DNA of 64,000 nt from Phycisphaerae bacterium. GTDB taxonomy: Bacteria; Planctomycetota; Phycisphaerae; UBA1845. The notes under the pieces were generated by a model. That model saw nothing but the letters and a program-made list of their open reading frames with translations. It was not told the DNA's origin and made no database searches. The DNA lies in NCBI GenBank assembly GCA_963666835.2, contig CAXXGO010000006.1, positions 992,001 to 1,056,000 of the forward strand. Direction: 5' to 3'. Of this stretch, positions 1 through 64,000 are shown piece by piece. Made by a program: the position numbers and the translations under genes. How positions within the stretch are numbered: the first letter of the stretch is position 1; each line of letters starts with the position of its first letter.

Positions 1-266
1 CGGGCCAGCGTGTGGCCACTGGCCTGAGGGAAGACCAAAGACGCCCGCCCGCAAACGTCCCCGGTAAAGTCCTGTCGTACGGTGACGAGAGTCTCCTGCG
101 GTACGCTGACCACTTCGGTCAGCTTCGCCGCCACACAGATCTTCACGTTCGGGATGCTCAGGTCGACGCGTTCGCCGACCAGCTCACTCAGGGAGCATGC
201 CGCCCGGCCCACGCCGATGTTGATCGCCTCAGTGAGCATATCCTGTTGATCAAGCGTCAAGTTCAC
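1..266 (-). CDS. CheC-like chemotaxis phosphatase family protein (partial, runs off the window start)
   Basis: Hand translation from GTG 266 gives MNLTLDQQDMLTEAINIGVGRAACSLSELVGERVDL..., with the CheC-type E-x-x-N-I-G motif. It is a paralog of 1047..1661 and its start overlaps the upstream stop (GTGA). Confidence 0.8.
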   Translation of the reverse strand, partial: MNLTLDQQDMLTEAINIGVGRAACSLSELVGERVDLSIPNVKICVAAKLTEVVSVPQETLVTVRQDFTGDVCGRASLVFPQASGHTLA

Positions 267-634
267 GTCACGCCCTCCGATTCGACGCGGATTCGGGCGA
301 GGCATGCTTCAACTTCCGTACTTCTGGGCGGCTTACAGAGATAGGCTGAGACTCCCAACGATTGGCACTCTTCGCGCGCGCTCTCTTGGATGTCGGCAGA
401 GACGACAACTACCCGTAGTGCCGAATCCCGACTTCGCAGGATTCGCAGGAACTCGAAACCGTTCATTACCGGCATCAGAAGATCCATGAGAACGCAGTCC
501 GGTCGGTGTTCCTCGATAGCGGCGAATGCCGCTTGGCCGTTGTCGGCCTCGACAACTTCGTGCCCACCTGACTCTACCATGCGGGCGATCATGTGCCGGG
601 CGAAAGACGAATCGTCGACAACCAGGACTTTCAT
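263..634 (-). CDS. Single-domain response regulator (CheY-like receiver)
   Basis: MKVLVVDDS...DCVLMDLLMPVMNG...VVSAD...LCKP receiver motifs; ATG at 634. Confidence 0.92.
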   Translation of the reverse strand: MKVLVVDDSSFARHMIARMVESGGHEVVEADNGQAAFAAIEEHRPDCVLMDLLMPVMNGFEFLRILRSRDSALRVVVVSADIQESAREECQSLGVSAYLCKPPRSTEVEACLARIRVESEGVT

Positions 635-1046
635 ACGCGGACCCTTCGAGCAAACACGGTGGCCTTCCCCGACTCGGTCGCGTCCTGCACAGCCCCCGGC
701 CGACAACTCTGCGCGGAAAGCCAAGCGGACCCTTGAGCCCGGCGTCACCGGCGCTCCGAAAGTGCCGGAGTGACCGAGACTCTGTGCGCCTGCGGTTCAA
801 GAAGACCTGAGCATCCGCTTGATCCGCATGCGCCGGTGCCCGGCGAACCGAGCCGTGGATCGAGTCTTTTTGGCGACTTGACGCACCACTGTCCTGTAGG
901 GATTAATCGGCTGCCCCTGGTAGCCAGTTGCAGAAACGTCGTTCGGAGAAAGCGCCGTCCGTCACCAAGTTGATCTTGCGGACGACGGATGCGATTATCG
1001 GCCTTATCAACTCGCGGCGGATATCGTCGAGCATTCGCCGGTCTCC

Positions 1047-1661
1047 TTACGCGCCCATGTTGATCGCCGAGAGCGCTTCCAACAGCGCGTCGATCCCACC
1101 TAGTTCAAACACAAGAACCACGGTTCCCTTTATGCCGCGCCCGATTACGTCGAAGTGGGCGATGGCTACGACGGCAACGTCCGGTTCTCGGTCCGGCGAC
1201 TGCAACGCCGATGTTACGGTTTCCGCCAGGCGATCATGCGGTGAGAACACCGGCACATCGAATACGAACCGCGTTCCGGTCAGGTTGGCAACCGAACCCA
1301 TCACCGAGTTCAACACGATGTTCCCGACCTCCGTCAGAATCCCGGAGATCTCGAAGTCCGCCGGCGCGCCGTCGTCGTCCGCCGCTCCGAGCAGGCCGGC
1401 CAACATCTGACCACTGGCCGGAGGTACGAGCAACAACGCGCAACCGCGGACCTTGCCGCTGAAGTTCTGCCGTACGGCGATGTAAGCTCCCTCTCGCAGG
1501 TTGATTACATTTTTCATCTCGGCCAACCCGCAGATTCGCAGGCTTAATACGTTCAGCTTGACGCGCCCCCCGACCACCTCGCTCAACGAGGATGCCGCTC
1601 GGCCGACACCGATGTTAATTGCTTCCGAGAGCATGTCCTGCTGGTCGGCCGACAGGTTCAC
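1047..1661 (-). CDS. CheC-like chemotaxis phosphatase family protein
   Basis: Two ExxN motifs (EAINIGVGRAA, EVGNIVLNSVMG). The GTG start at 1661 overlaps the receiver gene stop. Confidence 0.85.
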   Translation of the reverse strand: MNLSADQQDMLSEAINIGVGRAASSLSEVVGGRVKLNVLSLRICGLAEMKNVINLREGAYIAVRQNFSGKVRGCALLLVPPASGQMLAGLLGAADDDGAPADFEISGILTEVGNIVLNSVMGSVANLTGTRFVFDVPVFSPHDRLAETVTSALQSPDREPDVAVVAIAHFDVIGRGIKGTVVLVFELGGIDALLEALSAINMGA

Positions 1662-2029
1662 GTCACACCCTCCGCCTCGGCACGTATCTTCTCGACACAC
1701 GCCGTAATCTCTTTGATTCTAGGTGGTTTTCCCAGAAAGGCGGAGACGCCCAAAGCCTGACACTCCGCGCGGACGTCCGCCTGGATGTCAACAGATACGA
1801 CGATCACCGGTAGGGTGGAACCTCGACTCCTTATAGCCCGCAGAACATCGATACCGTCCATCACCGGCATCAGAAGATCGAGTGACACGCAGTCCGGCCG
1901 GTGGTCTTCGATGGCCGTCAGTGCCGCCTTCCCGTTTTCGGCCTGGAGCACCTCGTGCCCTCCGAGTTCCAACATGCGGATGATCATCCGCCGGGTAAAC
2001 GCTGAGTCGTCGACCACCAAGATCCTCAT
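1658..2029 (-). CDS. Single-domain response regulator (CheY-like receiver)
   Basis: MRILVVDDS...DCVSLDLLMPVMDG...LGKP; close paralog of 263..634. Confidence 0.92.
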   Translation of the reverse strand: MRILVVDDSAFTRRMIIRMLELGGHEVLQAENGKAALTAIEDHRPDCVSLDLLMPVMDGIDVLRAIRSRGSTLPVIVVSVDIQADVRAECQALGVSAFLGKPPRIKEITACVEKIRAEAEGVT

Positions 2030-2753
2030 TGACCGTCCTCCCGGAAACCGCTTCGACTTAACCCGGCGTGCGCATGGAAAGAAGGGGCTTACACCGGTAT
2101 CTGGCATACTCCACTGCTGGAATCTCCGAACACGCTACCGTCTCGTAGACCCGTAAACGCGATAGCAACCGTAACGCCGGCCTATTCCGCTCGAAAAGAG
2201 CCCCGCGTTTTCCCAGCTTCAACCTCTTGCCGACGATGGCTCCATTCCGGTATCGAGAGTGCCTGACGACCTGACCCGCAGGTGCATTACAGGCGCTCAT
2301 CGGCTCGCGGTGGCGAGCTATTCCAGAGGTGTTTTCCCGGTAATCAACACCTCTTCTAAGGCGAGCTCCTCCGGACGACGCGCCGGTTGCAAGCCGATGC
2401 CGCCGTCGCGAGGTTAACGTTGGTGACGTCCGCTCCGGAAGAACCACGATTGGCTTGGTTGTGTTGTGCAGTGTCACCCTATAGACGCTTCCACGCCAAC
2501 GAAGCCAAGAAGCACAACATCACCGCCGACGGCGACCGGTATTATCAGGCTCCCGGCCGGGTCTTGGGTGGGCTCGCGCCGATCGTGGTATTATCGCTTT
2601 CTTGACGCGGCCGGTACCTTGCCTCCCAATGTCGTCCGGGGCGTTGTTTTCAGAAAGAGCCCGCAACGTCCGATATCATCGGTGGCCCGAATCGGGTGCC
2701 GTTGGTTGTGCAGCCGGTTGCGGGGTTTTCCAGGAAACCGAGGAAGAACGCTA

Positions 2754-5700
2754 ATGAGTATGCAGTCGTTTTCAGCCGTTTTTGCCGCTACGGCGATGCT
2801 CGGGGCAACGTTGCCTGGTTACGTAGACTCCCGAGGCTCTAATGACCCTACCGCGACACCAGTAACGCCGACGTCGGCGGAGACCTTCGCCGGGTTGAAG
2901 TTCCGGGGGATCGGACCGGCGCTGATGTCCGGGCGGATCGGCGACCTTGCAGTCGACCCGGCGGACCGAAGCCACTACTACGCGGCGGTGTCGTCCGGGG
3001 GCGTGTGGAAGACCACCAACGCCGGCACCACTTGGACCCCGGTCTTCGATAAGGAAGGCTCGTACTCGATCGGGTGTCTGGCGATGGATCCGGGCAACCC
3101 TCACGTGGTTTGGGTGGGCACCGGCGAAAACAACAGTCAGCGTAGCGTGTCGTTCGGCGATGGGGTTTACCGGACCCGCGACGGCGGAGCCCACTGGGAG
3201 AACCTCGGCCTGCGCGACTCGGAGCACATTGGAAAGATCCTCATAGATCCGCGGGACTCCGACACGGTCTACGTAGCCGCTCAAGGACCGCTCTGGAGAG
3301 CCGGCGGTGACCGAGGTCTATACAAGACCATTGACGGTGGCCGAAGCTGGGAACGCATTCTCCACGTCAGCGACGACACCGGCATTAACGAGGTCCATCT
3401 TGATCCGCGCGACTCTGACGTGCTCTACGCCACGTCATATCAGCGGCGGCGGCACGTCTGGACGCTAATCGACGGCGGACCGGAGTCGGCAGTCTATAAG
3501 TCCATTGACGCCGGCGCGTCATGGCGCAAGGTCACCCACGGGTTGCCCGAGGTCGACCTGGGACGTATTGGCCTGGCCGTCTCCCCGGTCGACCCTGATA
3601 TAGTCTACGCGATCGTCGAGGCCGCGGAGGGCCAGGACGGCTTCTTCCGCTCGGACAATCGGGGCGAAACCTGGACCAGACAGAGCGACTACAAGACCAC
3701 CAGTGCGCAATATTACAACGAAATCGTCTGCGATCCGCAGCGCCCGGAGCGTGTCTATGTGTTGGACACTATCCTCCACGTGACCGAGGACGGCGGGCGG
3801 ACTTTTCAACGCGTTCCCCGCGACCATCGTCATGTGGACGATCACGCGTTGTGGATTGATCCGACCGACACGGACTACCTGCTAATCGGCTGCGACGGCG
3901 GGGTGTACGAGAGCTTTGACCGCGGGGTCAATTGGCGATACATGCCCAATCTGCCGGTGACCCAATTCTACCGCGTAAGTGTCGACAACTCGGAGCCGTT
4001 CTACTTCGTCTACGGCGGAACTCAGGACAACAACACTCTCGGCGGGCCTTCGCGTACGACCAGCCCGGCGGGAATCTGCAACGAAGACTGGTTCGTAACC
4101 GTTGGTGGAGACGGGTTCAAGACGCGCATTGATCCGCAGAACCCGAACATCGTCTACAGCCAATGGCAGCATGGCGGGCTCATTCGGTTCGATCGCCGTA
4201 GCGGTCAGCGCCTGGACATCAAACCACGCGAGAACCCCGGTGAAGATCCGCTTCGCTGGAACTGGGACTCGCCATTGATCATCAGTCCGCACAATCCTCA
4301 CCGCCTGTACTTCGGAGCCCAGAGACTCTTTCGCTCCGATGATCGCGGTGATAGCTGGACGGCCATCAGCGAAGACCTCACCCGCCGGATAGATCGCGAC
4401 CAGCTCGAGGTGATGGGGCGAATCCAACGAGCCGACGCGGTGGCCAAGAACAGCCACACATCGTTCTACGGCAATCTGGTAGCCTTGGATGAATCTCCGC
4501 TCGTGGAGGGATTGATCTATGCCGGCACCGATGACGGGCTAGTCCAGGTAACCGACGACGGCGGCGAAACCTGGCGCCGAATTGCGCTCTTCCCCGAAGT
4601 TCCGGACATGGCCTATGTCAGCTATCTGTCAGCATCCGGGCACGATGCCGACACCGTCTTTGCCGCCTTCGACAACCACAAAAACGCCGACTTCAAGCCG
4701 TATATTCTGGTCAGTACCGACCGCGGACGCAACTGGGAGTCAATCTCCGGTGATCTGCCCGAGCGCAACATCGTCTATGCTCTTGCCGAAGACCACGTCA
4801 ACCCCCATCTGCTCTTCGCCGGAACGGAGTTCGGCGCGTTCTTCAGCAGCGACCGGGGCAAACACTGGATCCACCTCACCGGAGAAATCCCGACAATCGC
4901 GGTTCGCGACCTTGAACTGCAGAGACGCGAGAACGACCTCGTCCTGGGCACCTTCGGCCGGGGAATATACATCCTCGACGACTATACCCCACTCCGAACA
5001 GTCGACGCTGAGCTGCTTGAGCAGGAATCGGTGCTCTTTCCGGTCAGAGACGCACTTCGCTATATCCCAACCAGCCGGCTCGGCGGCACAACCGGCATAG
5101 GCTCGCAAGGCGCGTCGTTCTTTGCCGCCCCCAACCCACCGTTCGGAGCCGTATTCACCTACTACCTCAAGAACAAGATCATGTCCCGCGCCGAACGGCG
5201 CCGGGCCAACGAGAAGGATCACGAGAAGGCCGGCACCACGGCGCCTTATCCAACGATGGACGAGCTGCACGCCGAGGACCTCGAAGAAGAACCAAAGGTC
5301 CTGTTGACCGTGCGTGATTCAGTCGGGAAGGTCGTACGCCGCGTCACCGGACCGCGCGATAAGGGTCTGCATCGGGTCGCCTGGGACCTGCGCCGTCCCT
5401 CCACGAACCCCACCGTGGTGAAGCCGCCAGCCGAGCAGTCCCCGTGGTGGCGTCCACCTACCGGACCGCTGGCTCCGGTGGGCAGCTACACCGTAACTCT
5501 TGCCCGGGAGACCGACGGGGTTGTTATCCCGCTGGCCGGACCAGTGCCGTTCAACGTCGTTCCACTACCATCTCCCGTTCCAGGCGAGGCCGACCCCTCC
5601 GGTTTTCACGCCAAGGTAGCGCGTTTGCATCGGGCAGTACAGGGGGCGATCAGGGCCGGGGGTGAGGCGGAGACCCGCCTGAACCACTTGCGGCAGGCGC

Positions 5701-6059
5701 TTATGGACACCCCCGCCGCGGACGAGGCGATGCTGGCCGACATTTGGGAGACTCAGCAGCGGCTCGACCGGCTGCTGGTCCGCCTGCGCGGCGACCCCTC
5801 CCGCCGAAAGAGAGAATCCCCGGATTCACTTTCCATCAGCGAACGCATTGCCAACGTAGTGTCAAACCAGTGGCAAATCACAACCGGGCCCACGCAAACC
5901 CAGCGCGACGCCTACGGAATCGCCGGTGCCGAATTCACCGAAGTGCTCGCCCAGTTGCGAACGTTGATTGAACGCGACATCGTGGGGCTGGAACGTAAGC
6001 TGGAAGACGCCGAGGCCCCGTGGACGCCCGGGCGAGTCCCCACGTGGGTGATGGAGTAG
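2754..6059 (+). CDS. Secreted VPS10/sortilin-like BNR (Asp-box) beta-propeller protein, 'glycosyl hydrolase'-like
   Basis: Signal-peptide-like N-terminus from ATG 2754; FRGIGPALMSGRI; many S/T-x-D-x-G-x-T/S-W Asp-boxes (KTTNAGTTW, RTRDGGAHW, KTIDGGRSW, RSDDRGDSW); helical C-terminus. Confidence 0.88.
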   Translation: MSMQSFSAVFAATAMLGATLPGYVDSRGSNDPTATPVTPTSAETFAGLKFRGIGPALMSGRIGDLAVDPADRSHYYAAVSSGGVWKTTNAGTTWTPVFDKEGSYSIGCLAMDPGNPHVVWVGTGENNSQRSVSFGDGVYRTRDGGAHWENLGLRDSEHIGKILIDPRDSDTVYVAAQGPLWRAGGDRGLYKTIDGGRSWERILHVSDDTGINEVHLDPRDSDVLYATSYQRRRHVWTLIDGGPESAVYKSIDAGASWRKVTHGLPEVDLGRIGLAVSPVDPDIVYAIVEAAEGQDGFFRSDNRGETWTRQSDYKTTSAQYYNEIVCDPQRPERVYVLDTILHVTEDGGRTFQRVPRDHRHVDDHALWIDPTDTDYLLIGCDGGVYESFDRGVNWRYMPNLPVTQFYRVSVDNSEPFYFVYGGTQDNNTLGGPSRTTSPAGICNEDWFVTVGGDGFKTRIDPQNPNIVYSQWQHGGLIRFDRRSGQRLDIKPRENPGEDPLRWNWDSPLIISPHNPHRLYFGAQRLFRSDDRGDSWTAISEDLTRRIDRDQLEVMGRIQRADAVAKNSHTSFYGNLVALDESPLVEGLIYAGTDDGLVQVTDDGGETWRRIALFPEVPDMAYVSYLSASGHDADTVFAAFDNHKNADFKPYILVSTDRGRNWESISGDLPERNIVYALAEDHVNPHLLFAGTEFGAFFSSDRGKHWIHLTGEIPTIAVRDLELQRRENDLVLGTFGRGIYILDDYTPLRTVDAELLEQESVLFPVRDALRYIPTSRLGGTTGIGSQGASFFAAPNPPFGAVFTYYLKNKIMSRAERRRANEKDHEKAGTTAPYPTMDELHAEDLEEEPKVLLTVRDSVGKVVRRVTGPRDKGLHRVAWDLRRPSTNPTVVKPPAEQSPWWRPPTGPLAPVGSYTVTLARETDGVVIPLAGPVPFNVVPLPSPVPGEADPSGFHAKVARLHRAVQGAIRAGGEAETRLNHLRQALMDTPAADEAMLADIWETQQRLDRLLVRLRGDPSRRKRESPDSLSISERIANVVSNQWQITTGPTQTQRDAYGIAGAEFTEVLAQLRTLIERDIVGLERKLEDAEAPWTPGRVPTWVME

Positions 6060-6071
6060 CCTCGCCGTCCG

Positions 6072-7511
6072 TTACAGATGCGGCGAAGCTATTTTCGCTA
6101 TGCCGTCGCGCAAGCGGCGCCAGGCAGGCCGAGAATCAACCTGCTTAAGCGTGACCCGCTCGGAACCGGCGAGGATCTCATCCAGCCAAGCTCCCAGCCG
6201 CCCGGCCAGCTCCCGGTCGTAAGCTTCGATATTGAATTCGAAATGCAGCCGGAAGCTCCGCTGGTCTACGTTGGCCGAGCCGAGCAGCACCCACTCATCA
6301 TCAACGAGCAGCAGCTTGGTGTGTGCGAAAGGCGGCGGGCGGCGGTACACCGCAATATCGTGTTCAAGCAACTGCCACAGGTAGGCATCCGCCGCCCACC
6401 GCATGTACGGAAGATCGACCTTCGAAGGCAACAACAACGCCACGTCGACCCCGCGCAGCGCCGCCATGGCCATCGACGAAATCAGAGGCCAAGTCGGCAC
6501 GAAATAAGGCGTGACGATCCGAACGCGGTGTCGGGCCGAGGAGAACGCCGCTTGCATAATCCAGTGGATAATCTCCAGGTCCTCGTCCGGACCACTGGAG
6601 ATTCCCCGGCATACTGCCGGCCCCACCGGCGCCAACGGAGGAAAGAAGTCCTCACCGGTCAACAACTCACTCGTGGCCGTAGCCCAGTCTTCGACGAAGG
6701 TGTGTTGCATCTCTGACACTACCGGTCCGCCGATCTCGAAGTGCAGATCCTCTACCCGGGTGGGGCGCGTGTTGGCCGTCAGATACCGTTCGGAGATGTT
6801 CATCCCGCCGGTAAACCCCCGCCGCCCGTCTACCACCATGATCTTACGGTGATTCCGCAGGTTTAGCCGGAGCCGCCCGAAGGGGAACCGGAGTGGAAAG
6901 AACACGGCCACCTCCGCCCCTGATTTCAACAGGCGTCGCCCCATGCGAGAGAATGACTGCAAAGCCCCGATTCCATCAACCAGCACGTATACGCGCACTC
7001 CGCGCCCGGCCGCATCCTCCAACGCGGCGGCGAAGTCGTGCCCTACCTTATCCCAATCAAAGATGTAGCTGGCCAACGTGACCGATTGTTCTGCTTGGTG
7101 TATAGCTTCCAGCATCTGCGGATACGCTGCTTCCCCGCAATGCAAAGGCGTGATCAGATTGCCCGGCAGCAACGGCAGCCGGGTAACCCGGTCGGCTACC
7201 GTACGCAAGCTCAGCAGATGTTCACCGGGGGCGCCGGGTGGGCCTTGGCTTTGCGGCTCGCTCACCGGCCGCGCATCGAACGGTCGATCCCGCCGGCCCA
7301 GATGACGCAACGCCCGCCGCTCTATCCGGTTGATTCCCAGTGCCCAATACAGCCACGGACCGATGATCGGCAGGGCCAAGCTGATGAACGCCCAAATGAC
7401 CGCGCTGCGGGAATCGCGCTTGTACATCACCGCCTGCGCCGCGGCCATCCCACCGGGAACCAACCACGCCGCCAGCAGCACACCGATTAACCAGCCAGAG
7501 GACGCTAACAT
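6072..7511 (-). CDS. cls: Cardiolipin synthase (phospholipase D family)
   Basis: Two HKD motifs (NHRKIMVVDG, HTKLLLVDD), two N-terminal TM helices, TPYFVP and SGPD motifs. Confidence 0.92.
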   Translation of the reverse strand: MLASSGWLIGVLLAAWLVPGGMAAAQAVMYKRDSRSAVIWAFISLALPIIGPWLYWALGINRIERRALRHLGRRDRPFDARPVSEPQSQGPPGAPGEHLLSLRTVADRVTRLPLLPGNLITPLHCGEAAYPQMLEAIHQAEQSVTLASYIFDWDKVGHDFAAALEDAAGRGVRVYVLVDGIGALQSFSRMGRRLLKSGAEVAVFFPLRFPFGRLRLNLRNHRKIMVVDGRRGFTGGMNISERYLTANTRPTRVEDLHFEIGGPVVSEMQHTFVEDWATATSELLTGEDFFPPLAPVGPAVCRGISSGPDEDLEIIHWIMQAAFSSARHRVRIVTPYFVPTWPLISSMAMAALRGVDVALLLPSKVDLPYMRWAADAYLWQLLEHDIAVYRRPPPFAHTKLLLVDDEWVLLGSANVDQRSFRLHFEFNIEAYDRELAGRLGAWLDEILAGSERVTLKQVDSRPAWRRLRDGIAKIASPHL

Positions 7512-7561
7512 GTGGCGGGAGTGTACCCGAACCCCTTGAATGGATCGAACCCTGCCGGTCG

Positions 7562-7945
7562 CTACTCGCCGAACTGGACCGGCGTAACTCCAAGATCAAT
7601 GATGCTGCACGCCAGAATGGGATCGAGCCCCAGCTCTCGCGCCCGCTGGACGAATTCGTCGCTTTCCGCTCCGGGGTTGACGAAGAACTCCGTCGGCGCA
7701 AGCGCCGCGATGCCGGGCAGAATCTCAATCCCCCGGGCCGGAGGAAGGTAGAGCGTCACCCGGTCGATCTTCACGGGAATGTCCTCCACCGCAGTGTACA
7801 CGGTCAGACCCTCGATCCGGCCGCCCTTCGGGTTGACTGCGTACACGTCCCAACCCTGCTTCTGGTAGGCTCGCACGGCCTTGTTGCTGTACTTCTTGCG
7901 ATTGCCTGACGCTCCGACGACTGCTACCGTTTTCTTCGCCATCAT
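7562..7945 (-). CDS. CoA-binding protein (YccU-like)
   Basis: KTVAVVGASGNRKKYS...YAVNP...NPGAES; GGAGG RBS before ATG 7945. Confidence 0.9.
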   Translation of the reverse strand: MMAKKTVAVVGASGNRKKYSNKAVRAYQKQGWDVYAVNPKGGRIEGLTVYTAVEDIPVKIDRVTLYLPPARGIEILPGIAALAPTEFFVNPGAESDEFVQRARELGLDPILACSIIDLGVTPVQFGE

Positions 7946-8179
7946 CCAGCCACCTCCAAAACGAGAAGGCCACAATGTTATCCGCAAAGGCCCGCAATGT
8001 GAAGGCGTGGTCGGCACGCGGTTTGAGTGCACAAGAGGAGCGTGCCCCACGGCATTAGCCGCAGGGGATGTGGGGATCGCTCGGCTTCGACCGTGGGGGA
8101 TGTCAGTTCTTTGTCAGTTACCGTCCGCCATTACCATGAAAGGTGGACGGGCCGGTTGCCAAGGAAACGCAAACGCGGG

Positions 8180-10933
8180 TTACGGCGTAGGCGTGAGCAA
8201 GAATGCGCGGTATTCCCCGTTGATTCTCCCGTAACCGGCGATTTGGCCGAGGCTGTTGATCCCGAACGCAACGGTAAGATGCTCCCAGCCGTGGCCGGAT
8301 ATCAGCAGGTCGTTTAAGTCGTGAAGCTGACCGCCGGCGTAGATGAAAGCGTGAGACAACGTCCCGTCGGTTGTACTGGCGTAGCCTACGATCCGCCCGG
8401 AGTCGCTCATGTCCCAGGCGTAAGTCTTGGGGAATCCGGCGAGAGCTCCGAGATCCGTAACCGTCTCACATGCGTAAAGGAACGATCGGTACTCTCCCGT
8501 TCCCCAGGAGAAGCCCGTAACCATTCCGTCGCTGTTTATGGCGACCGGCCGGCTACCGCTGAGGAGCGGCGATCCCAGATCGATAAACGTCCCGGCGTCA
8601 TCCAGGAACACCTGCTGATCGTAGCCGACAGCCAGATACGTACCCACGACCAAGCCGTCGTCGTTGATGTCGAAGGCTCCGCTTTGGAAGTACTCGGTCG
8701 TGTCAAGGTCACTCATGGTGCCGCTGCGGTAGAGAAACGCATGCGTTGCGGAGCCGGTATGGGCCTGCCCGACGACTTCTCCGTCTTCGTTGACGCCGTA
8801 GGCGGCGGAGGTGTCTCCTCCGAGCGTACCCAGATCACTCATGCCGTCGGTTGAGTTCCAGATGAACGCGCGCAGGTTGCCCTGCGCGTCATGCGATTGC
8901 CCGACGACCTCGCCGGCCTCGTTGATGTCTCGAGCGTAAGACTCGTTCCCGCCGAGCGTCCCCAGATCTGACATCACTCCGTCACTGAATAGGAACGCGT
9001 GCTTCAGCCAGTCATCAGTGTAGTAATATCCAACCACCTGACCGGCGTCGTTAAGCGATGAGGGGTAGCTGGCGTTGTTGCTCAGCGAGCCGAGATTAAC
9101 GATCTCGTATTGAAGATCGTCATGAGTGTTGATCGTGATGGTCACGTCATCCGTAACAACGATGGGGGGCACGGACCAGTCGCTAACCGTGAGCGTGTAC
9201 GTCGTCGTCTCCGCAGGTACGACCGTGGGGTTCTGCTCCATCGAGCCTTCCCATCCGGGAGCCGACCAGGAATACGTGTAAGGTTCCGTACCTCCGCTGG
9301 CGAAGCCCTGCAACGTCACGCATCCGACTTCGTCCAGGGTGACGTCCTCGCCGGCATCGGCCAGGGCGACTTCGCAACCGTTGGCGTCCACGGCCGTGTC
9401 GGTCGGTGTCTGGGGGCACAGGTCGTTGCAGTTGTTGACCCCGTCATCGTCTTCATCTAACTGGCTGCAACTGCATCCGTTGGCGTCAACCGCTTCGCCC
9501 GCGGGCGTGCTAAGGCAAGCATCCGAATCATCTAGCACGCCGTCATTGTCGCTGTCGAGTTCGTCCAACGGGCACCCGTTATCGCCCACGCTTTCGGAGA
9601 GGCTCGTCTCAGGACACTCGTCATCACAGTCATTGACCCCGTCGGCGTCACCGTCACGCTGCGAGCAGGAGCAACCCGATTCATCCGGCGTTTCTCCGCT
9701 CGGCGTGTCGGGACAATCATCGTCACCGTTAATGACGCCGTCGCCGTCCTCGTCAAGCTGGACGGCTTCACAACCGCTCTCGTCTACGGTGGCTCCACTG
9801 GTCGAGTTCGGGCACTCATCGTCGCAATCGCACACTCCGTCAGCGTCGGTGTCTCTCTGAGAACAGGAGCAGCCGTCGGAATCGGCCGTTTCCGACGAGG
9901 GGGTGTCCGCGCAAAGATCGTCAGCGTCGGGTACATCGTCTTCATCTGCGTCTTCGAGACACTGCGCGGCGGTCGAGACCACCGCCAGAGTTTGCTCTTC
10001 GCCGGTCGCGTCGCGCCAGGTGATGATAACGGTATCCGCGTCGCCAATGCGGTCCGTGTAGAAATACGTGTCACCCGGAGTTCCGCGGAGGAGACCCGTC
10101 TGAGGACCCTGGTAAAGCTCCCAGGTGTAATCGACGTCGAAGTCATTGGGGTTTCTAACCCGCCAGCGAAGCTGTGTTTCAGGGTCGTCAGAGCACACCG
10201 AGGTCAGTTTGAGATCCTCGATTAGGTCCCGGCAGGGGCCGAGGTAATCGCCGTGTGCCAGATGTGCCGCCTGGGCGGATGCTCCAACGTTTATGGTGTG
10301 GCGGTTGTCCGGGTTGCCCGCGGGGATGTGGCAGAGCTCGACTTTCTCTTCGCTGGCCCTGAGACTTCCAAACTCCAACGACAGCCTTCTGAATGACAGC
10401 TCCCCGTCAAAATCTGCCAGGGTCTGGGCACAGATCCCGAAGGAGCCCGTCCGGATGATCTCCCGGGCCTCGGTAGAGAGTGTTACCGATTCGTTGGTCA
10501 GCGTAATCTGCTCGTTGACCACCGTGATTCCGAACGGACCGATACGAACACCCGATTCGCATGCATTCGATCCGTGCGAGGCTATTCGGAATGTGACGGC
10601 GGCGTGTCGTTCATAGTTTGCACCGGCCGGTGATATGTCGTCGTCACTTTCATCGACGGTTACCGTAACATCGGTGTCTTCCACCATCATGACGGCTTCG
10701 TCCGGAGCACTCTCCAGCAGAGTCTGGGGGATGGTCACTTCAGTAGACGCCGCCCCTACGGTGCCCTGCTGGATCGTAAGAGCTTCGGTGTCGCCGAACG
10801 TCTCCAGAGGAATGCCCAGGTAATCGCTCGCGTTTCGACCGCTCCAATTTAGCGGGTCAAAGTCCCCGCAACCGGGGATTCCGGGCAGCATGGCCGCAAA
10901 CGCCGTGAGTATGATCAGGTTGAAGATGCGCAT
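8180..10933 (-). CDS. Secreted/lipoprotein with TSP3-like Asp/Cys repeats and C-terminal HAF extracellular repeats
   Basis: Signal peptide ending ...IPGC; DxDxDGVxDxxDxCP repeats; HAF repeats (HAFLFSDGVMSDLGTLGGNESYARDINEAGEVVG). Confidence 0.85.
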   Translation of the reverse strand: MRIFNLIILTAFAAMLPGIPGCGDFDPLNWSGRNASDYLGIPLETFGDTEALTIQQGTVGAASTEVTIPQTLLESAPDEAVMMVEDTDVTVTVDESDDDISPAGANYERHAAVTFRIASHGSNACESGVRIGPFGITVVNEQITLTNESVTLSTEAREIIRTGSFGICAQTLADFDGELSFRRLSLEFGSLRASEEKVELCHIPAGNPDNRHTINVGASAQAAHLAHGDYLGPCRDLIEDLKLTSVCSDDPETQLRWRVRNPNDFDVDYTWELYQGPQTGLLRGTPGDTYFYTDRIGDADTVIITWRDATGEEQTLAVVSTAAQCLEDADEDDVPDADDLCADTPSSETADSDGCSCSQRDTDADGVCDCDDECPNSTSGATVDESGCEAVQLDEDGDGVINGDDDCPDTPSGETPDESGCSCSQRDGDADGVNDCDDECPETSLSESVGDNGCPLDELDSDNDGVLDDSDACLSTPAGEAVDANGCSCSQLDEDDDGVNNCNDLCPQTPTDTAVDANGCEVALADAGEDVTLDEVGCVTLQGFASGGTEPYTYSWSAPGWEGSMEQNPTVVPAETTTYTLTVSDWSVPPIVVTDDVTITINTHDDLQYEIVNLGSLSNNASYPSSLNDAGQVVGYYYTDDWLKHAFLFSDGVMSDLGTLGGNESYARDINEAGEVVGQSHDAQGNLRAFIWNSTDGMSDLGTLGGDTSAAYGVNEDGEVVGQAHTGSATHAFLYRSGTMSDLDTTEYFQSGAFDINDDGLVVGTYLAVGYDQQVFLDDAGTFIDLGSPLLSGSRPVAINSDGMVTGFSWGTGEYRSFLYACETVTDLGALAGFPKTYAWDMSDSGRIVGYASTTDGTLSHAFIYAGGQLHDLNDLLISGHGWEHLTVAFGINSLGQIAGYGRINGEYRAFLLTPTP

Positions 10934-11441
10934 CGTCCAATCCTCGCTTCGATCGAGTGCAGAATGTCGGAGTAAACGCCGTTTCCAAGAGAATCGCTCG
11001 TTGTTCTTCCCACCCTAACGGGCGAAAGCGGAACACATGCGAAACTCCCTTATAGAAGGCATCGAAGGCCAACCCCGCCGGCAACAGGCTGCTTTTGCGC
11101 ATCCCTTTCACGGAGCCGCCGGCAGTCGGCAGATAGAGCCAGTTGATTATCGACCGAAAGACCAATCGGATTCGGGATAATGCAGATAGGTTTACCCCAG
11201 GCGCAGTCGCTGAACCTATTTACAGGACGGCACTTACACGAGGAGGCGCCCGCGTGGCCGGGCGTGGTCATGCCTGTGAATTTGGAATCGGATCGGCTGT
11301 CCGGTCGATTCCCGGAACACAGCGCGGAAGCGTCGAGCAGGCACTTGACGAAATCAGCGGCTTCAACGGCTGTCTAACCACACTGTACCGTAGGTCGGCG
11401 CGAGCTCGTTGTAGGGAATCCCGCATAGTGACACTTGCGGC

Positions 11442-12563
11442 TTACTTGTTCTCCGATGCCTGGGCGGCGGGGATCGGAAAACGCTTACGTAAGAGGCCGT
11501 CGGGGGCTTTGCCGACGGTGACGTACCCGTCTTCCTCGATTTTGCCGAGAATGCGCTGAAGGGTGGCCATGGCTTCGCTGAAGCGATCGAGGGACAGAAC
11601 GGCGGCCTCGTACAGCCGGTCGTCACGGACGAGCAATCCGGCCGAACCTTCTCCTTCGGCAATCGCGCGGCTAACGCGGGCGGCATCGGCGGCGCTGTCA
11701 TCGAGGTGTTGCAGGAACTCGTTGAGGTTGGCGAACGATTCGTCAAGGTTCTCTTCGGTGCGATCAATGCCCTGATTGAGGTTATCCGCGACGGTTTGGC
11801 TTTCAGTTTGCCAGAGGGTCATGGTCTGCTTGAGGTGTTCGGTGGCGCTTTTGAGGTCCGCGATGGCGGCCTTGACGTCCCCCTGGACGTTCTCATCACC
11901 GAGAACCACGTTGATATTGGCGACAAGGTCGTCGATGCGCTCGATCATGGTGGAGATGTTGGGGGTAAGCCCGTCCGCCTCGGCCCCCGGCTGCTCGACG
12001 GCTGAGACGCTACGGGGCTCGAGCAATTCCGCCAAGTTCGTGCCCACCGGAGTCCATTCTTTGGTCAGACTGCCGACATGAGAGATCGTTCGCTCGACGG
12101 AGTTGACCATCTCCTTCGTGATAAGCTCGCCGATGATGCTACGCATCTCGCCGGGGATACTTGCCAGCTCCTTGGGAAGCGGTTCGGAACGCAGGCCGGG
12201 TTCGACAACAATCGCGATGTGGCCCGTGCCGAAACCGAGAGTCGCCCCGTATACTCTGGCCGTGGCCCCCCGCGGGACGGAGTACTGTTTCTTGATCCGA
12301 GTGACGATGACCACACCCTGATCCGGGCGGGAGCGGTCTTCAAAATCCAATCGCTGCACTCGGCCGATCTCGACGCCATTGAGCGTTACCGGCGAACCGT
12401 CACCGATCCCGCGCAGATCGCGCACCCCGTCGATCCGGAGCGTCCATTCCCCAGTTCCCAGCCAGGTCGGGGTTTCCCCAAACCAGACCATGAGGATGCC
12501 CAAGGCGCCCAGGGACACTACGACGAAAAGACCTACCCATAGGTTGCGGGAAGTTTCAGTCAT
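11442..12563 (-). CDS. mlaD: MCE/MlaD family protein
   Basis: N-terminal TM helix, GIGDGSPVTLNGVEIGRV MCE motif and helical extension; ATGA-coupled to the ABC ATPase gene. Confidence 0.85.
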   Translation of the reverse strand: MTETSRNLWVGLFVVVSLGALGILMVWFGETPTWLGTGEWTLRIDGVRDLRGIGDGSPVTLNGVEIGRVQRLDFEDRSRPDQGVVIVTRIKKQYSVPRGATARVYGATLGFGTGHIAIVVEPGLRSEPLPKELASIPGEMRSIIGELITKEMVNSVERTISHVGSLTKEWTPVGTNLAELLEPRSVSAVEQPGAEADGLTPNISTMIERIDDLVANINVVLGDENVQGDVKAAIADLKSATEHLKQTMTLWQTESQTVADNLNQGIDRTEENLDESFANLNEFLQHLDDSAADAARVSRAIAEGEGSAGLLVRDDRLYEAAVLSLDRFSEAMATLQRILGKIEEDGYVTVGKAPDGLLRKRFPIPAAQASENK

Positions 12564-13384
12564 GATGGATTCTTGCCGTGAAGACTCCGGAGGACGTCCT
12601 CCGCACAACGTCCCTCTACGAAATATCGGACGCGGGGGTCTTCGGTCCTGTCAATTTCTTCGGGAGTTCCATCAAAGATGAACCTGCCCTCGTGGAGCAT
12701 GAGGATTCGATCAGCCACCTTCCGGGCACTGGCCATGTCGTGAGTGACCACCACACCGGTGACCCCCAGCTCGCGTTTGAGCTTGACAATCAGCTCGTTG
12801 ATTTCGTCGGCCCGGGGCGGGTCGAGCCCGGTAGTAGGCTCGTCGTAGAGGATCAGCTCCGGATCGACTGCGATTGCCCGGGCGAGGGCGACGCGTTTCT
12901 TCTGCCCACCGGAGAGTTGCGCCGGCCATTGATCCTGAATCCCGTCCAGCCCGACCATGGTGAGCTTACGCTTGACGATCTCCCGAATCTCGTCGCGGGA
13001 TAGGCGAGTGTGCTCGACGATCGGAAAGGCCACGTTCTGTTCAACGGTCATCGAATCGAACAGGGCGCTGAGCTGGAAAAGGAACCCGAATCGCGGACGC
13101 AGGGTGGCCAACTGCCATTCCGGAAGACCGTCAATGCGCTGATCGCGGTAGTACACTTCGCCCCGGTCCGGACGCAAAAGGCGGACGATGTGCTTGAGGA
13201 TGACGCTTTTACCCGAGCCGGATTCGCCGATGATGACGGTGGTCTGGCCGGCTTGGAGTTCCGCGTCGATTCCACGCAGCACTTCCAGGTTGTCGAAACG
13301 CTTATGGACATCTACAAGCCGAACGACCGGTTGTTGTTCGGGTTGAACTTCGCGTGTAGGCATGTTGGGTTGGCAAGTGATCAT
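12560..13384 (-). CDS. mlaF: ABC transporter ATP-binding protein, MlaF/Mkl type
   Basis: Walker A GESGSGKS, ALFDSMTV, LSGGQKKRVALARA, LYDEPTTGLDP, VTHD. The start is either 13384 or 13363. Confidence 0.92.
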   Translation of the reverse strand: MITCQPNMPTREVQPEQQPVVRLVDVHKRFDNLEVLRGIDAELQAGQTTVIIGESGSGKSVILKHIVRLLRPDRGEVYYRDQRIDGLPEWQLATLRPRFGFLFQLSALFDSMTVEQNVAFPIVEHTRLSRDEIREIVKRKLTMVGLDGIQDQWPAQLSGGQKKRVALARAIAVDPELILYDEPTTGLDPPRADEINELIVKLKRELGVTGVVVTHDMASARKVADRILMLHEGRFIFDGTPEEIDRTEDPRVRYFVEGRCAEDVLRSLHGKNPS

Positions 13385-14208
13385 ACGAGCGATTTGAAAC
13401 CGTAGATCCCGCGGTAGACCCCCGAGAGGAACGTCCCGATGAAGAAATCGGTGATTAGGATCGTAATGAAACTGGCCACGAAGGACTCGGTGCAGGCTCG
13501 GCCTACACCTTCGGCGCCGGTGCGACAGTGGAAGCCGTTGTAACACGCGATAATGCCGATCAACCCGCCGAACACCAGGCTCTTGATCAAACCGACCCCG
13601 ACGTCCCAGGCTTCTATGGCGTCCGAAATGTACCACCAGTAGGGCCCGGCCGGGATGTCCTTGAGGACCACGGCCACGAACCAGCCGGCAATCGAGCCGA
13701 ACAGGTCACAGAAGAAGGTAAGCAGTGGGGTGAGCAGCAGACAGGCCATGAAGCGCGGCACGACCAGTTGGCGGATGGGGTCGGCTCCCATAACGGTCAG
13801 GGCGCTGATCTGCTCGGTCACGCGCATCGTGCCCAGCTCGGCCGTCAAGGCTCCGCCGACCCGCCCGGCGACCATAACGCCGGCCAGCACTGGGCCCAGC
13901 TCTTGCACCAGGGTGGCGGACAGCAGGACGCCCATCCGCTGCTCAAACCCGGCGGCGCGGAGTTGGTCATAGCTCTGCACCGCCAGCACGAGACCTACGA
14001 AGGTGCCGGTAACGATAATCACCGGAAGGGTCCGGTTGCCGACCTCATACAGTAGGGGCATGGCTCGGACCCAGGTCCGCCACCGAATAAGCCCTGGGAT
14101 CAGCCAGCGAATCATCTGCCAGGTGAATACACCTACGCGTCCGAGGGCGGAGATGGAGGTGGTCGTTTTGGCACCGATCGCCGAAATCATCGCGTTCATC
14201 CGTGACAC
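13381..14208 (-). CDS. mlaE: ABC transporter permease, MlaE type
   Basis: ELGPVLAGVMVAGRVGGALTAELGTMRVTEQISAL...GAEGVGRA signature. Confidence 0.93.
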   Translation of the reverse strand: MSRMNAMISAIGAKTTTSISALGRVGVFTWQMIRWLIPGLIRWRTWVRAMPLLYEVGNRTLPVIIVTGTFVGLVLAVQSYDQLRAAGFEQRMGVLLSATLVQELGPVLAGVMVAGRVGGALTAELGTMRVTEQISALTVMGADPIRQLVVPRFMACLLLTPLLTFFCDLFGSIAGWFVAVVLKDIPAGPYWWYISDAIEAWDVGVGLIKSLVFGGLIGIIACYNGFHCRTGAEGVGRACTESFVASFITILITDFFIGTFLSGVYRGIYGFKSLV

Positions 14209-14319
14209 GAGGCGTAGGGTCGACTACTCGGGACTTCGGGTATGTAACGGTCCGGCTTTAGCCTGTCAAACGCCGGATCGTGCTTTGCCTCGGCGGGCGC
14301 GGCGGATACTATCTGGTAT

Positions 14320-15105
14320 ATGGCGAACTCCTTGACGAACGCATCGATCATCGTCCCGACGTATCGAGAGGCGGAAAATCTCCGGCCGCTGGTCGAGCGG
14401 GCGTTTGCAGCACTGCGGGCGGCGGACATCACCGCGGAGATGATTATCGTCGATGACAACTCGCGGGACGGGACAGAGGATGTGGTCGCCGCCCTCAGTG
14501 CCGAATACCCCGTTCGGTTGATCGTGCGTCGCAAGGAACGCGGGCTCTCGAGTGCGGTTCTGGCCGGTTTCCAGGAAGCGCAGTACGGGCGACTGGTGGT
14601 AATGGACGCGGACCTTCAGCACCCGCCGGAGGTGATCCCAGTATTGATACGGCGGTTCGACGAAGGCGATTTCGATTTCGTAATCGGCACGCGATACGGC
14701 GGCGGTGGGGGAATAGCCGAGGACTGGCCATTCCACCGGCGCATTGTGAGTCGAACGGCGACGTTACTTGCCCGGCCTCTGGTACCGCTGAGCGATCCGA
14801 TGTCGGGCTTCTTTGCCCTGCGGCGCGAACGCTGGGAGGGGGCGGCGCCGCTGGATCCGATCGGGTACAAGATTGCCCTCGAGCTCTACGTCAAGGGTCG
14901 CTGCACGCGACCGGCGGAGGTGCCGATTTGCTTCGCGGCTCGAACGGCGGGAATCAGCAAGCTTAGTGCCGCTGAGCAGATGCGGTACCTGAGGCACCTT
15001 GGGCGTTTGTACCGTTTCAAGTACCCTAGACTGTTCAGGCTTGTGGTCGGGTGTGTTTTGGTGGGGCTGATCGCGGCTATTGTGATGGGATTCCGAGTCC
15101 TATAG
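14320..15105 (+). CDS. Polyprenol-phosphate mannosyltransferase (DPM1-like GT2)
   Basis: SIIVPTYRE, IVDDNSRDGT, GLSSAV, VMDADLQHPP, DPMSGFF, GYKIALE; C-terminal TM helix. Confidence 0.9.
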   Translation: MANSLTNASIIVPTYREAENLRPLVERAFAALRAADITAEMIIVDDNSRDGTEDVVAALSAEYPVRLIVRRKERGLSSAVLAGFQEAQYGRLVVMDADLQHPPEVIPVLIRRFDEGDFDFVIGTRYGGGGGIAEDWPFHRRIVSRTATLLARPLVPLSDPMSGFFALRRERWEGAAPLDPIGYKIALELYVKGRCTRPAEVPICFAARTAGISKLSAAEQMRYLRHLGRLYRFKYPRLFRLVVGCVLVGLIAAIVMGFRVL

Positions 15106-15138
15106 ACCAGCCCGCGCGGGGCGGCAGGAGGAGATGGC

Positions 15139-15531
15139 ATGGACTCCGTTCCCAAAGCGCCGAGCAGTGAGCCGGCCATTCGCGTGGTCATGATGCCGCG
15201 GGACACCAACCCTCAGGGCACGATCTTCGGCGGAGTGATCCTCTCGTTGATCGACCAGGCGGCGTATGTCGAGGCCGTGCGTCAGGCGCGACACTGCTAT
15301 GTCACCGTCGCGATGCGGGAGATCGAGTTCCACGAGCCGGTCTACGTCGGTGACGTTTTGAGTCTCTACGCCCAAGCGGAGCGCATCGGCCGGACGTCTA
15401 TAACCATCAAGGTCCGCGTGGTATCCAGCCGAAGGAGCGATCCGGACGAACACGTCGAGGTCACCGAGGCAGAGGTGGTCTTCGTAGCGGTGGATGAGAA
15501 CCGGCAGAAAGTGCCGATCTTCGACGATTGA
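15139..15531 (+). CDS. Acyl-CoA thioesterase (YciA-like hotdog fold)
   Basis: MPRDTNPQGTIFGG...D...F.EPV.VGD...GRTSI...FVAVD; GGAG RBS. Confidence 0.92.
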   Translation: MDSVPKAPSSEPAIRVVMMPRDTNPQGTIFGGVILSLIDQAAYVEAVRQARHCYVTVAMREIEFHEPVYVGDVLSLYAQAERIGRTSITIKVRVVSSRRSDPDEHVEVTEAEVVFVAVDENRQKVPIFDD

Positions 15532-15539
15532 CGAGTAGC

Positions 15540-16690
15540 GGGTACCATCCCGTCGCGGGCGCCCCATCCATCCCGACGTTTGCCAGGCTGGAACAACCAC
15601 ACCGCCTCACCGCCGGGACGGGTGGGGGACGGATTGCGTAGGGCACGGTCGAGGTACGAGACCTGCCGCGAAGGCGCGCGAAGCGTGAAGACCTTGTAGG
15701 GCACGGTCGAGGAACGAGACCTGCCGCAAAGGCGCGCGAAGCGTGAAGACCTTGTAGGGCACGGTCGAGGTACGATACCTGCCGCAAGAACGTACGCCGT
15801 TCGAGCCGAACGCGTTTGTGCGACCCACTTCGGGGTTGGTGTGGAAGGGGGCTTTGTGCCCCAGGGTGGCACTAAAGCGGCTACGCCGCTTCGTTTACCC
15901 TGGGCTTTGTTGTTCAACGCCTTCGGCGTAGGTTCGGCAGGCACGCGGCGCGCGAAGATCACGGCCGGCCGCGCCATCTCTCCAGCAGCGGGGGATTCAA
16001 TGTGTCGCGATGGTGGCATTGCCGGGTGCCCCATCCATCCCGGCGTTTGCCGCGCTGAAGCAGCCGTATTGCCCCACCGCCGGGACGGGTGGGGGACGGA
16101 TTGCGTAGGGCACGGTCGAGGAACGATACCTGCCGCAAGAACGCACGCCGTTCGAACCAAACGCGTTTGTGCAACCCACTTCGGGGTTGGTGTGGAAGGG
16201 GGCTTTGTGCCCCAGGGTGGCACTTCGCGGCTACGCCGCTTCGTTTACCCTGGGCTTTGTTGTTCAACGCCTTCGGCGTAGGTTCGGCAGGCACGCGGCG
16301 CGCGAAGATCACGGCCGGCCGCGCCATCTCTCCAGCAGCGGGGGATTCAATGTGTCGCGATGGTGGCATTGCCGGGTGCCCCATCCATCCCGGCGTTTGC
16401 CAGGCTGGAACAGCCACACCGCCTCACCGCCGGCATGAGTGGGGGACGGAATGCGTAGGGCACGGTCGAGGTACGAGACCTGCCGCGAAGGCGCGCGAAG
16501 CGTGAAGACCTTGTAGGGCACGGTCGAGGTACGAGACCTGCCGCAAGAACTTAAACAAGGACTCGTCATCCGCAATCGATTCCCCACCCTTCGCGTGGGA
16601 AGTAGTCCGTATGCCGTAACTGCACCTAACTACGGGGCGTTCTTGTCTACTGAAAGACCGTACAGGGCGGAGGATAGGGCACCCTCGCCG
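15540..16690. repeat. Mosaic REP cluster 1
   Basis: GTAGGGCACGGTCGAGG(T/A)ACGA(G/T)ACCTGCCGC at 15638, 15696, 15754, 16105, 16455 and 16513 (58-bp and ~350-bp periods), plus two other hairpin modules. Confidence 0.9.
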
Positions 16691-16722
16691 ATCTTCGACG
16701 ATTGACGAGTGGTTTGCACCGG

Positions 16723-18573
16723 TTACCAGCCGCGCACCATCATCCTCTGGCCCATGCTGATGTGGTTTCGGGAGACGCCGGCCTCTTCGGCCCAATCGCG
16801 ATTGATCATGTAGGCGGTGCGTTCGTCAAACCCCCGGGCGTTGAAGGGAATCCCGTGCGCCCGGTAGTACTCGGCGCATTTGCGGAAGTTCCGGGCATTC
16901 CGCCGCGAGTTGCGCAGGTAGACCCCGCTGTTGTAATTCTCGAACACGGGCGTCCATTTCTCGCGATCGCTCCGGTCGGCGGTGACGTAGTCACGGTGGA
17001 CCAGGAGGATGTCGATACCGTATTCGTCCAGCTTCTCCTCGGCGCCCGCCTTCTTCCAACGGATCGTGCGCGAGTCTTCAAAGAGCTTCGGACCGAAGGT
17101 GATCCACCGCCCGTCCATAAAGATCGGGTAGTCCAGGTAGGTACGAAACAGGACGTATCCGCCCCAACGTTTGGGGTTGAACAGGCGTCCTTCGAGTTTG
17201 ACCGAATCGAGGAAATCCATCGCCTCAATCGGAAACGAAGGCTTGTGGAAGTTCCAGTCCGCTGACAATCGCTGCCGGTATGGTGTCACTTTGTCCCAGA
17301 GGACCGGATAGAGCGTTGCACTCACCAGCAGCAACGCGGCGACCGGCGCCAGTTGCCGGGCCAGCCGGCGCAGGCGACGCAAAGAGGGGACATCCGCGTA
17401 TGACGACCAGCGACTGAGCTCCGGCAGCAGTAACAGGATCGGAGCGAACGCGGCCGCGATGAAGCGCAGCCCGGTAAGCGGTAACAAAGTCAGGAACACC
17501 ACCACCGCCGTTTCTGCAAGTCCTCGACGCCGGATGGTCAACCCGGCCGCGATGAGTGTAGCTCCGGCGACCGCCACGAAGGTCCTCACGGAGTACTTCA
17601 GGCTGGGATCGGACCAGAAGTCCAGTATCGGCAACCACTCGGAGCTGGTGGTACTGTTGAAACGCTTTGACTCAATCAGATAAGGGAACAGACGCACGTG
17701 ATTGGGGGTAATGACCAGTGCGACTACGGCGATAAGGGCGAGAAGCCCGAGACGCCGCAGATCGCCTCCGGCCAACTCGCCGGCCGAGGGACGCCGCCAG
17801 CCGAGTTTCTGCTGCCCGCACTCGACCATGACGTAGAGCACGACTAATGCGGAGAACAGAACAACCCCCGCATGGGCGTTGGCCCAGACGACCATGACCA
17901 CGAAGATGCCGACAAGTTGGCCGGCCGTCAGCGCGGGGCGGTAAACGAACAGATATCCGTACATCAGCAGCAGAAGGGTGATCTGGAACATGTACGGCCG
18001 GTGTTGGAACCGATCGTGGGCCAGTACGAAGAACAGGCACACGCCGCAGACCGCCAGAGCGCGGGCGGCGGATTCGCGCCGCAGCAGCCCGTAGAGCCAG
18101 ATCAACATAAGTGCCACCAATGAGGCATGGACCCACCGCAGCCCGAGGACCCCGGCAGCTTTGATGATGAGGTGATACGCAACCTGCGACAGCCACTCGT
18201 GGGCGACCATCGGCACTCCGCGCGCCGTGTGCGAGAAGGGCTCGGTGGTCGGTACCGTGTGGTTCTCGACCACATAACGTCCCAAAGCCGCGTGCCAGCC
18301 GAAATCTCCGTTGAAGACCGGCATCATCATGTAATACATGCCCAACGCGCACAGCCCGGCCAGGCAGGTCCACGCGCAAAGGCGCCTGAGAAACACCGAC
18401 TTGATGCGATTATCTCCGGTTGGGGAGAGGGCCGGCTCGTCGAGTCGGGGTGCGGCAACGACCGGCATGGCGGGGCGCGCCCGCGAACTTCTGCGGCGGC
18501 CGGTGCGACGACCGGCTGCCGGAGCCTGCGTGGGACGAGAAGCCCCGGGTTGGTTTCTGTCAAACTCCGCCAT
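16723..18573 (-). CDS. Polytopic membrane protein, possibly GT-C-fold glycosyltransferase-like
   Basis: About 11 hydrophobic segments; DFGWHAALGRY...EPFSHT...HEWL, WANAHAG, GGY and F.DGR motifs. Start uncertain. Confidence 0.6.
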   Translation of the reverse strand: MAEFDRNQPGASRPTQAPAAGRRTGRRRSSRARPAMPVVAAPRLDEPALSPTGDNRIKSVFLRRLCAWTCLAGLCALGMYYMMMPVFNGDFGWHAALGRYVVENHTVPTTEPFSHTARGVPMVAHEWLSQVAYHLIIKAAGVLGLRWVHASLVALMLIWLYGLLRRESAARALAVCGVCLFFVLAHDRFQHRPYMFQITLLLLMYGYLFVYRPALTAGQLVGIFVVMVVWANAHAGVVLFSALVVLYVMVECGQQKLGWRRPSAGELAGGDLRRLGLLALIAVVALVITPNHVRLFPYLIESKRFNSTTSSEWLPILDFWSDPSLKYSVRTFVAVAGATLIAAGLTIRRRGLAETAVVVFLTLLPLTGLRFIAAAFAPILLLLPELSRWSSYADVPSLRRLRRLARQLAPVAALLLVSATLYPVLWDKVTPYRQRLSADWNFHKPSFPIEAMDFLDSVKLEGRLFNPKRWGGYVLFRTYLDYPIFMDGRWITFGPKLFEDSRTIRWKKAGAEEKLDEYGIDILLVHRDYVTADRSDREKWTPVFENYNSGVYLRNSRRNARNFRKCAEYYRAHGIPFNARGFDERTAYMINRDWAEEAGVSRNHISMGQRMMVRGW

Positions 18574-18862
18574 GGCACCAATTTCAGACAATTTCATACA
18601 ACTACATGAAGTTGCATGATACCAATGCAGCGACGGCGGATGCAACACAAAAGAGCCGGAACAACGGTTGGATCATCTCGGGTTGTTTTTCGAGGAAGGC
18701 TGCGGAGTTTGTGCCTCTTCTCCCTGCTGCGGTGGGACCGGGGGGCCTTCGCCGCTGTACCAATCTCCCTCTTTCATCCTCCGGGATAGGCGCCGATAAC
18801 CATGTACTCGGCCCCTACCGTCTCTGAGAAGGCGGATTGAAGACCGGTTTCAAGTGAGGCGT

Positions 18863-20416
18863 TTAGAGGAAATGGGCGGGGTTGTCGACTTTCTCGTCAA
18901 CGCGCTGCTGACTGGACTGCTCGCCGTCGAAGGTGAAGAGCATGACCTCATCGCCGATTCGAGCGTTGAGGTGAACCGGACGCCGCCACAAGGCGTGGAG
19001 CTGCTTCAGCGTGGCCACGGCGTACTTGATGTCGATGTCCGCGCCGTTGTGCCGATGGGCCAGGTACAGCTCCCCGCGGTTACGGTAGTTGCCGTCGGTC
19101 ACGTAGATGTACGGTTGGGCATGGTTGGTGAGCATGAACAGCAACTGTTGCTTGATCTTATCGAAATCACGATTAACCACGACCATGCGTCCCGTGGTGG
19201 GGTCCTGGCGGTAATGATAGAGCTTCTGCTCGTCGACGAACTCCGGGGTGAGGAACTCGTCGAGGAAGGTGACATCGTTGTAGATAGTTCGGACCTCGAA
19301 GATCTTCGCCCGTCCGGGAGAGTCGGGTCCGACAACGCGCCCGCGCGGAGCCCGGTCTTTGCCCCATTCCCGGCGGGCGGCCATGTCGTCGCAGGCGTCG
19401 TACTCGGGCCCGTAACGTCCGGTGTTCCAGCGGCGTTCGATGTCGCGGAGCAGTTCGATGCCGAGCTTGTAGGGGTTGAGCCGCCCGGGGGAGGTCGCCA
19501 GCGTACCGGAGTGGTGCTCGCAATAATCGATGAGTTCGTTGTCGCCCAGGATGTAGTTGGTCATCATCGTGGAATGCCAGTAGCTCGCCCAACCTTCATT
19601 CATGATCTTGGTTTGGCCTTGGGGGGCGAAGTAGTAGGCCTCCTCGCGGACGATCGAGAGGATGTCGGCTTCCCAGTCTTCCAAGGGAGCGTTCTGCAGC
19701 AGGAAAGCCAGAACATCTCTCAGCGGGCGAGCGGGGAAGCGTTTCTTGGCCTGCTGGGAGTTCTCGTCCACCGCGGCCCGGTCGCTGGCCAGCCGCTCCG
19801 GAGGATTGATGTAGCGATCCATGTAACTTTTGGCCGGAAACCGGGTGACGGTAGGTTCCGGTTTCTGTTTGGTCGTCGCAGTCGGCTGAGGCGCCGCTTC
19901 CCGCCGCATGAAGACCGAGTGCGGGTCGATCAGATTCTCTAGTGACAGACAGATGTCAATAAGCTGCTCGACCCTTTCCAACCCGTGGCGTCCGATGTAG
20001 CGGCGGATGCGGGTCGCGTGGTTGGCCATGTCGTCGATCATGCGCCGATTCGTGCGGGCAAACCAGATGTTGTTCTTGAAGAAGTCACAGTGGGCATAGA
20101 CGTGGGCGATCACCGTCTTGTGGTCGACGAGGGCGTTATCGTTCAGCAAGTAGGCGTAACAGGGGTTGTTGTTGATGACCATTTCGTAGATTTTGCCGAG
20201 CCCGTAGCGATGCTGCTTGCGCAGCCGCTCGTACTCCATTCCGAAACGCCAGTGGGGGTATCTCCGCGGGAATCCGCCGTACGCGGCCACCTGCGAGATC
20301 TCCTCGCTCGTGAGCATCTCGAAGACGGTCGGGTAGAAATCGAGCCCTTCACGGCGCGCATGTTCTGCAATGATCTCAGCCTGTTCGGCGATCTCCTTGG
20401 GCAACAGTCTGTTCAT
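18863..20416 (-). CDS. SpoVR/YcgB family protein
   Basis: RYPHWRFG, IYEMVIN, AHVYAHCDFFKNN, TKIMNEGWASYWH, LNPYKLG. Confidence 0.95.
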   Translation of the reverse strand: MNRLLPKEIAEQAEIIAEHARREGLDFYPTVFEMLTSEEISQVAAYGGFPRRYPHWRFGMEYERLRKQHRYGLGKIYEMVINNNPCYAYLLNDNALVDHKTVIAHVYAHCDFFKNNIWFARTNRRMIDDMANHATRIRRYIGRHGLERVEQLIDICLSLENLIDPHSVFMRREAAPQPTATTKQKPEPTVTRFPAKSYMDRYINPPERLASDRAAVDENSQQAKKRFPARPLRDVLAFLLQNAPLEDWEADILSIVREEAYYFAPQGQTKIMNEGWASYWHSTMMTNYILGDNELIDYCEHHSGTLATSPGRLNPYKLGIELLRDIERRWNTGRYGPEYDACDDMAARREWGKDRAPRGRVVGPDSPGRAKIFEVRTIYNDVTFLDEFLTPEFVDEQKLYHYRQDPTTGRMVVVNRDFDKIKQQLLFMLTNHAQPYIYVTDGNYRNRGELYLAHRHNGADIDIKYAVATLKQLHALWRRPVHLNARIGDEVMLFTFDGEQSSQQRVDEKVDNPAHFL

Positions 20417-20442
20417 GCTGCACGATCCCCGCGTAGCGGCGG

Positions 20443-21543
20443 TTACCGACCCGCCGTGAAGAACGTCTTGATGCTGTCGTAGATGTCGTCCTTGGTGTTC
20501 ACCCGGCTGGTAATCACGGCCTCGAGGTCGGGTAGATGCTCATGGACGACATTGATGAAGTTCCCGCTCCCGTAGGCGCTGGCCACCTGGCAATAGCCGA
20601 ACATATTGAGGTTCGGCAGAAGCTGTTCACGGACCAGCGTGCAGCACTCCCGGCTGTCGGATTCGCTGCTGTTGTCACCATCGGAGAAATGGAACAGGTA
20701 TATGTTCCAGTCATTGGGGGCGTAGTTCTTTTCGATGAGCTCCCGAGCGGCGCGATAAGCGCTGCTGATTCGGGTCCCGCCGTCTTCGCGAATGCGGAAG
20801 AAGGTGTCGCGGTCGACCTCCGCGGCGCGAACGTCGTGGACAATGTAGCGGCTTTCGATGCCTTGGTAGTTTTTACGCAGCCAGGCGTCGATCCAGAACG
20901 CCTCCAGGCGGACGAGTTCCTTCTGTTCGTCGCCCATAGAGCCGGAAACGTCCATCATATAGATGATCACGGCGTTGGACTGCGGGCTGAGCACCGTCTT
21001 CCAACTGCGGTAGACCTTGTCGCGCCGTTCGAAGATGATCCGCGGGGCATCGGGGTTATACAGTCCGGATATTATCTGCCGGCGCAAGGCGCGACGGAAG
21101 GTACGCTTGAAGTGTCGCAGAGACTCCGGGCCGGACTGGCGGACTCCGCTGTAGCGGTCTCTCTCAGCGGTGATGCGGTGCTTACCCTTGGGCTTGATTC
21201 GGGGGAGTTGCAGTTCCTCCCCGAGGATCTCGGCGAGTTCTTCCAGGGTAACGTCGACCTCCAGGATGTGCCGGCCTTCCTGCTCGCCGCCGGGGCCCAT
21301 GCCTTCGCCTTCCCCGTCGACCTGATCGCCTGGTTGCCCTTCGCCCTTCCCGACCCCGGCGTCATTGTTGTCGCCGTACCGGAAGTTGGGAATCTCGATA
21401 CCGTGGACGGGGATACTGACGAAACGTTTGCCCTCGCGCCCGAGCAGCTCGCCGCGGGTGAGGAACTTACGCAGATCCTGACGGATCTTCCCCTTGACGA
21501 TCTTGCGGAAGCGCTGGTGGTCGTTGTTAATCTGGAGAACCAT
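20443..21543 (-). CDS. YeaH/YhbH (DUF444) family protein
   Basis: MMDVSGSM, GGTRISSA, YLFHFSDGDN; lies between prkA and spoVR. Confidence 0.95.
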   Translation of the reverse strand: MVLQINNDHQRFRKIVKGKIRQDLRKFLTRGELLGREGKRFVSIPVHGIEIPNFRYGDNNDAGVGKGEGQPGDQVDGEGEGMGPGGEQEGRHILEVDVTLEELAEILGEELQLPRIKPKGKHRITAERDRYSGVRQSGPESLRHFKRTFRRALRRQIISGLYNPDAPRIIFERRDKVYRSWKTVLSPQSNAVIIYMMDVSGSMGDEQKELVRLEAFWIDAWLRKNYQGIESRYIVHDVRAAEVDRDTFFRIREDGGTRISSAYRAARELIEKNYAPNDWNIYLFHFSDGDNSSESDSRECCTLVREQLLPNLNMFGYCQVASAYGSGNFINVVHEHLPDLEAVITSRVNTKDDIYDSIKTFFTAGR

Positions 21544-21639
21544 AGCCGAATCAGAACGCCGAGACTTCGGAACGTCGAAAGTCCGACCGGGCAGCTTCGA
21601 CTTTGCGGCGTTCTTGAAGTTCCGGGGCTCTCTCCCTTT

Positions 21640-23700
21640 CTAGTCTTCCGCTTTCGTATCCCCTCGCGCGAAGATGCTGGCCACGTAGTTCAGGACGTCG
21701 GTAGCGCTGGTTTCGTTGTACCCGAAGTACTTGATCAGGCGCTGCTTGACGACGTCGATCTTCGCCTGGGTCTCGTCATCTACCACTCCGGAGACCACGT
21801 TCTTGAGCTTGATCGTGTCCCGCTGGTCCTCGAACAGTTTGAGTTCCAGAGCCTTGTGGAGACGAGCGTTGGTATGGAACTCGAACTTCTTGCCGTCGAG
21901 CGAGAGGGCTCCGATGTAGTTCATGATCTCCTGCCGGAAGTCATCCTTGCGGCTCTCCGGGATGTCGATCTTCTCTTCGATCGAACGCATCAGGCGCTCG
22001 TCCGGCTCTTCGTCCTTGCCGGTGTACTTGTTGCGGACCTTCTCGTGCTGGGTGTACGCCCGGACGTTCTCGATGTAGTTCGAGCACAGGCGTGCGATGG
22101 CGTCTTCATCGGCGCTGATGGCCCGCTGGACTTCGGATTTCAGGGTATCCTCGTATTCCTCACGGACCGAGCCGAGCAGTTCGCGGTAACGCGTTTTCTG
22201 TTCTTCGTCGGTGATCAGGCTGTGATGCGAGAGCCCGGCCTCCAATTCGTTCATGACCATGAACGGATTGATGCAGTTCTCCTGGATGGCCTGGTCGTTG
22301 ACCAGGCAGTTCGATAGTTTGTCCTGGATGTAACGTGGGCTGATACCCTGCAGCCCTTCTCGTGGAGCTTCCTCGCGCAGCTCGCGGACGGAATCTTCCG
22401 TGAAGTTCGGGATACTCTTGCCGCTGTAGAGTTTGAGCTTCTGCATCAGAGTCAGCCCGGCCTTCTTCGGTTCGTCCAGTCGTGTGAGCACGGCCCACAT
22501 TGCGGCCATCTCGATCGTATGCGGGGCGATGTGGATCCCGCGGATGCGTTCCTTGTTGAAGTCCTTCTCGTAGATAGCGACCTCGTCCTCGAGCTTGATG
22601 TTGTACGGGACGTCGATCTTGATCGTCCGGTCGCGAAAGGCCTCCATCAGCTCGTTGGATTGGAGCTTCTTGTACTCGGGCTCGTTAGTGTGTCCGATGA
22701 TCACTTCGTCAATGTGGGTCTGCGCGAATTTCTTCGGCTTGATTACGTGTTCCTGAGACGCGCCGAGCAGATCGTAGAGAAAGGCCACATCGAGCTTGAG
22801 GACTTCAATGAACTCGACCAGACCGCGGTTGGCGATGTTCAGTTCGCCGTCGAAGTTGAACGCCCGGGGGTCGCTGTCGCTGCCGAACTCGGCGATCTTG
22901 CGGTAGTTGATGTCGCCGGTCAGCTCGGTCGAGTCCTGGTTCTTCTCGTCTTTGGGCTGGAAGGTGCCGATTCCGATCCGGTCCTTTTCGCTGAGGATCA
23001 CTCGCCGCACGTGAACGTGCTCGATTACCTTCAGCCAGTCTCCGTCGTATTTGAGGAGCAGATCGTCAAACATCTTGCGGCAGAAGGGGTCGAGAGCGCC
23101 TTCGATCCGGATTTGTGATCCTTCGCGCATGCCCTCGTTGAGTTTGCCCAAAGCGGCTTTGCGGGCCTCGATGGGAATGAGCTTCAACGGCTCCTCGTGC
23201 ATCGGGCAGGGATACACCACGTTGTTGCCGTCGTGGTCGGGGACGTTCCACGAGAAGCTGTACATCGCGCCCTCGTCGAGCCGGGAGTAGTACTCGAGTC
23301 CCTTTTTCAACAAGCGGGCGATCGTGCTCTTGGATGACCCCACCGGCCCGTGCAGCAACAGGATCCGGCGTTCCGTGCCGTATTGATGAGCCGCGGACTT
23401 GAAGAAATCCACCAGGTTCATCAGGGCGCGATCGAGCCCGAAAATAGCGTCGGCTCCGTCGTCGATCGGGTCCGAGAAGAACTTGTAGCGAACCAGTTCC
23501 TCGCGCATGCGCGAGTAGCGCTCGACGCCGAAGTGCATGATCATGTCATAAATGCGTTGGAAGGCATTACGCGCAATCCGCGGGTCCTTGGCGACCAGAT
23601 CCAGGTACTCGTGGAAGGAACCCTCCCAGTGCTGCTCGCGGAACCGGTCCGCGCTCATGCTACCTTCTACAACCGAGACAATGTCCTGAGCTGTTGCCAT
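21640..23700 (-). CDS. prkA: PrkA/YeaG family AAA+ serine protein kinase
   Basis: [48 protein letters not shown] before ATG 23700. Confidence 0.95.
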
Positions 23701-24234
23701 GGCGACTACCTCCCAAACAGATGCGGCCGTCGGTACGCTTTGTGGAACGAGCCCCACCGTCACCCTGTCGAGAGTGTTCGGAGCCCATCGCCGCGCGCAA
23801 TTGCCGCCCGCCGACTCGTTTCCCTCGTCAACGGATACCGCCCCAATCGCATCCGATAAGCCATTGAATGCTAGGAGTGCCCGTCGACGCGAGTCAACGC
23901 CTTACCGGACACCTGCACACCGGTTAACCAGCATAATCGCCCCCTGAAGCACCGAAAAGCCGGTACCGGCGCCGCTCCCGCGGGGGAAGCCCTCTGCGCC
24001 GTTGTGGCAGAGTCCGCGTTCACCGGCGGGCTGCCAGGGGCCTTCTCTAATCAAACCTATATCGCCGTGCGTATTGGACGCACTAGTCGCAAACCAACTG
24101 CGCGTCTGGTTGACTATCGGCCGACCATGCTACGGCGGTTGGCAAAAATCCTGCTTGGAGAACGGCTTGCTCTGATGACGCGAACGTGTCGCATAACGAC
24201 GTGCATGGGACGGAATTATCGGCCGCGGACCCGG

Positions 24235-24363
24235 ATGTCCCCTACGGCTGAAGCCATTGGCCACTCGTCCGGCTGGGTGGCCCATCGCTTTAGCGTTGGG
24301 GAATCGCCGCCCGTCCCTGAGCGGGGGGGCGGCACTATTCTGCAGGCAGGATGCCTGCGCTAC
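24235..24363. repeat. Small palindromic repeat cluster
   Basis: Hairpins CCCTACGGCTGAAGCCATTGG and CCCATCGCTTTAGCGTTGGG, and a minus-strand GTAG-GCAGGCATCCTGCCTGC-type REP at 24342-24363. Confidence 0.55.
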
Positions 24364-24385
24364 AATAATACGTGCCAGTCCTATG

Positions 24386-24679
24386 TCAGAAACGGCTCTT
24401 ACGGGCCTGTTTCTCCCAGGCGGGGATGCGGTCGTTACGGATGCGGACGACCAGCCAGACGATCGCGAGGATGCCGAGCAACGTGGCGAACATGGCCAGC
24501 ATCGTCACCAGACTCGAAATCGTCATAATCGGAGCCGGGGCGAGGGGGTCCGCGGGTTGTTCCCCGGTGTCAACATCCAACAGGGTCGAGACCCAGAACA
24601 ACGCGGGCGCGGCCACCGCACAGCCGACAATGGCCGCGACGATTTGCCAGATCGCCCAGCGTTTGACTTTCTTACTCAT
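24386..24679 (-). CDS. Small two-TM hypothetical membrane protein
   Basis: MSKKVKRWAIWQIVAAIVG...; two hydrophobic helices, basic tail, GAGG RBS. Confidence 0.65.
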   Translation of the reverse strand: MSKKVKRWAIWQIVAAIVGCAVAAPALFWVSTLLDVDTGEQPADPLAPAPIMTISSLVTMLAMFATLLGILAIVWLVVRIRNDRIPAWEKQARKSRF

Positions 24680-24873
24680 AATGCACCTCTGCCCGCGGCC
24701 GATCCTTGCCACCCCCGCATACCGGCTGGGGTACCGAATGGAATCTACCACGCGACATCAGGGTAAACCGAGCGCAGCGGGATGCAAGGGGGGCGGGGGC
24801 CTTATCCATGCATCCGTAACCGGGGTCACCAGCTCTGACCTCCTGCCGGGCAAAGGGCTGGGGAATGTGTGCC

Positions 24874-27800
24874 CTACGCCCGGACCGGTTCGATAAGTTC
24901 CGGTTCGTCGCGCTCGGCTTCCTTCAGATGCAGCACGACTCGCAGATCCTCGACGATTATGAACAGAGCCGGGACCAGCAACAGCACCACTCCGGTAGCG
25001 AAGATAATCCCAAACGCCAGCGACAGGGCCATGGGGATCAGGAACCGGGCCTGGCGAGACGTTTCGAGGATCATCGGAGCCAGCCCTCCGAACGTGGTGA
25101 GGGAGGTCAGCGTGATTGGGCGAAACCGCCGCAGTCCGGCGGCGATTATAGACTCCAACCGGCTCTTGCCTGCCCGATACTCCCGGTTGGCGAACTCGAT
25201 CAACACCAGTGAGTCGTTCACAACGACGCCGGCGAGAGCCACCATGCCCATCATGCTTACAATGCTCAGGCTGTACCCCATAATCAGGTGCCCCAACACG
25301 GCCCCAATGAAACCGAACGGGATGCTGGTCATGACGATCAGAGGCTGCACGTAGCTTCTAAAGGGCACGGCCAGAATCGCGTAGATCACCATCATCGCCA
25401 GCACGAAACCCATCTTGAGGCTATCAAGGCTCTCGGCCATCTCGGCCTGCCTGCCCTCGAACCCGTAACGCAGGCCGGGGTACTTCGTAAGCATCTCGGG
25501 CAACGTGTCGGCTTTAAGAGCTGCGAGGATCATGCCGGCTTGGCTGGGAGGGTCCACATCAGCGGTTACGGTGATAACCCGGCGGCCCTGCCGGCGATCG
25601 ATGGTGGTATACGCCCGGCCGCGGCTTACGGTTACGACCTCGCGCAAGGGGAGATCGGCTCCGGAGGGCGCGCGAATGAGCAGCTCCTCCAGATCATGTT
25701 CCGACACGCGTTCGGCTTCTGGCAACCGCACCATGATTTTGACTTCGTTGCGGCCCCGTTGCTGCCGGACCACCTCGGCTCCGTAGTACGCGTTGCGGAC
25801 CTGGCGGGCGACGTCGGAGGCGGACAGCCCGAGACTCTGTCCGGTTGGAAGAATGCGGAAGTCGAACTGCCTTTTGCCCGGCGTGAAACCATCGTCCACG
25901 TCACGGGCGTTGGGGAAAGTGCGAATTACCTCGGCAAGTTCGGCGCCGGCTTGTTCCAGAGTCTCGAGTTTGGGATGGCTCAGCTCGACGGTCAACGCGG
26001 CCCCGCCACCGGGTCCGCCGGTATCTGATCTGAAGGCCAGTGATTCCAGGCCGGGGATTGAACCGACCCTTTCGCGCCAGAGTTTGACGAACTCAGCCGT
26101 ACCCAGCGGTCGCTGATCCGGCGGAGTCAAAAAGACTCGCACGGTGGTGGTGTGCCCTCCCGACGCTCCGCCGCCACCCTGGGAGATCGGTCCGCCCTCG
26201 GCGGTAGATCCGCCGATTTCGGCGAGGATCCCCTCAACCAGAGTGTCGCCGCCGTGTTCATCGATAATCTCTTCGGCGGCGCGCATCAGATCCGCCTGGA
26301 CCTGCTCGGTTACTTCCACCGCCGTTCCGTACGGCAGCACGGCGGTAGCCAAAGCCAGATCGGATTCAACGCGGGGGAACATGGTCATCCCCATCCGGCC
26401 GCTACTGACATACGCTGCCGTCAGCATCAAAAGGCTCAATCCCACGGCCAACGTGACATAACGGTATTCCAGCGCCTTACGCAACAGCGGGCCGTAACGC
26501 TCCCGGATCATCCGGGAGAACCACTCACTGAAACGCTTCTGGCACCCATGAACCCAGCGGCGAATACCTCCGGCGCGGAAGTCTTTTTGATGGCCCAGGT
26601 GTGCGGGTAGAACGAACAGGCACTCCAGCAGCGACATGAGAAACACCAGGACTACCACCGCCGGAATCACCCGGAAGATCTTGCCCATGACCCCGGGAAC
26701 GAAGAACAGAGGCATGAATGCCGCAATGTTCGTCAGAATACTGAACGTAACCGGCTGCACGACCTCGCGGGCTCCCCGCACGGCCGCCTGAAGAAAGGGC
26801 AGACCCTGGCGGCGCCATTCGTAGACGTTCTCGCCAACGATAATGGCGTCGTCCACCACAATGCCCAGGGCGATGATGAACGCGAACAGCGACACCATGT
26901 TAATAGAGACACCCATGAGCGGCAGCAGCAGAACCGTACCGAGGAACGAGATCGGAATACCCATCGTCACCCAAAACGCCAGCCGGGCTTCGAGAAACAG
27001 AGCCAACAGCACGAACACCAGCGTCAAACCGAGGTAGCCGTTGCGAAGCAGCAAGTCCATTCGCTGCTGGTAGATGTCCGACATGTCATTCCAGACTTCG
27101 AGGCCGATTCCCTCCGGCAGGATCTGCTCCAACTCCCGGGTATGGCGGTGTACGGCTTCGGATACTCCGACGGGGGTCTCGTTGCCCACGCGGTACACCC
27201 CGACCATCACGGCCGGGTGACCGTTGTACCAGGCCGACTGGTCCGTATCCTCGAACCCGTCGTTGATTGTGGCAATATCCCCCAGAAGCAGCCTGGTTCC
27301 GTCGTTGCTGGTTAAGATCGGGATGTCGGCAAACTCGTTGCCGTAGTCGCGGCGTTCCTTCATGCGGACCAGAATCTCACCGCCGGAAGTTTTGATGCCA
27401 CCGCCCGGCACTTCGACGGCCGCCTCCCGCACCTTTCGAGCCACATCGTCGAGCGTCAGGCCATAGGCGCGCAGACACTCTTGCGGCACCTCGATGCCAA
27501 TCTCCAGCGGTCGCACGGCCGAGAGTTCCACCTGGGTGATCTCGGGATCCTGCACGAAGCGGTCGCGGACCTGCTCGGCGAACTCCCGGAGGATCCGCTC
27601 GTCCTGATCGCCGTAGAGCACCACCGACAGCACCTGGCGTCGGCGGCTGACGATGGTCACCTCCGGCTCTTCGATGTCTTCGGGAAAAGACCTGATGCGG
27701 TCGACTTCGCTCTGGATGTCCTGCGCGGCTTTGTTCACATCCTCTCCGAGCAGGATGTCAACGAAGACGTGCCCCGCGCCTTCCGCAGCGCTCGAACTTA

Positions 27801-28068
27801 TCTCTTCCACCGCGTCCAGACCTCGGACGGCTTCTTCAACTGCCAGGATAACGCCCTGTTCGACCTCCGTGGGACTCGCTCCGGGGTAGGCTACGCTGAT
27901 CGTTACCCGATCAAGGTCGAATTCCGGAAAGACCTCCTGCTTGATGCGCATCGACCACAAAATGCCGCCGGCAATCAAAACCAGCATCAGCAAGTTCGCG
28001 GCTACGGAGTTGCCGGCCATCCAGGCAATGGCGCCGTGCCGATCGGCGGTGGTTGGCGATGTGCTCAT
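24874..28068 (-). CDS. RND efflux transporter permease (AcrB family)
   Basis: 1064 aa; GIVVDDAIIVGEN, GVVVNDSLVL and RFRPITLTSLTT motifs. Confidence 0.95.
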   Translation of the reverse strand: MSTSPTTADRHGAIAWMAGNSVAANLLMLVLIAGGILWSMRIKQEVFPEFDLDRVTISVAYPGASPTEVEQGVILAVEEAVRGLDAVEEISSSAAEGAGHVFVDILLGEDVNKAAQDIQSEVDRIRSFPEDIEEPEVTIVSRRRQVLSVVLYGDQDERILREFAEQVRDRFVQDPEITQVELSAVRPLEIGIEVPQECLRAYGLTLDDVARKVREAAVEVPGGGIKTSGGEILVRMKERRDYGNEFADIPILTSNDGTRLLLGDIATINDGFEDTDQSAWYNGHPAVMVGVYRVGNETPVGVSEAVHRHTRELEQILPEGIGLEVWNDMSDIYQQRMDLLLRNGYLGLTLVFVLLALFLEARLAFWVTMGIPISFLGTVLLLPLMGVSINMVSLFAFIIALGIVVDDAIIVGENVYEWRRQGLPFLQAAVRGAREVVQPVTFSILTNIAAFMPLFFVPGVMGKIFRVIPAVVVLVFLMSLLECLFVLPAHLGHQKDFRAGGIRRWVHGCQKRFSEWFSRMIRERYGPLLRKALEYRYVTLAVGLSLLMLTAAYVSSGRMGMTMFPRVESDLALATAVLPYGTAVEVTEQVQADLMRAAEEIIDEHGGDTLVEGILAEIGGSTAEGGPISQGGGGASGGHTTTVRVFLTPPDQRPLGTAEFVKLWRERVGSIPGLESLAFRSDTGGPGGGAALTVELSHPKLETLEQAGAELAEVIRTFPNARDVDDGFTPGKRQFDFRILPTGQSLGLSASDVARQVRNAYYGAEVVRQQRGRNEVKIMVRLPEAERVSEHDLEELLIRAPSGADLPLREVVTVSRGRAYTTIDRRQGRRVITVTADVDPPSQAGMILAALKADTLPEMLTKYPGLRYGFEGRQAEMAESLDSLKMGFVLAMMVIYAILAVPFRSYVQPLIVMTSIPFGFIGAVLGHLIMGYSLSIVSMMGMVALAGVVVNDSLVLIEFANREYRAGKSRLESIIAAGLRRFRPITLTSLTTFGGLAPMILETSRQARFLIPMALSLAFGIIFATGVVLLLVPALFIIVEDLRVVLHLKEAERDEPELIEPVRA

Positions 28069-28074
28069 GATCGG

Positions 28075-29343
28075 CTATCCCTCTGCTTCGAGCTCGGTAG
28101 TCGCCGGAGCGTCTTCAGCGGATTCGACCCGTAAGGTCATGCCCTCCACGGGCGTGGCCAAAGCGCTGACGATGAGCGGCGCACCTTCACCAATGCCACG
28201 CACGAATACCTGATCGCGATTCCTCCAGACGACCTCGACTTGATGAACCACAAGGCGATTGTCTTCGCCGACGAGCCACACGCGATCTGCGTCGCGCAGA
28301 GCATTCCGGGGAATCACCGTTACATCGTGCAACGCAGCGCCTTCGATTTCGACGTTCACATAGGATCCGATCAACAGCGGGGGACGCGGCTGGTCCGGGG
28401 ACTGCAAGCCGAGCGGGTCCTCCACCTCCACCAGAAGGCGGGCCATTCGGCCCACGGGCTCGAGATCTCCGAGCAGGCGAACCACCCGGCCGGCCCACTC
28501 GGCATGTGCCGCATCCCCGATACTCTGGTGGATGCGGACCCCGGCCCCGACTTCCGTCTCACCGCGCGGTAAGGCAATCCACTTGAGCCGATCCACGGGG
28601 ATGGAAACCTGCACCCAATACTCGTCGGTACCGATTAACGTGGCCAGTTGGGTTTGCGTGGATACGCGGGCGCCCAGGTCTACGCCCTTGGTAGTGACGA
28701 TACTGTTGAACGGGGCTCGAATCGTCGTGTATTGCAGATCCAGCTCCGCCTTCTTGCGGGCCGCCAGTGCCGCGGTCAGCGCGGCGTTGGCTTTTTCCAG
28801 GTGCGGTTTGCGGAGGGCCAGCTCCCGATCGAGTTCGCTGGCGTCTCTCTCCGCCCCGAGCAGCGACCACTCGCGCTTGGCGATTTCCTGATGCCCCAGT
28901 TCCATTTTCACTCCATACCGGGCATCTGCCACCAGACTGTCACTTTGCTCCAAAGCGAGTTCATAATCTCGCGGGTCGATTCGTAGAATCGGGTCGCCGG
29001 TGTTAAGCAAGCCGCCGGGCATGAATGCGTCGTTCAGCTCGATAATCTCGCCGCTGACTCGCGGTTGAAGGGTTACTGTGCGTGCCGCTACCACCGTGCC
29101 CATCGCGCGCACGATCACGCGTTCGTCCGATCGCTGCGCGGCCTTAACTTCGACCAACGTAGCCACCGACGCCGGTTTGACGCGGTGTGCTTCGGGGGCG
29201 GTTCGATAGATCTGGATCGCCCCGGCCACCCCGCCCGCGGCTACGACCAGCGGCAAAACACCGCGGGCTAAGATGCGCGCCACCCGTCGCCCGAAACCGC
29301 CTTTCGGTGTCGGACCGGTCCCTTCGGTTGTGTCCGTGTGCAT
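28075..29343 (-). CDS. RND efflux periplasmic adaptor (MFP)
   Basis: N-terminal TM helix, PRVSGEI, IDPRDY, TTIRAPF, IPRNAL; operon context. Confidence 0.93.
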   Translation of the reverse strand: MHTDTTEGTGPTPKGGFGRRVARILARGVLPLVVAAGGVAGAIQIYRTAPEAHRVKPASVATLVEVKAAQRSDERVIVRAMGTVVAARTVTLQPRVSGEIIELNDAFMPGGLLNTGDPILRIDPRDYELALEQSDSLVADARYGVKMELGHQEIAKREWSLLGAERDASELDRELALRKPHLEKANAALTAALAARKKAELDLQYTTIRAPFNSIVTTKGVDLGARVSTQTQLATLIGTDEYWVQVSIPVDRLKWIALPRGETEVGAGVRIHQSIGDAAHAEWAGRVVRLLGDLEPVGRMARLLVEVEDPLGLQSPDQPRPPLLIGSYVNVEIEGAALHDVTVIPRNALRDADRVWLVGEDNRLVVHQVEVVWRNRDQVFVRGIGEGAPLIVSALATPVEGMTLRVESAEDAPATTELEAEG

Positions 29344-29364
29344 GATTCGGTTCCCCACGTTTGG

Positions 29365-30942
29365 TCAATCCTCGATTTCGGCGGGTTGGGTTTCTTCACT
29401 GATAAGCGCCGGACGTTCCAAATCGTCGGTCCAATTCCCTCCCAAAGCTCGATAGAGCCGGACGCGGTATACGAGCAGGTTCCGCCGAGCCTCGACCAGA
29501 CTGCGGGTCAGACGCTGTGTCGTCTGCAAACTCGTCAGGACCGGCAGGTAATCGTTGAGCCCTTTGCGATATCGCTGTTCCGCCTCCTGTAGGGCGTGAT
29601 CGGCATACTCGATCTGCTTTTCGAGGGCGGCAATGTGGCGATGCTGCATCCGTTCCGTTACCAAGGCGTCTTCAACTTCCTTGATTGCTGCCAGCACCGC
29701 GGCACGATAAGCCGCCAAGCGTTCCTCGATCACCGCCCGGTTGCGGCGGACCTCGGCCGCACGCCGCGATCCGTCGAAGAGCGGCGCCGTCAGATTGGCC
29801 GCCAGGTTCGCGAACCAATCATCGAGCAAAAACTCCAACTCGCCGGCCTGATACGCCGCCCGCCCCGTCAGGCTAATCGCCGGAAGCTGATCAGCCCGCG
29901 CCGCGGCCAGAGAGTTGTCAGCGGCCTCCAAACGCTTCCGGGCGGCGCGGATGTCCGGCCGGTTGATCAGCAGCTCGGCCGGCAGCCCGGCAGCCGGCAG
30001 CGGCGGCACCGTCTCCAGGTCGTACTCCCCCAGTTCCAAACTCGCACCCGGGGGCTTGCCCAGCAGCACCGCCAGCTCGTGCAAAAGAACCTGCTCGCTC
30101 GATTCAATCAACGGAATCTGCTTCTCGATGTCGGCCACAACTTGACGCTGCTGATAAACATCCAGAGCCGACACCAGAGAGCTTCTGAAACGCAGGTCGA
30201 CCAGCTCCAGATACGTCCGGCTCGTCTCCAGTTGCTGGGCGAGTAGCTGCTTTTGAGCCCGTAGCTCGATGATCCGCAGCCATCGATCGACCACCTCGCC
30301 CGCCACCGTCATCGCCGCCGCTTCCAGGTCATCGCGCGAGGCTTCGAAGTTGAGCCGGGCCGCGTTATGCCCTGCCGCGACCCGCCCCCAAAGGTCTATC
30401 TCGTAACCGGCGGCCAGACCGAAGCTGAACTGCTTGATCTCCGACAGCACCCGCGTGTTGGAGGTCGACGTCGTTGCCGCCGCAGTACCCGATCCACCGC
30501 CGGTGGTGACGCCCAGTTGTTGGGCAACCCTTTCAGTCACCGCGTCTACCGTGGCGGACAGCACTTGCGAACTTACCGAAGGGGCGTCCGCGCCCTCGAC
30601 CGTCGTGGAGCGGCGTTCATAGGACGCCCCTGATTCCAGGCTCAGCTCCGGATACCGCCCCGCGGCCGCGATGGTCGCCGCCGCCCCGGCCTGGTCCAGC
30701 CGGGCCCACATCTCGCGCAGGGTCAGGCTATCAGAGAGGGCCTCCTGCACCAGTGACGTAAGCTCGTCACTTTCAAACACCTCCCACCAGCGGTCGGACC
30801 GCTCCGTTTGGGCCTCGTATTCCGAAAAGGACTCGGGAAGGCGACCTTCGGGCGACGTTGCCCGCTGCGGCAGCAGGGATACGCACGAAACCCCGCTCAG
30901 CGCCAAAGCGGCGATGCAGAATGTCAGCCGATTGGCTCTCAT
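29365..30942 (-). CDS. Outer-membrane efflux lipoprotein (TolC/NodT family)
   Basis: Lipobox-like GVSC, WWEVF, YEIDLWG, LLINRPDI, LYRALGGNW; ATGA overlap with tetR. Confidence 0.93.
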   Translation of the reverse strand: MRANRLTFCIAALALSGVSCVSLLPQRATSPEGRLPESFSEYEAQTERSDRWWEVFESDELTSLVQEALSDSLTLREMWARLDQAGAAATIAAAGRYPELSLESGASYERRSTTVEGADAPSVSSQVLSATVDAVTERVAQQLGVTTGGGSGTAAATTSTSNTRVLSEIKQFSFGLAAGYEIDLWGRVAAGHNAARLNFEASRDDLEAAAMTVAGEVVDRWLRIIELRAQKQLLAQQLETSRTYLELVDLRFRSSLVSALDVYQQRQVVADIEKQIPLIESSEQVLLHELAVLLGKPPGASLELGEYDLETVPPLPAAGLPAELLINRPDIRAARKRLEAADNSLAAARADQLPAISLTGRAAYQAGELEFLLDDWFANLAANLTAPLFDGSRRAAEVRRNRAVIEERLAAYRAAVLAAIKEVEDALVTERMQHRHIAALEKQIEYADHALQEAEQRYRKGLNDYLPVLTSLQTTQRLTRSLVEARRNLLVYRVRLYRALGGNWTDDLERPALISEETQPAEIED

Positions 30943-31610
30943 GCCGAGCCCTCCTCGTCTCGCAGCAGGTTCTCGAGCGCCGCTAAGGAGAACTGCGTAA
31001 TGTGGTCGGCTAAGGCCTCGATCCCGGCATCGTCTAACTTCAATTCCGGGTTGAGTCGGGTCACCACCGGCTTGGCGTGGTGATAGTGAAGGTACTGCGC
31101 GGCCACACTGGTGGCGCACAGCCGCACGCGATCCTCGGTAATACCATCCCCGACGATTTCCCGGACGATTCCCACCAGCGTGAGAAAGTGCGGGCGGATG
31201 TGCCGTTCGACGAGCAGATCCAACACCCCGGTCGGCTCAGTCATCTCCCGAACGCGCAACCGGGCCAGCCAGGGCGGCCGTTGCTCGCTCAACAGCCCGC
31301 GAAGATGCCACGCCACGTGCGCCCGCAAGCGCTGTTCGGGAGCCGGGCCGGCGAGTTTCCTGATCGTCTCAGGATCAAGATGCCCGCACACATGCAGGGC
31401 GTGCTCGAACACCGCCCGATAGAGCCCCTCCTTATCGCCGAAGTGGTAGTTCACGGCGTTGAGGTTGGCCCCCGCCTTCCTGACAATCTCGCGAACGGTA
31501 GCTTTGCGGAACCCCTTCTCCGCGAAGATCTCCCCTGCGGCCTCCAGCAACCGCTCGCGAGTCCCCCCCTCCGTCGCCGTCCGGTTTGTCTGTTCCTTTG
31601 AGTTACCCAT
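30939..31610 (-). CDS. TetR family regulator (CecR/YbiH-like)
   Basis: TRERLLEAAGEIFAEKGF...TVREI...ANLNAVNYHFGDKEGLY; C-terminus ADHITQFSLAAL. Confidence 0.92.
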   Translation of the reverse strand: MGNSKEQTNRTATEGGTRERLLEAAGEIFAEKGFRKATVREIVRKAGANLNAVNYHFGDKEGLYRAVFEHALHVCGHLDPETIRKLAGPAPEQRLRAHVAWHLRGLLSEQRPPWLARLRVREMTEPTGVLDLLVERHIRPHFLTLVGIVREIVGDGITEDRVRLCATSVAAQYLHYHHAKPVVTRLNPELKLDDAGIEALADHITQFSLAALENLLRDEEGSA

Positions 31611-31635
31611 ACAACGCCGAGCCCATGATACAACT

Positions 31636-31676
31636 GTTTAATACGCAAGTATTAAACGCGCGTTGCACCGTGTCAA
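31636..31676 (-). promoter_or_regulatory. Probable TetR operator overlapping a sigma70-like promoter
   Basis: Perfect inverted repeat GTTTAATAC-GCAA-GTATTAAAC (31636-31657). On the minus strand, TTGACA (31676-31671), 17 nt, then AATACT. Confidence 0.7.
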
Positions 31677-31849
31677 CAGGGCGAGGGGATATTGTTGTAA
31701 ATCTTTGTCGTGGAATACTTTGCGATGGGAACGTCTCGTTGGGGATACACCCTCGGGCGTACCTGCCCGCCGGCCCTTGGATTATCGCCCTCGACGCCTC
31801 GCGCCAACAGCAGCCGTCCGACTTTCAATCCGGTTCCCCGAGCCCGAAA

Positions 31850-32610
31850 GCTTGGTAGGGCACGGTCGAGGAACGAGACCTGCCGTCGATTGCAGGGGCA
31901 TCGTCACCGGCTGCCCCGTGTTCGGCCCCGATCCCACACGGTTCTGCCACACTCTTGTCATTTATCAGATTCAATACAACATGCACCCGGCCATAACTCT
32001 CGGCGCCTTCTGAAAGACGCCGTGCGGCCGAGGCGACGGTGCGGTTCATCGACGTCGTCTCTTAGACCCCGTCAGGGTGTTTTGGATTGTTGGGACGTCA
32101 GCCGGGGGCGGCGGCCGCTGCGCGGCCTTGCCCCCGGCTACTATCTTGCAGGCTTTCAGCCTGAACACCGAGCCGGCTTGCAGACCGGCCCTCCGCTACG
32201 TACCACCGGCTTCCGGCTTGGTAGGGCACGGTCGAGGAACGAGACCTGCCGTCGATTGCAGGGGCATCGTCACCGGCTGCCCCGTGTTCGGCCCCGATCC
32301 CACACGGTTCTGCCACACTCTTGTCATATACCGGATTCGTGGCGATTGAATCGATACTCCCCCCTTGAAAGGGGGGGCTCGGGCGAAGGGGGGGCTCGGG
32401 CGGAAGGGGGGCTCGGATAAAGGGAAAGGCTCGGACGAGGGGGCTTGGATAAAGGGAGGGGCTCGGACGAAGAGGGGGATTGCGGGCTCCGCTACGGGCT
32501 CGGGCCTGACGTGCGGTGCGCAGAATACGGGATCCGACCCGGTGGCGGCGGCTGTTCCGCGGCTTTGCCCCCGGTGATTACTATCTTGCAGACTTTCAGC
32601 CTGCCCGACC
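31850..32610. repeat. Mosaic REP cluster 2 with a G-rich minisatellite
   Basis: GTAG-REP at 31855 and 32221 inside a ~110-bp direct duplication; two copies of a CCCCGG...CTATCTTGCAG.CTTTCAGCCTG module; GGGGGGCTCGG-type units at ~32365-32480. Confidence 0.8.
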
Positions 32611-32901
32611 CAACGTCAGCCGCCGCCTGCTCGGCGAGGCGCAAGCCACGCTCGGTAAGGCAGTTGCCCAAGTTGCCGATCGGCTCAGAACCAGCGCATT
32701 TGCTGCGAAAACTCGGGGCGGATGCGGGCCGCGGTTGTTATTCTCGGGTTTTGCTTGCTCTTGCGACCCCGGTTCAGGTACGGTAACAGAATCGGCGGGT
32801 TAGTGTCGGATCGCACGGCCCGAGCCGGTGCGGCCATGTCGAATGGGGAACGATCGGCCGCTTTGCACGGGGCACACGGGGTAGAGATATGGGGGCATAT
32901 C

Positions 32902-35900
32902 ATGAGTTCTTTACTGGTTCGCGTATTGGCGGTACTCGTTGGAATGGTCTTGGTAACATTTTCCGCGGGGTCCGAGGTGCGGGCGGGTGACGATGGAGGT
33001 CGCCCTCGCGTCTCAGCCGACGGGGTCTTGGTGGGAGAAGCCGGCTCGGGGCAGTTGACTCGGCTGCCGGTTGCCGCGGGGGTAACGCGACACTACCCCG
33101 ACGGCTCGACGGAACGGGTCGACGTATCGGCCGGGTCTGATGTTGATCGGGCAAGTAAGCTGATCTACAGCAATCCACACGGCGACTTTCTCTACGCGCC
33201 CGGAAGGAACCTCACGATTGCCGACGACCTGACGACCAATGCCGTTACGGATTGCGGCGTACAGTTGATCACAACGCGGGTTAACGGCGGCGTGGAGAAC
33301 GGGACCGGTGAGTTCTCCGTCGCCATCGGTTTGTGGGACAAATGCCCGGGGGTGTCCGGCGCGCAGAATCTTCTGGGGACGGAAACGACGTTCGCCGGGC
33401 TCGCGGACGACATCGCAGAAGACCACGAACTGGCGATTGACTTCCGTGATGTGGGGATCTGCGATGACCTGAGTGCGTGCAGCGTGCTTGATCAGGATTG
33501 CGCCGACGAATCGCCTTGTGTGCAGGACCTGCCGGAACTGCCTACGACCGTCTGGCTGAGCTATCGCTTCGATACGTCAACCGCCGGAGTGATCCTGGGC
33601 AGCCCGGCACAGGTCGGATTCTCCGCCGACAATTACCATCATCCCTACTCGCCTTGCGTTAACAACCTCGGTGGCTATCCGCGATTCCCTTATGCCGCCT
33701 TCCGGGCACAGATCTTTGCCGACGGCACGACCGACGAGGCGGATCCGAACTACTGCCCGACACACTTTCTGGCCTATTGGGCGGCGTCTTCTTTCGGAAC
33801 CGCTTTCGCCCCCGGCGGGACTACGCACCGCATGGCCGATGACATCATGCTGTCGTTCGGCATAGACGATCCACCGCTTACGTGCGAGCTGAGCGCTTTG
33901 GAGCTGGGCGTCATCGGCGCGTACGGACAGTTTGATATCGACGTGGATGTCCGCTGGCCCCAGTTGGAGGATGTAAGGCCGCAGACCCAGCGAGTCTTCA
34001 CCGGTCGCGGTGACGGCAGTCTGGAGGTCGCCCGGTTCCTCTACGAGCCGGGGCTGTTCATTACGCCCGAAGATCAGCCGCTGTACGTGACGTGGTTGCC
34101 CGATTGCGCCAATGTCGGAGTGTCCAACGTCCGAAGGACCCAACTGGGGTCGAGTTCCGATGGCTTCGCGATGTTGGATACGTCGGCGGGATCACCCGGC
34201 GAGTGGGAATGGTACAACATCCCAAATGGTGATGCAGCAGTTTTCCATATCGCTATTTTCTGCCGCGGTGAAGCGCCCACCGGGGCGTGCTGCACGAGTC
34301 TGCGAGGCTCGGACGTACCGGAGTGCATCGATGAAGCCAATGTTCTGACGTGTTTGGGGGGGCGTTGGGCTCCCGGAGAGACATGTGCGGAGGCCGACTT
34401 CGATCCACCCTGCGGATGGGCGGCCTGCTGCCTGCCTGACGCCACGTGCGAGGATATCACTAAGGAGAAATGCGACCAGAGGGGCGGCCGCTGGCGGGGA
34501 GAGTCGTATTGCAGCGACAACGACCTGCGCTGCTATTGGGAAGTGTGCGGCTTAGCCGGTGGGGGGGAGTGCACCTTCCCCAGGCCCGTGCCCGGCTGCA
34601 AGGACTTTTCATGCTGTAACCAGGTGTGCCTGGCCGACCCCTGGTGCTGCGAGAATGACTGGGATGAGCAGTGTGTCGAAGAGGCCTCTCTGTTATGCGA
34701 AATCGAGCCTGCCAATAATGAGTGTTCGAATCCGATGCCGCTGGCCTCGCAAGGGCAGGTGATGGTCAACAACGTCCGAGCCGACGACGACATCGAGGAC
34801 CCGGGTTTCGTGTGCCATTCGGATGGGGCCGGTACGCTCGGCTACGGGTCAATCTGGTTCGAGTTCGAGGCCGCGGAGACCTCCGCCCGGTTCCACACCT
34901 GCGCTTCCGATGCCGAAGCTGGTGATTCGCTTTTGGAGGTCTACGCCGTCGACCCGGGCGATGAAGACTGTCAGACTCTCACCCCTCTGGCGTGCTCCGA
35001 CGACGCGCCGGGCTGCGGAGCGGACGGTTTGCAGAGTGACGTGTGCGTGACAGGGATCGAACCGGGCGTATCGTACCGTGTGCAGTTGGCGTCGAAGACC
35101 GCGGCGGGGCAGGGCCGGTATCGGCTCACCGTGGAGTCTCCGTGCCCACAAGCCGCCGGTCCCGGCACCGTCGATTCAGACTTGGCGAGCGTTATCCTGG
35201 AACCGGAGTCGGGGGGTCCATCCCCCGCGCAGTCAAGTGCCTCTCCCACGGCACTTGCGGACGAAGAGCCGCTCTCGTCCGCCATGGCGAATCCCGCCGA
35301 GGCGCACCACGAAATACCGGACGACGCTCCGGTGGCCGTGCGCGTCCGGGAGCGGTCCGCAGCCTTCTGCGACGCCGGTTCGTGGGAGGGGGGCGTGTTC
35401 TCGACCGTCCAGGTCAACGTTGACGACCAGGGCGACAACATCGTCGGGGACGCCGCCAATGAACCGTCTATTGCCATTTCGCCGGTCGACCCGGACGTCA
35501 TCGTAATCGGGTGGCGGCAGTTCGACACGATAGAATCCAACTTCCGCCAGGCGGGCTGGGCCTACAGCCACGACGCGGGGGCCACCTGGACCTTCCCGGG
35601 AGTTCTCGAGCCGGATGTCTTCCGTAGCGATCCGATCCTGGCCGCCGATGCGGACGGCAACATTCATTACAACAGCCTGACGCTTCGTGGTACCGACTAC
35701 GTTTGTGACGTGTTTACGTCGTACGACGGCGGCGTGTCTTGGGCGCGAAAGGTCGACGCCCGCGGTGGGGACAAGGCCTGGATGGAGATTGACCGAACAT
35801 CGGGCTCCGGCCGCAATCATATATATTCGTTCTGGACGAGCTCCTTCAGTTGCTGCCCGGGGCATTTCACGCGCTCGACTGACGCCGGGGAAACCTACAG

Positions 35901-37056
35901 CAATCCTATTGATATCCCGCTGGATCCGTACTGGGGGACCGTTGCGGTGGGACTGGACGGCGCGATCTACGCGGCCGGCCGGAGAGGCAACGGTGCGGCC
36001 GTGATCCGGTCCACCAACGCTCGCAATCCGGACCGCGCCACCGTGTTCGACCAACCGGTCACGGCCGACATCGGAGGACCAACCTCATATGGAGACCGGC
36101 CGAACCCCGGCGGGCTACTCGGCCAGATCTGGGTGGCGACCGATCATTCCCACAGCGCCGGGCGAGGAAACGTCTACCTTCTCGCCTCGGTAGTGCCGGA
36201 CCGCGACGACCCGCTGGATCTGATGTTTGCACGCAGTACGGACAGCGGTTTGACCTGGAGCGAACCGGTGCGGATCAACGACGATGCAACGCACAGCGAG
36301 GCCTGGCAGTGGTTCGGGACGATGTCGGTGGCTCCGAACGGGCGGATCGACGTCGTATGGAACGACACACGCGACACCGGCGAGGACGACCTGTCCGAAG
36401 TGTTCTACAGCTACTCCATCGACGGCGGGGTGACTTGGCAGGAGAACGTTTCGATCAGCCCGGTCTTCGATAGCCACGTCGGCTGGCCGCAACAGAACAA
36501 GCTGGGCGATTATTACGACATGATCTCCGACAACGCCGGGGCTAACCTGGCTTACGCGGCCACGTTCAACGGCGAGCAGGACGTGTACTTTGCGCGGATT
36601 GAGCCGGCCGTCGACTGCAACGGCAATGGCATCCCCGACATCACGGAGATCACCGGCGGAAGCGTTGCCGATTGCGACGGCGACCTGGTGCCCGATGTTT
36701 GCTCCCCGGACTTCGACGGCGACGGGTACATCAACGGCTGCGACCCGGACATCGACGGCGACGGCATCGTCAACGAATTCGATGTCTGCAACTTCACTCC
36801 GCTGGGGGCGGTTGTCACCGAGGTCGGCAGTCAACGCGGCGACTTTGTGAGCGATTGCGACATCGACCTGCGCGACTTCCGTTCGTATCGGGCGTGCCTG
36901 TTGAGCGGCGGTCCGGCAGAGGGTGACCCGACCACTGATTGTCTCGCAGCCTTTGACTTCGACGGTGACGCCGACATCGACTTAGCCGATGGCCGGCTGC
37001 TGTTTAACGACTTCACCGGCCTGATCCGCCGGGCTCCGGATACGTTGATCAAGTAA
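32902..37056 (+). CDS. Large secreted protein: Cys-rich region, BNR/sialidase-like propeller, TSP3/dockerin-like tail
   Basis: Signal peptide; GACC/CC repeats; NEPSIA, SHDAGATW, STDAGETY, STDSGLTW, GDY motifs; DCNGNGIPD; C-terminal D-x-D-x-D-x-D-L-x-D pairs. Confidence 0.85.
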   Translation: MSSLLVRVLAVLVGMVLVTFSAGSEVRAGDDGGRPRVSADGVLVGEAGSGQLTRLPVAAGVTRHYPDGSTERVDVSAGSDVDRASKLIYSNPHGDFLYAPGRNLTIADDLTTNAVTDCGVQLITTRVNGGVENGTGEFSVAIGLWDKCPGVSGAQNLLGTETTFAGLADDIAEDHELAIDFRDVGICDDLSACSVLDQDCADESPCVQDLPELPTTVWLSYRFDTSTAGVILGSPAQVGFSADNYHHPYSPCVNNLGGYPRFPYAAFRAQIFADGTTDEADPNYCPTHFLAYWAASSFGTAFAPGGTTHRMADDIMLSFGIDDPPLTCELSALELGVIGAYGQFDIDVDVRWPQLEDVRPQTQRVFTGRGDGSLEVARFLYEPGLFITPEDQPLYVTWLPDCANVGVSNVRRTQLGSSSDGFAMLDTSAGSPGEWEWYNIPNGDAAVFHIAIFCRGEAPTGACCTSLRGSDVPECIDEANVLTCLGGRWAPGETCAEADFDPPCGWAACCLPDATCEDITKEKCDQRGGRWRGESYCSDNDLRCYWEVCGLAGGGECTFPRPVPGCKDFSCCNQVCLADPWCCENDWDEQCVEEASLLCEIEPANNECSNPMPLASQGQVMVNNVRADDDIEDPGFVCHSDGAGTLGYGSIWFEFEAAETSARFHTCASDAEAGDSLLEVYAVDPGDEDCQTLTPLACSDDAPGCGADGLQSDVCVTGIEPGVSYRVQLASKTAAGQGRYRLTVESPCPQAAGPGTVDSDLASVILEPESGGPSPAQSSASPTALADEEPLSSAMANPAEAHHEIPDDAPVAVRVRERSAAFCDAGSWEGGVFSTVQVNVDDQGDNIVGDAANEPSIAISPVDPDVIVIGWRQFDTIESNFRQAGWAYSHDAGATWTFPGVLEPDVFRSDPILAADADGNIHYNSLTLRGTDYVCDVFTSYDGGVSWARKVDARGGDKAWMEIDRTSGSGRNHIYSFWTSSFSCCPGHFTRSTDAGETYSNPIDIPLDPYWGTVAVGLDGAIYAAGRRGNGAAVIRSTNARNPDRATVFDQPVTADIGGPTSYGDRPNPGGLLGQIWVATDHSHSAGRGNVYLLASVVPDRDDPLDLMFARSTDSGLTWSEPVRINDDATHSEAWQWFGTMSVAPNGRIDVVWNDTRDTGEDDLSEVFYSYSIDGGVTWQENVSISPVFDSHVGWPQQNKLGDYYDMISDNAGANLAYAATFNGEQDVYFARIEPAVDCNGNGIPDITEITGGSVADCDGDLVPDVCSPDFDGDGYINGCDPDIDGDGIVNEFDVCNFTPLGAVVTEVGSQRGDFVSDCDIDLRDFRSYRACLLSGGPAEGDPTTDCLAAFDFDGDADIDLADGRLLFNDFTGLIRRAPDTLIK

Positions 37057-37960
37057 GAGGGCCTGAGGTGTCAAGACTATGCGGGGTGGGGAATCGATCA
37101 GCTTTCGTAGGGCACGGTCGAGGTACGAGACCTGCCGCAAAGGCGCAGACCTTGCGAAGACCAATTGCGGTACGCGAGTGTCTGTCGGATCTTCATCCGT
37201 CCCCCACCCATTCCGGCGGCGGGCGGGCGCGACCTTTCAAGCCCGATACCCGCCGGAATGAATGGGGCACCCGCGCTCCGGATACGTTGATCGAGTAAGA
37301 GGTCCTCAGGTGTCAAGACTATGCGGGGTGGGGAATCGATCAGCTCTCGTAGGGCACGGTCGAGGTACGAGACCTGCCGCAAAAGCGCAAACCCTGCGAA
37401 GACCAATTGCGGTACGCGAGTGTCTGTCGGATCTTCATCCGTCCCCCACCCATTCCGGCGGCGGGCGGGCGCGGCTGTTAAAGCCCGGTAAACGCCGGAA
37501 TGAACGGGGCACCCGCGCTCCGGATACGTTGATCGAGTAAGAGGACCTCAGGTGTCAAGATTGTGCGGGGAATCGATCAGCTCTCGTAGGGCACGGTCGA
37601 GGTACGAGACCTGCCGCAAAAGCGCAAACCCTGCGAAGACCAATTGCGGTACGCGAGTGTCTCTCGGATTCTCATCCGTCCCCCACCCATTCCGGCGGCG
37701 GGCGGGCGCGACCTTTCAAGCCCGATACCCGCCGGAATGAATGGGGCACCCGCGCACTGCGCACCAGGCGAAGGGTGGGGAATCGATCAGCTCTCGTAGG
37801 GCATGGTCGAGGTACGAGACCTGCCGCAAAGGCGCGAATCCTACAAGCGCCGACTGCGGTACGCGAGTGTCTCTCGGATCTTCATCCGTCCCCCACCCAT
37901 TCCGGCGGCGGGTGGACGCGACCTTTCAAGCCCGATACCCGCCGGAATGAACGGGCGCCC
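37033..37960. repeat. Tandem ~240-bp array containing REPs (cluster 3)
   Basis: GTAG-REP at 37107, 37349, 37586 and 37796. Units starting at 37033, 37275 and 37517 carry the 3' end of the upstream gene. Confidence 0.9.
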
Positions 37961-38075
37961 GCGCGTCTGTCTCCCCTGGTGTCATCCAGCAAGGAAGCGT
38001 TACAATGCAACCAATCGAGCGGCCGACCGCAAGGGCCTGCCGCCGAACACGAAGGTTGCAAAGGGAGTGCAAGGG

Positions 38076-38393
38076 ATGACCGCACCAGAGCCGGACAATG
38101 TCGGGAACACGCCGGACGGGACTGATTCGGGCTCGGCCCCGGGGGCTCCCTCGGCCGAGGAGCTGCGCCGGGCACTTAAGGCGTTCAAGAAGCGCCTGAA
38201 GCTCGCCCGGCTGGACGATGAGTCGCGGCTGGGGCACCGGGCGATGACCAAGGGATCGGTGTCGGACATCGTCGGGGTCCCCGCGCCCAACCAATATCCC
38301 CAGGCCGTGTGGGACGAGCTGGTCAGGCAGGGCCGGCTCAAGTACAGCGGCCGGGGCATCTACGAACTCGTGAAACCGCCGGAGCACAAGTGA
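38076..38393 (+). CDS. Small hypothetical protein
   Basis: ELRRALKAFKKRLKLARLDDESRLG...PNQYPQAVWDELVRQGRLKY.G.G.YEL; high-GC3 codon usage. Confidence 0.75.
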   Translation: MTAPEPDNVGNTPDGTDSGSAPGAPSAEELRRALKAFKKRLKLARLDDESRLGHRAMTKGSVSDIVGVPAPNQYPQAVWDELVRQGRLKYSGRGIYELVKPPEHK

Positions 38394-38710
38394 CGTCGGG
38401 AGTCCCAGACCCTCCCCCCGTTCGTTTCTGGCAAGGACGGGAAGAGCAAACACGACCGTTCTCCTGGAAACGGCACCGGGAAGGCCCATCGAAGACACCT
38501 CAACGGGCCGTCCCAGCGTAAAGCGGAATTCGCCAGGCGGGTTTATTCTGCGTAGTGAATCCGGGTTAGCACAAGCCACCGAAGTGCCTCCCGCTGGAAT
38601 CCGTCGTCCTTCCGTGTTAGGCTGACGCGCTATGGGGAGTGAGCGGCGATGCGGCAGCGGTCGGATCGCGCCGTAACAAGGATGTTTGGCACTTTCGAGG
38701 AGATGAGTCG

Positions 38711-39271
38711 ATGCGCAGATTCACAAATGTAATGATGTTGGGCCTGGTGGCTTTCGTGGGATCGCAGATCGCCGGTTGCGGTGTCATTCAGATTCCGGTT
38801 CCCTTCGAACTGAACACGGACGCAGGCGGGAACGGGTCGTTTGAAGTCGAGGCCGATACGCCGAGCACCAACGCGTTCACCACGAACTTCGACACGTCGC
38901 AGTACACCGTCGGAAGCGGATCCGTCGTACTCGATCCGGATGACATTACGGTGACCCCTGACAGTAACGCTCCCGGCAAGTTCGCCCCGCGGCAGCAGAG
39001 TACCAGCGTTCTCGAGATTACGGTAACTATCGGCGCGGCCGACCTGGCCGGGACCATCTGCGACGCCGGGGTGGGGGAGACGTACGGTCCGTTCAGCGTA
39101 ACGCTCGACGAGAACTACGTTCCGGTCTCAATAGACCCATCGTCGGTCACGCTCAGCGCCACTACGGTCGCGCTGCTCAACCAGGGCCAGTTCGCGGTCT
39201 GCCTGGAAGTGGTTTCGCCGGTAACTGGTACGGTGAAGATCTCGGGCTTCACGCTCTTGCTCACCCCGTAG
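38711..39271 (+). CDS. Hypothetical lipoprotein
   Basis: MRRFTNVMMLGLVAFVGSQIAGC lipobox; GAGGAG RBS; beta-rich mature domain. Confidence 0.8.
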   Translation: MRRFTNVMMLGLVAFVGSQIAGCGVIQIPVPFELNTDAGGNGSFEVEADTPSTNAFTTNFDTSQYTVGSGSVVLDPDDITVTPDSNAPGKFAPRQQSTSVLEITVTIGAADLAGTICDAGVGETYGPFSVTLDENYVPVSIDPSSVTLSATTVALLNQGQFAVCLEVVSPVTGTVKISGFTLLLTP

Positions 39272-39306
39272 AGCGGCGGCGGGACATCTAGGGATTGCGA
39301 AGACTT

Positions 39307-39350
39307 GGGGGCACCCGACGTTGAATCACTCGAGGGTGCCCCCGTTCTTT
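39307..39350 (+). terminator. Probable intrinsic terminator
   Basis: GGGGGCACCC/GGGTGCCCCC 10-bp stem followed by GTTCTTT. Confidence 0.55.
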
Positions 39351-39559
39351 GCCGGGTAATGCGGCGCAGTAGATGTTAACGGCGTGGGTGGGTGGCCCGT
39401 CTCTTTAGAAGTGGGGGAGCCGATGATTCGAGCTTCGTGGCGGGTCACGAGCTACCGGAAGCGTCGAGTTACGCTTCCGACTGCCTGGGCCTATGCCTTC
39501 CGGCGAGGCTGCGCAACAGGTATTGGGCCCTTCTGATCTTGCGAGGAGAGTTGAGTCAC

Positions 39560-40315
39560 ATGCGTCCACGCGTAACGAGCGCGCGTCTGAGCGCAACTGG
39601 GCTTGTGGCCTACTGCGCCGCCGCCCTCATACCGGTCCTGCTGTGGGCCTGCGGGCTTGAACGCACGGGGCAGCTAGTTGCCACGATTACCGGTCTTGTG
39701 GCCGCAGGACTACTGGTTTTCAGTTGCACGAAACGCTCACAATTGTGCCGCCGAGGTTTAAGTAGTCTCCTATTCCGATTCACAAGGCGGGCCTGGCGAC
39801 ACCGATCGCTTGCACTGCTGTCTATGCTTCTGTGTCTGGCCGGTTGGATCATAAGCCGCTACGTCACGGTTGGCCTTGGGAGCCATGGGTGTCGCATCAA
39901 CATCGAGCTTTCGGGGGGAGTACTGCGTGTTGAGGGATTCACCCCGGATTGGTTCTCTGGCCCGAGAACTCCCCCGTTTGCTTCCGGGCTCACGGTAGTA
40001 CCAACCAGAATACCGTCACCCAGAACAGCGGGGCCCATATTCCCCCGCATGGTCGTGCGATCGTACCTGGATACCTGGCGAGTCTGGATCCCGTTCTATG
40101 TTCCGATTTTCGCGTTTGCGGCCATTGCCGTGGTTGGGTACTCTCCAGCTTCGCGCCGATATGTTCACCGCCGGCTCGGCCAGTGTATCAAGTGCGGATA
40201 CGATCTCACTGGGAATACCTCTGGCGTTTGTCCTGAGTGTGGGGAGGCCGGGCTGCCCCGAGCCGGGGAACTCGAAGTACATTGCGCTCGGGGCGGCATT
40301 GAGCGGAGCCCGTGA
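39560..40315 (+). CDS. Membrane protein with a C-terminal Zn-ribbon
   Basis: Four hydrophobic segments, then GQCIKCGYDLTGNTSGVCPECG; GAGGAG upstream of ATG 39560. Confidence 0.7.
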   Translation: MRPRVTSARLSATGLVAYCAAALIPVLLWACGLERTGQLVATITGLVAAGLLVFSCTKRSQLCRRGLSSLLFRFTRRAWRHRSLALLSMLLCLAGWIISRYVTVGLGSHGCRINIELSGGVLRVEGFTPDWFSGPRTPPFASGLTVVPTRIPSPRTAGPIFPRMVVRSYLDTWRVWIPFYVPIFAFAAIAVVGYSPASRRYVHRRLGQCIKCGYDLTGNTSGVCPECGEAGLPRAGELEVHCARGGIERSP

Positions 40316-40585
40316 GTATGTTCTCATTAACGTGCCCGGGATTCGTGAAGCACGTACGAGATCCGACCAAACCCCTGCCTCGTTACGCCCGGTTTCGTCG
40401 CGGCAATATTAGCTTTGTGCATGGCCACGCAAGCGTGGGGCATGGCATGGGCCAGCTTGTTGGCCCGTGGAGCTTGGCACGCCGGGGGCATCCACGGGCG
40501 AGCTGGAACGGCCCATGACCCTAACGCGAGATCGAGTGACGTACGGCACTTTGCTCCGCGGATCGGCGGCGCTTGCCCACCCTCA

Positions 40586-41910
40586 ATGGCAGGTCTCGTA
40601 CCTCGGCCGTGCCGTAAGGCAAGCCCTTTGGGGCGACAGGTCCTGTAGCCCCACGGCGTAAGCCTGGGGCTTCGTGCGATCGCTTCGCGCCAAGCCCCTT
40701 GTGGGTGGCAGAAGGCGTCGAGGTCTGGATCGGACACCGGTGATTCAACGTCATCCGGAAAGCACGTTGGCGACCAGCAGGACCTCTTCGAGCATCGAAG
40801 TGCCGCCCCTGGCGGGGCTTGGGTTGCCGTCGGAGGCGATCCCGCGGCTGACGCCGCGGGCTGGGCAGAGCTGCCGCCCTGGCGGGCTGGTCCCGCGAGA
40901 CACGTGGGTGGCACATATTCGTGCGACCCGGGCCATTGCGGCCTTGATGGCAGGTCTCGTACCTCGACCGTGCCCTACGGCTTACCGCCGTCCTCGCGCG
41001 ATTCGCGAGGCCGTCCGCCGGCCCTTCGGGACGGGAGGATGTGGAGAGCGAATCGCCCCCACGGGTTCCGCTACGCTCCACCCGTGGCTACTTGCCTGCG
41101 TCCCTAACGGGATGGCCTACCGCACGGCCGCCCTCGATGGCAGGTCTCGTACCTCGGCCGTGCCGTAAGGCAAGCCCTTTGGGGCGACAGGTCCTGTAGC
41201 CCCACGGCGTAAGCCTGGGGCTTCGTGCGATCGCTTCGCGCCAAGCCCCTTGTGGGCGGCAGAAGGCGTCGAGGTCTGGATCGGACACCGGTGATTCAAC
41301 ATCATCCGGAAAGCACGTTGGCGACCAGCAGGACCTCTTCGAGCATCGAAGTGCCGCCCCTGGCGGGGCTTGGGTTGCCGTCGGAGGCGATCCCGCGGCT
41401 GACGCCGCGGGCTGGGCAGAGCTGCCGCCCTGGCGGGCTGGTCCCGCGAGACACGTGGGTGGCACATATTCGTGCGACCCGGGCCATTGCGGCCTTGATG
41501 GCAGGTCTCGTGCCTCGACCGTGGCCCTACGGGTTGCCGCCGCGCGCGATTCGCGAGGCCGTCCGCCGGCCCTTCGGGACGGGAGGATGTGGAGAGCGAA
41601 TCGCCCCCACGGGTTCCGCTGCGCTCCACCCGTGGCTACTTGCCTTATGTCCCTTCGGGACCCTTCACCTTAGGTCGGCGCGATGCGAGCCGTTGTGGCA
41701 GGTCTCGTGCCTCGGCCGTGCCCTACTTGGTCTTCGCGCGATGCGAGCCGTTGTGGCAGGTCTCGTGCCTCGGCCGTGCCCTACTTGGTCTTCGCGCGAT
41801 GCGAGCCGTTGTGGCAGGTCTCGTACCTCGACCGTGCCCTACGAGGTCTTCGCGCGATGTGCGGCGCTGTGGCGGATCGGGTCGTAAGGGGTACCTCGAC
41901 CGTGCCCGAC
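40586..41910. repeat. Mosaic REP cluster 4 (minus-strand REPs; 551-bp-period duplication plus 58-bp units)
   Basis: Reverse-complement REP at 40588, 40949, 41139, 41500, 41697, 41755 and 41813. Segment 40586-41097 repeats at 41137-41645. Confidence 0.9.
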
Positions 41911-41941
41911 AGGTCGGTCCGGGGTGCGGCCGCGGGGAGCA

Positions 41942-42110
41942 TGTTCGGCCAGACCACCGCACGATGCCTGTAACCGTCCAAACCATTGCGTAACGGCTAT
42001 AACCGTCGAGACCATCGCACGACGCCCGTGATCCGACGCCACTAGCCACATATCCGCGTCCGGGACGCCTGTAACCGTCCAAAATGCCCCATGACGCCCG
42101 TAACCGTCCG
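41942..42110. repeat. Degenerate 29-bp tandem repeat
   Basis: TAACCGTC core at 41971, 42000, 42072 and 42101, with a variant at 42029. Confidence 0.65.
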
Positions 42111-42317
42111 GCTCCGGTCGCGCCGGCAGATTATCGGATTAAGACTTGTTTTTCGGACCCGGTTAAGCTAGGCTATCGGACTCGGGAGTGCGCGTATCAG
42201 GGGTACGGGCCGCGCACTTCAACGATGGAGAAAAGGGAGCGGAAGCCCACACCTCTGAATACGGGAAATAACTGTGCGCCGGCGGCCAGGGCGGGTCGTT
42301 CGGGAAAGGAGTGGAAG

Positions 42318-44195
42318 ATGGAGTGGCGTCATTTGTGGGGCGGATTCGTTGCGGTGATTGTGCTCGTGTTCTTGGGCCTTACGGCCAATCCGGCGACCTC
42401 GGCCCCTCTGCCGGATACGGAAGCCTGCTGCGTTGGCGACGGAGATGTGTGCTTCAACATGCCGCCGGATGCGTGCATTGACGAAGGCGGCGGGACCCCG
42501 CAGGGCCCGGGTACGTACTGCCTCGGGGACGGCAACGGCAACGGGATTGACGACGCCTGCGAGGGCGGTGCGGAGACGCAGGCCTGCTGCCTGCCGGACG
42601 GTAGTTGTGTTGACGTCGACCCGATGGAGTGCGTGGAGAGCCTTGGCGGCGCGGCGCAGGGAACTGAAACCGTTTGCACCGAGCCGGCCGCCTGCTGCCT
42701 GCCGGACGACAGTTGTGCCAACCTGGACCCGCTCTGTTGTCTTGAGCAGGGCGGCGACTCTGTGGCGGGGTGGTGCTCCACTCCCGAAGCCTGTTGCATG
42801 CCGGACGGCACTTGTGTCGAGCTGGATCCCGCCTGCTGCACCGCCGAGGGCGGTACTCCGCAAGGCGCCGGTACGACCTGCACCGCTGTCGAGGCTTGTT
42901 GCCTGCCGGACGGAACTTGTGCCGCGTTGGACCCGCTATGTTGCACTGCCGAGGGCGGTACTCCGCAGGGTGCGGGCTCTGTTTGCACCGCCGTCGAGGC
43001 TTGCTGCCTTTCGGATGGCGCTTGTGCCGATCTCGACCCACTGTGTTGCATCGCGGAGGGTGGTACTCCCCAGGGGCCCGGAACGGCATGTTCCGCCGTT
43101 GATGCCTGTTGCCTTCCTGATGGGACGTGCATTATGGCAGACCCCGCCTGTTGTGCGGATCTCGGCGGTGTGACCCAAGCCGGCCAGGCCTGCACGGCCG
43201 TCGAAGCTTGCTGCCTTTCGGACGGAACCTGTGCCGAAATGGACCCGCTCTGCTGTGCGGCCGAGGGTGGCGTTCCTCAGGGTATCGGCTCGGTATGCAC
43301 GGCCGCGGAAGCCTGCTGCCTGCCGGACGATACCTGTGCTGAGCTTGACCCGCTTTGCTGCGCCAGCCAGGGCGGAACTCCTCAAGGTGCCGGTACGGTA
43401 TGTACGGCCGTGGAGGCCTGCTGCCTGCCGGATAACACCTGTGCCGATCTTGATCCGCTCTGCTGTGCCGACTTGGGGGGTGTTTCCGAAGGTGCCGGTA
43501 CGCAATGTACTGATGTGGCGCCATGCTGCCTGGCGGACGGAACGTGCCTGATGGTCGATCCTTTGTGTTGTGTTGAACTCGGGGGTACGGTGCAGGCCGG
43601 CGGTGGTGCTTGCACGGCTGAAGAAGGTTGCTGTTTTGCCGACGGAACGTGCGCTACGCTTGATCCGCTCTGCTGTATCGACCAGGGCGGGACCCCGCAG
43701 GGTGCCGGTACGGTTTGCACGGCCGTTGAGGGCTGCTGCTTCGGCGACGGCACCTGTACCGATCTCGACCCGCTCTGTTGTCTTGAGCAGGGCGGAACAC
43801 CGCAAGGCGCCGGCACGGTCTGTACGGAAGAGCAGGCATGCTGCGACCCGGCCAGCGGCGTGTGCGTAATGCTCGACCCGCTGTGCTGTGCGAACCAGGG
43901 CGGCTCGCCGCAGGGCGCCGGCAGCTATTGCAGTGCCTATCAGGCGTGCTGCTATCCGGACGATACCTGTCGGAATATGGACCCGGCGTGCTGTGTGGAT
44001 CAGGGCGGAGTGCCCGGCGGATCCGGTTCGGCGTGCGAGGGTGACTGGAACGGCGACGGGGCGGACGACTTCTGCCGGTCGCCTTGGGAAGACGAGATTC
44101 CCACGACGTCGACGTGGGGGTTGATTACCCTGGCTCTGCTGCTGCTCGTTGCGGGTAAGGTGTACTTCGGTCGGCGGACTTCGCCCGTCGCGTAA
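42318..44195 (+). CDS. Cys-rich repeat surface protein with IPTL-CTERM sorting signal
   Basis: Signal peptide; about 15 units of ~35 aa (EACCLPDGTCxxLDPLCCxxEGGTPQGAGTVCTAV); tail IPTTSTWGLITLALLLLVAGKVYFGRR; AAGGAG RBS. Confidence 0.9.
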   Translation: MEWRHLWGGFVAVIVLVFLGLTANPATSAPLPDTEACCVGDGDVCFNMPPDACIDEGGGTPQGPGTYCLGDGNGNGIDDACEGGAETQACCLPDGSCVDVDPMECVESLGGAAQGTETVCTEPAACCLPDDSCANLDPLCCLEQGGDSVAGWCSTPEACCMPDGTCVELDPACCTAEGGTPQGAGTTCTAVEACCLPDGTCAALDPLCCTAEGGTPQGAGSVCTAVEACCLSDGACADLDPLCCIAEGGTPQGPGTACSAVDACCLPDGTCIMADPACCADLGGVTQAGQACTAVEACCLSDGTCAEMDPLCCAAEGGVPQGIGSVCTAAEACCLPDDTCAELDPLCCASQGGTPQGAGTVCTAVEACCLPDNTCADLDPLCCADLGGVSEGAGTQCTDVAPCCLADGTCLMVDPLCCVELGGTVQAGGGACTAEEGCCFADGTCATLDPLCCIDQGGTPQGAGTVCTAVEGCCFGDGTCTDLDPLCCLEQGGTPQGAGTVCTEEQACCDPASGVCVMLDPLCCANQGGSPQGAGSYCSAYQACCYPDDTCRNMDPACCVDQGGVPGGSGSACEGDWNGDGADDFCRSPWEDEIPTTSTWGLITLALLLLVAGKVYFGRRTSPVA

Positions 44196-44222
44196 GACCG
44201 ACAGGTTTATGTGTTGAAGATC

Positions 44223-44258
44223 GCGGGCCGCTCCGATACGGGGCGGCCCGTGTTTTCT
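44223..44258 (+). terminator. Intrinsic terminator
   Basis: CGGGCCGCTCCG-ATA-CGGGGCGGCCCG followed by TGTTTTCT. Confidence 0.7.
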
Positions 44259-44482
44259 TATGGCGGATCCAGGAAAGCGTGTTGGTTCTTCGCGCTGTTG
44301 TGTCATGGTTCTGTCATTGAGAGGTCGGGCGCGCCCCGTTGGGGTCGAAGAGACGCAACGTCGGTGTACCCAGGGTAGCCGCTGCGCAGCAACCCTGGGC
44401 TATAGGACGTAACGCCTACCTTCCTGACATATGTCCACCCGGGTACCTTGGTAACGGACTTCGGGACTTGGGAGGACTACGC

Positions 44483-45334
44483 ATGGGGCTGCGGAACAAG
44501 AAGAAGGAGAGGCTTGAGCGTCTTGACTCGAAGACACTGGATGCCAAGTTTTTGCACGAAATCAAGCACGGACTCCATTGTTCGCCATTCGAGGCCGAGG
44601 CGGTTCTCGATGTGGTCAAGGAAGTTTACTTCCCGTACCTCGATGAACACGCCGGCAAGGCCCCACCTGGCAAGATTGGCTTGGTCGTCGTCGACGCCGA
44701 CGAGCCTGCCGGGAAACCCGTCTGCGAATGCCAGAAGCAGAACGTGTGCCTGACAATCCACCGAGGTGCAGAGGATGATCGACTTCTGGAGGAGGAGGGG
44801 CCGGTCGGCTTTCGACAAGCCCGCATCCCACCGCTTTGCCAAGAAGCCCTGAGTCAAGGTGGGCTGCTCACGCGCGAAGATCTGGCCTACCGGATGTTCT
44901 TTGTTACGCCACGAACCATTACGCGCGATTTGAACGCTCTCCGGAGTGCGTATCCCGGGGTGCTTATTCCTCTGCGAGGAATCGTACACGATCTTGGTCC
45001 CGTGTTGACTCATCGCAGCCAAATCGTGCGTTTGGCTCTGGAGGGAAAGACGACCTCACAGATCTGCACCATGCTTCGCCATTCACCGGCGGCTGTAGCG
45101 AACTACGTCTCGACATTCACCCGTTGTGCGCAGTTGGCAAAGAAAGGTATGCAGGTCGGGCAAATCGCCTTCCTTCTGCGGAGAGGCAAGCGGTTGGTAC
45201 AACAGTACCTTGATCTCCTCGACGAATGCGCGGTCGACAAGAACATGGGCTATCACCTGGAAGAACTGATGCGCCTGGGTTGTTGTGGCGGGGGGAAAAA
45301 GGGACACGGTGAAGAGGGAAGATCCGATGGGTAA
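44483..45334 (+). CDS. DUF1670-like protein, copy A (283 aa)
   Basis: GGAGG RBS at 44471; LCQEALSQGGLLTREDLA...PLRGIVHDLGPVLTH...HSPAAVANY. Family recognised from memory and needs an HMM check. Confidence 0.8.
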   Translation: MGLRNKKKERLERLDSKTLDAKFLHEIKHGLHCSPFEAEAVLDVVKEVYFPYLDEHAGKAPPGKIGLVVVDADEPAGKPVCECQKQNVCLTIHRGAEDDRLLEEEGPVGFRQARIPPLCQEALSQGGLLTREDLAYRMFFVTPRTITRDLNALRSAYPGVLIPLRGIVHDLGPVLTHRSQIVRLALEGKTTSQICTMLRHSPAAVANYVSTFTRCAQLAKKGMQVGQIAFLLRRGKRLVQQYLDLLDECAVDKNMGYHLEELMRLGCCGGGKKGHGEEGRSDG

Positions 45335-46100
45335 GCCGCGAGACACCAACAGCAGAAGATACAGTCCCCTGCAGGCGAAAACGCTGAGAAACGTGTTGGC
45401 TCACCGCATCGAAACGGAGTTTCCACGCATAGGCGGCCCACGGATTCGCAACCTGTGCGCAGAGATGATCCTTGAGGTCATCGGTGCCCACGTTCTCCCG
45501 AAGGAGCATATCCAACATGGTCAGATACTCTGGATGGCGATCAGCAGCGCAGATCCCCCGAGTCAGCGTCGACGGATTGAGGATACCGATCTGCTTCCGG
45601 TGGTCTTGGACGTGAGTACCTTCGAGGATATCGAGATGCGTTTGCAGAAGAAGGGACGTGGAGAGTTGCTCTTACAAAAGAGCTTGAGGTTATGCCGACA
45701 GGCGTACGAACAAGGGGGCGTTCTGTCCAACTCTGATCTCTCGGAGTTGTTAGCAGTCAATGCGTCGGACGTCTCGCGATTGTTGGCGGCGTACGAACGC
45801 GAGACCGGTCAGATCGTCCCACGTCGCGCTACTGTCCACGATGTCGGCACAGGGCTTACGCACAAACGGATCATCTGTTTCAAACATTACGCAGAAGGCA
45901 AAGCGGCTAACGAAGTGGCTCGGGAAACGTACCACAGCCTTGAGGCTGTGGATCGTTACCTGGGCCAGTACGATCGCGTCCGCCACTGCCATCTTCAGGG
46001 GCTGACGGCAAAGGAGACAGCCCATGCTTTAGGTTGCAGCATCTTCCTGGTTCAGGAGTACCTGGAGATCGATCATGAGTTGGAGGGCCAGCATGCTTGA
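45327..46100 (+). CDS. DUF1670-like protein, copy B (257 aa)
   Basis: Overlaps ORF A by 8 nt; LCRQAYEQGGVLSNSDLS...PRRATVHDVGTGLTH...HSLEAVDRY. Confidence 0.8.
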   Translation: MGKPRDTNSRRYSPLQAKTLRNVLAHRIETEFPRIGGPRIRNLCAEMILEVIGAHVLPKEHIQHGQILWMAISSADPPSQRRRIEDTDLLPVVLDVSTFEDIEMRLQKKGRGELLLQKSLRLCRQAYEQGGVLSNSDLSELLAVNASDVSRLLAAYERETGQIVPRRATVHDVGTGLTHKRIICFKHYAEGKAANEVARETYHSLEAVDRYLGQYDRVRHCHLQGLTAKETAHALGCSIFLVQEYLEIDHELEGQHA

Positions 46101-46309
46101 CTCGATGGCACAGCACGTCAGACTTGTGTGTGCTGGTCGAGAGGACAGGGCTCTGCTGAGGAGCACCCCGAGCGCTCGTACCAGTGCCGGGACAGGCGCG
46201 GGAGTCTGCATGCACGGCGGGCTCTCGCTCTCCCTGGCCTGTTCTGGCTCCCAAGCGACAAACCTTGGGGGTCTGGGGGCAAAGCCCCCGGTGATCGCCA
46301 CACGGTCGC
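46101..46309 (+). ncRNA. Candidate structured ncRNA or cis-acting right end of the DUF1670 element
   Basis: Consecutive stems: CTCGA/TCGAG with CAGCAC/GTGCTG; AGGACAGG/CCTGTTCT; CCCAAG/CTTGGG; GGGGGC/GCCCCC; GTGATCG/CGGTCGC. Transcription cannot be shown from sequence. Confidence 0.4.
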
Positions 46310-46559
46310 GGTGGACATATGTCACTATCTTCGGCGTATGTTGGGATCGCGGCTCATACTAATGCCCCCGGGCGGTATTGAGTTCTCAGGTGCCTGTCTT
46401 TTTGGGCCGTTTCCGACGATGAATCGCGGGAAGATGTAGGCGGGCAGGTGTAGTCCGGCCGAAGCCATGCGGTCTTCATCTTGACACACGTGGGTTGCGG
46501 GTCTACGGTCCATCGCGCGGAGACCGGACGAACGAGGCCGCGGACCTGCCCCGGGCAAC

Positions 46560-49301
46560 ATGGCAAAGACGCTCTATCTCATTGACGGGCACGCTCAGAT
46601 CTACCGGGCGTATTACGCGCCGTTCCGCGAGCTGAACAGTCCGACGGGCGAGCCGACTCGCGCAACGTACGTATTCTGCCAGATGCTTCTGAACCTGATC
46701 CGCGATCGTCGGCCGGATTACCTTGCTATGGTGCTGGATCCGCCGCCGGACGAAGAACGAGGCGTCTTTAGGTACGAGATCGACAACCGCTACAAAGCCA
46801 ATCGTGACCCCGGTCCGGAGGATCTCTACGTTCAAGCCCGCCGCATCGTCTCGATCGTTACCGCCTTGGGGATTCCTGTTCACTGTGTGCCCGGCTTCGA
46901 GGCGGACGACCTGCTGGCCACGATCGGGCATCGAATGCGGGACGAGGATGTCGACGTATGCCTGGTAAGCCGCGACAAGGATCTCGAGCAATTGCTGACC
47001 GACCGCCTGCGGCTGTATGACCCGCAGAAGGACGAGGTGATCGACCCGAGGGTGCTTTTGGAGAAGAAGGGCTACTCCCCCGAGCAGGCGGTCGAGGTGC
47101 AGACGCTGGCGGGCGACTCGGCGGACAATATCCCCGGCGTGCCGGGGGTGGGGATCAAGACGGCCGCGAAGCTGGTCAGGAAGTACGGCTCGGCCCAGGC
47201 GGTGCTGGAGCATGCCGCCGAGCTTACCCCGAAGATGCGCGAGAACGTGGCGGCGTTCGCCGAGCAGTTGCCGGTCACTCGTGAATTGGTGACTTTGCGG
47301 AAGGACGTGCCGCTGGACTTTCGCCTTGATGACTGCCGGGCCGACGATGTCGACTTCTCCGCCGTTCGGCCGATCTTCTCGGAGCTGGGTTTTCGCCGGC
47401 TTCTCGATACGCTGGACGGTTTCAAGCCTGCCGCTTCGCCCGTAGATGACAACTCTGCGTCACTAAAACACGCGGGCGAGCCGGAGATTCACGTTGAGTA
47501 TCACCTTGTCGATAGCATCGAGGCGCTCGACGAATTCGTAGCGAAGCTCCGGGCGGACACGCAAGGTAAGGCGTTCGCCCTGGATACTGAGACCACCGGC
47601 TTGAATCCGGTGGCCGCGAAGTTGGTCGGGCTCTCGTTTTCATGGAAGGCGGGGGAAGCGTATTACCTTCCGGTGCGGGCGTCGGTCGGGGCGGTGCTGC
47701 CTGAAGCGGTGGTGGTCGAGAAGCTCAAGCCAATCCTCGAAGACCCCACAGTCGGAAAAGTGGGGCAGAACATCAAATACGATCTCGTCGTGTTGCGCCA
47801 GGTCGGCATCGAGGTGGCGGGGGTCGCGTTTGACACGATGATTGCCAGCTTCCTGCTCGATCCGCATCGGTCTTCGCATTCGATGGACGCGCTGGTTCGG
47901 AACCTGCTCGGACACGAGATGATCCCGATCTCGGATTTGATCGGTAAGGGCAAGAACCAGATTACTATGGACCAGATCGACACGGCCCGCACTGGTGAAT
48001 ACGCCGCGGAGGACGCGGATTTCACCTGGCGGCTCAAGGAGCTCTTCGAGCCTCAGATAACCGGCAGCCCCGTCGAGCGTCTGTTCCATGACACGGAGAT
48101 GCCTCTCGTTGAAGTCCTGGCCTCGATGGAGCACAACGGTATTGCCTTGGATGAGGCGTTGCTCGGGCGCCTTAGTTTCACAATCGCGCAGCGGTTGAGC
48201 GAGCTGACCGCGAGGGTCCATCAGGCGGCCGGGCATTCGTTCAACATCGATTCGCCCAAGCAGCTTGCCGGGGTGCTATTCGACGAGCAGGGGCTGGCCT
48301 CGGTCAAGAAGACCAAGACCGGCAGGAGCACGGACGCCGAGACCCTCAACACGCTGGCGCGGCAGACAGATAACGCGATCCCGCAACTTGTGCTCGAGTA
48401 TCGGGAGCTGGCCAAGCTTAAGAACACCTATGTGGATACGCTGCCGAAGATGATCTGCCGGCGTACCGGACGGCTCCACGCCAGCTTCAACCAGATCGGC
48501 GCGATCACCGGGCGGCTCTCCTCCAGCGATCCGAACTTACAGAATATCCCGATTCGAACTGAGACCGGTCGGCAGATTCGGGCCGCGGTAGTGGCGGGTG
48601 AGCCTGACAATGTGTTGCTGGCGGCCGACTATTCGCAGATCGAGCTGCGGCTCCTGGCCCACTTCTGCCGGGATACCACTCTGCTCGAGGCCTTCCAGAG
48701 CGGGCAGGACATCCATCGAGTCGTCGCGGCCCAGGTCAACGGCGTGTCGGTGGACGAGGTCACCACCGCTCAGCGCAGCGCGGCCAAGGCCGTCAACTTC
48801 GGCATTGTTTACGGGCAATCCGCGTTCGGGCTGGCCAAGGCCCTGGATATTCCGGTAGGCGAAGCCCAGATGTTCATCGATACGTATTTCCTGCGTTATC
48901 CCGGAATCCGACTGTTCATTGATGACTGTATCGCGCGCACGAAGGCCAACGGCTACGCCGAGACGATTCTGGGCCGGCGGCGTCAGGTGCCCGAGCTGCG
49001 CTCCCGCAACCGCCAGCAAGTCGGTCTCGGTGAGCGGATCGCGGTTAATACGGTGGTACAGGGTTCCGCGGCCGATTTGATCAAGCGGGCCATGATCGAT
49101 ATCCACCGCGCGCTGGCGAAGGACGATCAGGTAGTCCGCATGCTGATCCAGGTCCACGACGAGCTGGTCTTCGAGGTCCCCGGCGCGCTGGTTGAGCCGA
49201 CGGCCGCGATGGTTCGAGAGAAGATGGAAAGCGCCATGTCTTTGAACGTGCCCCTGGTGGCTGATGTGGCTTGGGGTCGTACCTGGGCGGAAGCGAAGTA
49301 G
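46560..49301 (+). CDS. polA: DNA polymerase I
   Basis: LIDGH...YRAYYA 5'-3' exonuclease; ALDTETTG 3'-5' exonuclease; TGRLSSSDPNLQNIP, ADYSQIELR, AKAVNFGIVYG, QVHDEL. Confidence 0.98.
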   Translation: MAKTLYLIDGHAQIYRAYYAPFRELNSPTGEPTRATYVFCQMLLNLIRDRRPDYLAMVLDPPPDEERGVFRYEIDNRYKANRDPGPEDLYVQARRIVSIVTALGIPVHCVPGFEADDLLATIGHRMRDEDVDVCLVSRDKDLEQLLTDRLRLYDPQKDEVIDPRVLLEKKGYSPEQAVEVQTLAGDSADNIPGVPGVGIKTAAKLVRKYGSAQAVLEHAAELTPKMRENVAAFAEQLPVTRELVTLRKDVPLDFRLDDCRADDVDFSAVRPIFSELGFRRLLDTLDGFKPAASPVDDNSASLKHAGEPEIHVEYHLVDSIEALDEFVAKLRADTQGKAFALDTETTGLNPVAAKLVGLSFSWKAGEAYYLPVRASVGAVLPEAVVVEKLKPILEDPTVGKVGQNIKYDLVVLRQVGIEVAGVAFDTMIASFLLDPHRSSHSMDALVRNLLGHEMIPISDLIGKGKNQITMDQIDTARTGEYAAEDADFTWRLKELFEPQITGSPVERLFHDTEMPLVEVLASMEHNGIALDEALLGRLSFTIAQRLSELTARVHQAAGHSFNIDSPKQLAGVLFDEQGLASVKKTKTGRSTDAETLNTLARQTDNAIPQLVLEYRELAKLKNTYVDTLPKMICRRTGRLHASFNQIGAITGRLSSSDPNLQNIPIRTETGRQIRAAVVAGEPDNVLLAADYSQIELRLLAHFCRDTTLLEAFQSGQDIHRVVAAQVNGVSVDEVTTAQRSAAKAVNFGIVYGQSAFGLAKALDIPVGEAQMFIDTYFLRYPGIRLFIDDCIARTKANGYAETILGRRRQVPELRSRNRQQVGLGERIAVNTVVQGSAADLIKRAMIDIHRALAKDDQVVRMLIQVHDELVFEVPGALVEPTAAMVREKMESAMSLNVPLVADVAWGRTWAEAK

Positions 49302-49566
49302 CTCGCCCGATCCGCCGCCGCGTTCGTTGAACCGTCCGCCGAGCGCGCCTTGCCCGATAAAACCCGCCCGCGCGCTGTTTCTCAGAGGGTCATACCGTTG
49401 TCAGTAGATGTTATACGTCTCTAAGGAAATATCAGCGCATCCGTATCGGTAGTTCCCCCTCTTTGATTGGGCTTGCGGGTCGGCTGAATTGTAGACTCGC
49501 ATGGGGTCAAACGACTCTGAGGTCCTTTACTGAGGTGAAAGGTGTTTTCCGAGGGGGCTGGAAGAG

Positions 49567-50355
49567 ATGTCCTATATCGATTTGCAACCGACGTTGGCCG
49601 AGTGGCCGTACGATGCCGAACAGATCTCCGTCCGAAAAATCCTCGGATCGGATGGTCTGGTCAGAATCCAGATGCGCGTCGAGCTCGGGGTCCTGCAGAT
49701 GGAGGCCGAGGGGCGTCCCGACGGCGTTCAGCCGCACGGCTGCCGGTCGATGCTGGACTACCACAAAGAGCGTCTGGCCAAGTACGAGGAGCGCAACGGA
49801 ACGACGATCGGTTTCTCGCTGTCGCCGTATCAGTGCCACGACCTGCGCGTCGAGGCCTCGCTCTTCTATCGCCGTTATGTTGCCTTGTTCGTGCTGGAAG
49901 AGTACGACGACGTTGTCCGGGACACGGCCCACAACCTGGAGATCTTCGATCTTTGCCGGCATTACGCCCGCGAAGGTGAGGATCGATCCTGCCTGGAGTC
50001 GTTCCGCTCCTATGTGTTGATGATGAATGCGCGGTCGCGGGCCTTGCGCGCCAACGAGCTGAAAGAGTACACCAGCGTAATCGCCCACATCAACCGCGGC
50101 ATCATGCATATCCGGAACCACTACGAGGAACTGGAGATGCCGGAGGCGGCGGAGACGTGTGAGGAAATCGCCATGCTGCAGGCTTTGGGCGCCGAGCTGG
50201 CTCAGAACGCTCCGCAAGATTCGATTACGGTGACCCGCAAGGCCCTGCAGAGCGCCGTGGAGCGTGAGCAGTTCGAAGAAGCTGCCCGGCTTCGGGATAT
50301 GCTCCACGAAATGAGCAAGGAGAAGGACACGGAGGAGGCCAACCGCTCTACCTGA
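49567..50355 (+). CDS. UvrB/UvrC-motif (UVR domain) protein
   Basis: IQMRVELGVLQME.EGRPDG N-terminus; C-terminal LQSAVEREQFEEAARLRD. Confidence 0.85.
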   Translation: MSYIDLQPTLAEWPYDAEQISVRKILGSDGLVRIQMRVELGVLQMEAEGRPDGVQPHGCRSMLDYHKERLAKYEERNGTTIGFSLSPYQCHDLRVEASLFYRRYVALFVLEEYDDVVRDTAHNLEIFDLCRHYAREGEDRSCLESFRSYVLMMNARSRALRANELKEYTSVIAHINRGIMHIRNHYEELEMPEAAETCEEIAMLQALGAELAQNAPQDSITVTRKALQSAVEREQFEEAARLRDMLHEMSKEKDTEEANRST

Positions 50356-50390
50356 CCCGTGCTTCAACCTGAAACTGCCGACCCACAGCC

Positions 50391-50427
50391 GAGCGGGAGG
50401 ACGTAATGACCCTCCCGCTTTTCTTTT
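50391..50427 (+). terminator. Intrinsic terminator
   Basis: AGCGGGAGG/CCTCCCGCT stem followed by TTTCTTTT. Confidence 0.75.
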
Positions 50428-50557
50428 ACGCTCGGCACCGGCGTGCCGCGCACGCTTTATCGGCCTTTCATGCCCCGGTTAACCGTTCATCGAAGATAGG
50501 GCACCGGCGCGGTGCCGAAGGCAAATCGGGATGCCATGAGCGCGAATCTGGGCAGAG

Positions 50558-51784
50558 TTGCTCCCTTTCTCCAGCAGCCTGTTAACCGCATGCCGAAAAA
50601 CCGTATTCTATGAACTAGCTCTGAGTCACACCGGGGTCTTCGAGTGTGCCACTGCTCTTGAGCAGTGCGGGAGCGGGACTTTTGAGAGAGACGAAACGTT
50701 GTTGGATGTGCTCGGCCTTACGTTTGATGAAGTACGGGCGGCTCTGCAGACGCCGCCCCACCGCGTGAAGGAGCTGCGCGCCGATTACAAGCGGCTGCAC
50801 CGCGGCGAAGTCGGCGAGAACTCTCTTCGCGTCGGAGTGCTTCCGGTCGTTCGTCGTGCAAAAGAGGGTGAGCTGACCAAGTTCATTCAGCGCTGCCCGG
50901 ACGGACTCGAAACCGAAAGCGTGGTCGTTCCGATGCGAGGCTACACTCGGACGTGGAAGACGCTGTGTGTATCCTCGCAGGTCGGCTGTGCCAGGGGTTG
51001 CGCGTTTTGCGAGACCGCCCGTCTTGGGTTGCTGCGGAACCTGTCCTGTGCGGAGATTGTCGGGCAGGTGGTCGCCGCCCGGCGCGAACACGGGGACGAG
51101 CTCCGCAACGTCGTCTTCATGGGGATGGGCGAACCGTTCGATAACTTCGACGCGGTGGTCCACGCCATTCGAGTTATTACGGACCGCTCCGGCCTGTCGT
51201 TGGGGCTGAGGAGAATCGCGGTATCCACGGCCGGGGTGACCGCGGGCATCCGCCGGTTGGCCGCGGTCGGTTGGAAACGTCTCGACCTGGCAATCTCGCT
51301 GAACGCTCCTAACGACGAGATCCGCGCCAGGATCATGCCCATCGCGCGGGTCGAGCCTATGAGTGCCCTGCTTGAGGCACTTAAGGCCTATCCCTTGCGG
51401 AACTGCCAGTTCTTCATGATCGAATACGTGCTGATCCCCGGGTTGAACGATGCCCGCGAGCATGCCCGCGAGTTAGCCGAGTACCTGCGTCCGTTAGCGT
51501 GTATCGTCAACGTCATTCCATATAACCCACGTCACGATTCGCCGTGGGACGCTCCGACGGAGGAATCGGTTCTCCGGTTCGTTTCCTGGCTCGACGAGGC
51601 CGGACAACCCGTCAAACGCCGGATTACGAAAGGTCGCACGCTCATGGCCGGCTGCGGTCAGCTCGGCAATCGTGCACTAGCCCGCAACACGAACCCGCCG
51701 GTGGACAGGGCTGACACCGGTTGCCCGGAGTCGCCGCTGATCATAGACGAGCCTCATCGCGGCCGTGTCGATGGAACGTGGTAA
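50558..51784 (+). CDS. rlmN: RlmN/Cfr family radical SAM RNA methyltransferase
   Basis: TLCVSSQVGCARGCAFC, VFMGMGEP, ISLNAP, IEYVLI, GCGQL. The true start is probably near 50699-50710. Confidence 0.88.
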   Translation: MLPFSSSLLTACRKTVFYELALSHTGVFECATALEQCGSGTFERDETLLDVLGLTFDEVRAALQTPPHRVKELRADYKRLHRGEVGENSLRVGVLPVVRRAKEGELTKFIQRCPDGLETESVVVPMRGYTRTWKTLCVSSQVGCARGCAFCETARLGLLRNLSCAEIVGQVVAARREHGDELRNVVFMGMGEPFDNFDAVVHAIRVITDRSGLSLGLRRIAVSTAGVTAGIRRLAAVGWKRLDLAISLNAPNDEIRARIMPIARVEPMSALLEALKAYPLRNCQFFMIEYVLIPGLNDAREHARELAEYLRPLACIVNVIPYNPRHDSPWDAPTEESVLRFVSWLDEAGQPVKRRITKGRTLMAGCGQLGNRALARNTNPPVDRADTGCPESPLIIDEPHRGRVDGTW

Positions 51785-52072
51785 AATGGGAAGATGCCCG
51801 TCTTCCGAAGGTCACCCTGCGGACATGCTACTAACCCCCGTATTATCGGCCCACGAAGATTGTCTGTTTTTGTCTGGCCAAGTGGGACAGTATGCGCAAC
51901 TTCTTCCATAATAGGTAGTTATCGCAATCGAGAGCGATGGCGGCGGCGGCGTTAATCGTCGTTTTTTTGTTGAATCGCAGCTAGCTAAGCTAGTATATTG
52001 GTGGGTAATTGGGTTAAGAGCGACGATTGTCGCTCGGTGTGCCCATGGGTGCCAGGGGAACCGTTTAGAGTG

Positions 52073-52753
52073 ATGGCAGCCGGATCATCTGATAGAACGA
52101 GTATCGCCAACCGTGCTTCCAAGGCGGCAGTCTTGGGGATCGGGTTGGCGGTCAGTGCGTGCCTGATGGGGGTGGCGCTGCAGGCTCGGTCCGGTTCGCT
52201 CCTGGCGTGGTTCACTTTGATTCCGCTGTTCCTTTCGATCAGGATCCTGACGCCGTTGCGGGCGTCGCTGGCGGGGGCGTTTTGGGGCTTGTGCCTCTTC
52301 CTGTTCAGCAGCCTATCGGCGGACGCACCGTTTGCTCCGTCGTTATCAGCGTTGGCGCTGCTTACGGCCGCGCCGGGGCTATATGCTCTGGTCGGCTCGC
52401 TGATTACCCGGCGGGCGGGCTTCAGTCCGCTGCTGTTGGGTTTGGGTTGGATTGGTGTCGAGCTGGCGTTGCAGCCGCTGGGCATCAGACACGGATTGCT
52501 TGCCGGGACGCAAGGGCAGGGGCTCATCGTTCGGACGATGGGTTACCTATCCGGCTACGTTGTGGTGGCTTTCCTGGTTGCGTATGTAAACGCATCGTTG
52601 CTGTCGATGTTGAGCGACGTTTGCGTTTCGCATAGTGGGCTGCGGGTGGCCCCGCGTTCGACGCGGTCGGCACCGCGGCTCTCTCCGACAGAACTACCTG
52701 CCTACCTTTACCAAGTCTTCAGTCCTAGCCAACCGCGCGCTCCCCCGGTCTGA
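52073..52753 (+). CDS. Membrane protein resembling the Lnt N-terminal TM region, ending in an RAPP motif
   Basis: LAWFTLIPLF...G.FWG...WIGVEL pattern with about six TM helices; no nitrilase domain; ends SQPRAPPV. Confidence 0.65.
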   Translation: MAAGSSDRTSIANRASKAAVLGIGLAVSACLMGVALQARSGSLLAWFTLIPLFLSIRILTPLRASLAGAFWGLCLFLFSSLSADAPFAPSLSALALLTAAPGLYALVGSLITRRAGFSPLLLGLGWIGVELALQPLGIRHGLLAGTQGQGLIVRTMGYLSGYVVVAFLVAYVNASLLSMLSDVCVSHSGLRVAPRSTRSAPRLSPTELPAYLYQVFSPSQPRAPPV

Positions 52754-53088
52754 AACGGGGTTTATGGGGCGTCGGCCTGCCACGCAGGTGACGCGGTGTT
52801 CCTGCGCTAAGTCGGGGACAGTCCGAGATCGACGCCTCAGGTGCAGTACGCGTTGGTAGATTCTCTTGTATCAGATTCAGGAATAGCGGAAGCGCTTGCT
52901 TCCGATTCTGGCTGCATGTGCCGGAGGCGTGGGGAGCGTTTGTTGTGCGCTGCCAGCGACCATGGCCCGTCTTACGGCGGGTGTCGCAAGCGTCTGATCG
53001 TGTTCGGCGGATGTGGCACTGAGGTTACCCAAGTACGGTGGGTGAAGGCTCGGTCCTTTGCTTACTGGATTTATGCGGAGATTTGAGG

Positions 53089-55026
53089 ATGAAATTGGTT
53101 AAGTGTTTGACTGTATGTGCGATGATCGGCCTGATGGCCACGGCGAGCGTCCAGGCTTTGGAGCCGGCCGGTCACAATATGCAAACCACGGGTAAGGTCA
53201 CGAAGGCGATTGCCTCGGGCGTTGCCGGAGCCCCTGGTGAGCATAACCCGAGCGTTTTCTCTGATGACTGCCCGGCTACTGACTTGGGTCAGTTGCTGAC
53301 GGCCGGCGGGAGTTTCGCAAGCGACATGACGGGCATGACGAATGTCTTCGAGTGCACCGATGGCGCGTGTGACACCTACTGCCCGTGGTACGGTGCCGGC
53401 GGTGTGGACGAGATCTTCGAGTTCACCGTCGAGGCCGACGGCCTGTGGACGTTTGATACCGGCACCGTGGCGGCCGGCTGGGACACCAGCCTGATGCTGC
53501 TCGAGGGTGCCTGCCCCGGGACTTTCATCACCTGTGATGATGACAGCGGTCACGTAGACCACTGGGAGTCGGAAGTTACGGCGTACCTGACTGCCGGCAC
53601 GACGTACCAGATCGTCGTTGACGACGGCCAGTACGAGGGCATTGTCCCGACGACGTACACCGTTACGTATTCGTTCATGCCGGGCTGCGTTGATGATGCG
53701 GGTTGTGACGACGGCCAGTACTGCAACGGCGTTGAGACCTGCAACACCGCCACGTACATGTGCGAAGCCGGTACCCCGATCGTCTGCCCGGAGGTCTACC
53801 AGAGCTGCGACGAAGCGACGGATTCCTGTGTGAACCCGGATCCGTGCCTGGTGTACGAGGCGCAGGTGATGGGCACGACCTACTTCCCGATGGACTCGTG
53901 GTCGAGCCAGGGCTTCATTCCGGCCAGCTACGGCGATGACTGGTATCTCCAGCCGGGCCTGGGTCGTGACCTGGAGAACTACTGGTCCTTGTTCTACATG
54001 CTTCCGAGCGATTTCACGGCGCCGTATCAGGTCAACGTCGAGCTGCACGAGTTCGCCCAGCTTTGTGACGGCGACTACGCGGTTTGCACCGAGGATGCGG
54101 ATTGTGTCGGTCATGGCGGAACCGAAGCCTGCTTGATGTTCAACGAGCCGGGCCCCGCGATTCCGAACACCGCCTGCACCGTGGACTGTGCTGCTGCCGG
54201 GTTCTGCGTTGCCGACTGTTCGCCGGCCGGCGGGGCGACCTTGCCCGATATGCTCTGGTACGTCGTCACCCCGACGGACACCGCCGGTGGTCCGATTGCG
54301 GCCGAAGGCGCTGCAACTTTGGGAGCCAGCAGTGATATTGCGGCTCTGTATGACCTCACCCTGGTCGGCGGATGGGCGACCTGGGATGCCGGTGGTGCCA
54401 CCAACTTCCTCGCGGATCTCTGTGCGACTCCGGTTGGTGCTTGCTGCATGGCCGACTTCACCTGCAGCGTGATCAGCGAAGCCGACTGCGATGCCGCCGG
54501 CGGCGTCTGGTACCCCAGCATCATCGGTGCGTTGACTGATTGCACCGACACGGACACTGACGGCGTTGCCGACCTCTGCGACAACTGCGTGGATGTCATG
54601 AACGCCGACCAGGCCGACTGTGACGGCGACGGCGAGGGTGATGCCTGCGAGGCCGATGAGGCCGATCAGGATATGGACGGCGACGGCGTCTGCAACGGCG
54701 TTGACCCGTGCCCGTTTGATAACCCCGACGACAGCGACCTCGACGGCTTCTGCGACTCGGATGACGAGTGCGTCCTGGATCCGATGAAGAGCGTTCCGGG
54801 GCAGTGCGGCTGTGGCGTTGGCCCGATGGCCGGCTTCGACAACGAGCTGGACACTGACGGTGACGGCTATGCCGACTGCGTCGACCTGTGCCCGGGCATC
54901 GATAACGACCTGTTCCCGGGCTGCGACACGGCCATCCCGACCGTCTCCGAGTGGGGTCTGGTCGTTCTGGCGTTGCTGCTGTTGGTTGCTGGTAAGGTCT
55001 ACTTCGGTCGTCGCGAGATGTGCTAG
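53089..55026 (+). CDS. Surface protein with Cys-rich/TSP3 repeats and IPTL-CTERM sorting signal
   Basis: Signal peptide; CDDGQYCNGVETC, GACC and DxDxDGxxDxCD repeats; tail IPTVSEWGLVVLALLLLVAGKVYFGRR. Confidence 0.9.
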   Translation: MKLVKCLTVCAMIGLMATASVQALEPAGHNMQTTGKVTKAIASGVAGAPGEHNPSVFSDDCPATDLGQLLTAGGSFASDMTGMTNVFECTDGACDTYCPWYGAGGVDEIFEFTVEADGLWTFDTGTVAAGWDTSLMLLEGACPGTFITCDDDSGHVDHWESEVTAYLTAGTTYQIVVDDGQYEGIVPTTYTVTYSFMPGCVDDAGCDDGQYCNGVETCNTATYMCEAGTPIVCPEVYQSCDEATDSCVNPDPCLVYEAQVMGTTYFPMDSWSSQGFIPASYGDDWYLQPGLGRDLENYWSLFYMLPSDFTAPYQVNVELHEFAQLCDGDYAVCTEDADCVGHGGTEACLMFNEPGPAIPNTACTVDCAAAGFCVADCSPAGGATLPDMLWYVVTPTDTAGGPIAAEGAATLGASSDIAALYDLTLVGGWATWDAGGATNFLADLCATPVGACCMADFTCSVISEADCDAAGGVWYPSIIGALTDCTDTDTDGVADLCDNCVDVMNADQADCDGDGEGDACEADEADQDMDGDGVCNGVDPCPFDNPDDSDLDGFCDSDDECVLDPMKSVPGQCGCGVGPMAGFDNELDTDGDGYADCVDLCPGIDNDLFPGCDTAIPTVSEWGLVVLALLLLVAGKVYFGRREMC

Positions 55027-55048
55027 TCGGACGACCTGTCAGGTTCTA

Positions 55049-55103
55049 GGTGGTCTGCGGAGGGGGTCCGAAAACGACCCCCTCCTGCGACCGCCGCTTT
55101 TTC
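55049..55103 (+). terminator. Probable intrinsic terminator
   Basis: GGAGGGGGTC/GACCCCCTCC stem, extended by GGTGGTC/GACCGCC, then GCTTTTTCT. Confidence 0.65.
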
Positions 55104-55406
55104 TCCCGTCATGCCCCCTCGGGGCTGGTATCGGCTTTGGACTGACGCGGTGAGCCTGCCCACCGGGAAGGATGGGCAGACCATTCCGATTCCGAGTCCG
55201 ACTTCGGCGGGAACCGGGTCCGCATAACGGACCATTCCGGGGTCAGCCCCGGAAGTCGCTTGATTGCGACGTGTCGCTGGCATATAAGTGCGCAAAGGAG
55301 TACCGCCTGCGGTCTTTTCGAAGGCTGCAGGCGGTCTTTGTGCGATAGGGCCGAATAACCCCAGCGGAGCCGGAGTGTCCGGCCGTCGTCCGGACCGAGA
55401 GAAGCT

Positions 55407-56069
55407 GTGAGCAAGGGAAAGAAGAAACCCAAGGACCACTCATCTTCACCGCCTTTAGGTGATGACAAGGGTAGTCCACGTTCCGGCCGAGATCGAGGTC
55501 CGCAAGCTGCGCGTGGGCGAAACGGTACGCGGCCGCGCCGCAAGACCTGGATGCAGACCCACGGCCGGGACCTGCGTTTTCTCGCGATCTTCGCCGCGAT
55601 CATGACGGCTTACTACGCCTTTACGACCACGGACGTCGCCAAGGCCGGGTTCGAGTGGTATCTCGAGCTGAACGCGCAGGTGTCTGCGGGTGTCGTTCAC
55701 CTCTTCGGCTACGATGACATGACCCGGACAGGCAAGTCGCTCACTTCGCCGAACGGTTCCATCACCGTAGAGCGCGGCTGTGATGCCGTCGAGCCGTCGG
55801 CATTGTTTGTTGCGGCCGTGTTGGCGTCGCCGGTCCCGTTCTTCTCGCGCATTTCGGCAGCCGTTGCCGGGACCATCCTGCTAATGCTCATCAATCTGTT
55901 TCGGATTATCAGCCTGTTCCTGACCGCCGTACACTGGCGAAGCGCATTCGACATAATGCACTTGGACGTCTGGCAGGCCGCGTTTATCTTCTTCGCGATA
56001 CTCCTTTGGGCGCTGTGGGCGGCCTGGGCGACGAAGAAGCATCCGAGACCGGTCCATGTTCGAACCTAA
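55407..56069 (+). CDS. xrtH: Exosortase H (IPTLxxWG-CTERM-specific exosortase family)
   Basis: Exosortase Cys-Arg-His triad (GCDAVEP, NLFRIISL, MHLDVWQ); multi-TM; adjacent to an IPTL-CTERM gene. The true start may lie further downstream. Confidence 0.85.
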   Translation: MSKGKKKPKDHSSSPPLGDDKGSPRSGRDRGPQAARGRNGTRPRRKTWMQTHGRDLRFLAIFAAIMTAYYAFTTTDVAKAGFEWYLELNAQVSAGVVHLFGYDDMTRTGKSLTSPNGSITVERGCDAVEPSALFVAAVLASPVPFFSRISAAVAGTILLMLINLFRIISLFLTAVHWRSAFDIMHLDVWQAAFIFFAILLWALWAAWATKKHPRPVHVRT

Positions 56070-56802
56070 ACGACTTCTGTTTTTCGCTGTCGTGTTCGTA
56101 ATCGCCTGCGGTACGTTGATGACCGCGGTACGTTTATGGACCGAGGACGCTTACGCTGCGCTGTTTCGCTTCGGTGGCGACACGGTGTTCTCTCGATTCT
56201 GGTTCTGGGGCGATGGCAGCGTCGCATTCTTCGACCTTGATGCTCCGGATGTGCGCGACCAGGTGGAGCGAGATTTCCGGCGCCACGTGCAGGATGCGAT
56301 GGGCGATCGGATCGATGCCAGTTCGGTCAACCTCCCCGCCAGTTTCCAGGTCCCGCGAAAGCAAGGCGCCAAGGACACGCTGATGGTCTTGAAGAACCGG
56401 ACGACTCCCGGGTCTTTCGGACAGCTTCGTACCAGCAGCAGGTTGATGGGCTTCGAGCCGACGGCCGTGTTGCTGTCGCTCTTCCTGGCAACGCCGACTA
56501 CCTGGCGCCGCCGCGGATGGGGGATTCTGTGGGGGCTAGTGGCGATCCACGTGTTCATCGTGGTCAGGGTCTCGCTGACGCTTGCTGCTAACGGCTTCGC
56601 CGCGGACAAAAAGTATGCCCTGTTCGGTCTGAGCGAGTCTTGGACTCAGTTTCTGACTCGTGCCGAAGAGGTCTTGGTCTCCAATCCGACGGTGTCCTTT
56701 ACCGTTCCCGTTTTCATCTGGCTTCTGGTCTCGTTCCTCACCGGAGGGTTGTCGGCATTCGTTGCGGATGCGGGCGAAGCTGAGACCGCCGAAGCCTCGT
56801 AA
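56056..56802 (+). CDS. Exosortase-associated membrane protein
   Basis: Overlaps xrtH by 14 nt; TM helix, soluble loop, then three TM helices with SLFLATP...RR motif. Confidence 0.7.
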   Translation: MFEPKRLLFFAVVFVIACGTLMTAVRLWTEDAYAALFRFGGDTVFSRFWFWGDGSVAFFDLDAPDVRDQVERDFRRHVQDAMGDRIDASSVNLPASFQVPRKQGAKDTLMVLKNRTTPGSFGQLRTSSRLMGFEPTAVLLSLFLATPTTWRRRGWGILWGLVAIHVFIVVRVSLTLAANGFAADKKYALFGLSESWTQFLTRAEEVLVSNPTVSFTVPVFIWLLVSFLTGGLSAFVADAGEAETAEAS

Positions 56803-56807
56803 GCGGC

Positions 56808-56893
56808 CGTTGAAAAAGGGGACTGGCTCCGACGATTCCCCCTTACGGCATCAAGAGAGGTCTTCGGCGAGGTGCCTGTACCCTTTCTCGACG
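56808..56893. repeat. Imperfect inverted-repeat element
   Basis: CGTTGAAAAAGGGGACTGGCTCC ... GGTGCCTGTACCCTTTCTCGACG. Confidence 0.55.
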
Positions 56894-56974
56894 ATCGAGT
56901 GGACGTGCGTTCGGTACGCCTTGGTCCTATAATCGGGGTACTCGTTTTCGGCGGTATTTGGAGGCCTGAATCCC

Positions 56975-58108
56975 ATGTCTTCATCGCTTCGACTCAAGGA
57001 GCTTCTCGATAGCAACACGATGCCGGCCGCGCCCGAGCTCGTAACCGCAGAAGAGGACGGGCGAGTGCAGTGTCTGGCTTGTGGCCACCAGTGTTCGATC
57101 GCTCCAGGCAGAGCCGGAATCTGTCGGGTGCGGTTCAATAGAGACGGAGAACTGCGGGTCCCGGCGGGCTACGTGGCCGGGCTGCAGATTGACCCGGTTG
57201 AGAAGAAGCCGTATTACCACGCGCTTCCGGGGCGGGAGGCGTTATCGTTTGGGATGCTGGGTTGCAGCTTCCATTGCAGCTTCTGCCAGAATTGGGTCAC
57301 CAGCCAGACGCTGCGCGACGACTCGGCCGTAACCAGGCCGAACTTCTGCAATCCGGATCAGATAATCGCGGCAGCCGTTGCAGAGAACGTGCCGCTGGTC
57401 GTCAGCACATACAACGAGCCGCTAATCACCGCCGACTGGGCGGTGGAGATCTTCAAACTTGCCAAGGCCGAGGGCATGCGGTGCGGCTTGGTGAGCAACG
57501 GCTACGCCACACCGCAGGTGCTGGAGTTCCTCCGTCCCTATGTGGACGTGTGCAACGTCGATCTTAAGACGTTCAACGACCGGCAGTATCACGACCTCGG
57601 TGGAATCCTCGATCGCGTGTTGGAGTCTATCAAGCGGCTCAGCGAGATGGAGTTCTGGGTCGAGGTGGTCACGCTGGTAGTGCCCGGATTCAATGACTCC
57701 GATGATGAACTTCGGCAGATCGCTGAGTTCATCGTCAGCGTTTCGCTCGACATTCCGTGGCACGTGAGTGCGTTCCACCCCGACTACAAAATGACAGGTC
57801 CGCCGCGCACGCCGGTGAGCACCCTGCTGCGGGCATACGACCTCGGAAAGGCGGCCGGTTTGAAGTACGTATATCCGGGGAACGTCGGCGGCGGGGTCGG
57901 GGAGCGGGAGAGCACTTTCTGCCCGTCTTGCGGCAAACGGGTCATCCGGCGACGTGGGTATGTGGTGGACGAGAACCTGATGAAAGGCGGGGCCTGCCCG
58001 TTCTGCACGGCCAAAATCGCCGGATTGTGGGAAGAGGAACCCCCGACCTCGCCCGGCGGACCGGGTATTCCGCTTCCGGTCACTATGCCCGAACCGCCGC
58101 GCCGTTGA
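56975..58108 (+). CDS. amrS: AmmeMemoRadiSam system radical SAM enzyme
   Basis: N-terminal C..C.H.C...G.C..R; DPVEKKP; GCSFHCSFCQNW; TYNEP; AFHPDYKM; C-terminal CPSCG/CPFC. Confidence 0.92.
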   Translation: MSSSLRLKELLDSNTMPAAPELVTAEEDGRVQCLACGHQCSIAPGRAGICRVRFNRDGELRVPAGYVAGLQIDPVEKKPYYHALPGREALSFGMLGCSFHCSFCQNWVTSQTLRDDSAVTRPNFCNPDQIIAAAVAENVPLVVSTYNEPLITADWAVEIFKLAKAEGMRCGLVSNGYATPQVLEFLRPYVDVCNVDLKTFNDRQYHDLGGILDRVLESIKRLSEMEFWVEVVTLVVPGFNDSDDELRQIAEFIVSVSLDIPWHVSAFHPDYKMTGPPRTPVSTLLRAYDLGKAAGLKYVYPGNVGGGVGERESTFCPSCGKRVIRRRGYVVDENLMKGGACPFCTAKIAGLWEEEPPTSPGGPGIPLPVTMPEPPRR

Positions 58109-58342
58109 CGATCAGCCGAGAAGGCGCGCCCTCGCCTCTGCTGTAACCGGTGGTAACGACACACTTGGTGCGTTTCATGCTTTTCCCTGCAGGGAGGCCG
58201 GAGTTTCAGCGCGATGGGGGCATGCGGCCCCGAGTGGAGAGCCCGGCAGAGGCCCGAGGGTATTCGTTGGTAATCCCGCCTTAAACCGCTACGGCTCGGG
58301 GGTAACGTGTTGATCCTTGACCGCCGATATACTAGGTCGTAG

Positions 58343-59488
<1,146 letters not shown>

Positions 59489-59612
59489 GTCTATCCGGTC
59501 ATTGTTATGGCTATAAGTAATCCTGAGCGAGCTGTAGGTCTCGACCGGTGTAGAACCGCCCGGGCGAAATCTGCGGCTCGTTTCTTGTCTGCCGCTTGAC
59601 CTTGTTTCAAGG

Positions 59613-60857
59613 ATGCCGATTGCGATGAAGAAGACTGTTGAGAGCGTTGATGTATGTGGTAAGCGAGTGCTTGTTCGAGTTGACCTTAATGTGCCGCTGG
59701 ACGCTGAACGGAGGATCACCGATGACCGGCGGATTCGAGGGGCGTTGCCCACCGTGCGGCGGTTGATCGAGGGCGGGGGGCGATTGGTTCTGATGAGCCA
59801 TCTGGGTCGACCGGAGGGCGGACCGGAGGACCACGCGAAGTTCACACTCGCCCCGGTGGCAAAACGCCTGGGGGAACTGATCAACAAGCCGGTCAAGCTG
59901 ATTGCGGACTATCCCAGCGAGGAAGCCAAGAAGGCCGTCGCGGCGATGGCCGACGGCGATGTCTGCCTGCTGGAGAACCTCCGCTTCCACGGCGCAGAGA
60001 CGATCAAGGACAAAAACGCGGCCGCGGATCCGGCTCTGCGCGATCAGAAGGCGGCGTTCGCTGCTGAGCTGGCAGGCTTGGCGGACGTCTACGTGAACGA
60101 TGCGTTCGGAACGTGCCATCGCGACAACGCCAGCATGTTGACGGTCCCCCGGATGATGGAGGGGAAGCCGAGAGTTGTGGGTTATCTTGTGCAAAAGGAG
60201 CTGGCGTTCCTGGGTGATGCGGTTGCGGAGCCGGTTAGGCCGTTCGTGTGCGTGTTGGGCGGAGCCAAGGTCTCCGACAAGCTCAACGTCATCCAGTCGT
60301 TGATGACCAAGTGCGATACGATTCTGATCGGAGGGGCGATGGCGTATACGTTCCTGGCGGCGGAGGGCATGGACGTCGGGAAGAGCCTGGTCGAGCCGGA
60401 TCTCTTCGATACCGCCCGCAAGCTCCGCTCCGAAGCGGGGAGCCGGCTGCAGGTCCCCGTTGATTCGGTGGTTGCCACCGAAATCCGCGAGGGTATCTCC
60501 GTGGACGTGTGTGAAGGAGCCATCGACGGCGAACGGATGGGTCTGGACATCGGCCCTAAGACCGTGCAAGCTTATGCAGAAGTGATCGGCGCTGCGAAGA
60601 CCGTCGTCTGGAACGGCCCCATGGGGGTCTTCGAGACCTCGCCGTTTGACGCCGGGACGATGGCCATTGCGTCGGCGGTGGCGAAGGCTACCGACAATGG
60701 GGCGACGACGATAATCGGCGGCGGCGACAGCGCTGCGGCGATAGAAAAAGCCGGACTCGCCGAGCGGATGACCCACATCTCGACCGGCGGGGGGGCGTCG
60801 CTCGAGTTCCTTGAGGGCAAGGCATTCGCAGCCATCGAAGTGTTGGACGACGCATAG
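59613..60857 (+). CDS. pgk: Phosphoglycerate kinase
   Basis: RVDLNVP, SHLGRP, LLENLRF, NDAFGTCHR, GGAKVSDK, STGGGASLE. Alternative start at 59625. Confidence 0.98.
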   Translation: MPIAMKKTVESVDVCGKRVLVRVDLNVPLDAERRITDDRRIRGALPTVRRLIEGGGRLVLMSHLGRPEGGPEDHAKFTLAPVAKRLGELINKPVKLIADYPSEEAKKAVAAMADGDVCLLENLRFHGAETIKDKNAAADPALRDQKAAFAAELAGLADVYVNDAFGTCHRDNASMLTVPRMMEGKPRVVGYLVQKELAFLGDAVAEPVRPFVCVLGGAKVSDKLNVIQSLMTKCDTILIGGAMAYTFLAAEGMDVGKSLVEPDLFDTARKLRSEAGSRLQVPVDSVVATEIREGISVDVCEGAIDGERMGLDIGPKTVQAYAEVIGAAKTVVWNGPMGVFETSPFDAGTMAIASAVAKATDNGATTIIGGGDSAAAIEKAGLAERMTHISTGGGASLEFLEGKAFAAIEVLDDA

Positions 60858-60866
60858 ACGAACTCT

Positions 60867-61604
60867 TTGGAAGGAAGCATAACAATCGAACCTGACCCAT
60901 CGCCGAGGGCCGGCTTCTTATTGGAAACTCCTGCGGTCCGTATGGCGCCATCACTGCTGGCAGCGGACTTCGCGTGTCTGCGCGACGAGGTTGCGGAAGT
61001 TGAAAAGGCCGGGGCGGAGATACTCCATCTCGATGTGATGGATGGCCACTTCGTGCCGAACATCAGTTTCGGCGTGCCGGTCATCAAGTCGCTTCGCAAG
61101 TGCAGCGAGATGTTCTTCGATGCCCATCTGATGATCGCCGAGCCCAAGCGGTACGTCGAGGCGTTCGTCAAAGCCGGTAGCGACCTGATTACCTTCCACA
61201 TCGAGGTGACGGACGAGCCGCGAGAGGTGGCCGACCATATCCGCAACCTGGGTGCGAAAGTCGGGGTGAGTCTGAATCCCACCACCCCCGCGTCGGCAAT
61301 CGACGCCGTGATCGACCGGGTGGATCTCGTGTTGGTGATGAGTGTCTGGCCCGGGTTCGGCGGTCAGAAGTTCATCGCGGACGTGCTGCCGAAGGTCGAG
61401 GAGCTGGCCGGGCGACTCCGGCCGGATCAGCGCTTGCAGATCGACGGCGGGATCGACGTGTCCACGATCGAGGCCGCGGCGGCTGCCGGGGCTGATACGC
61501 TGGTCGCGGGGACCGCTATTTTCGGACGTCCCGACCGGGGGCAGGCGATGGCCGAGCTGAGCCGTTTGGCCGAGTCTGCAAGGGGCTCGTGGGGCGTTTC
61601 CTGA
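60867..61604 (+). CDS. rpe: Ribulose-phosphate 3-epimerase
   Basis: APSLLAADF, HLDVMDGHFVPN, DAHLM, MSV.PGFGGQ, IDGG. The start may be slightly downstream. Confidence 0.96.
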   Translation: MEGSITIEPDPSPRAGFLLETPAVRMAPSLLAADFACLRDEVAEVEKAGAEILHLDVMDGHFVPNISFGVPVIKSLRKCSEMFFDAHLMIAEPKRYVEAFVKAGSDLITFHIEVTDEPREVADHIRNLGAKVGVSLNPTTPASAIDAVIDRVDLVLVMSVWPGFGGQKFIADVLPKVEELAGRLRPDQRLQIDGGIDVSTIEAAAAAGADTLVAGTAIFGRPDRGQAMAELSRLAESARGSWGVS

Positions 61605-61656
61605 ACTTAAGCTTGATAGACTCGTATTTCATGGCAATGGCGGGTATGCTACGCGC

Positions 61657-62307
61657 ATGGGTTCGCTTGTATTAATCCCGTGGCCTGAGACGGCGTGGAG
61701 TGCGTCCGGCCGTATCGGTGGTCGTTCGCCGGTGCCTTTGAGTGACGCCGGCCGCGATCAGGCCGAGAACTGGAGCCGCCAATTGGCCGGTGCGGGGATT
61801 AGCGCGGTGTTTTCGGGCGATGAGCAGGCTTCAACGGAAACCGCGGACATCGTGGCCAAGTCCACCAAGGCACGGCGCAAGGTTAGTGTCGGGTTTGCGG
61901 AAGTTGATGCCGGTCTTTGGGATGGACTCACCACCGAGGAGCTCAAGCGGCGATACCCGAAAGCGTACAAGCGGTGGAACGAGGACCCCTCGGCCGTGTG
62001 CCCCCCCGAAGGTGAGGGGATCACGGAGGCCTTCGAGCGACTCAGCGAATCGCTTGAGAAGGTCATGCGGAAGCAGGGGGACCGGAGCGTGGCCGTAGTG
62101 CTCGGACCGCTGGCTTTCGCGGTTGCCAGATGTGGTATCGAGGCGACAGAGCTTCACGCCGTGCGCTCGATGATGAACAACCGACCGCTGGCATACTCGC
62201 TGAACCCGGATGGACAGGCTGTGGCGCCGGCTTGGCAGGCCATCGGTGGCGAGGAGGAGCGAGTCGACGACCCGACGGAGGGCAGTGGAGAGGACGATGC
62301 AGGATAG
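61657..62307 (+). CDS. Histidine phosphatase (PGAM) fold protein with a degenerate active site
   Basis: G..PVPLSDAGRDQA, ETA, EVDAGLWDGL and PPEGE match the family; the RHG motif is replaced by PWP. Confidence 0.8.
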   Translation: MGSLVLIPWPETAWSASGRIGGRSPVPLSDAGRDQAENWSRQLAGAGISAVFSGDEQASTETADIVAKSTKARRKVSVGFAEVDAGLWDGLTTEELKRRYPKAYKRWNEDPSAVCPPEGEGITEAFERLSESLEKVMRKQGDRSVAVVLGPLAFAVARCGIEATELHAVRSMMNNRPLAYSLNPDGQAVAPAWQAIGGEEERVDDPTEGSGEDDAG

Positions 62308-63100
62308 AGTGGACGTTCCCGCGGGGCTGTGGAACCGATGCGAGAGCTGCGGGCACATGGTCTACGAGAAAGAGGTCGCGGAGGCTCTTCACGTTTGCCC
62401 GGAGTGTGGGTTTCATCGCCGGGTTGACGCCCGGGTACGGATCGAGCAATTGGCGGACCCCGGCACGTTTGAGGAGTTTGCCCAGGATTTGCGGTCGGCC
62501 GACCCGTTGGAGTTCGTTGATCGCATCCCTTACAAAGACCGCCTCGAGGAAGTGCAGCGCAAGACGGGCGAGACCGAGGCTATCGTGGTAGGGCAGGCCT
62601 TCATCCGCGGGCGGCGCGTGGTGCTCGCGGTCATGAACCCTTCGTTCATCATGGCCTCGATGGGCGCGGTCGTGGGAGAGAAGGTCACCCGGGCCATCGA
62701 ACGGGCCGAGGAAGAGAGCATCCCTCTGGTGATGGTCACCGCCTCCGGGGGGGCTCGGATGCAGGAGGGCATGGTGTCTTTGGTGCAGATGGCCAAGACC
62801 TCCGCAGCGCTAGCCCGTCTGGATGATGCCAAAGGTCTATACATCGTCGTGGCCACCGATCCAACGACGGCCGGCGTGGCGGCCAGCTTCGCGAGTCTTG
62901 GGGATATCATCCTGGCCGAGCCGAAGGCGATGATGGGTTTTGCCGGCCCGCGGGTGATTGCCAACACCATCAACGCCGAGCTGCCCGAGGGGTTCCAAAC
63001 CGCCGAGTTCATGCGCGAGCACGGCTTCGTCGACCGCATCGTTCGCCGTGCCAAACTCCGGTCGGAGATCGCGCGGATCATCGATTATTGCGGGAAATAA
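62297..63100 (+). CDS. accD: Acetyl-CoA carboxylase carboxyltransferase beta subunit
   Basis: LWNRCESC...VCPECGFH zinc finger; SMGAVVGEK, SGGARMQEG, GFAGPRVI, FQTAEF. Confidence 0.97.
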   Translation: MQDRVDVPAGLWNRCESCGHMVYEKEVAEALHVCPECGFHRRVDARVRIEQLADPGTFEEFAQDLRSADPLEFVDRIPYKDRLEEVQRKTGETEAIVVGQAFIRGRRVVLAVMNPSFIMASMGAVVGEKVTRAIERAEEESIPLVMVTASGGARMQEGMVSLVQMAKTSAALARLDDAKGLYIVVATDPTTAGVAASFASLGDIILAEPKAMMGFAGPRVIANTINAELPEGFQTAEFMREHGFVDRIVRRAKLRSEIARIIDYCGK

Positions 63101-63292
63101 CGGCGCGGCCGGTTCCGGTGACCAGCGCTTTTTCATCGCCAATAATCGGCGCGAAACGTTCTTGAATGACAGCGCCGAATATTCCCAAAGAAAATCTTTG
63201 ATTTGCGCCGATGAAAAGTGTAGAAAGTGTCCGAGGCGAAGCGGTCACTCTTTCTCTAACCCCTGACCCGACCAGCAGCTAACAACGAATCC

Positions 63293-63853
63293 ATGGACCA
63301 GCGAGCAAGGATGTGTAAAACGCTGGCGTGTCTCGTCGCGGCGATGACGGGCACGACGCTATTACTCGGGTGGATGGACCCGTCGCAATCGCTCACGCGC
63401 GCGACCCCCACCCCCGCCGAGATGGTGCGACTGGCTCGAACCGTGGTCGACGCCGACCTCGGAGGATACGACGGGCACTGGACCGAGATCGAGGTCGTCA
63501 CCGGGCGTCCGCGGTCGTCGGCGATGCTGGCCGCCGGGGCGAGGCCGCGTGATTGCCACTTCTTTGTGGGTTGCGACGGCTGCCCGCTCAGGGCTCGCTA
63601 CTGGCGGGACCAGCAGGCTCTGATCGACGCTCCGCAGACCGTACGGATCGAGGTCGCCCAACCGCTAGGCGGCGAGATCTCCTTCGCGCAGAAGCTATGC
63701 GTCAACGCGCTGATCACTGCCTTGAACGAGACCCTGATCCCGGAAGGCGGACTGCTTTCCGTACACCTGCCCCAAGATTGGGCTGCCCGGTCGCCCGACC
63801 AGCAAGCTCCCCCCGCATCCGGCACTCCTCTACTGGGCTACGCGATCGATTAG
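63293..63853 (+). CDS. Hypothetical exported protein, possibly a degenerate amidase_2 fold
   Basis: N-terminal hydrophobic segment; W..I, HF.V..DG, W..Q, .RI.V and Q....ALI..L spacing. Confidence 0.55.
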   Translation: MDQRARMCKTLACLVAAMTGTTLLLGWMDPSQSLTRATPTPAEMVRLARTVVDADLGGYDGHWTEIEVVTGRPRSSAMLAAGARPRDCHFFVGCDGCPLRARYWRDQQALIDAPQTVRIEVAQPLGGEISFAQKLCVNALITALNETLIPEGGLLSVHLPQDWAARSPDQQAPPASGTPLLGYAID

Positions 63854-63857
63854 CAAA

Positions 63858-64000
63858 GTAGGGCACGGTCGAGGCACGAGACCTGCCGCAACGGCGCGCA
63901 TCGCGCGAAGATCTCGTAGGGCACGGTCGAGGCACGAGACCTGCCGCAACGGCGCGCATCGCGCGAGGATCTCGTAGGGCACGGTCGAGGCACGAGACCT
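63858..64000 (+). repeat. REP cluster 5 (58-bp period, runs off the window end)
   Basis: GTAGGGCACGGTCGAGGCACGAGACCT at 63858, 63916 and 63974. Confidence 0.9.

Follow-up and report, generated by a model that had tools for sequence, protein, structure and literature searches.

Tandem DUF1670 genes within a REP-targeting mobile element of a Phycisphaerae bacterium: a candidate new family of insertion sequences

Several groups of insertion sequences (ISs) share particular traits with the locus described here. The IS630/Tc1-mariner group is characterized by a TA target dinucleotide, a DDE/D transposase, terminal repeats and an HTH_23-type (paired-like) module, and the IS200/IS605 group by a Y1 HUH transposase (TnpA), sub-terminal palindromes and the lack of a target duplication. 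Traits of the IS110 family and its IS1111 group include a circular intermediate with abutted ends and a seeker or bridge RNA, derived from the downstream non-coding region, whose guides match target and donor. Other ISs, including IS1397 and ISKpn1, insert into repetitive extragenic palindromes (REPs); the REP-targeting ISs encode known IS110-family or DDE transposases. ISPa11, ISPpu9, ISPpu10, ISPsy8, ISRm19 and ISRm22 are named among the REP-targeting elements in PMC1525189. According to PMC12288879, ISPpu9 belongs to the IS110 family, is lodged in REPs and harbours a selfish module, ssr9, which consists of a small-RNA gene placed in the end of REP-lodged ISs and is described there as not needed for transposition. 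In the account of the IS1111 group given in PMC11187229, the sub-terminal repeats (11-13 bp) are enclosed by extensions of 7 bp (left) and 3 bp (right), the transposase gene is followed by a non-coding region, and true duplications are not generated. The use of a CT core is reported for IS621 (PMC13626964).

The window analyzed here is a stretch of 64,000 nucleotides (contig CAXXGO010000006.1, positions 992,001 to 1,056,000, forward strand), in which a mobile unit of 1913 bp (44418-46330, + strand) contains two overlapping DUF1670 paralogues, ORF1 and ORF2. The first-pass annotation had compared this unit with IS1111 and IS621, and the comparison is valid for the architecture: sub-terminal repeats, 7-nt left extension, CT core, REP target and downstream non-coding region. 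Like IS1111 elements (e.g. ISEc11 and ISPa11), the unit has near-perfect sub-terminal repeats, here 15 bp long and set 7 nt from the left end and 4 nt plus CT from the right end. With IS1111 and IS621 it has in common a shared CT without true duplication of the target, insertion that is strictly specific in site and orientation, REP hairpin targets, and a long non-coding region, 3' of the genes, that encodes a structured RNA. The comparison does not extend to the protein, nor, it seems, to the role of the RNA. The DEDD/RuvC-like and Transposase_20 domains are absent, two HTH-rich paralogues replace the single transposase, and the RNA, which has its own promoter, shows no consistent guide complementarity in 16 elements, is dispensable in some lineages and is common to unrelated IS families, behaves as an accessory.

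The remaining groups resemble the unit in part. It shares with IS630/Tc1-mariner elements a 2-bp sequence at both junctions and an HTH_23-type module, but differs from them in its CT placed in a hairpin loop, its two proteins, its sub-terminal repeats and the absence of a DDE/D domain. As in the IS200/IS605 group, there are sub-terminal palindromes, no target duplication, and insertion in one orientation just 3' of a short fixed sequence; unlike in that group, there is no Y1 HUH TnpA, the palindromes (10 bp) are too short for stable hairpins, and the ends are inverted copies. With the REP-targeting ISs in general the unit shares specific insertion into REPs. The best analogue of the right-end RNA is ssr9 of ISPpu9, as presented in PMC12288879, although the tests made revealed no sequence relationship between the two (no Rfam match) and the RNA described here occurs in three unrelated element types. 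We consider it probable that the unit is an insertion sequence that moves autonomously, belongs to a family not yet described and uses the DUF1670 pair as its recombinase; the transposase involved is probably of a kind not described so far.

Ends, target and copies of the element

The features of the element and its target are listed in Table 1.

Table 1. Features of the DUF1670 element and its insertion site (window coordinates)
Feature	Position	Strand	Remarks
Target, left part	44369..44417	+	REP-like repeat unit; first hairpin 44369-44399, then 5' arm of second hairpin
Left terminal extension ACCTTCC	44418..44424	+	Outside left inverted repeat; identical in all six copies
Left sub-terminal inverted repeat TGACATATGTCCACC	44425..44439	+	Core GACATATGTC is a palindrome; core kept in relatives from several phyla
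ORF1, 283-aa DUF1670 paralogue with helix-turn-helix domains	44483..45334	+	Pfam
ORF2, 257-aa DUF1670 paralogue	45327..46100	+	Pfam; ATG 8 nt before end of ORF1 stop codon
Promoter-like site: TTGACT, 16 nt, CAGACT	46097..46124	+	First hexamer overlaps ORF2 stop codon
Structured non-coding RNA module	46131..46296	+	Covariation, covariance model
Right sub-terminal inverted repeat GGTGGACATATGTCA	46310..46324	+	Reverse complement of left repeat
Right terminal extension CTAT and CT core	46325..46330	+	Identical in six copies; NNNATCT in relatives
Target, right part	46331..46338	+	Remaining loop bases TC, 3' arm GGCGT, then A

The first-pass annotation had proposed, from the letters alone, a mobile element bounded by perfect 15-bp inverted repeats, with CT at both junctions, two genes, a non-coding right end and a codon usage that looks less GC-biased than that of the neighbours. 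This description proved accurate in every respect. The repeats are perfect, and their pattern occurs at only two places within the window (at least two matches were obtained in 0 of 100 shuffles). CT is present at 44416-44417 and at 46329-46330, with no longer direct repeat flanking the unit; ORF1 and ORF2, which overlap by 8 nt, are the only genes inside; and the non-coding right end spans 209 nt (46101-46309). The G+C content is 57.6%, compared with 61-64% in the flanks, and third-position G+C is 0.65 in the element genes versus 0.69-0.79 in neighbouring genes. One CT is counted with the element, beyond the CTAT (46325-46328) that lies outside the right repeat. A repeat finder stretches the repeat to 28 nt at 79% (44412-44439 / 46310-46337); the additional outer matches (ACGCC and GGCGT) correspond to the two arms of the hairpin target, outside the element proper.

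The target hairpin (ACGCCTTCGGCGT) is the second of the REP-like unit, with its 5' arm ACGCC at 44412-44416 and its first loop base, T, at 44417, the CT at 44416-44417 being the shared core. Insertion occurred between the first and second loop bases (ACGCC-T^TC-GGCGT), in one orientation. BLAST finds the REP-like unit repeatedly in this genome (37 rows), and in 8 of these 37 the site is uninterrupted (ACGCCT^TCGGCGT, the caret marking the insertion point), the uninterrupted REPs reading ACGCCT^TCGGCGTA. The exact target 13-mer is still present 44 times, as intact sites.

Six full copies of the element, all of 1913 bp and with 99-100% identity (at most 3 positions differ), are present in the genome, where the 12 PF07900 matches correspond to six copies of two genes each. 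The empty site was found as well: a 4905-nt contig from a public run of a related strain (X3) joins 44415 to 46329, skipping exactly 1913 bases, with the joint ambiguous by 2 bases. In the same run the depth of the element contig was 91.8, versus 12.3 for the flank. Six near-identical copies and an exact empty site thus demonstrate that the unit is a separate mobile element, that its ends are precisely those proposed, and that it was recently active. Its distribution among kin is patchy (DUF1670 in 3 of 60 relatives). All 15 occurrences of the repeat core in the genome fall within the six copies or remnants of them, and none was found beside another transposase. Every copy adjoins REP-type repeats, which would also fit a two-gene regulatory cassette that is not a transposon and has spread by recombination between REPs. 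The boundaries of the six loci are base-exact and identical while their right flanks are unrelated, which, together with the exact empty site and the occurrence of the same bounded unit in distant phyla, each with its own hairpin targets, leaves that explanation an almost negligible probability.

The circular junction proposed in the first-pass annotation was sought with a probe for abutted ends (joined, circular or tandem forms), which gave no match in the assembled genome or the loci, and a degenerate joined-end pattern gave 0 matches in metagenome contigs; in both cases the sequences searched were assemblies, which drop rare forms. An alternative junction through the palindrome had four matches, all of them AT-rich terminator hairpins unrelated to the element. 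No match was found in plasmids by tblastn.

The DUF1670 proteins and the search for a catalytic fold

Both proteins belong to the DUF1670 family (PF07900), as had been suspected, with E-values of 1.8e-37 (129.3 bits) for ORF1 and 1.6e-49 (168.7 bits) for ORF2 against a cut-off of 25 bits. The two are 26% identical over 250 residues (E 4e-16), and ORF1 also has an HTH_23 match at 1.6e-5. The genes are translationally coupled. For ORF1, pN is 0.13-0.21 and pS 0.64-0.78, and for both genes the values are 0.13-0.25 and 0.54-0.78, respectively, which indicates that both are under purifying selection. Homologues of ORF2 number 1453 at E ≤ 1e-5, with 1190 representatives at 50% identity. About 114 of the best 120 are located on contigs shorter than 4 kb, as expected for assembly-breaking repeats. 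Longer homologues were screened for a fused catalytic partner domain and none was found; the only fusions were of DUF1670 with DUF1670, among them ORF1-ORF2 proteins (P0121 and P0123) and a triple protein (P0124), apart from a single homologue carrying a DnaG zinc ribbon, which is probably a read-through.

ORF2 residues G174, H179, H203 and Y211 do not vary among 71 diverse representatives, and in an alignment of 24 orthologues the homologous H177, H200 and Y208 of ORF1 are invariant too. The motif kept in both paralogues is D-x-G-x4-H-(K/R), followed about 24 residues on by H-x7-Y. We take the invariant H...H-x7-Y spacing to recall box II of tyrosine recombinases. In the AlphaFold model of ORF2 (pLDDT 77.6) the invariant His/His/Tyr fall in a predicted HTH, where they could simply read the very conserved repeat. 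The N-terminal 110 residues have a low-confidence fold (pLDDT 66.8; best structural match Z 3.8).

The first-pass annotation had seen no known transposase motif in either protein, and profile searches agree: at E ≤ 1, no DEDD, DDE/rve, HUH or serine-recombinase family of Pfam matches ORF1 or ORF2, whose matches comprise only DUF1670 and HTH families. The IS110 domains PF01548 and PF02371 are absent from both at E ≤ 1, while the same scan detects both in the genome's real IS110-family element, and there is no match at this threshold to the IS3/retroviral-type rve core. For the Y1/Y2 HUH domain there is no Pfam match at E ≤ 1 and no HUH enzyme among the structural matches, which does not amount to an exclusion. 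The resolvase catalytic domain has no Pfam match at E ≤ 1, and only the C-terminal HTH of the Tn3 resolvase aligns (Z 5.5, 46 residues); the tyrosine-recombinase fold (Phage_integrase, which carries the residues R-K-H-R-H/W-Y) has no Pfam match and is not among the listed fold matches. The NCBIfam IS630 model covers only residues 178-214 of ORF1, an HTH, at E 0.065 and 12.7 bits (cut-off 100).

Structure-based searches gave a similar picture. A wide search with the whole model retrieved winged-helix and HTH domains only (best Z 6.5), among them the winged helix of Topo VI-A/Spo11 (Z 6.3 and 5.6), which does not stand above the other rows. Foldseek found nothing in the PDB at E ≤ 1e-3, and a sequence-profile search of the PDB nothing below E 0.03. 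The protein atlas contained only small HTH_23 clusters (at most 0.81), and PADLOC and PHROGs yielded nothing meaningful. The predicted ORF1-ORF2 complex scored 0.14 against a mark of 0.32, which is evidence neither way, and a profile-profile comparison of the two proteins was uninformative, as the ORF1 C-terminus was aligned to N-terminal extensions of some rows. Literature searches for DUF1670, PF07900 or IPR012871, and for a novel HTH transposase, retrieved no paper.

We put at about even the chance that the DUF1670 pair represents a new class of transposase or site-specific recombinase, whose active site (His/His/Tyr plus Asp and Lys/Arg) would be built into HTH modules and not into an RNase H-like, HUH, serine or tyrosine fold, and which would recognize a cruciform or hairpin and carry out strand exchange at a core of 2 bp. 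In our preferred reading of the element, ORF1 and ORF2 would attach, as dimers or as a heteromer, to the palindromic cores of the repeats and to the likewise palindromic target by means of their HTH and winged-helix modules, and would carry out the breakage and rejoining of DNA at the 2-bp core themselves. For the chemistry, a staggered cut of 2 bp and a crossover of 2 bp with a donor whose ends are joined (circular) are both conceivable, and the candidate active-site residues are H179, H203 and Y211 of ORF2 and H177, H200 and Y208 of ORF1. If the pair is indeed catalytic, it would constitute a transposase class beyond the DDE, DEDD, HUH, serine and tyrosine types. Insertion is confined to exactly one phosphodiester of a hairpin loop and to one orientation, and a catalytic pair would therefore be a small, possibly engineerable, site-specific integrase.

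The DUF1670 proteins, however, look like stacked DNA-binding domains without a catalytic fold, and they might instead be site-recognition or architectural factors that recruit a host enzyme for cutting and joining, e.g. a REP-associated tyrosine transposase, a Xer-type recombinase, a topoisomerase or a structure-specific nuclease. The target is a REP hairpin, a structure known to be acted upon by host enzymes (REP-associated Y1 transposases; PMC3333891 and PMC2817692). Since the DUF1670 family spans many bacterial phyla and Methanosarcina acetivorans, the host partner would need to be nearly universal. Moreover, the element ends (extensions and CT core) are conserved independently of the host, and none of the 56 loci examined has a host gene linked to the element. 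We therefore regard recruitment as unlikely.

The right-end RNA and IS110-family elements

The non-coding right end carries a promoter-like site and a structured RNA of about 165 nt that abuts the end. TTGA(C/T)N and a second hexamer occur at a fixed place in all 21 RNA copies of the DUF1670 type, 14 nt before GAGAGG (17 nt in four copies when a 16-nt spacer is used). The second hexamer of the window copy is the weakest, and this copy is not listed in the consensus scan. The RNA is composed of (i) a conserved 5' domain (GAGAGG...GGGC...CCCGAGCGCUC), (ii) a long closing helix round a variable hairpin, (iii) the motif AAGCGAYAAAC, and (iv) a G/C hairpin. Compensatory changes support 26 of its 40 consensus pairs; pairing holds in 92.4% of cells, compared with 39-51% in slid controls, and the observed values were reached by none of 500 shuffles. 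Covariance model R1 matches the window RNA at 149 bits, and the only Rfam match between 44000 and 46800 was a chance one to a microRNA (E 0.99).

A structured RNA with its own conserved promoter at this position could suggest that the DUF1670 pair is an RNA-guided recombinase, the RNA pairing with target and donor like a bridge RNA. In 16 elements, however, complementarity between RNA and flanks has no consistent position: the best matches are mostly 4-7 nt long (10 and 11 nt in two elements) and are scattered along the RNA. Targets are near-constant (YCCCT^NCGGGR hairpins) despite completely different variable hairpins in the RNA, and the RNA is absent from an active four-copy element of another genome (L042, L043, L047, L048) and from L046. 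It is, furthermore, common to DUF1670, IS3-type (rve) and IS110-family elements. RNA guidance is accordingly very improbable. Pairing of the GGGGC/GCCCC hairpin of the RNA with the target arms was also considered and rejected, as the hairpin is unchanged where the target differs (ACGCC in the window, GTCCC in L039).

Five copies of an IS110-family element (PF02371 1e-17, PF01548 4.8e-7) with the same RNA module are present in the genome, and an IS110-family transposase was detected in 10 of 10 other DUF1670-bearing genomes tested, versus 23 of 60 relatives. The DUF1670 element might therefore be non-autonomous and be carried along in trans by a recombinase of the IS110/IS1111 family, as ssr9 is by ISPpu9, with the right-end RNA serving as bridge or seeker RNA. 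The IS1111-like architecture (as outlined in PMC11187229), the CT core of IS621 (as given in PMC13626964) and the presence of ISPpu9 with its selfish RNA module in REPs (as reported in PMC12288879) are in line with this possibility. In the IS110-family element, however, the RNA lies on the strand opposite the transposase gene and lacks this promoter; the sub-terminal repeat (CATGAAAGGC) and the targets differ from those of the DUF1670 element, whose repeat core is found nowhere else in the genome. The same RNA also lies behind IS3-type genes, the four-copy element and L046 do without it, and it shows no positionally consistent complementarity to targets. In addition, a passive passenger would not be expected to keep two conserved genes under purifying selection. 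Although suggestive, the joint occurrence of the two element types was given no weight in choosing between the readings, since genome size and assembly type both confound it and IS110-family elements are frequent (6 of 14 control genomes). Mobilization by an IS110-family enzyme thus seems rather improbable, though less so than guidance by the RNA.

We prefer to see the element as moved by its own DUF1670 pair, and read the right-end RNA as an accessory and not a guide, because it lacks consistent target complementarity, is absent from the four-copy element and is common to IS3-type and IS110-family elements. The promoter and structured RNA would then be an optional addition, which may act as an expression or control module reading out across the end. 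Their presence in DUF1670, IS3-type and IS110-family elements makes them a candidate portable RNA accessory of insertion sequences.

Relatives in other phyla

The 56 loci compared derive from Planctomycetota, Acidobacteriota, Chloroflexota, Verrucomicrobiota, Lentisphaerota and others, and the PF07900 profile also matches in Methanosarcina acetivorans (a control). Other DUF1670 pairs do have ends bounded by inverted repeats, as the interpretation of the window copy had presupposed. Their shared anatomy consists of a palindromic repeat core, extensions of 7-8 nt (left) and 6-7 nt (right), and a target in the loop of a GC hairpin. The cores are GACATATGTC, GACAATTGTC and GCCAWWTGGC, and the core type changes with the protein clade.

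If the DUF1670 pair is indeed the recombinase, the DUF1670 elements form a widespread family of insertion sequences in bacteria and archaea, with approximately 1,200 protein clusters at 50% identity. Members are currently labelled as hypothetical proteins or regulators by annotation pipelines, and thousands of genes annotated as 'DUF1670' or 'CsgD-family regulator' would have to be re-annotated as transposase genes. Such a family would also account for many 2-kb contig breaks in assembled metagenomes, and the DUF1670 element would be a new player in REP biology.

Within the main clade, insertions lie in a GC stem of 4-8 bp with a loop of about 3 nt in 19 of 20 elements (the loop is exactly 3 nt in 17), and the targets are nearly alike across elements. 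The same dinucleotide is present at both junctions in 19 of 21 elements. The left extension is ACCTTC(C/T)N in 19 of the 20 main-clade elements; the exception, L055, has ACCATCTT in its place and GT/GT at its junctions, both sides having changed together. Multiple copies are also found elsewhere, with four loci in one Acidobacteriota genome and three in one Planctomycetota genome.

Structure and mobility of the DUF1670 element

Sequence and composition bore out in every detail the first-pass annotation of the 1913-bp element, which had described 15-bp sub-terminal repeats, terminal extensions, CT junctions, overlapping paralogous ORFs and a lower GC bias (see table). With up to two mismatches, the TGACATATGTCCACC pattern matches twice in the whole window, both times at the element ends, and none of 100 shuffles gave two matches. 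The ORFs overlap by 8 nt, share 26% identity (E 4e-16) and, as had been proposed, both match the Pfam DUF1670 model. The G+C content is 57.6% in the element vs 61-64% in its surroundings, and third-position G+C is 0.65 in its genes vs 0.69-0.79 in neighbouring genes.

The source genome (7 contigs, 6.02 Mb) carries six full copies of 99-100% identity, each of 1913 bp, with 0, 1 or 3 differences from the window copy. A REP-like repeat (REP, the repeated palindromic hairpin unit that is the insertion target) adjoins the element on the left, and the 5' hairpin arm adjoins the left end in all six copies, i.e. in one orientation. In 8 of 37 BLAST rows, uninterrupted REP units read GGACGTAACGCCT followed directly by TCGGCGTA; therefore, in the hairpin ACGCC-TTC-GGCGT the element separates the first loop base from the second. 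This genome has 44 exact matches to the 13-mer ACGCCTTCGGCGT.

An orthologous empty site is present in a related strain (public sequencing run X3), which shows 19 differences over 616 positions of the flank. In a contig of 4905 nt, position 44415 is followed directly by 46329, so that precisely 1913 bases are missing (the joint being ambiguous by 2 bases); depth in this run is 91.8 for the element contig vs 12.3 for the flank. The boundaries drawn at first pass were thus exact, and the identical-ended copies and empty site that it had suggested seeking do exist. The window element is a real, recently active insertion sequence; that its genes form a non-mobile cassette is barely credible. Three remnants in the source genome may be traces of deletion or of aberrant recombination at the palindromes, and remnant 1 looks like the product of recombination between the two repeats at their palindromic cores.

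Features of the element, its surroundings and related sequences (bare coordinates, window positions; C, contigs of the source genome G000; L, fetched loci)
Feature	Position	Strand	Remarks
703-aa ORF	42084-44195	+	~17 tandem cysteine-rich units (...ACCLPDGTCxxLDPLCC...GGTPQGAGTxCT...)
CT at both junctions	44416-44417 and 46329-46330		read in sequence
Left extension ACCTTCC	44418-44424		outside left repeat; read in sequence
Left sub-terminal inverted repeat TGACATATGTCCACC	44425-44439	+	read in sequence
ORF1	44483-45334	+	DUF1670 (Pfam 1.8e-37)
ORF2	45327-46100	+	DUF1670 (Pfam 1.6e-49)
Right sub-terminal inverted repeat	46310-46324		reverse complement of TGACATATGTCCACC; read in sequence
Right extension CTAT	46325-46328		outside right repeat; read in sequence
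DNA polymerase I	46560-49301	+	DNA_pol_A 9.1e-150, exonuclease domains
Remnant 1	G000:C6:739675-739765		REP with 25-bp residue in loop: left extension, one palindrome, right extension
Remnant 2	G000:C5:242160-242260		perfect palindrome: two right ends plus their flanks
Remnant 3	G000:C6:1881239-1881287		solo right end, 25 nt internal sequence
Solo diverged right end	G000:C6:796203-796366 (L007, L096)		outside window; ~79% identity; promoter, RNA, repeat-like GGGACAATTGTCA
IS110-family element, 1827 bp	G000:C6:1566813-1568639 (L094:201-2027)		outside window; PF02371 1e-17, PF01548 4.8e-7
Four further IS110-family copies (5 in total)	C6:1727582-1729408, C6:2672721-2674492, C7:69788-71613, C1:1128875-1130701
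RNA behind rve ORFs	L099:592-755, L109:1501-1634, L100:1501-1644		relatives G007, G025, G034

Family anatomy and the candidate recombinase

Homology searches returned 1453 ORF2 homologues (E<=1e-5), with ~114 of the 120 best on contigs <4 kb, and a profile search gave 1190 representatives at 50% identity. We fetched 56 loci from species-representative genomes of many phyla and read their anatomy where both ends were present. Sub-terminal inverted repeats and a shared core, for which the first pass had suggested testing other tandem DUF1670 loci, were found across many phyla. The repeat core is palindromic and differs from one protein clade to another (GACATATGTC, GACAATTGTC or GCCAWWTGGC); the relatives' extensions read ACCTTC(C/T)N (left) and NNNATCT (right). 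The flanks of 19 of 20 main-clade insertions form a GC stem of 4-8 bp with a loop of ~3 nt (exactly 3 in 17), and the insertion point follows the first base of the loop. The junction dinucleotide is identical on both sides in 19 of 21 cases (CT/CT in 18, GT/GT in L055) and mismatched in L038 and L046. Multicopy elements also occur elsewhere (four copies in one Acidobacteriota genome, three in one Planctomycetota genome). Between lineages, saturated pS (0.54-0.78) vs low pN (0.13-0.25) in both genes, together with the conserved ends, indicates that proteins, repeat cores and extensions are all under selective constraint.

The absence of a known transposase, claimed at first pass, held in every Pfam family test applied: at E<=1 the defining domain of each family tested is absent from ORF1 and ORF2, which match, besides DUF1670, just HTH families and one weak ribosomal S13/S15 N-terminal row. 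The NCBIfam scan touched only an IS630 model, at its HTH and below threshold, and a PDB sequence search, the protein atlas, PADLOC and PHROGs gave nothing. DUF1670, PF07900 and IPR012871 are not mentioned in the literature searched, a scope that leaves out ~1.7 million PubMed Central articles and subscription-only papers. The element is a member of an undescribed insertion-sequence family with an unrecognised transposase.

The AlphaFold model of ORF2 (pLDDT 77.6) predicts an N-terminal helical part with a beta-hairpin, a winged helix (~106-173) and two more HTH units (176-257). Foldseek gave no match to it at E<=1e-3, and a wide structural search returned DNA-binding domains only (best Z 6.5); the N-terminal 110 residues, uncertain when modelled alone (pLDDT 66.8), had no match above Z 3.8. 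Among 71 diverse representatives, ORF2 residues G174, H179, H203 and Y211 are invariant, and D172, K180, R121, D137 and a few others nearly so; homologous residues are kept in ORF1 (D170, G172, H177, R178, H200, Y208). They may constitute an active site, or else contact the conserved repeat.

The element genes encode two coupled paralogous HTH proteins only (ORF1-ORF2 fusions occur in nature, as does a triple form). This, the exact placement and fixed orientation of the insertion at a 2-bp core within the loop of a hairpin, and the conservation of palindromic repeats and short extensions argue, on balance, for the DUF1670 pair as the enzyme that would bind the palindromes and catalyse breakage and joining at the core. 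Exchange would proceed either by a 2-bp staggered cut or, from a donor with joined ends, by a 2-bp crossover; GT/GT in L055, with both sides changed together, fits either alike. A joined-end form was absent from the assemblies examined, in which rare molecules would go unseen. That a host enzyme is recruited for these steps is conceivable, if unlikely.

The right-end RNA and the IS110-family element

A promoter-like site lies straight after the ORF2 stop codon: TTGA(C/T)N, a 16-nt spacer (19 in four), a second hexamer and, 14 nt on, GAGAGG. It is present in 21 of 21 DUF1670-type copies, the window copy having the weakest second hexamer. The right end also specifies a predicted structured RNA of ~165 nt with 40 consensus pairs, 26 of them showing compensatory changes; 92.4% of cells are paired vs 39-51% with slid partners, values reached in none of 500 shuffles, and G-U pairs fix the plus strand. 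Rfam holds no match to it; a published analogue is the ssr9 module of ISPpu9 (PMC12288879).

Of the 12 copies that the covariance model of this RNA (R1) detects in the source genome, six belong to the element, one is a solo remnant and the other five lie in an 1827-bp IS110-family element with sub-terminal repeats CATGAAAGGC/GCCTTTCATG, which carries the RNA module in a 560-nt region downstream of its transposase gene. This shared module would suit mobilisation by an IS110-family recombinase, as would the occurrence of IS110-family transposases in 10 of 10 other DUF1670-bearing genomes tested (vs 23 of 60 relatives) and the IS1111-like architecture. Published accounts give a similar layout for IS1111-type elements (PMC11187229), a CT core for IS621 (PMC13626964) and REP targets for other insertion sequences (PMC1525189). 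Such mobilisation is nevertheless distinctly improbable: (i) the repeats of the DUF1670 element occur in the genome only in its copies and their remnants, (ii) in the IS110-family element the RNA is antisense to the transposase gene and has no conserved promoter, (iii) no complementarity of the RNA to target flanks is positionally consistent among 16 elements, (iv) the four-copy Acidobacteriota element and L046, with right ends of just 60-80 nt, have no RNA, and (v) the RNA, found in 12 of 60 relatives vs 3 of 60 for DUF1670, lies in three of these 12 directly downstream of rve (IS3-type) ORFs, on the same strand.

The missing complementarity, the RNA-less multicopy element and the presence of the RNA in IS110-family and IS3-type elements also disfavour a guide role, and RNA-guided recombination by the DUF1670 pair is very improbable indeed. 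On these grounds the RNA appears to be portable, an accessory carried by several families of insertion sequences, of at least three unrelated types. The first-pass interpretation stands in part: a discrete mobile element outside the recognised transposase families is borne out, and the likeness to IS1111 is one of architecture.

The solo diverged right end follows an unrelated ORF in a neighbourhood free of DUF1670 genes; it is what is left of a second, related lineage of the element. Other contigs in sequencing runs X1, X5 and X6 share only the RNA 5' domain (~46142-46175), with both flanks quite different and loose ends at window positions 46142 and 46174-46178; therefore, this domain circulates in further contexts in those samples. 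One such contig has a TATAAT-bearing stretch upstream of it.

The left end and flanking genes

A scan found no promoter-like site between the left end and ORF1. As judged from the window left end (44418-44482) and those of relatives, the conserved CCTTCC of the left extension is complementary in several elements to a GGAAGG/GGGAGG ribosome-binding stretch just before ORF1, and this pairing could mask the ORF1 start site in read-through transcripts. The 703-aa ORF has hydrophobic stretches at both termini and no Pfam match at 1e-5. Beyond the right end, 229 nt separate the element from the start of the DNA polymerase I gene, which shares its strand with the element's outward-reading promoter, an arrangement through which insertion may alter polA transcription.

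Follow-up and report, generated by a model that had tools for sequence, protein, structure and literature searches.

The locus described here raises a question in three parts: whether a two-gene stretch lodged in a small hairpin is a mobile element, what exactly it recognises, and which molecule inserts it. Insertion sequences (ISs) are classed by a few transposase chemistries, namely DDE, DEDD, HUH, serine and tyrosine. The locus lies in a 64,000-nucleotide stretch of a Phycisphaerae genome (GenBank assembly GCA_963666835.2, contig CAXXGO010000006.1, positions 992,001 to 1,056,000), hereafter the window, to which unprefixed coordinates refer; its features are collected in Table 1. Upstream, a gene for a 703-aa cysteine-rich repeat protein with a weak IPTL-CTERM match (42084-44195) ends just before the occupied repeat; downstream, an intact DNA polymerase I gene (46560-49301) starts 230 bp beyond the element.

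Table 1. Coordinates of the element, its target hairpin and the empty repeats in the window
Feature	Position	Strand	Remarks
Empty REP, long subtype, duplication half 1	15860..15930	+	DNA fold z -4.0
Empty REP, duplication half 2	16211..16280	+	DNA fold z -3.3
Large hairpin of the host REP	44369..44401	+	CCCAGGGT ... ACCCTGGGCT; inverted pair I7
Target hairpin, 5' arm	44411..44416	+	C44416 is the last stem base, common to both junctions
Left terminal extension, T + 7 nt	44417..44424	+	Outside the inverted repeat; kept in relatives
Left subterminal inverted repeat, 15 bp	44425..44439	+	Contains the 10-bp palindrome GACATATGTC at 44426-44435
orfA, DUF1670 paralogue A, 283 aa	44483..45334	+	Pfam PF07900, E 3e-37; third-codon-position bias
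orfB, DUF1670 paralogue B, 257 aa	45327..46100	+	Pfam PF07900, E 2e-49; model pLDDT 90
Sigma70-like promoter upstream of the RNA module	46097..46124	+	-35 box overlaps the orfB stop; conserved, alignment A6
Three-hairpin structured RNA-like module	46132..46302	+	Covariation
Right subterminal inverted repeat, 15 bp	46310..46324	+	Palindrome GACATATGTC at 46314-46323
Right terminal extension, 4 nt	46325..46328	+	
Common base, loop and 3' arm of the target hairpin	46329..46338	+	

Copies of the element and a natural empty site

The element spans 44418-46328 (1911 bp), and BLAST detects six full copies in the genome, which differ from one another at 0-4 positions. All six sit at the same hairpin position in a single orientation, with differing outer flanks. 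The insertion point is in each case the stem-loop boundary of an ACGCC-N3-GGCGT hairpin belonging to a family of REP repeats; one copy has a TAC loop and one an altered stem base. The repeat is a REP, that is, an extragenic multicopy palindrome flanking a Y1 gene in inverted orientation, because inverted copies lie at or around the Y1/RAYT genes at C1:801499 and C1:288162 (two of the six Y1 matches examined). As an intergenic REP, the insertion site is plausibly neutral. The census of occupied and empty repeats suggested in an earlier note on this DNA gives six occupied and, under a loose pattern, 62 empty REP copies genome-wide, while the exact 15-mer occurs 30 times. A random insertion would hit one of the roughly 69 sites of this kind with a probability of about 6e-6.

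Contigs from four public runs were compared with the region, and one joint was seen. In run X3, which comes from a related strain, a 4905-nt contig runs directly from 44415 to 46329 and leaves out 1913 nt; two letters at the joint can be assigned to either side. The contig is a natural empty allele of the very site at 44416. The element is a real, recently active and recently spread insertion sequence that is specific for a hairpin.

The coordinates in the earlier note are correct: the dinucleotide CT lies at 44416-44417 and 46329-46330, and the empty 15-mers lie at 15916-15930 and 16266-16280. The two empty repeats in the window, which it used as an internal control, do carry intact hairpins but are not independent, being the halves of one tandem duplication of about 350 bp. 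Their 9-nt spacer agrees with that of the occupied site in length but not in sequence, and their large hairpin belongs to a different REP subtype; both subtypes are occupied by element copies in the genome.

Relatives and their distribution

Related elements were found at nine loci in MAGs of several phyla and in 473 confirmed metagenome stretches, the best 80 of which were used. At protein identities of 50-78%, relatives in several phyla still have both genes between ends of this type. Among kin such elements are sparse (6 of 101 genomes, that of the present element included), and no relatives appeared in the plasmids, phages and viral contigs searched. For the distant DUF1670 pairs L240, L030 and L031 the ends could not be delimited. 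No circle junction, in which the two ends would abut as in the circular intermediate of IS1111/IS110 elements, was present in the contigs of four runs (contigs drop rare forms), in the related loci or in viral contigs. L082, considered as such a junction, is a collapsed contig that spans two REPs.

Junctions, overlap and the family-wide target

The junction set comprises 46 left and 57 right ends, with both ends present in 32 loci, some of which are near-duplicates or lie on short metagenome contigs that may mix the flanks of different copies. At the first junction base the two sides agree in 32 of 32 loci (26 C, 5 T and 1 A), at the second in only 24, so that the overlap is 1 nt and not CT; a family-wide CT core was rejected on the same count. 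The same 1-nt result came from the long-flank loci L001 and L085 and from L011, which has an 8-pair stem. At the second junction position, 18 of the 57 right ends carry G, A or C. Left ends begin with T in 40 of 46 cases, and T44417 is most likely part of the element. The earlier note held that the internal control fixes the boundaries to the base; at the site itself it does not, and the 32 related loci were needed to establish the 1-nt overlap. In every two-ended locus listed, the common base is followed by element sequence at the left junction and by target sequence at the right, a pattern that fits either exchange at a single crossover point or a stagger of 1 nt. Replacement of the common base by the element was also considered and is unneeded, since empty REPs with a mismatched closing pair are frequent in G506 (14 of 19).

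Joining the flanks rebuilds a hairpin (stem of at least 5 pairs, G-T allowed, loop of 3-4 nt opened at its 5' edge) in 25 of the 32 two-ended loci and in 27 if a closing mismatch is allowed. The remaining five are not rebuilt, and four of these fall in one clade, which may target a different kind of site. In a quick-version tree, L006, L007, L008, L091, L094, L102 and L109 form one well-supported clade whose flanks do not rebuild a GC hairpin. The target stem is GCCCC/GGGGC in most relatives and ACGCC/GGCGT in the present element. A consistent AACGC-CT-TCGGCGT target, as proposed earlier, thus stands as regards the hairpin but not as regards its core, which is one base and not CT, and the ACGCC stem is a lineage variant. 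Sequence- or structure-specific targeting of a multicopy site is nevertheless borne out by six of six copies in the genome, the empty allele in X3 and the 25 of 32 related loci with a rebuilt hairpin, rather than insertion into unrelated sequence with neither core nor hairpin. In G501, 19 element ends share one stem with loops of 3 or 4 nt, and stem covariation is seen in L046 and L011. The variable loop length favours a folded target. The element at L005:2060-2160 apparently occupies an internal hairpin within an inverted copy of its right end.

Ends of the element

The 15-bp inverted repeats are perfect and subterminal, with 7-8 nt outside them at the left end and 4 at the right, and their palindrome is near-invariant among related ends. 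In many relatives a -10-like hexamer adjoins the left palindrome, and binding there may for this reason repress the element's own promoter.

Several derivatives of the ends occur. At C6:739724-739746 a 23-bp scar within a REP fuses the left end to the right end through the 10-bp palindrome, with the genes lost; the join recurs in a contig of run X5 and is therefore not an assembly slip. At C5:242186-242230 two right ends meet head to head through one palindrome, with differing flanks. Together, the scar and the head-to-head ends suggest that the palindrome itself could be a recombination hot spot. A solitary right end remains in a REP after a deletion (C6:1881240-1881290), and in a sister-element remnant at C6:796150-796400 the RNA module is succeeded by a reversed motif that resembles a left end.

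The DUF1670 proteins

The two genes overlap, and their products are about 26% identical. Pfam and NCBIfam return only DUF1670 and helix-turn-helix (HTH) families for both ORFs. Neither ORF matches a transposase family, the DDE family included, in these two libraries, and neither matches PF00589. There is likewise no match to Y1_Tnp (PF01797), with no H-hydrophobic-H motif among the invariant columns, and no DEDD (RuvC-like) transposase in either ORF, in searches with the same Pfam library that detects the IS110 copies of the genome. In five of five pairs compared, the difference is 0.53-0.67 at third and 0.12-0.25 at second codon positions, and by this comparison both orfA and orfB are under purifying selection.

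The catalytic domain of tyrosine recombinases carries the residues R-K-H-R-H/W-Y. The DUF1670 proteins have conserved R, K, H, H and Y near the C-terminus, at a spacing that we take to be similar. Homology to tyrosine recombinases was not detected: hhalign against a profile of four such proteins from the genome gave a probability of 0.1, and they are not among the matches listed in the fold searches. In 72 diverse homologues G174, H179, H203 and Y211 are present in all 72, D172 and K180 in 71, and R167 in 63. R167, D172, H179, K180, H203 and Y211 of B form a candidate catalytic set. Y211 may also be structural rather than catalytic, since an alignment pairs it with Y245 in the second HTH (probability 95). 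In favour of the catalytic reading, the equivalent of Y245 has become H in two units of the four-unit fusions that retain Y211.

The AlphaFold model of B (pLDDT 90) comprises a helical hairpin, a beta-hairpin, a winged HTH, a conserved linker and two further HTHs. Foldseek against PDB and BFVD returned nothing at E <= 0.001, and VIA-align, run with the whole protein and with residues 1-176, gave HTH matches only (Z up to 6.3), residues 1-100 being barely covered. A likeness to the CAP domains of Topo VI A and Spo11 was set aside, as CAP matches tie with ordinary regulators. The sole match in a PDB sequence search is a designed CAP repeat; ESM Atlas gives DUF1670 clusters and then, below 0.9, unnamed HTH proteins, and no RNA holder is listed.

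The recognition helix of the winged HTH is near-invariant in A (six fully invariant positions) and variable in B, where the share of the top residue falls to 0.2-0.5 at several positions. Invariance of the A helix parallels the end palindrome, and variability of the B helix parallels the targets. The A helix is predicted to bind the element ends; a link of the B helix to the target stem is suggestive only, kinship being a confounder.

Long relatives of 504-544 aa contain two DUF1670 units, and those of 930-952 aa contain four. Such single chains are P0023, P0024, P0031 and P0045, with four units, and P0106, P0128 and P0130, with two. In all four of the four-unit fusions, D/H/H/Y is present in units 2 and 4 but not in units 1 and 3. 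Because two of four units keep these residues, a four-subunit synapse with two active centres would fit. Prediction of an A-B complex gave a score of 0.34, a level at which passes are oftener wrong than right unless the complex is likely beforehand (best control 0.00; contacts agreed to at least 72%, and partner pLDDT was 74 or more). Of the benchmark pairs, 116 of the 157 solved ones and 2 of the 215 mismatched ones reached the mark; at scores of 0.60 or less, only 18 solved pairs pass, along with both mismatched ones. The prediction gives weak support to an A-B complex.

The RNA-like module at the right end

Downstream of orfB lies an RNA-like module preceded by a sigma70-like promoter motif whose -10 box is weak in this copy and which is not among the matches of a consensus scan. 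A lost third gene, with an ATG over the orfB stop codon, was considered; the conserved letters are better read as the -35 box. Of the 52 base pairs in the module, 30 show changes on both sides, a count reached in none of 500 shuffles (the shuffle ignores relatedness) and comparing with 6-14 in slid controls. Rfam gave no match for it. A covariance model built from the module matches all six copies, one remnant and the genome's five IS110 copies, where it is in reverse orientation, and 7 of 12 other matches examined adjoin rve, Mu-C or ISL3 transposases. This covarying module of about 170 nt also travels with unrelated IS families at L214, L217, L231-L233, L236 and L238, as with the IS110 copies.

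The module was not found among the 150 candidates scored in each of G501 (19 element ends) and G506, and in nine related elements no more than 30-75 nt separate orfB from the right end. L002 and L003 have no right-end RNA and carry about 240 extra bases of other hairpin-rich sequence at the left end. Inspection by eye showed no RNA segment that varies along with the target: L008 and L040 differ in their flanks, yet their RNAs are almost identical. Because the module is common to unrelated IS families and missing from a multicopy relative, it is probably not a guide for the element, and we regard it as an accessory of many IS families.

Proposed mechanism and alternatives

The reading we put forward is an autonomous IS that lands at the stem-loop boundary of REP hairpins, with its two DUF1670 proteins as a heteromeric recombinase; as a whole, we hold it with evenly divided confidence. 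Judged from sequence, the DUF1670 pair is probably the transposase of the element. If it is, we lean slightly towards tyrosine chemistry, and a folded rather than a double-stranded target seems reasonably probable. A and B would assemble into a heteromeric, probably four-unit complex, in which the invariant winged helix of A would bind both end palindromes, the ends being joined in a circle or a copy-out intermediate. The variable winged helix of B would recognise the target stem, and Y211, aided by R167/K180, D172, H179 and H203, would nick the extruded hairpin in one strand, at its last stem base. The nicked strand would be exchanged with the joined ends, and replication would finish the insertion, as for integron integrases.

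A DUF1670 recombinase might instead read a double-stranded target made of two inverted 4-5 bp arms with a short spacer and a 1-nt stagger, perhaps by metal-dependent chemistry at D172/H179/H203. Three HTH domains per unit would suit double-stranded DNA, an arm-N5-arm pattern fits most sites, and a closing-pair mismatch is tolerated, as the empty REPs of G506 illustrate. We nevertheless consider this somewhat unlikely: in G501 the arm spacing among the sites of one element varies by one base, and Y211 is retained exactly where the His/Asp set is. It is distinctly unlikely, in our estimate, that the element is non-autonomous, with a host RAYT/Y1 nickase, an IS110 recombinase or XerC/D exchanging the strands while DUF1670 binds the ends, recruits or regulates. 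The only recognisable folds in DUF1670 are HTHs, the target REP flanks RAYT genes, and Y1 and IS110 transposase genes co-occur in five of the five other host genomes tested. RAYTs cut at CT (PMC8266576), and both junctions here fall between C and T. Family-wide, however, the second junction base departs from T in the 18 right ends noted above, the IS110 copies of the genome have unrelated ends and insertion sites, and an invariant Asp/His/His/Tyr set would be unexpected in a pure DNA-binding protein.

Targeting guided by the structured RNA, as in IS1111/IS110, where loops of the RNA match the target, appears very improbable. A conserved promoter and a covarying structure do lie downstream of orfB, the position of the seekRNA in IS1111 (PMC11187229). 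Against this stand the lack, by eye, of any segment that follows the target (L008 and L040 among the examples), the module's absence among the candidates scored in G501 and G506, and its place beside unrelated transposases elsewhere.

Comparison with known systems

IS1111 elements such as ISEc11 have subterminal inverted repeats of 11-13 bp with extensions of 7 and 3 bp (PMC11187229). The present element is alike in having subterminal inverted repeats with unequal extensions (7-8 and 4 here), a single orientation at a specific site and a non-coding region downstream of its genes. It differs in that IS1111 uses one DEDD/RuvC transposase and requires its RNA, whereas here two paralogues without such a domain are present and some members lack the RNA. 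ISPpu9, a REP-targeting IS110 element, is similar (PMC12288879), with several copies at one REP position, a very short core and an optional small RNA downstream; it has a 2-nt AG core and an IS110 transposase there, in contrast to the 1-nt overlap, inverted repeats and unrelated protein pair here.

With RAYT/TnpA-REP and IS200/IS605 HUH enzymes (PMC8266576), the element shares hairpin recognition, cuts between C and T and, as proposed here, tyrosine-linked nicking. Unlike them, it has no Y1_Tnp match and no HUH motif, its ends are inverted repeats of the double-stranded type, and the hairpin is its target, not its end. The likeness to integron integrases (PMC4792948) would lie in the proposed logic only: a folded single-stranded partner, exchange of one strand and resolution by replication. 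Unlike them, the element has no detectable tyrosine-recombinase homology and no cassette array. From DDE insertion sequences it differs in having no RNase H-like DDE domain, in its subterminal repeats and in an overlap of 1 nt instead of a duplication of several bases.

Significance

No publication naming DUF1670 or PF07900 was found in a search that left ISfinder, subscription journals and supplements outside, and a database entry may exist. The element family is described in none of the papers found, and the enzymatic role is one that we infer. DUF1670 could represent a new, HTH-module class of site-specific recombinase, a proposal for which we see the chances as balanced. It would act as an A/B heterotetramer (a single chain in some lineages) with a His-His-Asp-Tyr centre, would place a 2-kb element at the edge of a hairpin loop, and would change target by drift of one recognition helix, with no RNA guide.

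A widespread, recently active element showing none of the DDE, DEDD, HUH, serine or tyrosine chemistries would add a new enzyme class, and a function would be given to a Pfam family (DUF1670, PF07900) with at least 970 cluster representatives. With two compact genes, near-scarless insertion and natural changes of target stem, the system is directly testable and has a possible use in targeted DNA insertion. It also illustrates one more route by which mobile DNA uses REP repeats as landing sites.
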